Of a stretch of 64,000 nucleotides of DNA, positions 1 through 64,000 are shown one piece after another. Source of the stretch: Podarcis gaigeae (lineage: Eukaryota); the NCBI GenBank assembly GCA_964106915.2, contig OZ066931.1. One strand, 5' to 3'. Position numbers and translations under genes: made by a program. Each line of letters begins with the position of its first letter. The first letter of the stretch is position 1. The notes under the pieces were generated by a model that had not been told where the DNA came from, searched no databases, and was given only the letters and a program-made list of their open reading frames with translations.

Positions 1-129
1 TTGAAAACCACTACCCTAAGTGAGCAAATTTCGTGGCTCCTAGGGGTGCGGCATGAAACCTCCTAGCATGTTTGCAAAACTAAGCAGGGCCCAATATGCT
101 TTCAAGATGGGGGGGGGCATGTGTTGAGA

Positions 130-203
130 AGCCTGCATCACAGGGAGTTGGGATGGATGACCTTGGGGGGGGTCCCTTCAAACTCTACAATTCTATGATT
201 CTG
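130..203 (+). mobile_element. CR1 3' terminal fragment (others at ~27887-27945 + and ~44505-44585 -)
   Basis: GGATGACCTT...CAAACTCTACAATTCTATGATTCT tail. Confidence 0.65.
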
Positions 204-635
204 CGGGATGCTGCACTTAAGTGGTTCAAATGTTTCCCAGCTCTGGCAAGATTGCATATGTCTAGAGGGGGGAGTATTGTTTTGTCTTTTTATAGTGCAG
301 TGCACCTCACGATCTTTGGAGCCCACTCCTAGGGGCTGAGGTCCCTTTAGCTCCCCGAATAAAATATTTACCCCTCCCCAAGTTGATGGGCAGTGCCATT
401 CAAATGGTATGTGTGTGCCATGTCCTGTGATTGATTATGCGGGGCGGGGCTTGCCTTACTTGCCCCTCCCCAACATTTTATTCAAGTTGACGCCCCATAA
501 ACCACATTTAAGCTTGAGGCATAATAGATATGCCAAGATAATTTATTTCTTCAAGATGCACAATCTATCCATTCTCCCAGTACCCAGATCTCTGGGTTAA
601 CCTTACCAGTATTATGCCATGTTCTCTCTTTTTAG

Positions 636-26306
<25,671 letters not shown>

Positions 26307-26737
26307 AAGTGTTCAAAAATCAATGAGAAATAACCACTCACAGTTCACAGCGCTGCTTCCTGCTCTTTCTGCAGCCAGTCAAGATTCATGTTGACTTTCT
26401 TTATAATTGTTTATTTAAGCAGGCACACAAGAAGCATGTTTAGAAATCTGTCTCTCTATATCAGTGATGCACACCAGAAATTAAGACAGAGTTCCATCAT
26501 GCATCCAGGTTTTTAGAACAGAAGCTGTACTTTTGCACTTCACCACAAACAAGCCTCCTAAAACTGGCTTGAGTATTTGGGCTTGGATAAGACTTGTTGA
26601 CGCTGAGTACAGTTGGAGCAACACAGCGGACAAGAGCAGCACTATAGCAGTGTGACTTGGGCTTCCATCTCCCAGTGAAGTACTTTTTAAAAAAAACTTT
26701 ATTTTTTCAAAACATTTGAGAACAGCTGTGTTTTTAA

Positions 26738-26743
26738 AATAAA
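26738..26743 (+). promoter_or_regulatory. candidate CHD1L polyadenylation signal AATAAA
   Basis: first AATAAA I found after the stop codon, ~430 nt downstream. Confidence 0.5.
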
Positions 26744-27564
26744 CCACTTTTGTAAAATATGACTGAATTGTCTAATCTTTTAAGTGAAATGGGTTCTGCT
26801 ACTTGGAAGAACATAAAGCTTTGTGATTGACAAGGTGGGCAAAGATACCAAATTAAAAGCTGTCTTCTTAGGTCCACTGAAAATGTTGTGTAGATCTTGC
26901 AAGGGCTGTCATATTTGCAAACTGCTGATGAAGTCAATCAGCCCAGTTAAGTTAATATTCTCTGTGCCAACCGTTGCCAGGAGAGTATAAGCTTAGCCCA
27001 AAATGTTGCTATGGAAACTAATTCACTAAGGATGCTTTAGGAAAAGGAGCAGAAAAAGACACAACTTTGACCCTGGCTGGAGGTGGTGCCATCAAAGTGT
27101 CTGCATGCTTGAGGGAGAAAATCAGGCAGTTCTGGGACTGGTGCTGGAAAAGACAATAAGGCCTAACTTGCCCTCTGTGAGAACCAAACACTGGCGGTTT
27201 GGGTGATGCCCCTAGAACCCTAATGGGCTCTCTGGTGGAGTGTTAATGTTGGGAACCCCTCCATTTCCGTTCAGCCTGAATATATATGTAAAATAAGCCT
27301 CAGACCATTGAGAAAGCCACCAGCCTTCAGTAAACCTTTGATCCAAGGAAGCCAGATGGAAGGTATGTCCTGAAACACTTGGGCTGCTCAGAGCCTGGGG
27401 GGTGGAGAATGATAGGATATTTAGAAAAATGAAATAACTTGCCCAGGATGCTGCCAATGATCTGAAAGGCTGCCTCCATTCCTACCAACCTTTTCAGGAG
27501 TTAATATTTGCATGGGGGCAGCCTCTTGTGTTAGTTCCACCCACCATCAGAAGTGTGGGGAATG

Positions 27565-27790
27565 GAGGGTCTTCTGGGTAGTGGCACCCGTCCTGTGGAA
27601 CGCCCTCCCACCAGATGTCAAAGAGAAAAACAACTACCAGACTTTTAGAAGACATCTGAAGGCAGCCCTGTTTAGGGAAGCTTTTAATGTTTAACAGACT
27701 ATTGTATTTTAATATTATGCTGGAAGCCGCCAGAGTGGCTGGGGAAACCCAGCCAGACGGGCAGGGTATAAATAAATTATTATTGTATTA
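27565..27790 (+). mobile_element. L2-type LINE 3' end
   Basis: homologous to 5432-5721. Confidence 0.8.
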
Positions 27791-30282
27791 TTTACTGATG
27801 AAGATTTCATATTTTTTAACCCTGACATTTTTGTCACACTCATCTCCTTTTGCTGAAGTTTAAACTGTTCTCCATCTGGAACAGTTACCTGCATTGCAGA
27901 GGGTTGGACTAGATGACCCCTGGGTTCCCTTTCTAACTGGGCTTCTATTACCAATTTTTTTATAATTGCATGCTATATGGCTGTCACCACCCTGGGACCT
28001 TCTTGTGAAGGGTAGGTAAGAAATCTTAAAATAAAAGGGAAGCTGTCCCTTCTACAACGATTTAAGACAGTATCTTATAACCCCATACTTACCCCAGCTT
28101 AGTCCCCGACAAAGAGGAAAGCAGACAGCATATCTGCTAAATAAGTCGTCTAGGAAAACAACTTTGTCAGTGGCTAAATTCCTTTTCCTGGCACTCAAGC
28201 GTCGGAAACGTACAATTGAATGCCTTGATATGGGTTATCTGTGAGAGGTTTAGTGCTGTGGCCCTACCTTATTCATGTACCCCTATGATGTTTTAGTTCA
28301 TAATTCTGTATTGTGTTTTATTTCTGTGTTTTATTTCTGACTATCGGTCGAATAAAGGAAATTGATTGATTGAAAATAAAAGGGAAGAGGTGTGTGCAAA
28401 GAGACATTTTTTCTGGGACTTAGGCTCCTGGGCCTCAGTTTGTCAACATCTAACTAAGGAGGGGGGAAGGCATGCAGCAGGAGGAAGAAGCTGGAGACCA
28501 CCTCCCCAAAGGTGGACAAAGACAGCAAACGGGGCCTTGAGGGAGACAGACTCACAGCTGGGGAGACTTGGGAGACACACATACAAGAAACGGAGGGGTG
28601 GAGAAGGCAGAAAACTGGCAAACCCTGAAGGCCAGCAGCCCCATCCCCTTTGCTCCCATCCCCAATTTCATGAGAGAAACTGGGAGGCCTGAAAGATGGA
28701 GCGTGGCCAGGGACAGGACTATTTGCAGGTGTGCACAATTGCAGAGCAGCTACAGTCTTGCATCCTACGGAAACTCCATGCACCCCAACTGCCATGATGT
28801 ACAGGCCTCGCCCAGCTGCAGCCAACCCACCGGGAAACCCATCCTGTCGAGCACAATCCGGCCTTGGGCAGCTGGGCTCATGACATCCCCTACGGTGGGC
28901 AAAAGCCAAACTCATAATGTCAGAATGACAAAACCTCTGGAACAACTGAGGCACCTTCAAATGTGTAGTGTGATTTGTTGGCTGAGATCATTTACTTTCA
29001 GAAGCAGGCACACCTTGAAAGAGGAGGCTTCCCTCTATCACATACGCAGCCCAAGAAGATAACAAGAAACTACTGACGGCACATGAATCAATGTGACTCA
29101 ACCTTTCCCACACACAGATGCAAACGAATCTCACTGCAGCCAACTAAAGACAACCAACCACACCCTGCCCCCCAACCTCTCTCACTACTACCAAGGAAAA
29201 ATATAATAAAACAGATAGAAAGAGAACCTTCCCAGGTGACATGGGCATAAGACCCCACAGAGACACTTGGGTATTATTGTCCCAACCCCCTCTCCCCCCT
29301 TCTTCCCCAGCCTTATTCTGTATACAGCAATAACCTTCTATACATAATGTTTTTAAATCAAATATAAAAAAGACTCTGCAACTTGAAAAAAGAGAGAATG
29401 CACGTTGTTTTGTAAACCAAGGAAATCTTTAATATATATGCTTTTAAAGGCATGCCTATGTTGATGCAGCAGAACCAGCAGATAAGTTTTGACTGATAAT
29501 ATTACATGTTTTATTTTAATTATCCCATATTTATCCACGTTTTATAACTTTTTACAATGGGGGTGGTGGTGTAATGGGAAGTTGAGGGACCTGCACAGTT
29601 CCTTGGGGCTGTTTTCAGTTCATGTGAAGGGTCTTAGAGGCTCCTCTGAAAATTCGATTGATTGATTGATTGCCCCTCATCCAAAAATTTCAGGGCATAA
29701 AAATACAAAACAAAACAAAAATACAGAATAAAAACAAGGGGGGAAATCAATAACCATCCCCCTCAGTTCACAAGGAACATTTTTCCTTGGTATCTATCTA
29801 TAGGTAGTATAATGAAGGCACCAGATGAGCCTCACTTGGGAGAATAAAGCCCCTTTATTTTTTATTTTTTAAAAAAATCTTCATTCTTGGTGCCTGGTGA
29901 TGGACCCAGAAACATGGCGCCATTTCTTTCAGCCCTTTTCTTGGAAATGCAGGCAGGGCACTGCTAGAAAGCGGGAGAGAGGGCAATGTCTTCCACTCCG
30001 AATCTCTCTGTGTATGTGTGTTTGGGGGCAGGCAGGGGGCAGAGAGAGTTAAAGGCTTAAGTCCTGGTTATAGAAGAAACCTTTTTGCCTGCTGCCTAAA
30101 AAAATATGATGGTAGTCCCAGTGCAACTATACAACTGTGAAGCCTTTTCTATCTCTGGTAATTAACTAGAGGATAATTTGTCTGTGAAAGAAAGAGTTCT
30201 GCGTCTTGCCAGGGAGATTGAGAATTCTAAGTTCCTTTTATCCATTTTTTTGTTTTAGATCCCTTTTTCCAGATTTACCCCA

Positions 30283-31997
30283 GTGAGGGGTAAATTAAGG
30301 GGCAGGAGAGGGGCTTGGAAGCCAGATGAAGATACCAAGTGTTGACATGGGCCTGAGATGGAGAGAGAGAACCCACAGTCCCTTGGGTGAAGCCTTGGCC
30401 AAATCTGACTTCACAATGGGCTGCGGAATGTTTTGCTTCCCAGGAAAGCAGGTGAGCTGTTTGAAAGGATCCTGAGATCAGTTAAAAGCTCAGTCAACTC
30501 TCTCCTTCAGATCAGTGGACACCAGAGATGTCTTGCTGCTTTAGAGAACTGTCTTTTTTTTGGATCAGTTGACAGTGGAAACATCTGTCTCCTTCGGACG
30601 ACTATCTTTGGCTCAGTTGAAAGCCCAGAGAATGGTATTCTGCCTTCCTTGCTGCCACAGAAGGTAAGGTAAGCCAAAGTGAACTTCTGCAACCAAAGAG
30701 GAAAATAATATCGAAATTATACAGCTTGCTCCTTGAATGGGAACTGAAAGATGAGATAATAAAAGAACCAATGATAAAATGGACACAAGAGCTGGGCCAG
30801 ACAATTCATTTAGACAGATGGGAAAGATTATGGAAAACTGATATACATTTTACAAAAAAAATCCTTCCAGTAGCACCTTAAAGACCAACTAAGTTAGTTC
30901 TTGGTATGAGCTTTCGTGTGCATGCACACTTTTTACAGTGTGCTATTCGATTAAGGAAAATATAACGAAGATGTTTTACCGCTGGTACCTCACCCCAGTG
31001 AAACTATCAAATCTCTGTTGGTGGTCACGATGTATCATATGTGGTAGGGGTGCAAAGTGGTGAAACAATTCTAGATTAAGATACACGAAGAGCTTAAAAA
31101 TATATTTAGGAGTTCAATCTTTAAAAAACCAGAGGCATTTTTGCTGGTTTTAGTATTGAGTGACATTCCTAAGGATAAAAGGAATGTATTCCTTTATGCA
31201 ACCACGGCAGCCAGAATCGTAGTGGCAAAAAATTGGAAAACTGATAAAATACCAGAATTATTAGAATGGAGAATCAAACTTCTTGAATTCATGGAGATGG
31301 CAAAATTAACAGCATCAATTAGATGCTACTCTAATAAAAAAATTAATAAAGAGTGGGAATGCGTTAAGGGTTAGGGTTAGGGTCAGTGTAAATGAAAACA
31401 TGAGACATGGTTTTGTTACATATTTTATTTTGGAGTTGTCTGTTTATTTTGGAGTTGTATGTTGTAAAGAATGTATATTATGTGAATAAAATAATAAAGG
31501 AAGAAAATCTGGGATTTTAAAAAAAGAAGGTAAGGTAAGCAGGGAAGAGGGGAAACATGCTGCAGCCTTGGTCGTCCCCCCACCGCATGAGCAGTTTTAA
31601 AAGTTGCTCCTTGGTTATTTGACCTGCATAAATGCCATGCTTGCAGGGAGTGTTCTGGTTAATTTTCTGAGGGGTTTTTTTTTGGGGGGGAGGGTGGTTG
31701 TCTCCATCCAAATGACAGGAGAATTACCACCTCCCCCTCAAAAAAAAATCAGTAATATGCCCCCCCCCCGTCCCCAATTTCACCACCCACAAATAGGAAA
31801 TTCTAGGAGCTTGTTTTTCACTCAGCCCTAAAATACACACCCCACCTCTGCAGGGCTCACACCTGCACCCTTAAGTACTCCTTCCCTCGGGTGCATTGCC
31901 AGCACCATGAATTACCGGTAGTTTCTCAACTCCCAACTCCTACCAGCCCTAGACAGCAGATCCAGGATGTCAGATGTCATGGAGTAGGGGGACGAGG
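30283..31997 (+). repeat. copy A of a local tandem duplication (~0.8-kb unit, interrupted by L1)
   Basis: colinear similarity to 33391-34156. Confidence 0.9.
30675..31524 (+). mobile_element. degenerate 5'-truncated L1-clade LINE with a Penelope fragment (~30855-30930) inside
   Basis: KKPEAFLL/FLYATTAARIVVAKNWK; 16-bp TSD AGAAGGTAAGGTAAGC (30659-74, 31525-40); empty site in the duplicated copy at ~33745. Confidence 0.88.
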
Positions 31998-32288
31998 GGA
32001 GTCTCCTTCCTTCCCCTGCTAAAAACCTGAACCCCAAAATAGGCCCAAAATCAATTTAGGAGGCTGGATACATTTAGCACAGACTGTTTTATGACACCTC
32101 TGCTTGTCCCTGCCTCTGCACAAGAACCAAGTCCCTGGATCTGTGGTCCAGGACAGACCCCTCCTTGCTGCAGGACAACCTCTTCTATCTTGCAGACCTG
32201 AGCTTGCAGAAGTGGAAAGACACTGTTGGTTGTGATGACACTTCCTCTGTCTCCATGGGTGGTCCACCATCAGGAAGCCACCCACAGT

Positions 32289-33110
32289 TGTCAGGGGCTC
32301 AGGAGCAGAGGCACAGGGAAGAGAGGAAATGGAGAGCGAAGGGGAAGAATCTGAGGGCAGCGTAGGAGAAGATGACAGTAGCCCGAGAGATTCCATGAGC
32401 CTCTCCAGCGAATCAGAAGATTCACAGAAGGGGGCGCCGATGGCCAGGGCAAGGGGGGTCCCAAGGGGGACACTCCAGAAGCAAGGGGCCAGCGGTGACT
32501 CCCAGAGCAGTTGGAGATCAGGACCAGCTTCCCCACCAGAGCGTAGTGGGGGGGAAGAGTCCCAGGTATCGGGGCCAGCGTCTCCCCCAGCAGGGAGAGA
32601 AGATGAGTCAGGGCTGACCACGCCTCCATCCGAGAGTCAGGGAACGGAGGGGAAGTCAGGTCCAGCTAGCCTCCCGGAAGAGGGAAGCAGTGACAGAAGC
32701 AGTGTAACGGTCAGGAGGAAGGTCACTGGCTGGGCGCGAGCGCCAAGTTCAAATGTACAGGTGCGCGGGACAGCAGAGAACCCGGATTGGGAACCAGGTC
32801 CTAAAGCCCGCCGGAGGCAGGGGGAGGAGTCAGGGGACTCAGCGTCAGAAGAGTCCAGAAAGGGGAATGCCCCAGCGGACAGGAGGACCCAGAGGAGGAG
32901 AGAGCAGAGGAAGAGGTGGAGCAGGGCTAGAGTCTTAAACTGGTGTCAGAGGGGAGGAGATTCAGACGGAGCTTCGGCGGTCTAGGGTTTAAGACGTAGA
33001 GCTGCGCGCCACGGCTTTGAAATAGAGACTGAACTTCAATAAAGACTTTTGTATATAACAACGACCTGGCATTGGTCCTCTGTGAGCTGGGACCTTGGGC
33101 AGCTCTGACA
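32289..33110 (+). mobile_element. solo LTR of an LTR retrotransposon/ERV (superfamily uncertain, possibly Gypsy chromovirus/Sushi-like) with an internal ORF
   Basis: TGTCAG...CTGACA termini, 5-bp TSD ACAGT (32284-88, 33111-15), AATAAA 33038-43, homologous to 58120-58879. Confidence 0.85.
32329..32985 (+). CDS. LTR-encoded 218-aa Ser/Glu/Gly-rich protein with SGPASPP repeats and Arg-rich C-terminal motif; function unknown
   Basis: intact ATG-to-stop ORF; homologous ORF in the second copy shows synonymous-biased divergence and only in-frame indels. Confidence 0.7.
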   Translation: MESEGEESEGSVGEDDSSPRDSMSLSSESEDSQKGAPMARARGVPRGTLQKQGASGDSQSSWRSGPASPPERSGGEESQVSGPASPPAGREDESGLTTPPSESQGTEGKSGPASLPEEGSSDRSSVTVRRKVTGWARAPSSNVQVRGTAENPDWEPGPKARRRQGEESGDSASEESRKGNAPADRRTQRRREQRKRWSRARVLNWCQRGGDSDGASAV

Positions 33111-33390
33111 ACAGTGAATAGGGTATTTCTGTGGCTCACACCTTCAGAAGGATGGGGGAGTGCCTGGTGAGTTATTTGCCAGGAAGTGGGTCCTTTGCCC
33201 TTGTAAGTGTAGATTGCAACCTTTGAGTTCTCAAAAATGGCCATGAGTGAATTTCCCTCCAGCCAAGACCAAAATGGCTTAGTAAAGTTGGAGCACTCTA
33301 GCATTCTGATGCAGGGCCAGGGATGCGAGGCAGGGGGTGTTCAGGGGAAACTATCAGGGAAGCACAGATCCAGCTGCTCTAGCCCTCCTG

Positions 33391-34156
33391 GTGAGGGGTA
33401 TATTAAGGTGCTTGGAAGCTGGATGAAGATACCAAGTGGTGACATGGGACTGAGATGGAGACAGAGAGAGAGCCCACAGTTCATTGGGCGAAGTCTTGGC
33501 CAAGATCTGACTTCACAATGGGCTGCAGAATGTTTTGCTTCCCAGGAAACCAGGTAAGTTGTTTGAAAGGAACCTGAGATCAGCTAAAAGGTCAATCAGC
33601 TGTCTCCCTTCAGATCAGTTAACACTGCAGACATCCATTTCCTTCAGAGAATTGTCTTTTTTTGGATCAGTTGGAATCGGTAACATCTGTCTTTGGCTTG
33701 GTTGAAAGCCCAGAGAATGGTCTTCTGCCTCCCCTGGTACCACAGAAGGTAAGGGGGGAGGCATTCTGAAGCCTTGTTCGCCCCTTACCCCACCCCATGG
33801 GCAGTTTTTAAAGATGCTCCTTGGTTATTTGACCTTCATAAATGCCATGTGCCCAGGGAATGTTCTGGTTTATTTTCTGAGGTTTTTTTGTTTGTTTACC
33901 ACCCCCCCAATAAAATCAGTAATATGCCCCCCCCGTCCCCAATTTCACCACCCACAAATAGGAAATTCTAGGAGCTAGTTTTTCACTCAGCCCTAAAATA
34001 TACGCCCCACCTCTGCAGGGCTCACACCTGCACCCTTAAGTACTCCTTCCCTCGGGTGCATTGCCAGCATCTGGAATTAGTTTCTCAACTCCCAATTCCC
34101 ATCAGTCCTAGACAGCAGATCCAAGATGTCAGATGTCATGGAGTAGGGGGAGGAGG
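33391..34156 (+). repeat. copy B of the local tandem duplication
   Basis: colinear similarity to 30283-30674 plus 31541-31997. Confidence 0.9.
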
Positions 34157-34444
34157 AAAATTGGAATCTAGACACATAAAACAGGGTGAATTAGCATCAA
34201 ACCCTTGGATAACTAGTCAGGAGTTTGTCCTGACCCTGATTGTGAATGGCCAAAACTAGCCTCTCACTGTCAAGTGTGGAAAGTGGACCAGAGCCTGGGA
34301 TCAGTTCTGCACTCAAAATGAAAAATTGTGTCACTGTGGAAAGAGAAGAGACTGGCTGTGACCTTTGTATGTTTCAAAAATTGTGGTGACTTAATGGTGC
34401 CGCTCTCGAGGCTTCACCCAGGGCAAAAAACCTGGCTTGCCTCC

Positions 34445-34628
34445 CTCACTCCCATAGCTCTGGGTCATAGCACTTTGTGGAGCACATGCTCTGCATGCAG
34501 AAGTTCAATCCCCTCTGGCATCTCTGGGTAGGGCTGGGAAGGAAAGACTCCTGCCTGAGGCTTTGGAGAGCCACCTGCCAGTCAGCATGGAGGTGGACCA
34601 ATGATCTGACTGGACAAGGCAGCTCCTT
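34445..34628 (+). mobile_element. degenerate tRNA-derived squamate SINE (Squam3-like)
   Basis: TAGCTC...GCATGCAGAAGTTCAATCCC head and CCTGCCAGTCAG...GGACCAATG.TCTGACT body. Confidence 0.55.
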
Positions 34629-36143
34629 AAAGTCCCAGCAAGGGTGCCTCTTTGGGCATCGCTCCCAGTCCAGGAAGAGAGCGGGATCAATCTCTCTTTG
34701 AAAGGCAGAACCCAACTTTTTTTATAAAGGCAGGAGGAATCTATTTTAGCTGTGTTGTTTCCAAACCCTGGTGGAATTTGGCCTCTGTCTGATGTTCCTC
34801 CCCTTTCTGCCTTCTTTCTGCACAGCTGTTTATGATGGAGGCTTCTCACCTGTGGTCCCTGCACATCTCAACTGTCCTCTTCTACCACTTCCCCAACCTT
34901 GGAGAGTTTCTAAAGATCCCAACTAAGGCTGCTTCTGCTTCTCAGCTGGAGACCCTCCAGACCGTAGTGCAGTCCATGCCTCATTGTGCGTGGTTCATGA
35001 GCAGAGGGAAACGGTCCCTCTCCCCAGCTCATAGGCCTTGCTCAGGAGGAAAATTGGAGGACAGCACTAGATGAGCCCTGCAGCAACTGGATCACGCCCA
35101 AGGAACCCTGCTAAAGTGGCAGCCTGTTCTCAAAAGGGCCTCCAAGCAGCATGGCAAGAGGCCAATGATAAAAAGGGAGACCATAAAACCATGCTTCCTC
35201 GTTCAAAGGTGGGAGACTGCACAGGCCAGCCCTGGTGTGTGGATTCTTCCTCCGTCTTGTCTCTCTTCAGATCCACAAGTGCTCTACCGCTTCATCGACA
35301 CTTCAGAAGTGGCACCCTGGGTATATAAGCTGGTGGCGTCCAGCCCTTCAGAAAGGAGGCAGGTACTTACTCCACAAATGGAGCAGATCTGGAGCCAGAC
35401 TATTATCTGTGTGGCTGTTGCACATTCATCCTCCACTTCCCTGCTTTTTCAGTCATGGATGTTTCTTGCTATTTGGCTGCTTGCTGTCCAGCTGTGGGCG
35501 AAGCTTGACAAGATGCCTCCAGCCTGAGTTTGGGAAGGTTTTGAAGCTCCCACCATAGTCCTTCACCAAGAGGAACAGACAGCAGCCACCCCATAAGAAG
35601 GGAGCAGCCCCCCAAGAGATGAGAGCATCTCTATACTCCCAAGTATCTGTTTCTTTAAAACATATTAGCATTTTTTCTTTTCTTTTATTATTATTTACTT
35701 TTAAATTACTTTATTGAACTTAAAAAAAATAACACAAAATCAAAATTGTCCATAACAAATAAACATCAAAGAATTGTCAATATCAATCACACTTGATCAC
35801 AGTCTTCTTCTTGTTCCATTGACTTCCCGCCAACTCCATCTAGCTTTAAATGTATATTTATCTAGCGCACTGTGTCTATTTTAACTAATTGCTTAGCCAA
35901 GATACTGTACGTTCTTAAACTTGTTTGATGTATAACAGAAGCTATTCAAAGACTGCCACAGACTTTATGTTGTTGCAATCTTTTATGTAACTTTTAAATA
36001 AACCCCATTTATTGAAAAATCATTAATGTTTTCATTTATTTTCTAACTTACAGTAGCACCAATGAAACAACAAATTGTCCAACAACAAACAACTAAAATT
36101 TGTCCTGGTATTTGTACAGACTTGTATCATTATAATAAAGTTT

Positions 36144-37104
36144 AATTTTTTATACTTTTTTATTAGTTTTACATTTTTAATTTTACATTAAAACATAAGG
36201 TACAATAATAAAATACATAATTCTCTGACTTCCTTCCTCCCCTCCGTGGCCACTAGCATTTTCTTCTGCATCTCATACCATCCTCCATTTATCTATAAAA
36301 CTCAAGTCTTAACCACAGCCTTTTTTTACATTGAATGTGTTATTGTAGTCCTGCATGTTTTTAACTGTTTACAATGTTCTTTCAAATAAATTTCCCAATC
36401 TTTATTAAAGTTTTTATCATCCTGGTTTCTGATTTTTCCAGTCATTTTCACTATTTCAGCATAGTCCAACATTCTTGTTATCCACTCTTCTTTTGTAGAA
36501 ATCTTCTGGTCCTTCCAGTTCTGGGCTAAGAGCATCCGGCTTGCAGTTGTAGCATACATGAACAATCTTTTCTGCTCCCTTGGAATCTCCGCACCTAAAA
36601 TTCCTAATAAAAAACCTGCTGTTTTTTTAACAAGTGTTATTTTAATCATTTTTAAACTCATTATAATTTGCCAGTATGCTTTTATCTTTTTACAACTCTA
36701 CAACATATGATAAAAGGTCTCTCTTTTTCTTTATATTTCCAACATATATTTGAACTATTATACATTTTTGCTAGTTTACTGGGAGTAAAATACCATCTAT
36801 AAGTCATTTTCATATAGTTTTCTTTTAATGTACCGCATGCTGTAAATTTTAAATCTTTCCTCCACAACTTCTCCCATGCAGAGTTGTATATTACAGTATA
36901 ACCAAAATCTCTTGTGCATTGTATCATTACCGATTTAACCTCTTCATCCTTAGTATCCTATTCTAGTAACATCTTATACATTTTAGACAGTGTTTTTACA
37001 TTATTTTCTACCAGTTCCTTTTCAAACCTTGACATTTCATTACTAAATCCATTCCTTTTGTCAGTTTTAAATACATCATTTACTTGGTGATTATAATATT
37101 ACTG
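36144..37104 (-). mobile_element. L1-clade LINE fragment, apparently nested in an older L1 remnant (~35670-37165)
   Basis: ORFs 36326-36661 and 36682-36927 homologous to 60898-61791; 15-bp TSD ATTATAATAAAGTTT. Confidence 0.85.
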
Positions 37105-37172
37105 ATTATAATAAAGTTTCATTGAATTATTTCTAAAGGTCTCCTTTGGTGGTTTCTTTCTGTGATCTAAGC

Positions 37173-37284
37173 CATTGTCTCTCAACCTTGGACCTCCATC
37201 ATCCCTGACCACTGGTCCTACTAGCTAAGGATGATGGGCATTGTAGTCCAAAAACAGCTGGAGGCCCAAGGCTGAGAAGCACTG
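37173..37284. mobile_element. short hAT-Charlie-like MITE
   Basis: TSD ATCTAA(G/A)C; termini CA(T/G)TG..TCTCA.CCTTGG. Confidence 0.65.
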
Positions 37285-40200
37285 ATCTAAACAATTCATA
37301 TATTCGATAAAATTTGCCATGTATTCAGTGTTCAGATCCTCCCCTTTCTTCCAGGATCTGGGCAATCTGCATCCGTGCAGGTGTTAACAGAAATGCTGGA
37401 AGCTCATTATTGGGCTAACCTTGAGTGCTCAAGAGTCTTATTTCCTAGCAGCATCACTGCAGGAGACAATTTAACCACCATGTTACATACTAAGTTATTT
37501 TTTGTAAATACATTGCTCCAGAAAGTTTTAATGTTATCACTTATATCCACACATGGATATAAGTACCTTTAACAGCACATTTCCCTCAACAATTGGGGCC
37601 AACTTCTTTAGCTATCTAGGATAACCTTACTGGTGCATAATGCCACCTGTGCAATAACTTTAACGCAGACTCCCGGATTATGACAGAAACTGATTTCACT
37701 GTCAGACCACAAGGCGGCCTATTTTTCATTAGTTATATGAATTTCTAGGTCCATTGCTCAGGGCATTATTGCACTTAAAAGATTGCCATATTCAGGGGCT
37801 ATTAGGGCTCTATACATTGAAGACACTATCTCCTTAAACAATTGAAAAGTTAACAAAAATGTCTTGTAAAATTGTCAGATTCTTGCATGCCTGGGCAGAG
37901 ATATCTGGTTTTAAAAGGAATCCTAACAGCTGATTAAGGTGATATCACAATCATTTGAGATTTGGTAGATTGACAAGGAAAAGTTCCCTCCATGTGGGAA
38001 TACCATTTACATTAAGATATTTCAGCTGTTCTGTTCCCAACTGCTCCAATCCAGCCATGCCCCCTGCCTCCTGAAAAGACAGGTGGAATCGGTGGGGTGG
38101 GGTGTGAGAGGAGAGACCAGCAGGACTAGCTTTAAAAACTTCTGATTTCCATATGGTCACTGTATCACATAGGAAGGGGTTTGTGTTTCAGCAAGCACAG
38201 TTAGTAAGAAAAGACCTGCTCTATAGATTTTTTCTGAAAGTTCTGTTTTCACACATGGTTTCCCCTTCAGCTGGTGGATTAGCGCCATCAAGTTTTTAAA
38301 TTGAAAAAGCATTCTACTAGGTTCAGAGATGTGGGATTCAGAATCTGCCCCCACAAACACTCCCATATACAGTTCCAGCTCCCAGCCGTGCCCTCTTCCC
38401 CTCATGTATAAACTTGTCTGTTGTGTGTTGCCATATTTTGAATTGCTGAGGCATAATTACAATTGGCAACACTGGGAGAGAAATAAAAAGCTCAGTTGGT
38501 TCTCTTCTTTGGTAACACCCCTGAATCATTTCCCTCCTCTGTTCCACCAATCTGTGTGGGAATAATAAATACTACACTGACCTATGCAAGATTGCTGTAA
38601 GGATTTCTGAGATAATGCACGTGAAAACTCAATACAGTAAATGTATGCCTTTTTTCTGTCATGATGGAGCACAGACATTTTGATTTCATTAAAAAAAATG
38701 TTTCTGGTTGCTTGGTGTTAATTTTTAATTTTTTTCTTTCTGTGGTTGCTCTGTTTAGTTGCTTCACGTCAGCTAGTCTTTAGGATTCAAGACATAAACC
38801 TATACATGCTTACTCAGAAGTGTCTTACTATGTTCAGTTGGGCTTACTCACAGGTGAGTGTGCATAGGTTTGAAGACTTAGCTGCCATCCCAGGTTATCT
38901 GTAAAATTCATATCCAGACTGGATATTGAATGCTTCTTCTCTCTGGCAACATGAACACATGTTGATGTGTGCACACTGCAAGTCCCCATGCAATACAGAG
39001 GTGGCCTTTTTGCATACTAAGGGAAGAAAGCTTGTTTTGAACTGTATATTGTAAGGCAATAATGTTTCTCCCAACCATATCTATTTTAAACTTTATTTCA
39101 TTCCATTTATCTGTTGGAGATAAATGGGTTGTACCTAATCCCTTTCCTCACACGTTTTTCCCTCACAACAAACCTGTAAGGTAGGTTTGGCTGAGAGGTT
39201 GTAATTGGCTCAAGGTGACCATGTAAGCTTTATGGGGAAGCCAATATCTGAGTGTGTTACTATGTAGGGGACAACACAGCGCTCACACAACGATCCTTGG
39301 TATCAGAGCTGGAATGCTAAAAACAGGTAACCTTGTGCTCCATTGCATGAGGGCTACAAAGTGGTGTGTATTGGAGTTGTATTTAGAAGTCAGACTTTGC
39401 ACTTTTTCCAGATAAAGCATAATTTTGCCCACACCATCACCTCCATCTCACTAAACCGGTGGCAAAGTGGGGTGCCAATCTGTGGCTCATCTCAGGTACC
39501 AAAATGTCTTGTTCTAGCCCTGACAGCTGGTGCACGCACTGTACAAAGAGGTGAGTTTTCTTTGGGCAGTAAATAACAGCAGAATGCGGTCAGGTCATTC
39601 TCAACACTTACTCAACATTAGATGGACTGTGAGCAGATGTTTCAGCAAGTCATGCACACGGTCAGGGTTCAATTGGGAGAGCACTTCACATCCCCAAACA
39701 ACAAGTTTTAGAGGCTTTTCTCGAAATGCCCGCCTTTGGCGTCTCCTGTCTCCATGGCTCAGGTGATTTTCAAGGCATTATGAATACTACAGGCATTGTA
39801 CACATTCAAAATGAAAAGCATATGCTTGCTTTTTGTATACTAGAACCTCTGTAGGGCAGCTTGAATATTCAGTGTATCTGATGTTGCATTTTGAATCTGA
39901 CAAGGACCAAGGTAACTGAACAACTTCCAGATATGTAAAGTTATTACTTGGCTAGTTATATTGCATGCCCATCCATCCAGGGTCTATTTTTATTCTTATC
40001 TAACTTTATGAAGTTGTATCACAGTTGATTGTTAACCATTCAGGCATGTTGTAGTAGTGAAAGTAATAGTGTCGTTGGCATATAGTAAACAAAGGGATTT
40101 CTGCTACCAGCTAATCTCAAACATATGGTTTGGGGAAAGACATATGGTGTTCTTCAGATAAAGAACACATCCTTGTCTTACCCTTGCCTTTATTAGAATG

Positions 40201-40418
40201 GAGTTGGTAAGATTTACCTTGGGATTACATGTAATATCTGTTTTTGGGTTTTTTGTTTTTGTTTTTTAAAAAGCTGTCCCTAGAGTTAATCTCTTTTGAA
40301 TCAAAAACAGACTTAAGATATACAGTTGAGAGAATATAGTTTTCCTGTTTGATGTTAGAAAATACAGGCTGAAAAATATTTCAGCCCTCTGCTTCCTGGC
40401 ACAGAAACATGAATCTTA

Positions 40419-40596
40419 CCATATTGGCCCAAATATAAGCCGCTCCCTTAAAATTCTGCGGGCACTCACACCCATTCTGTTTTACCATATGTCTGTTTCA
40501 GCAGCGGTATCATAAAACCCAATTTTTGTAGGGTCACAAAACTTTTCATGGTCAAAATTTGGAAAAAAAGTGAGGCTTATATTCAGACCAATACAG
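40419..40596. mobile_element. short TIR MITE (pogo/Tc2-like)
   Basis: C(C/T)(A/G)TATTGG(C/T)C(C/T)(A/G)AATATAAGC inverted termini. Confidence 0.6.
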
Positions 40597-41249
40597 TTGT
40601 AGTTTTTATATAGAATTCCCTGATAACCACTGCCATGTCATGGATCACACCCTTGTCCACCCAGTGCTTTTTGGAGCCCTGCCTTTCCTGTATCTATTTG
40701 TTCTATGCAATACTAGGAGGCCATGGAGCTGAGATTCTTGCGCAATGGGGTTGGACCTTTGAGTTGAGGGTAGTGAAGGTTTTTGGAAACACCATCGGAA
40801 AATCTAGAGGACGTTTATTTCTTATCGTTGCCTTTGGTCCATCCTGGCAGGGAAGTGATGTGGTCTGTAACTGTGTACTGGGCAGTTTGCAGCTGTGATT
40901 CTTGTAAAAGTTATGTTTTAATGTGCATAAAAAGCTATGTTTGTGTGCCTCGTGTATGAAACTTAATAGCTTACATTTGCAGAGAACTGTAGCAAGCGCA
41001 AAAGGCGCATGCACAAAGCTGTGAAAAAAGGGTGGAGTCTTTTTTTCAATATTATGTAAACTGAAGGAGTTCGGATCTCTCTCTGAGGCTGCCAGCATAT
41101 TGAAGCAGCAAGTTGCTTATCTGAATCTCTCTCTGAGGCCAGAGAGAATAAGTAAGAACCCTAAATAAAACTGGGCTGCACTGCTGGGTGCTTAACAGCA
41201 GCGTATTGATTTGTATTTGCAACTTTTTTTGGTGACAAGCTTCAAGATA

Positions 41250-42170
41250 GTTTGCAGGAAGCCCTCGAACTCCTTCCTTGTCGTGGAGTCAGTGAGGCCG
41301 ACTCGGCACAAGCTCCAGAGCAGGGGATCCCACCAAACCCCGAGGGGCACCCGCAGAACCCCCGCTCTCCGTGGCGGCGCCGGGAAGCCTCGGACCCGTG
41401 ACTTGGGCAGGGCAGCCCGAAGGCTTGCAAAGTACGACTACTGTATTCAAGTGCAGCCTTCTTTTGGATCCAGCCAGCCCCGACTGGGGCAGAGCGGGGC
41501 TGGCTCGCCCTTGAGAAGCATGCACACGACCGGGCGACACCTCTTTCTCCCCACCTCCCGCCGAGAGTCTCTCCGCCGGGAAGCGGCCCTGGCAGTCCTC
41601 CTCCCGAGGGACAGGCGCGTCCAGGCCGGGCTCGCCTTCGCTCCGAGCAGGCCGAGGCAGGCAGGGCTAGTCTCGGCGGCGGGCGGGCGGGGCGCTGCCG
41701 CCGCTGTCCTGGGCACAGGAAGCGGAAAGCGCCGCTGCCGCCGCCGAGTCGGAGCCTGGAGCTGAGCCGGAGCAGGAGGCGGGCGGGGAGGCTGGCGCGT
41801 TGCGCGCTCCGTCCACCGGGAGCTGCAGGATGGCACGGCGGCGGCGGGCGAGAGGTCAGTCGCCTTCTTCCTTCTCCTCCTCCTTCGCCCCGGGCAGGCG
41901 CGACCCTCCTCGCAGAGCCCCGGAGACGCGGGGCTTCTTCGCCCTCTGCGCGCCCGGGAGACCCTCTTCGCTCTGCCTCTCCGGTGGCGCAGCTGGGCGA
42001 GAAGGGAGCGCGGCAGCCCAGCCCGACTCTGCTTTCGGGCACCGGGAGGGCAAGTGCCGCTCTGTGCGCCAGCCTCTCCCTTTCGCCGGAGGAGCAGGCC
42101 TGACTGCCGCTTCCCAGGAGCCCGGGGCTGGGGGGGGGGGGGGGCTGCTCCAAACCGGGAACCGCAGCTT
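41250..42170. promoter_or_regulatory. VANGL1: CpG island / VANGL1 promoter
   Basis: abruptly GC- and CpG-rich; GGGCGG GC-boxes near 41680-41692 and 41780-41790; ~4.5 kb upstream of the first VANGL1 coding exon. Confidence 0.85.
41700..41854 (+). other. VANGL1: probable first (5'UTR) exon of VANGL1; start approximate
   Basis: inside CpG island; donor GAG|GTCAGT at 41855. Confidence 0.55.
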
Positions 42171-45100
42171 CTGAATTTGTGTTACTTGAGCTCTGGGCTA
42201 GAACAAGTTGTCATCCGCTTTGCAGAGGAACCCACTGGGCTACTTTGTCTGCTAGCTTGGACATTGCATCTGGGCATGGCTTGCTTTTACCTCCTGCTAC
42301 AGACTGGTGCCAACTCTGGGGGTGCAGGCAGCATGAGCTGAGGCACCCTGCTTAATGAGTGGAGATGTACCCGGATCCGCAGGGATCTGCAGGGAGAAGG
42401 GCAGCGATGAGTTGGGGCACTGGTTGGGGCACTGTTGCTTGAAGTTGCCTTGGGCACCTCGTGGCAATGGACCCCCAGCCCCAGGGGCCTTTTGCAAGGC
42501 CAGCAGGAAGCAGGCAGGGCTGAGCGTCGCCGCTGCCTTCAAGCTGCAGTGTGCAACACCCACCCACCCTGGTCCACCCTTCCTGGGACAGTTGGGACCC
42601 TCTCCTGGAAAGTGAGAGCACCCATCTGCTGTTTCTGCTTTCAAGCTGGAAGGGTGGCAGGGGTGGGCAGGCAACAGTTTGGTGGGCATAGCCAAGGCTA
42701 TTCAGCTGCCTTTGCCATGCAGCTGCCAAACGACTTTGGAAGCTGGGAAGGACAGGGAGCGTGACTAACTGGATGCTGCTGGCATGGGAGGTCTTGACCC
42801 TTGGCGCCACCTTAGCCAGGTTGCTGGCAACCACTTCCTACCCTTGGAGCGTCGGACGGGAAGATTCCTCCCCACTTTCAGCAGGGACAACTGTGTAGTT
42901 GCCGAGATGATCTCCACCCAGCTCTGCCACCGCAAGTTGCCATAGTGAGCCTGGCGAGGGGAATTGTTGAAGGCTGGTTCCTCCCACATTCCTTCCTTTA
43001 CAGGCACAGTTACTGCAAAGTGAATGGTGTTTTAGGGAGTCATTGACCAAAAGAGCCTAATTCCAGGCAAAAGTCTTGAGCAACACCCTATCCTGGAGGT
43101 TGCTTGGAAACTTGGACAGACGTCTAGTGCTGGTTATGATTTGGGATTGCAAGATTTCTTGCAGTACTTTCTAAAGCCCTTGTTTGATTGTATGAGTGAG
43201 TTCCATGTAGGAAATGCAAAAATATCAGCATGAAAAGACAATGTAAGAAATCAATCCACTGCACAAATACTTAGCTACACTGTGGGTTCTGGGTTATACA
43301 CCAGTGTGTCTCAGAATCTGCTTAGATATTATGCATAGAATTAGGTTGCATGCAACCAGTGATTCAACAGGTCTTTCCTACAGTAGAGAAAATATTCCCT
43401 TGATGAATGGAAAGTGTGTTGCCCCATAAAACTGTGGTGTTAAGTAAAAAAAAAAGCCTGTTTGATGCAAGTTCGAAAATACTGCATCTATAAGGTAGCC
43501 CTGTGTGCCAATTGAATAGTCTCAGTTGAGACTGTTTAGCTGGAAAAGACTGTAAAGCCTTAAGGAAGAAATCAGTTATGATCAATTTTATGAAGGGAAT
43601 ATCCTTCAAAAACCTCTGAGCTTGTGCTGTTGGGTGCCTTTAGTAATGTATTGTTGTGAGTTATGTCTGCCTAAGAAGAATATTATTACACTTTATTTTC
43701 ATTTATTTGCATAATTTATTTAGACAGTACCCTTAGTTAAAAGTAATGTCATGGTGGTTCACAAAATATGCACAGCAGTAAAATATACAGCTATAGCATC
43801 CAGGGCTTGGGAAGGAAGGTGGAAAAACCTTGCAAATGCCTAGGTGAGTTGATGTTTTGCCTCTTGCTGTAAATCTGCTGAAATAGCTGGTGCCTGATGG
43901 AACTCGGAAGGGAGATCATTCCTCAAGGTGGGTGCCATCACAGCTGCTGTCTGGACCACTTAGGTAATAAACTAAATTGGGCATCATCAAGATGAAGCTT
44001 GTCTCATTTTACCAGCTGACTACAGAAATGGTGGTAGAAGAGATACCTAGTTCCATTTCATTCAAAAGCTTATAACAGAAACAGCTCCAGAGAGGTTGAT
44101 ATGTTAGTCTGTTAAAGCAATCAGGGGAAAAATGTCTTGTGTGACTTCAAAGACCAACTGAAAATTTATTGTGCCATAAGCTTTCATGGAGAAGAGCGAT
44201 TCAGCTCTAGTGCTCAGTGTTTAATTCTTGAGGGTGCGAAGCAATTCTGCTTTTCAGCAGAGGGCAGCAGCTGCAGGATAGTCCAGCATTACACACACAC
44301 AAGTTGCAGATGGATGTTAATAATTGGTGGCAAAACACACTCGGGTTTGGTTAGGGTGCTTTTGCGTATAGAATAGAGGCTGGAACACTTTTTTTCAGAA
44401 GTTCTTTATGAAAGCACTAATATTAACAATGTTAGAATCTTAAGCAACATTAATGCATCTGATGTCCATGAAACCTTATAGTAACAGTGCAGTCCTTTAC
44501 TCAGAAATCGAATCATAGAATTGTAGATTTGGAAGGTAGGCAAAGGGTCATCCAGTCTAACCCTCTGCAATGCAGGAATCAAGATACTAGATACATTAGT
44601 TCACATACTGCTTCTTTGCTGAGTGAATTGCAGGTGACCACCCAGTGTGAGAATAAGCAGCACTTGAACGCATGGCCTTCAGAGATGCTGGCAAGCTCTT
44701 TAACCGCCAGACCACTTTGCCTCTCATAGGTTTCACTATATTCATTGACACCAAATGTCACAAGATTATTTGTTGTTCTAATAAATATTTGTAATGCTTC
44801 CCAACCAATTTAACTCCTAAACTTTATATTTTTAGATTTTTAGTTAAGCTTCCAGCTTCTCTCTCCAATGCAGACCAAGGTGATTTCAGCGCTTTCTGTC
44901 ATTGCCTACACTGAATCATATATTGGCTTAATAAACTAAGATATGAATGAGCCTTTTGCTTCTTACATGTAGCTTCTTTGCCCTCCCTCTGTGATCTGAG
45001 CTGTCAAGTCAGGAAGCGTCTCAAGAACTATAGTTCCCCATTTAATCTGAACCGGGGGACTGTGGTTACCAGCCATGAAACAAGGCAAGATATAGAACCA

Positions 45101-46506
45101 AACTTAAACCATGGTTTACAGTGCAATTATATATGATAAGCAACTTAGCTCAGTTGGTTAGAGCATGGTGCAGACATGTTCACTCAAAAGTAAGTCTCAC
45201 TAAGTTGAGTAGAGCTTACTCCCAGAATAGCGAGTCTCAGATAATAGCCTGGCTTGTTCCACATCATGCTTCAGACAAAATGGTAATTATGGCTAATTAT
45301 AGACTTCTTGTTTTGATTGTTCATGACACAAAGGGAGGACCAAAAGAGCTATTTGCATGGGCAGAAGTCTTGTTGGTTCGTATCTCAGCTTACTGAGCAG
45401 AGATGATTATCCAAACCATTGTGGTCTGGTTCACACAGAATGCTGCTTCAGAGATGGTTTAGGTTGACATCCATAGACCACAGTGAACCTTATATTAGTT
45501 TGACATTTTACTTTTAGTTCTACCAGGTGATCAATAAGAAAGGCTTTGCTGCATTGCCTTAGCAGGTCCTGAGTGATACAGCAGGGTTGTGTTTTGATTA
45601 GTGTCTCCATTCTGATAACAGACCCTTCTCTTGGTTGTGACCCTCACTCTAAATGTATCCTGACTTTATACTGTCTCAGTGATTATTTTTTTAAAAAAGT
45701 TTATCCACCTTGTATGCAATTTCTTTGCCCGCTACATGGTCATTTCATTTTTTGGTATGGGCCATTGTAAAACATCCTTCCTTCAGTCGTCTCTCCCCCC
45801 CCCCCCGCCCTTCAGTCATCTTTTGAACACATTAAACAAAACCAAAAGCTTTTGAAAATCGCAATGATTACTTCCTAAATTCAGATGCTGCCCTTCCAGT
45901 GTGCAAGGTAAAAATCACCAATCCAAGATTAAGAAAATGCACAAGAGAAACCTCAAATTGAACAACAGCATGTTGCATGGTATAGTGCTGTACTATCAGA
46001 GTACAGCAGATCTAGGTGTGACTTCATCCTCTTTATTCATATGTTCAGATAGTTAAGGGCCAAATTGCATGGAAACTTCAGCAGATGTAACAATCGTCCT
46101 CTCATCATGAGAAAAAATTCTGAGAAATTCTACCTGGACGGCATTTTCCAGCCTGTTTCCCGGCTCTGTCTGGGAAAATCCAGACGTATGCCAGCCCTAT
46201 TTTCAACACACAACTATTAACGGCCCCCAGGTTCAGAGTGTGTGAATATTAAGCCCCAAAGCAGGAAAGGCACCACTGCAGGAGAACCTAGTATTTGTTT
46301 GTGTTTAATAGTCCATCTCATTATTAATATTTACTTTCCTAGGTTTATGCTGAAGATGCTTCCCTAGAATTAAAGACTGAAATTACTGTTCTCTCAAAAT
46401 TTTGGGCGGATTATCGGAAATCGGAGTCAAGCACCAAAACGCTTTCTTCGGACTTAGTGGCCTGCTTGGGTGCCTTTGTCTTCTGTTCCCCGGCTTCTCT
46501 TCCACC

Positions 46507-46577
46507 ATGGATACTGAGTCAACCTACTCTGGATATTCCCACTATTCAGGTCACTCCAAAAAGGCCCAGAGACAAGG
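46507..46577 (+). CDS. VANGL1: VANGL1 exon 2 coding part (exon begins at 46343 after cctag)
   Basis: Kozak ccaccATGG; [24 protein letters not shown]; |gtatga. Confidence 0.95.
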
Positions 46578-49500
46578 GTATGAATACTTTTATCGCAGAT
46601 CTGGTCTAGAATCTGCCTTCTTCCTTCAGTTGTGTAATGAAACTTTTGTACTGCTTGACACTTGTTTGTCTTGGTGAATGCTCCAGCACAAATCCACAAA
46701 AAGAGAGAGCGGTCTATGGGAGAGCCCTGAATGCTTTCTTTGTTTATTGTGTCTCTGGTTCCACACAGGACTGGAATGGGGATAGCTTTGGCCCTTCAGA
46801 TGTTCTTGGGAGTCCCGCACCTGTCAGTACCAGCCAGCATGGCCAATGGTCCGGGTAATGAGAATTATAGTCCAGCAAAATCTGAAGGGCCACAGGTTCC
46901 CCACCCGTGATATAGTTGCCTTTTCATTATAATGCTTTTGACCCACATAGTCAGGATACCTCATTCCCTTTGCCATCTTCCACCATAGTGCCACTTTCTG
47001 CAATACCTATGGCCCCAGCTACACAATTCCCAGAGTTCCCTGGGAAGAGGGATGGACTGTTAATGGAATCAGGTATCCCCTTAAGGTTGTGGCCCTGCAT
47101 TTGCTGTAGCAGCAGAACCACTGCAAAACATTGTCCCCTGCTCCCAACTCAGATCCTCAGACAAATACCATGGTGAGGGGGATTCAAAGGCACCAAGACA
47201 TCAAGGCGAACCAACAGAGGCGTATTGCCCCTCTCCTTTTCCCAACATAGGTCATTATGCAAGTGACCAAGGCTGTCTCATTGCCAAAAGTAGGCCTGAA
47301 TCTCACTTGTAACAGAGCTAGAAAAGTTTCCTCCTCCAAGGGTGCCTGGAGTTGTCTTATAAATATTCCCTTTTTTAAATTATATTTTATTCCATTTCAC
47401 CATTTTAATCAATTTTGTATTTTCCCTTATTTTTGTCGACTTCCTACCCCATTTTCCAAGGAGGAGTTGTTTCTACCCTTCTGCTTCATCCTGTATTCTA
47501 TAATCAGATCATAACCACAATATTATAATCTAATTACTTCTGCTGCTCATAGCTCAAATCCTGCTCACGAGTTCACCATGCTGTAATCTTTGTTTAAATA
47601 GTCCAAAAAGGCATCCGTTTTTCCATAAGGCCTATAAATCTTCCTGTTTGCTGCAGAAGTTTGAAGTAGCCCAGTAGTTCCCAGTTAGGGGTCCGAGGAC
47701 CCTGGGGGTCTGTGGAATGCACCCAGGGGGGTCTGCGGCCCCATCCCTTGCCTCCCCCCAACTGATTTTTTTGTCATTTTTTGCATGGTAATATCAAATT
47801 TTTATGTTTGTTTTAGCACTGTTTATGTCTGTTTTGGCACTGTTTGATTTTTCAATATATTGGCCAAAATCGGTTTTGAAATCGCACTGCGATAACAATT
47901 TTGACCTGGCAATACGCAGCAATATATCACTTCTCACGCAAGGGAGAGCAGGCCAGCTGATTTCAAGGCACTGCCGATGTCACACAATGTTCTCAGCACG
48001 CTGCTGATCTGAGCTGCCTTCCCTCACGCTGACGGAGAACAGGGCAGCTGATCGCCTTCACTTCAAGGCCCCGTGGCACTTCCTTCCCCTGGCACTGAGG
48101 CGGAGCAGCTTTCCTTCGTCAGCCCCTAATGAGGAAACAGATTAGGGATGAGTGACATCTGGTTTTCAACATCGTGCTATATCAGCAGCTAAACATCGTG
48201 ATATTCTGCTACATCGCTGGACATATATACAGTGGATGCTCGGGTTGTGAATGGGATTTAGGCGAGATGCACGTTCGCAACCCGCAGCGTCCGCAACCTC
48301 AGCGGCGCATCTGTGCATGCGCGGGTTGCAATTTGGCGCTTCTGCACATGCACAAAGTGTGATTTAGCGTTTTTGCGCATGTGCGACCACCAAAACCCAG
48401 AAGTAACCCATTCCGGTACTTCCGGTACTGCCAAGGTAACTACCATAGAGTTATCAAAATTTTCAAAAAGTTTGGGGGGGGAGTGTCCGTGGCTTGGCTT
48501 TTGAAAAATCGGGGGTCCCCAGTAATTAGCTAATTGGGAACCACAGACGTAGCATAATTCCCTGCCCCAGATTTTCTATAAAACGTATTTCCAAAGGGGC
48601 TTGCTGTAACTGGTGCTTGTTGGTTTGAGTGATTCCTTTCAAAGTCCATTTGAAGTTTGCAGAGGAAGAAACCGCTCTGTTTTCAGCAAGTGGTTTGAAT
48701 TCAATCGGATTCCTGTAAAACTGGCTTCAGCTGCCCATCGGCTGATCTGTGCTTAGAACATGCCCCTTTGGAGACAGGCTTCCAGCCCCAGTGGGGGTCC
48801 CTGTAAGGAACATTCCGGATAGCCCCTTCGTAGACGCCTCTGTTCCTTCCCCACAGCTGACGTCACATAGAACGTTAGGAGTGCGGCAACTGGACATGGT
48901 GTGGCCTTGCAGGCCAAACTGGGACTTGTGCCAGGTTTAATTAAGCTTGTCCAGTCCACACTACATTTAACAATTTGCGGGGGTGGGAAATCCCAGAAGT
49001 GTCATTCTTTCAAGTGGTGTCTGTTATCAATACATATCAAAATCACTATGTATTATAAAACAACTATTTAAACAAATTTTCAGTCACATGTCCAACTTAC
49101 CACATAAAAACAAGATTCCAAAGAATCTCTTGGACTTCACTCCTCCCCTTTGTGGGTCCTCTTGTTAATCATTTCCTCCTGCATCTTTTATGATAATCCA
49201 ACTTCTTTTACCTCTCCATTATGTCTAAAATTCACCATTAAACTACAAGTGGTATTCCAATCCTACTAATGATTTTAAATGTTTACAATGGTTTTTAAGA
49301 TAAGTTACAAATTTCCCCCATTCCTTATTAAATTTTTGGTCTTCCTGATTTCTGAGTCTTCTGGTCATTTTGGTGTAATCCATCAGCTTGATCTGCCATT
49401 CTTCTCTGCTAGGAGCTTTATCTTCTTTCCATCTCTAAACAAGCTTTTTTTCAACTCCTAACTCTCTCTGATCCACCTGGTCTCTCTCTATACTTTTTGT

Positions 49501-52473
49501 GCAGAATCACTTCCCAATGGCTTTTCTCGTAATCTGCGCCCTTCTCTCCATGTCACTAAGTTTCTCTCCCTACTCTCTTACTTGGTTCCATGTCCATTGA
49601 TCCATTTTTCCTTTTTCAACTTTGACAAAAGGAAAAAACTATGACCGTTAACTATATAGTTTCTAAAGTCCATAGGCCCCCTTGAATTTAGACATAGTCT
49701 CTGAGGGGATGGGGTTTCTGTGCTACTCGACTTGCCTGAGTCTTTATCTGTTTTACTACAGGAGACGTAATTCATTACAGGTGGGTAACAAGATACTTGT
49801 TTCAAGTGGTGTTGATTATCATTAAGGATCGAGCAGGAGTATTCTGAAACAAATAATTTTCTTTTCTGCCAACTCTCTCTGACCCTCCTCTCTCTTTACC
49901 TTTTGTGCAGAATCACTCCCAGTAGCTGTTCCCTTAACTTGTATCTTCCCTCTATGTCACTTAAGTTTCTCTCTCCGAGTGCTGTCCTAACTCTCTTACT
50001 TTGTTCCCCATCCCTTGAAACAATAATCTCTACCAAGCAGTGGCATAGCATGGGGGGTGGCTGAGGGGGCCATCGCCCTAGGCCCAGTTTATTTTTGGGG
50101 GGGAGGGCACATCATGGCGCCTTGCCGTGTCTCGAGCTGTTGTGTCCTTGAAGCAGCAGGCGTGCAGCCTGGCCCCTGCGAGCCCAGCACTGCTTTTGCA
50201 AGCGGCCCTGCTTGCAGGGAGGGCACCGTGAGCTATTGTGTTCTTTTCGCGGCTCCCTCCAGCTGGGAAGGGGAGCTGAGAAGAATGCCCAGCATCATTT
50301 TGGTGACTCTTGCAAATCAACGCTGGACTCACGGGGCGCCGCCAGGGTGTCTGTTTTGCAGCATCGGGCAGGGTAGGGGTCGCTCTGGTGGCATGCCCTG
50401 CCCCCCTGGCCCTCCCCCCTGGCACATTTTTTTGAGGGGGCACAATGCCCCCACACCTTCCCCACGCCCCTGCCTGTCCCTGGGGGCAATCAGGGATGCA
50501 GTGCCCCTGCTACCAAGAAAACGCCCTAACCCTGAGCCTTGCTCGGAAGAAATGTTAAAAGGAAAAGACATATCCTTTGAAATGTAAGCTACCAAATAAT
50601 GCAGCACACAGACACCATCAGTCAAAAGATCTGAATTTGTATTGGCCATCATTATATACCTGGACTAAGTGTTCTGGAATCTTTCTTGCTTCTTCTAACC
50701 ACCATGGTGAACTGCTAGTCACAGGGATGCCCAAGTGAGGAAGATAAATTAAGTCAACAGCTGCTTTCGGTAAGTTACTGGCCAAAACCACAGTCAATCA
50801 AGTAAATGTTGGACTTGGAGGCTATTAGCTATTCTGCCTAATACTAAGGCTTCAGTATCTGAAGAAGTGGGCATACACACAAAAGCTCATACCAATAACA
50901 AACTTAGTTGGTCTCTAAGGTGCTACTGGAAGGAATTTTTTTATTTTGTTCTGAGAGAGTTCTGAGGGAGGGAAAAGTTACTTTGTCATACGTAAATTTT
51001 TCAGCTCAAGAAACTAAAGAAAAGTTCATTAAAAGAAATGAAATTATACAATTGAAATGCTGGGCTTTCCCCAGATTGACAGCCCCAGTATAGTACAACT
51101 TACTGCCTGACCAGAAGTTCTGTGTCTTGGATATGTTTTGAACCTTGGCCAAGAGAGAGGTTTAAGATTTGGCTGCCAGCGATGGTTAGCGTATGTGTGG
51201 GTTGGTGCCAAGACTCTCACCCTGCTGCAGCTTCCCTGGTGGGGTGTGTGTGTGTTTGTGTATATAGACTCCTAAGTGAGAGCTGTCAACCAGATTCCAG
51301 AATATTTGAAGGGCTTGCCATGCGATACCCTCAGAAGTGCTTGCTGGAGGCAGCAGATTATGGATGACCTATTGCCAGTGAGGTCACCAAAGGTTAATGA
51401 AATAAGATCTCCTCAGATCTTCCTTACTGAGGTGATACTTCACAGCAATGCTATACCGCACTTCCTTCATAATCTTCTTAAACCTCCTGAGGAATTGGGT
51501 GGCTATGCAGCGTGGCCCATTCTCTTCTTGGGAACGCTTGAAAAGCCTTCGCATGCCAATTTGTTTTATTTCATTGACATTTGTGTGTGTGTGTGTGTGT
51601 GTGCAGTGCTATTTCTCTAGAAAAAGAGGTGCCAGAACTTACCATGAACTCATTCTCTTAGAATATCAAGAGGTACTGGAACTGAGTTCTGACAAGTCCT
51701 GTCTGAAAAAATGCCCTGTGTATAAGTATAAATATGTATGTCTGCTTTTATACTGTTCATTGAAGGACAGAACAATCAGCATGTGAAAATTTTCTCCTTT
51801 TTATTTTTTAAATGGAAAAAGAAGTCGGGACAGGCACAAATCACCACGAAGTAAAGATGGAAGCCGATCAGAGAAATCTGTTACCATTCAAGCGCCAACA
51901 GCAGAGCCATTGCTGGGGAATGATTCTTCTCGGGCAGAAGAAGCTCAGGTAAGGAGTGAGGAAGGGGAGCAGCAGAATGTGGGCTGCAGGTGCAGGATTT
52001 TGTGGGCAGTGAATATCTTGGCACCTTGCTATTATTACTGTTGCTCTAAATGTGTTTTTCAGGCTAATGGCATTTCAGGTGTGGCAGCAATATGCTTAGA
52101 TTAACTCTTGATTTTGTTGCTGATATGCTCCTGATATGACATTTTTATGGCAAAGGCTGTCACAGAATTGCCTTGGGAGCTTTAGAAGCTATCAGCTGAC
52201 CATGCCTACCTTCAAAGGTTGCAGACTGGGAATATTTAAATGTGCCTAAATGCTTTTGACCAATGCTCCAGTGTCCGGTTGTAATCTGAGTTATTCGAGA
52301 CACAGGATGCTGCACTATAAATAGCATATATTTGAAAAATATCTTTCAACTGATATGTCTGGGTGGGCTGACTGCTAATGGCTTCCATAGGATCTGATGC
52401 TTTCTGACTGCAAACAAAAATAGCACAACTCATTTCTCCTGTACCGCTCACTAGAGACTTCAGAACTCATTCA

Positions 52474-52521
<48 letters not shown>

Positions 52522-55500
52522 CTCTCTTACACACACTCTTCTGCCTTGTTGCAGTAATCTCTGGTGAGGCCCACTGGGATGGGAATCTTGTTATTTGAAT
52601 CTAACAGATGTTCAGTTTCTTTGCCACTCCTGGTAAACCTGACTTTTAGACAAACAAGCCAACCAGGCCCTTAGGAGAATAGTCAAACAACCAAATGTGT
52701 CTTGGACCTGACAGCCAAGGTAATTCAGTTCAGAGTTGGACATGCATTTGAGAGATTGCCTCACCTCTGCCTCAGACTGCCTTGAACTTGCCTTGGGCGA
52801 GTCTTTTGCCATCTTTAAAAATACGACTTCCAATGGCTTGCCTTAAAGAAAATGTGTTTTTCAGTTTTGGAAGGGCTGTGGAAAAGTTTACCAGTATGCA
52901 AGATTCACCTTGCATTTGGTACCTTGCAAAAGTTCTCTAATCCAAAAATGTTTTGCAAATTGCTGAAGGGCAAAGGGGAAGCAGTGGCTGGCTTACTGAC
53001 ATCTTTCTGTGTGGTTTCATTGGCCTTTGGCTAAGATGACGTGGGGAGAAAGATCTACCAATTATATTTACCATTGGAAGTTTACTGCAATTTGCAGAGC
53101 ACGGGAGTAAGCGAAAGACCTTTGGCAATCTAATTTCCTAAATGGCAGCTCTCTTTCAGATCCGTACTTGGCAGACTAAATGTCTTGACACCTAGAACAG
53201 GAGTACATGGGCACAGCACAACATTGGTGATGATGCCTGACACTATATTTGGTAAACATTGCAAGATGAAAAGCTTCTGCCACTGGCTACTTGTTATGTC
53301 TACAGTGGCAAAGGAAACTTCCCAGGGAGTAGAGTGTTGGATGATCCAGGTTTAAATCCTCAGCCATGAAAATCCTTAGGGATGTTGATTAGCCCAAAAC
53401 TAATTATGCCCTATCTCAGAACTAGCTGATAGGATAAAATGGATGAGGGACCAAAACAATGGCAGCGTTTGCACATCCTAAAAAACTAGACTGTCTGTGA
53501 ATAAGTCTGATGACTCCTTCCCTGGAGAGAATGGAATAAACAAACAGAACTCTTGGATTCCCATTTTGTGGCTCCCTAAGCCACAAACTTGAGCCATAGT
53601 TTGGTGTTGACTTGTTGATCATGACTTGTTAGGGAGCAGCAAACCATGCTTCATGGTTCAGATGTAATGGGAGGCCAAGACTTCCTGGTTTGTGTATCCT
53701 GCTCACACCACAGGAGGAACAAAGTACTGTATGAGCTATCAGGCAATGTGTGCTCTGCTTGCTCTTAGTAAAAAGGTAAAGGGACCCCTGACCATTAGTC
53801 CAGTCGTGGCCAACTCTGGGGTTGCGACGCTCATCTCGTTTATTGGCCAAGGGAGTCAGTGTACAGCTTCTGGGTCATGTGGCTAGCATGACTAAGCCAC
53901 TTCTGGCGAACCAGAGCAGCGCATGGAAATGCCATTTACCTTCCTGCCAGAGCGGTACCTATTTATCTACTTGCACTTTGACGTGCTTTTGAACTGCTAG
54001 GTTGGCAGGAGCAGGGAGCGAGCAATGGGAGCTCACCCCGTCGCGGGGATTCGAACCACTGACCTTCTGATCGGCAAGTCCTAGGCTCTGTGGTTTAACC
54101 CACAGTGCCACCCGCGTCCCTTCTTAGTAAACCATGCTAAACCCAAAAGATTGGCTTTATTGTGATGTGCAAACATGTATGTTCTCCTAGGAGGAATGCA
54201 GGAATAATTATTTTTAACAATAGTGTATAATGATGACATCTCACAGTTTTTTTTGGATAATTAGTGTATTAGGCCTATTACAGTGGTACCTCGGGTTACA
54301 GATGCTTCAGGTTACTGACGCTTCAGGTTACAGACTCTGCTAACCCACAAATAGTACCTCGGGTTAAGAACTTTGCTTCAGGATGAGAACAGAAATGGTG
54401 CGACGGCAGCGGGAAGCCCCATTAGCTAAAGTGGTACCTCAGGTCAAGAACAGTTTCAGGTTAAGAACGGACCTCCGGAACGAATTAAGTTCTTAACCCG
54501 AGGTACTTCTGTAATTGTTCTTCCTCGTAACAATATCTGGTCAACTGACCAAATCTTTTTTGACCACTTAGATGTCAAGTATAACTACTGAAGGATGAGT
54601 AACTGGCTGAGATGTTTCCCCCCATTTTAAAGTGAAGTATGCTCTTCACAAAAGTAAAGCTAACAGTGAGAGTAAGGGAGGGAAGCTGTGTGGTTCACTC
54701 TTATCCCAGGTGGCTATGAGGACAGTCAACTGAGGAAATTGGGAAGCATCCTACGGAAAGGCTTCTGCCTATTTCTCCAGGGCCTCCTATTCAGTGTGGG
54801 GAAGCCATAAATGCAGAGGGCATAGCTTGCTCTGGTCTCTTGTCAGCTGTGTGGGTTCATAGGCCCAAGCATCTTGACCGGGGGATTGGAGGCCCTGAAC
54901 TAGGCCTCTTCGCCTGCAAAACGAGGGCCATCTGAAAGTGTCCTGACTATAGGAGTTGCTTATGAACGTGTTCTCTTCTTTTCTGCTTAGGATGACAACT
55001 GGGGTGAGACCACAACTGCCATCACAGGTACCTCTGAACATAGCATGTCCCAGGAGGACATTTCCAGGATCAGCAAGGACTTGGAGGACAGCGTTGGCGT
55101 AGAGTGCAAGCGCTATTTTCTCTTGACGTTGGCTGCTGTTCTGGGACTCCTCGTCTTCCTCACCCCTGTTGCCTTCATTCTGCTCCCACAGATCCTGCGG
55201 AGGACTGAGTTAGAGCCATGTGGCACTGCTTGTGAGGGACTCTTCATCTCTGTGGCTTTCAAACTCCTCATCCTCTTGATTGGCACCTGGGCTCTCTTCT
55301 TCCGCCAGCCCAAGGCTGACCTCCCCAGGGTGTTTGTCTTTCGCACCCTCATTTTGGTCCTCTTATTTCTGCTGGTGTTTTCTTACTGGCTCTTTTATGG
55401 CGTCCGCATTTTGGAATCCAAGGACATCAATTACCAGGGGATTGTACAGTTTGCTGTGTCGCTGGTGGACGCTCTTCTTTTTGTCCACTATCTCGCCATT

Positions 55501-55598
55501 GTGGTCCTGGAACTGAGGCAGCTGCAGCCAATGTTCACGGTCAAGGTGGTTCGATCGACAGACGGAGAATCACGCTATTATAGCCTGGGACACTTGAG
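46507..55598 (+). CDS. VANGL1: VANGL1 (Vang-like 1, planar cell polarity tetraspan protein), 5' partial spliced CDS; remaining exons lie beyond the window
   Basis: [11 protein letters not shown]...[10 protein letters not shown]...[18 protein letters not shown]...four TM segments...[15 protein letters not shown]; the [11 protein letters not shown] start fits VANGL1 better than VANGL2. Confidence 0.96.
47672..48546. mobile_element. hAT element with nested mariner-MITE fragment (48230-48432)
   Basis: termini CAGTAGTTCCCA / TGGGAACCACAG; degenerate 8-bp TSD AAGTAGCC / ACGTAGCA. Confidence 0.65.
50038..50509. mobile_element. hAT (Tip100-like) non-autonomous element, GC-rich
   Basis: perfect 8-bp TSD CTACCAAG; CAGTGGCA / TGCCCCTG termini. 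Confidence 0.78.
51822..51948 (+). CDS. VANGL1: VANGL1 exon 3 ([42 protein letters not shown]); acceptor position uncertain (51822 or 51825)
   Basis: clear homology; donor CAG|GTAAGG; the nearby in-frame AG acceptors are the tandem AAG/AAG. Confidence 0.88.
52477..52526 (+). repeat. (CT)n microsatellite; other simple repeats are (TG)n 51582-51603, (TTA)n 19603-19634 and (TA)n 18479-18497
   Basis: seen directly. Confidence 0.95.
53773..54121 (-). mobile_element. Sauria SINE
   Basis: full length; TSD TCTTAGTAAA. Confidence 0.9.
54281..54511. mobile_element. Tc1/mariner-pogo MITE
   Basis: CAGTGGTACCTCGGGTTA...TAACCCGAGGTACTTCTG, TA TSD. Confidence 0.82.
54991..55598 (+). CDS. VANGL1: VANGL1 exon 4 (608 bp, four transmembrane helices)
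   Basis: cttag|GATGACAACTGG; ORF 55045-55602; |gtaggt. Confidence 0.97.
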
Positions 55599-55724
55599 GT
55601 AGGTCAAAGCAGATTTGGGAAGCCAGAGCAGCAATTTGCATTTAATCTCTACTTCCTGCTTTATTTACTTCTCCCCTTTTTAATTTTGGTCTTTAGCTCA
55701 ATTTCTGCAGCCCATTTACATGTA

Positions 55725-55974
55725 CAGTCGTACCTCAGAAGTCGAACGGAATCAGTTCCGGAAGTCCGTTCAACTTCCAAAACATTCGGAAACCAACACA
55801 CAGCTTCCGATTGGCTGCAGGAGGCTCTTGCAGCCAATCGGAAGCAGCGGAAGTTTCATCGGACGTTCGGGTTCCAAAGAACGTTTGCAAACCGGAACAC
55901 TCACTTCCGGGTTTGCGGCGTTCGGGAGCCAAAACATTCAACTTGCAAGGCGTTTGGGATCCAAGATACGACTG
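55725..55974. mobile_element. Tc1/mariner-pogo MITE
   Basis: CAGTCGTACCT...AGATACGACTG, TA TSD, internal palindromes. Confidence 0.8.
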
Positions 55975-58119
55975 TAGTTCCTTCACAAGTTTTGCTGGTG
56001 TTTGTTGAAAACAGCTTCCGCCTTAGCTTGTTTTAAGTTGTGTAAGAACCCCATTTTTAGGCTCTCCACCTTGCCTCTGTGTGGGATCTGGCCCTGGTCA
56101 CAGATTTGCGTCCGTGTGTGGGATTAAATGCATGTAACAGGAGTAGGACTGGCCCTCCTGGCCCTGCCCCCCACGTCATGAACCCCCCAGCTGCATAGTG
56201 ACCCATGCATATAGCACCAATGTCCGAAAGAAGACGAGCCCTTCCCTCATTGGTTTCCACGCAGTTTGGGACAAGCTCTTTCTCCCTTCTCTGGGGGGGG
56301 GCAGGATACCCTTGAAAGCACTTACCTGAGGAGAACTTTGAAAGTGTGGTTGTCGGCTCTCTCCCTCACTCTCAGCCAGCACTGCAAACAAGGTGGCATT
56401 AGGTGGTGAAGTTCTCTGTCCTTTACAGTTTTGCAGCTGTACAATCTAAAGGTCGTAAAGGAGGTGTGGCAGCAACATGGAGCCGCAACCCGATGGTGCT
56501 GCTTAGTAAGCATGCAGGGTTAAAAACTTCATATGTCTTCTGAATGGAAGGCGCACCAGTTGGTGAGGAACAAAAATGCCATGTTCTGTCAGTTTGGTTA
56601 GATCGGGAAGGGAACAGTTGGCTTTCTAGATGTTGGATTCCATCTCCCTTCAGCCCAGCTTGCAAGGCCAATTGTCAGAGATAGTGGTGCTTAGAGTCCA
56701 AAAACATCTGGAGGAAGAGCCCCATGTCACTGGACAGCAGGTGTGGTGTTGAATGTTTGAATACTCACCTGGATAAAATGCTATCTCCACAGCCTGGCAT
56801 GTTGAGGAAAAGGTTAACCTAGAACCTTCTCTGTGATTTTGTGTGTGTTATATTTTAGCACTATTTTATTGCATTTTGTTCCTATGTTTTACACACACAC
56901 ATACACGGTTTGCATATAACAGTTCTTAACAGCTTTGGACTTCTGGGCTCCCCCCCCCCCCATTTTAGGACATGATCTGCAGATTATGCAAATTACATAC
57001 CTGGACTGTACCATTTCAGATTGTAGGATGTATGGAGTTAAGCATCCCATGTAAAATATTTTATTTATGTAGTAAACTAGCACATTAGAACGAGTGCTAT
57101 TATAGTTGTAGCCCTTGCTGTGATGTGTTCAGTTTATTACATTTGGGAAGTCTATACATGAGGAAACACTCAGAAAGTTGTCTTCCCCATAGCTCGCACA
57201 CATGCCGTCTGAAATGGAATTGCCCAAATTCTGCCGCCATACTTCGTGCAGTATCATAGAATCATAGAGTTGGAAGAGACCACAAGGGCCACCGAGTCCA
57301 ACCCCCTGCCAAGCAGGAAACACCATCAGAGCACTCCTGACATATGGTTGTCAAGCCTCTGCTTAAAGACCTCCAAAGAAGGAGACTCCACCACACTCCT
57401 TGGCAGCAAATTCCACTGTCAAACAGCTCTTACTGTCAGGAAGTTCTTCCTAATGTTTAGGTGGAATCTTCTTTCTTGTAGTTTGGATCCATTGCTCCGT
57501 GTCCACTTCTCTGGAGCGGCAGAAAACAACCTTTCTCCCTCCTCTATGTGACATCCTTTTATATATTTGAACATGGCTATCATATCACCCCTTAACCTCC
57601 TCTTCTCCAGGCTAAACATGCCCAGCTCCCTTAGCCGTTCCTCATAAGGCATCGTTTCCAGGCCTTTGACCATTTTGGTTGCCCTCCTCTGGACACGTTC
57701 CAGTTTGTCAGTGTCCTTCTTGAACTGTGGTGCCCAGAACTGGACACGGTACTCCAGGTGAGGTCTGACCAGAGCAGAGTACAGTGGCACGATTACTTCC
57801 CTTGATCTAGATGCTATACTCCTATTGATGCAGCCCAGAATTGCATTGGCTTTTTTAGCTGCCGCATCACACTGTTGGCTCATGTCAAGTTTGTGGTCAA
57901 CCAATACTCCTAGATCCTTTTCACATGTACTGCTCTCAAGCCAGGTGTCACCCATCTTGTATTTGTGCCTCTCATTTTTTTTGCCCAAGTGCAATACTTT
58001 ACATTTCTCCCTGTTAAAATTCATCTTGTTTGTGTTGGCCCAGTTCTCTAATCTGTCAAGGTCGTTTTGAAGTGTGATCCTGTCCTCTGGGGTGTTAGCC
58101 ACCCCTCCCAGTTTGGTGT

Positions 58120-58879
58120 TGTCAGGACTGCTGCTAGGTCCCAGCTCACAGAGGACCAACGCCCAGTGGATGTTATATACAAAAGTCTTTATTAAAGTTT
58201 AGTTTCCATTTCCAAGCTCTGGGCGCGCAGACCCACGTCTTGGCGCTAGACCGGCTAAGTCCCCTCTGACTCACTGCTCCACCCACACCAGTTTAAGATT
58301 CTAGCCCGGCTCCACCTCTTGCGCTGCTCTTTCCTGCGTTGGGTCCTTCTGCCCTCTGGGGTTCCCTCCTTCCTGGACTCCTCTGACGCGGAGCCTCCTG
58401 AGTCTTGCCCCTCCCTCCGGCGGGCTTTAGGACCTGGCTCCCTTCCCGGGCTCCCCGCTGTGCCGCGCTCCTGTACATTTGAACTTGGCGCGCGCGCCCA
58501 GCCGGTGACTTTCCTTCTGACCGTTTCCCCGCTTCCTGATGTGGGTGTTGCCAAACCTGACTCCTCTCCTCCCTCTGGTGGTGAGGACACTGGTCCCGAC
58601 TCCTGGGACTCCCCCTCCCCACTGCGCTCTGGTGGAGACGCTGGTCCTGATCTCCAGCTGCTGCTCAGGGACTCCCCGCTGGGCCCTTCCTCCTGGGGCT
58701 TCCCCCCTGGACCCCCCTTCGCTCTGGCCACCAGCGCTCCCTTCTGTGAGTCCTCCGATTCGCTAGAGAGGCTTGTGGAATAACTCTGGCCACTGTCACT
58801 GCCTGCGCCCCCCTCGTACTCCTCCTCCTCACTCTCCATTTGCTCCCCCTCCTGTGTCTCTCCTTCTGAACCCCTGACA
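58120..58879 (-). mobile_element. second, diverged solo LTR of the same family, inserted in CR1 ORF2
   Basis: TGTCAGG termini, 5-bp TSD GGTGT (58115-19, 58880-84), AATAAA on minus strand at 58188-93. Confidence 0.87.
58255..58839 (-). CDS. LTR-encoded 194-aa protein (homologue of 32329-32985)
   Basis: ATG at the same offset (40 nt) from the LTR start as in copy 1; MESEEEE...[22 protein letters not shown]. Confidence 0.7.
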
Positions 58880-60616
58880 GGTGTCATCTGCAAATTTGAT
58901 CAGGATGCCCTTGAGTCCATCATCCAAGTCGTTGATAAAGATGTTGAATAAGACTGGGCCCAAGACAGAACCCTGTAGCACCCCACTAGTCACTCTTCTC
59001 CAGGATGAAGAGGAACCATTGATGAGCACCCTTTGGGTTCGGTCAGTCAGCCAGTTACAAATCCACTGAGTGGTAGCATAGTCAAGACCACATTTTACCA
59101 GCTTCTTTACAAGAATATCATGGGGCACCTTGTCAAATGCCTTGCTGAAATCAAGGTAGGCTACACCCACTGCGTTCCCTTCTTCTACCAGGGTTGTAAT
59201 TCTGTCAAAAAACAAGATCAGGTTCGTCTGACATGACTTATTTTTCAGAAATCCATGCTGACTATTGGTGATCACAGCATTCCTTTCTAGGTGCTCACAG
59301 ACTGTTTGCTTAATGATCTGCTCCAGAATCTTCCCTGGTATTGATGTCAGACTGACTGGGCGGTAATTATTTGGGTCCTCTCTTTTCCCCTTTTTGAAAA
59401 TAGGGACAAACATTTGCTCTCCTCCAGTCTGCCGGGACTTCGCCTGTTCTCCAGGAATTCTCAAAGGTGACTGCCAGTGGTTCTGAGATCACATCTGCCA
59501 GTTCTTTTAATACTCTTGGATGCAGTTCATCTGGCCCTGGAGACTTGAATACATCTAGACTAGCCAAGTATTCTTGTACTATCTCCTTAGTTATTCTGGG
59601 CTGTGTTTCCTCTGCTGAATCATTTGCTCCAAATTCTTCAGGTCGGGCATTGTTTTCTTTATCGAAGAAGACTGAGGCAAAGAAGGCATTGAGGAGTTCA
59701 GCCCTTTCTGTGTCCCCTGTTTGCATTTCACCATCTTCTCTGAGTGACCCCACTGTTTCTTTGTTCTTCCTTTTGCTACGAACATACCCATAATAGCCTT
59801 TTTTGTTGCTTTTAACCTCTCTAGCAAGCCTGAGTTCATTCTGTCCTTTAGCTTTCCTGACTTTGTGTCTACACGCACTGGCTATTTGTTTGAATTCCTC
59901 TTTGGTGGGTTTCCCTCTTTTCCATTTTTTGTACACATCCTTTTTTAATCTTAACTCAGTTAAAAGTTCTTTAAATAGCCACCCTGGCTTCTTTAGGCAC
60001 CTTCCGTGTTTCCGTCTCATTGGTATTGCCTGAAGTTGTGCTTTTACTATCTCCCTCTTAACAAACTCCCAGCCATCATGAACTCCCTTTCCTTTGAGTA
60101 TTACTGTCCATGGGATCTCACCCAGCACTTCCCTAAGTTTTATGAAGTTGGCTTTCTTAAAGTCAAGAAATTGAGTCCTAGTATGCTTGGCTGCTCCTTT
60201 CCGCTGTATAGTAAACTTCAGAAGAGCATGATCACTCGCGCCTAATGATCCTTCCACTTCTACCCCACTAACCAGGTCATCAACATTGGTTAGGACCAGA
60301 TCTAAAATGGCTGTTCCTCTTGTTGCTTCTCCCACTTTCTGGACAATGAAGTTGTCTGCAAGGCCAGTGAGGAATCTGTTTGACCTTATGCTCTTGGCTG
60401 AGTTTGACATCCAACAAATATCCGGGTAATTGAAGTCCCCCATTACTACTATCTCCCTTCCTTTTGCATGCTTGGCCATCTGTTCCAGGAAGGCATCATC
60501 TATGTCCTCCGTTTGGCTTGGGGATCTATAGTAAACTCCCACAATGAGGTCACTGTTATTATTCTCTCCCTTAATTTTGACCTAAATGCTCTCACTTTGG
60601 CTTTCAGGTTCTAAAT

Positions 60617-61805
60617 ATTTTTTTAAAAATAATATTTATTGAAGTTTCAATTGAAAACATATAAAAACAAAACAACAACAATAAAAACAAACATAAACAA
60701 AAACAACAAGTATAATTTCAAACCTTATTTTCTCAACCTACTTTCCCCGACTCCCTCATACCTCCCCGTTCTGTATTCTATTTTCATTATCCAGTCAGTA
60801 AATCCATTCCCTTATTTACCAAAGTTTTTTTGACAATTCCATTCCTTTTCATATTTAGCATCTCTGAACACTGTATTATTTTCCAACCCATGTCTTTCTA
60901 ACCTTCATTAATTTTATAATACTTATCAAGATAATCTTTAAATTTCTTCCAATCTTCTTCCACTGTCTCTTTCTCCTGGTCTCGGATTCTGCCCGTCATC
61001 TCTGCCAGTCCCATGTAGTCTATCATTTTCATCTGCCATTCTTCCAAGGTGGGTAGCTCTGATGTCTTCCAATACTTTGCAATAAGAATCCTTGCTGCTG
61101 TTGTGGCATACATAAACAAAGTTCTATCCTTCTTTAACACCACATGGCTGACCATGCCCAGGAGAAAGGCCTCTGGTTTCTTCAAGAAGGTATATTTAAA
61201 TACCTTTTTCATTTCATTATATATCATTTCCCAGAAAGCCTTAATCCTTGGGCACGTCCACCAGAGGTGAAAGAATGTTCCTTCAGTTTCTTTGCATTTC
61301 CAACATTTATTATCGGGCAAATGATAGATTTTTGCCAGTTTGGCTGGGGTCATGTACCACCTGTAGATCATTTTCATAATATTTTCTCTTAAGGCATTGC
61401 ATGCCGTAAATTTCATCCCGGTGGTCCATAACTTTTCCCAGTCAACAAACAAAATGTTATGACCAATATCCTGTGCCCACTTAATCATTGCAGATTTAAC
61501 AGTTTCATCTTGTGTATTCCATTTCAACAGCAGATTATACATTCTTGACAAGTTCTTAGTATTGGGTTCTAACAGTTCAGTCTCTAACTTTGATTTTTCC
61601 ACCTGGAAGCCAATTTTCCTATCCATCTTATAGACTTCCAACAATTGATAATAGTGAAGCCAATCTCGGACCTTACCTTTTAATTTCTCAAAGCTCTGCA
61701 ATTTCAGTTTATCACCCTCCTGTTCCAAAATTTCCCAATATTTCGGCCATGTGCATTCCATATTAAGCTTTTTTACTGCTTTGGCCTCCATAGGCGAAAG
61801 CCACC
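60617..61805 (-). mobile_element. 5'-truncated L1-clade LINE nested in CR1
   Basis: 297-aa open ORF2 C-terminus with CWKC...H...C zinc knuckle; 14-bp TSD TTCAGGTTCTAAAT (60603-16, 61806-19). Confidence 0.9.
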
Positions 61806-64000
61806 TTCAGGTTCTAAATCTTGGATCTCTTCACAGGTATACACATCCCTGACATATAATGCCACTCCTCCTCCTTTCTTGTCTGGTCTGTTTCTCTGAA
61901 ATAGATTGAATCCCTCTATTATTACATTCCAATCGTGGTACTTATCCCACCAGGTTTCAGTGATGCCTATTGTGTCCTATTTAGTTTGCTGTACCAAGAG
62001 CTCAAGTTCATCTTGTTTATTTCCCATGCTTTGCGCATTAGTGTACAGACATTGAAATCCATTAATCATTCCCCCGTGTCTCTTATTTAAGGATTTTTTC
62101 CTCCCACCACTAGGTCTGCATGCTGTTTGCTCCATTTGGTCTATGACATTTGGATGATCATCTTCATCAATTGATAGACTCCTACCTTCAGGAGCACTGT
62201 CTCCCTCCCCCACATTAGTCAGTTTAAAGCCCTCCTGATGAGGTTTCTGAGATTTTTGGCAAAAACATTCCTCCCAACCGTTGTGAAGTGCAGCCATCGC
62301 TTGCCAGAAGTCCATCTTCAAGAAACTGATCTAAGAATCCAAACCGTTCCAGTTTACACCATTTGTGAAGCCAGCTGTTCACTTCCACTATTTTTCCCTC
62401 TCTCCCTAGGCCACATCGTTCAACTGGGAGGACAGATGAGATGACAATTTGTGCATTTAATTGCTTCAATTTCCTGCCCAGAGCCTCGTAGTCTCTTTTG
62501 ATCTTCTGGAGGCTATTGCTTGCAGTGTCATTGGTTCCCACATGAACCAAGAGGAAGGGGTATTTGTCAGTGGGTTTTATGATTCCTTGCAGTCGTTCAG
62601 TTACATCTTGGATCTTAGCCCCGGGGAGACAGCACACTTCCCGAGACATCTTGTCAGGCCCACAGATCACTGCTTCTGTTCCCCTCAGTAGGGAATCCCC
62701 TATCACCACTACACGCCTCCTCTTAGGTCTGGTCAGGGTTCTTCCGTGAGCTGTCCGTTCCAACGTCGCCTGCACATTCCCTGAGGACTGACTTGCTGCT
62801 CGTCTTCATATACCTGATCGACTGTAATGAGGGAGACATCCTCAAATGGAGTCTGCTCTTCGTCTTCCATGCTAGGGGAGAGGACCTCAAAGCGATTGTG
62901 TATTTCTAAACAATCAGAGCGAACCCTGGGCCTCCTACTTCTTTGAGTCATGTTTCTCCATATATCTGGCTCCTGTGTTGGTGAACTAGCCTCCTTCTCA
63001 GGAGAGTCCCCTGTCTCCTCCTTGGTGGAGACGGTGTGCTCTGTTGCTTCCAAGAAGAGCTCCAGCTCTCTAATTCTTTGGAGCGTAGCTACACGTTCCT
63101 CCAGTTGCTGGACTTTATCTTCTAAGAGGGCAATCAACATGCAATTGCTGCAGGTAAAGCTGCCTGCAACCTTTGGCAAGATGGCAAACATTGCGCAGGA
63201 ACCGCAGGCGACTGCAGCTGTTCCCTCACCCTCCATCTTGAGAACGTGTCGTTGGGGGTGACTACAGCGGTTCTCCATCATAAAAAGCGTGAAGACAGGA
63301 CAAATAACTCCCCTCCAAGAAACCCTAGGTCTCCCCCAACAAACGTTTGAGACTAGCTCCCCTAAATCTAAAAGATGGATCAAACTGCCCTGCAAGCTCT
63401 GATAAGCTCCTCCCACAGCTAATCACCTGACTCAACAGAAGCCCTGCCCCCTCTGACCTTTGCACAGGGAGAGCAGCTAATCAGCCACAAGAAACACACA
63501 CACAAGAAAACCCTTTGTGCTCCTTTTTCAGCTGCTGCCCTGCAAGCTCTGCCCTGCAAGTAATATGTAGCATCAGCATTTAGATGAACCTGTTTAAACG
63601 AAAAGCAAAACACTGGCAAAGGATGAATCAGGCTAAACTCTGGGTGGCTACCATACCAGCTGGGGTGAAATTGAGCTGAAGCTGTGCTCTTTTTTGTGTG
63701 TGTCCTCATTTTCTTCACTCTCTCCCCCCCCCCCCCCCGGTGGGTTGCTCCAGAGAAGCACATCAGGTCTCGAGAGGCATAGTAAGGCTTGAATCAGATT
63801 TGCTGTAGCTCAGGAGTTTGAAATCATAAGCTGCAGTTGGCAATGGGGAACAAAAGGGACAGAGGGAAAATCTCATTCTTTGAATGAGCAATGGAGGGTG
63901 TTGTAATAACAGGTTGCATGAACCGTAAAATTGCATTTGGCTTCAGAACATTTTCACACAAGGTTTCTCAGGTATACACCTAAAACCACGTAACAGGCAC

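Follow-up and report, generated by a model that had tools for sequence, protein, structure and literature searches.

Two solitary long terminal repeats (LTRs) in a 64,000-nt stretch of Podarcis gaigeae DNA (hereafter the window; contig OZ066931.1 of assembly GCA_964106915.2) each contain a long intact open reading frame (ORF), which raises the question of what a frame inside an LTR encodes and whether solo copies disperse it as a gene. The first-pass annotation had answered that the LTR carries an accessory gene under purifying selection and that every solo LTR spreads a complete gene cassette. The anatomy that it described is sound: both elements have TG...CA termini with TGTCAG ends, perfect 5-bp target site duplications (TSDs) and an AATAAA signal 73-74 nt before the end, and both hold an intact ORF (218 and 194 aa) with an ATG after 40 nt (Table 1). 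In both LTRs the frame is also open 5' of this ATG at +41, back to the first LTR bases.

Table 1. Features of the two solo LTRs in the window; promoter and RNA start positions are predictions.
Feature	Position	Strand	Remarks
Solo LTR, family 1	32289..33110	+	822 nt; ends TGTCAG...CTGACA
TSD ACAGT (5 bp) of family-1 LTR	left 32284..32288, right 33111-33115	+	perfect
Predicted LTR-encoded part of Pol C-terminal tail, family 1	32290..32985	+	231 codons plus stop
ATG, family-1 LTR	32329	+	predicted internal codon of Pol tail; first ATG, after 40 nt
Predicted U3, family 1	32289..32963	+	675 nt, a multiple of three; fully overlaid by frame; boundary predicted from self-primer
TATA-like CTTAAA, family 1	32934..32939	+	30 nt upstream of predicted start, within L-N-W-C codons; putative function
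Self-primer, 11 nt, family 1	32964..32974	+	complement of the primer-binding site in full-length copies; R and RNA predicted to begin here
AATAAA polyadenylation signal, family 1	33038..33043	+	
Solo LTR, family 2	58120..58879	-	760 nt; ends TGTCAG...CTGACA; interrupts LINE reverse-transcriptase frame
TSD GGTGT (5 bp) of family-2 LTR	58880..58884, other copy 58115-58119	-	perfect
Predicted LTR-encoded part of Pol C-terminal tail, family 2	58255..58878	-	207 codons plus stop
ATG, family-2 LTR	58839	-	predicted internal codon of Pol tail; first ATG, after 40 nt
TATA-like CTTAAA, family 2	58292..58297	-	at -30 of predicted start
Self-primer, 11 nt, family 2	58257..58267	-	stop codon directly after
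AATAAA polyadenylation signal, family 2	58188..58193	-	

Around the first LTR lies an old local duplication (~81% identical; 30309-30669 / 33406-33754 and 31538-31997 / 33744-34156), the first copy of which is split by ~870 nt. Elsewhere the window holds exons of an SNF2 helicase gene (4928-13156, +) and of a Strabismus gene (51787-55602, +), which we take to be CHD1L and VANGL1, respectively, and a GDSL/SGNH-like frame (62224-62649, -) that is probably ORF1 of the LINE hosting the second LTR.

Searches of the genome with both window LTRs returned 2680 candidates for family 1 and 1477 for family 2, of which 40 each were scored. The best matches that we fetched were mostly solo LTRs with their own target duplication, and the solo copies among the 40 scored matches per LTR are spread over many contigs. 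Many copies in the genome are 97-98% identical to the family-1 window LTR, as are both LTRs in full-length elements. Such two-LTR elements are 6.5-6.7 kb long with LTR pairs that are 97.1-99.9% identical, and Pfam analysis of their internal regions reveals Gag with a zinc knuckle, protease, reverse transcriptase (RT), RNase H, integrase, a Tf2-type SH3 module and a weak chromodomain; no env was found in the full-length copies. The pol frame overlaps gag in the -1 frame in 5/5 copies. The gag-pol overlap of one copy (L142) contains a GGGAAAC heptamer, which in our estimation resembles the frameshift site of PEG10.

Several features of copy distribution were also observed. Ten loci (L036-L038, L041, L042, L046-L048, L056 and L058) carry a family-2 solo LTR between common flanking sequences and represent an amplified segment or array on contigs C32, C65, C106 and C113. 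Contig C32 (29.5 Mb, ~2% of the assembly) accounts for 25 of the best 40 family-1 internal-end matches, as counted by eye, and for many matches of the distant family described below, a pattern expected of a W chromosome. Full-length copies are frequent near chromosome ends, with matches within ~50 kb of contig ends, and two LTRs (L050 and L159) adjoin or are cut by telomeric TTAGGG arrays.

The full-length copies connect the LTR frame to pol. A single unbroken frame of 1525-1526 codons runs from the protease to LTR nt 625 in four of eight full-length family-2 copies, one family-1-like copy has a 1591-codon frame ending at LTR nt 700, and frames of at least 1500 codons occur in 57 of 101 matches to a third family, retrieved with a query that favours intact copies. 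At the 3' junctions of 30 loci per family, spacing to a pol anchor was in frame for 14 family-2 and 19 family-1-like junctions and shorter by 1-2 nt for 15 and 10, respectively, with one unscored in each set; the frame is open from an anchor after the chromodomain to the LTR stop at 10/30 family-2 and 5/30 family-1-like junction loci. The shortened junctions vary in G-runs ahead of the polypurine tract, and those out of frame (about half in family 2 and a third in the family-1-like set) may reflect decay or assembly errors in these runs. The first two copies hinted at a programmed -1 shift on passing from pol to the LTR frame, an idea that was rejected because in-frame spacing is the commonest. 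In Logan contigs assembled from DNA runs, the G-runs ahead of the LTR contained no indel reaching 10%, a result of little weight since contigs drop rare variants.

Protein databases contain the same arrangement. UniRef Pol entries from Podarcis muralis, for example A0A670KNJ5 ('Gypsy retrotransposon integrase-like protein 1'), share the tail and are 66-69% identical to the family-2 window ORF (68% over 93% of it). The ORF therefore already stands annotated within a known element protein, a circumstance that the earlier reading had itself named as counting against it. Judged by its continuity with pol, the LTR ORF is the predicted in-frame C-terminal end of the Pol integrase, which follows the chromodomain and an acidic linker, crosses the polypurine tract and enters the 3' LTR.

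Where transcription would begin is suggested by the priming signals. Of 17 full-length copies in which both parts were called, 14 have a primer-binding site behind the 5' LTR that matches the complement of an LTR segment over 11-12 nt; in the other three the match covers only 7 nt. The complementary segment sits 146-149 nt before the LTR end, and the complement exists in three versions that co-vary on both sides. Folding gave primer pairing probabilities of 0.96-0.99 in 5/5 copies tried, all picked from complete matches. According to the available parts of bioRxiv 10.1101/2022.12.06.519325 and PMC4600332, the self-primer of Tf1/sushi elements is the 5' end of the RNA. On this basis the RNA is predicted to start at the self-primer, at window positions 32964 (family 1) and 58267 (family 2); each LTR has a TATA-like hexamer at -30. 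The frame would thus lie in U3, upstream of the predicted start, so that transcription from the promoter of a solo LTR would miss it.

The overlap of Pol with U3 extends across families, with the frame matching U3 exactly. U3 length is divisible by three in 82 of 96 3' LTRs, over U3 sizes of 279-682 nt (a few copies may be double-counted from overlapping loci), and wherever the frame is open across U3 (77 copies, those of a distant family among them) the stop lies 13-25 nt after the start of the self-primer. This distant family of the same genome (RT 72-74% identical) has LTRs of 411-435 nt containing 102-109 codons in the same layout, an LTR pair having been found in five of ten fetched loci, and it also has the complement between primer site and LTR. 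The end of its tail, with a basic stretch and an L-L-C-W motif, bears a weak similarity to that of the window tail (shuffle p 0.003-0.05 for six pairs and 0.02-0.29 for three pairs with P0017). A Pol that appears to cover the whole predicted U3 including the promoter, in families with LTRs of 411-826 nt, is unusual.

We next consider selection on the frame. Over 193 aligned codons the two window ORFs differ at 31, 31 and 63 sites in codon positions 1, 2 and 3, and the three indels within the frame (3, 3 and 63 nt) are multiples of three, bearing out the earlier observation of frame-preserving indels and mainly silent divergence. The Nei-Gojobori method gives a dS of 0.56 and a dN of 0.18 for this pair, a ratio of 0.32. 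In comparisons of natural copies drawn from different subfamilies, the LTR part has a dN/dS of 0.13-0.47 with an upper bootstrap bound below 1 in 15/15 pairs, values similar to those of the linker (0.20-0.41) and above those of the integrase core (0.08-0.25); these pairs are not independent, no transition correction was applied, and deep pairs are near saturation. The claim that the LTR encodes a protein under purifying selection is thereby upheld.

Solo copies were compared within each family. For family 1, the 30 loci gave 21 distinct solo copies, 16 of them intact; set against the nearest neighbour of each, they show 60 replacement changes, including three stops, and 25 silent ones, with pN/pS of 0.84-1.03, and thus drift neutrally after insertion. 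Family-2 solo copies (16 of 30 loci, chosen by likeness to the window copy, 16/16 intact) have eight silent and eight replacement changes and pN/pS of 0.35-0.43 (p 0.04-0.10), small numbers that do not show neutrality. These patterns suggest that selection acts mainly on the replicating lineage. They also bear on the proposal of an independent accessory gene, translated from the ATG at +41 and expressed by every solo LTR. The ATG does stand at an equal offset in both window copies, one of them with a good start context, and host read-through could in principle translate the frame. However, codon +41 is ACA in 12 and deleted in 17 of the 29 family-3 loci printed, the ATG is also absent from the Podarcis entries, and two subfamilies have no Met at all in the LTR part; in addition, the frame is continuous with pol, the predicted promoter lies at its 3' end, and the family-1 solo copies gain replacements and stops neutrally. 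We consider an independent gene very improbable, and the idea of a dispersed gene cassette falls with it.

Not all of the conservation need be of protein. Codon identity reaches 0.75-0.98 at the polypurine tract, the LTR end and one internal block. Part of the conservation is at the DNA level, in the polypurine tract, LTR end and promoter, and L-N-W-C and the final S-D-G may serve promoter and self-primer rather than protein. Taken to its limit, this would mean that the tail is nearly functionless: the frame would be open since its stop lies shortly after the start of transcription, and what looks like selection would reflect promoter and priming signals plus a tolerated disordered extension. 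The coincidence of conserved end motifs with the TATA-like site and self-primer fits such an account, as does a tail that matches no domain or structure (Pfam, PDB, AlphaFold2). Yet blocks such as S-S-E-S-E-D-S-Q-K and P-G-P-K-A-R-R are conserved as residues although codon identity in them is only 41-45%, and the frame-keeping length changes across U3s of 279-681 nt are difficult to account for unless selection favours reaching the C-terminal end. We therefore regard a nearly functionless tail as quite unlikely.

Some 350-390 residues follow the chromodomain. They comprise an acidic linker and a part rich in Ser, Gly and Pro, and the last 60 of them are basic. AlphaFold2 predicts no fold for the tail, which is modelled as disordered with one low-confidence helix over the basic end (mean pLDDT 38.6), a model too poor to permit a fold search. 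Neither window ORF has a Pfam or PDB sequence match, and an ESM Atlas search of the tail returned nothing usable (best score 0.75). In a profile search of 1.84 billion representatives the LTR part occurred only in lacertid-named entries or close relatives, a range that does not bound the hosts because repeats are poorly represented among predicted proteins. The chromodomain of the window families is weak (Pfam E 0.024; best HP1 match E 0.28) and lacks the W and Y of the HP1 aromatic cage (as defined in the available part of PMC3605345), whereas the distant family keeps the W and has a much better chromodomain (E 3e-8 to HP1). Since the distant family combines a tail with a good chromodomain, the tail did not arise simply as a replacement for a dead one.

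The length of this region, long for a mere tether, could instead point to a free protein, with the Pol tail cut off by the element protease or made alone from a spliced RNA and acting, for example, against host silencing. In families 1-3 the primer-binding site starts with GTAAG(T/C), a splice-donor look-alike directly after the 5' LTR, and an in-frame Met lies within the polypurine tract. Against this, both the GT motif and the polypurine-tract Met are missing from the distant family, the AAG bases are accounted for by self-primer pairing, and the stretch before the LTR is purine-rich, with no acceptor-like pyrimidine tract. A free accessory protein is accordingly unlikely. As to what an attached tail would do, we lean, by analogy, towards nuclear import or chromatin tethering of the integrase, though with modest confidence.

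Taken as a whole, it is highly probable that the solo LTRs of the window derive from a Gypsy chromovirus in which the pol frame spans the polypurine tract and the entire predicted U3, and that the tail constitutes the last 207-232 residues of Pol, likely a tether. A possible course of events is that RNA starts at the self-primer, and that the tail would be translated only from the 3' LTR of full-length RNA, within Gag-Pol. Reverse transcription would then copy the tail-coding U3 into both LTRs. In the solo copies left by LTR-LTR recombination, the frame would be a passive passenger, and the promoter would sit at the far end of the frame. The tail itself might act as a flexible tether whose basic end helix brings integrase into the nucleus or onto chromatin; most speculatively, it may compensate for a chromodomain without an aromatic cage.

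Insertion sites show a preference of their own. At 39 solo-LTR insertion sites in the fetched loci the preference is symmetric: the third base outside the duplication is A/T in 38/39 cases to the left and 39/39 to the right. The duplication itself tends towards R-Y-W-R-Y. The family-2 window LTR (58115-58884 with its duplications) and a family-1 LTR elsewhere (L029:1500) are independent insertions in opposite orientation at the identical position in two copies of the same LINE, which may be due to target preference.

These results correct a tempting misreading, namely that the coding solo LTRs of this lizard family are gene cassettes, and they serve as an annotation warning, as such solo LTRs will be called small genes. 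They also point to a vertebrate LTR promoter region that is protein-coding end to end, and with a promoter region that is also coding, promoter and integrase tail must evolve together. The element offers a system to study, through an isolated protein fragment, how retrotransposons choose chromatin once the chromodomain degenerates.

Coding sequence that overlaps the 3' U3 and is copied into both LTRs is familiar from MMTV sag and lentiviral nef. Both sag and nef are distinct genes, each having a start codon and mRNA of its own, whereas the lizard frame is fused to pol, has no conserved start codon of its own, and belongs to an element without env.

By domain order, priming and gag-pol frame, the element is assigned to the self-priming Gypsy chromoviruses of the Tf1/sushi type. 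This group of Ty3/Gypsy chromoviruses (the V-clade of GyDB, with sushi-ichi and Amn-san) is covered by the available parts of bioRxiv 10.1101/2022.12.06.519325, PMC6317226, PMC4600332 and PMC4131045. The likeness to these descriptions includes domain order with the GPY/F-SH3 module, the position of the weak putative chromodomain, self-priming without a tRNA primer and a pol frame at -1 of gag, the overlap given there for members of the group outside fission yeast; 5-bp TSDs and TGTYANR-type ends likewise agree with the available text of PMC3601003. The lizard element departs from the Tf1/sushi descriptions, as far as these extend, in the course of Pol over U3, in its 207-232 LTR codons (102-109 in the distant family) and in its degenerate chromodomain.

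A closer parallel for the tail comes from plants. In centromeric chromoviruses of CRM group A (Beetle, Cereba), the polyprotein extends into the 3' LTR, where it encodes the CR domain, an integrase C-terminal extension described in the accessible portions of PMC3059260, PMC3605345 and PMC11302176 as a poorly conserved tether and a basic-motif helix, proposed to bind centromeric chromatin; the same sources cite a C-terminal nuclear localisation signal in Ty1 integrase. The lizard polyprotein frame also enters the 3' LTR. In those accounts the plant elements use a tRNA-Met primer and have no classical chromodomain, whereas the lizard element self-primes, still has the remnant of a chromodomain ahead of the polypurine tract, and carries its frame over the whole predicted U3. 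We treat the lizard tail and the CR domain as a parallel of arrangement. We found no vertebrate element with Pol across U3 in the full-text literature, although some older papers and Repbase, Dfam and GyDB lay outside our reach and may describe such elements. The UniRef entries from Podarcis muralis carry the same Pol and tail, under automatic names that ignore the LTR-encoded last part.

A bolder proposal, which we put forward tentatively and as somewhat doubtful, is that a vertebrate chromovirus clade independently evolved a CR-domain equivalent, a tether and basic targeting helix overprinted on the whole U3 promoter and ending exactly at the transcription start, which doubled in length in young lizard families as the chromodomain decayed and now steers integration. 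Within a family that is both young and abundant, the lizard element offers an animal parallel to the CR domain of plants: it is a Tf1/sushi-type chromovirus in which a CRM-like read-through extends over the whole U3, its proteins already present in UniRef under automatic names.
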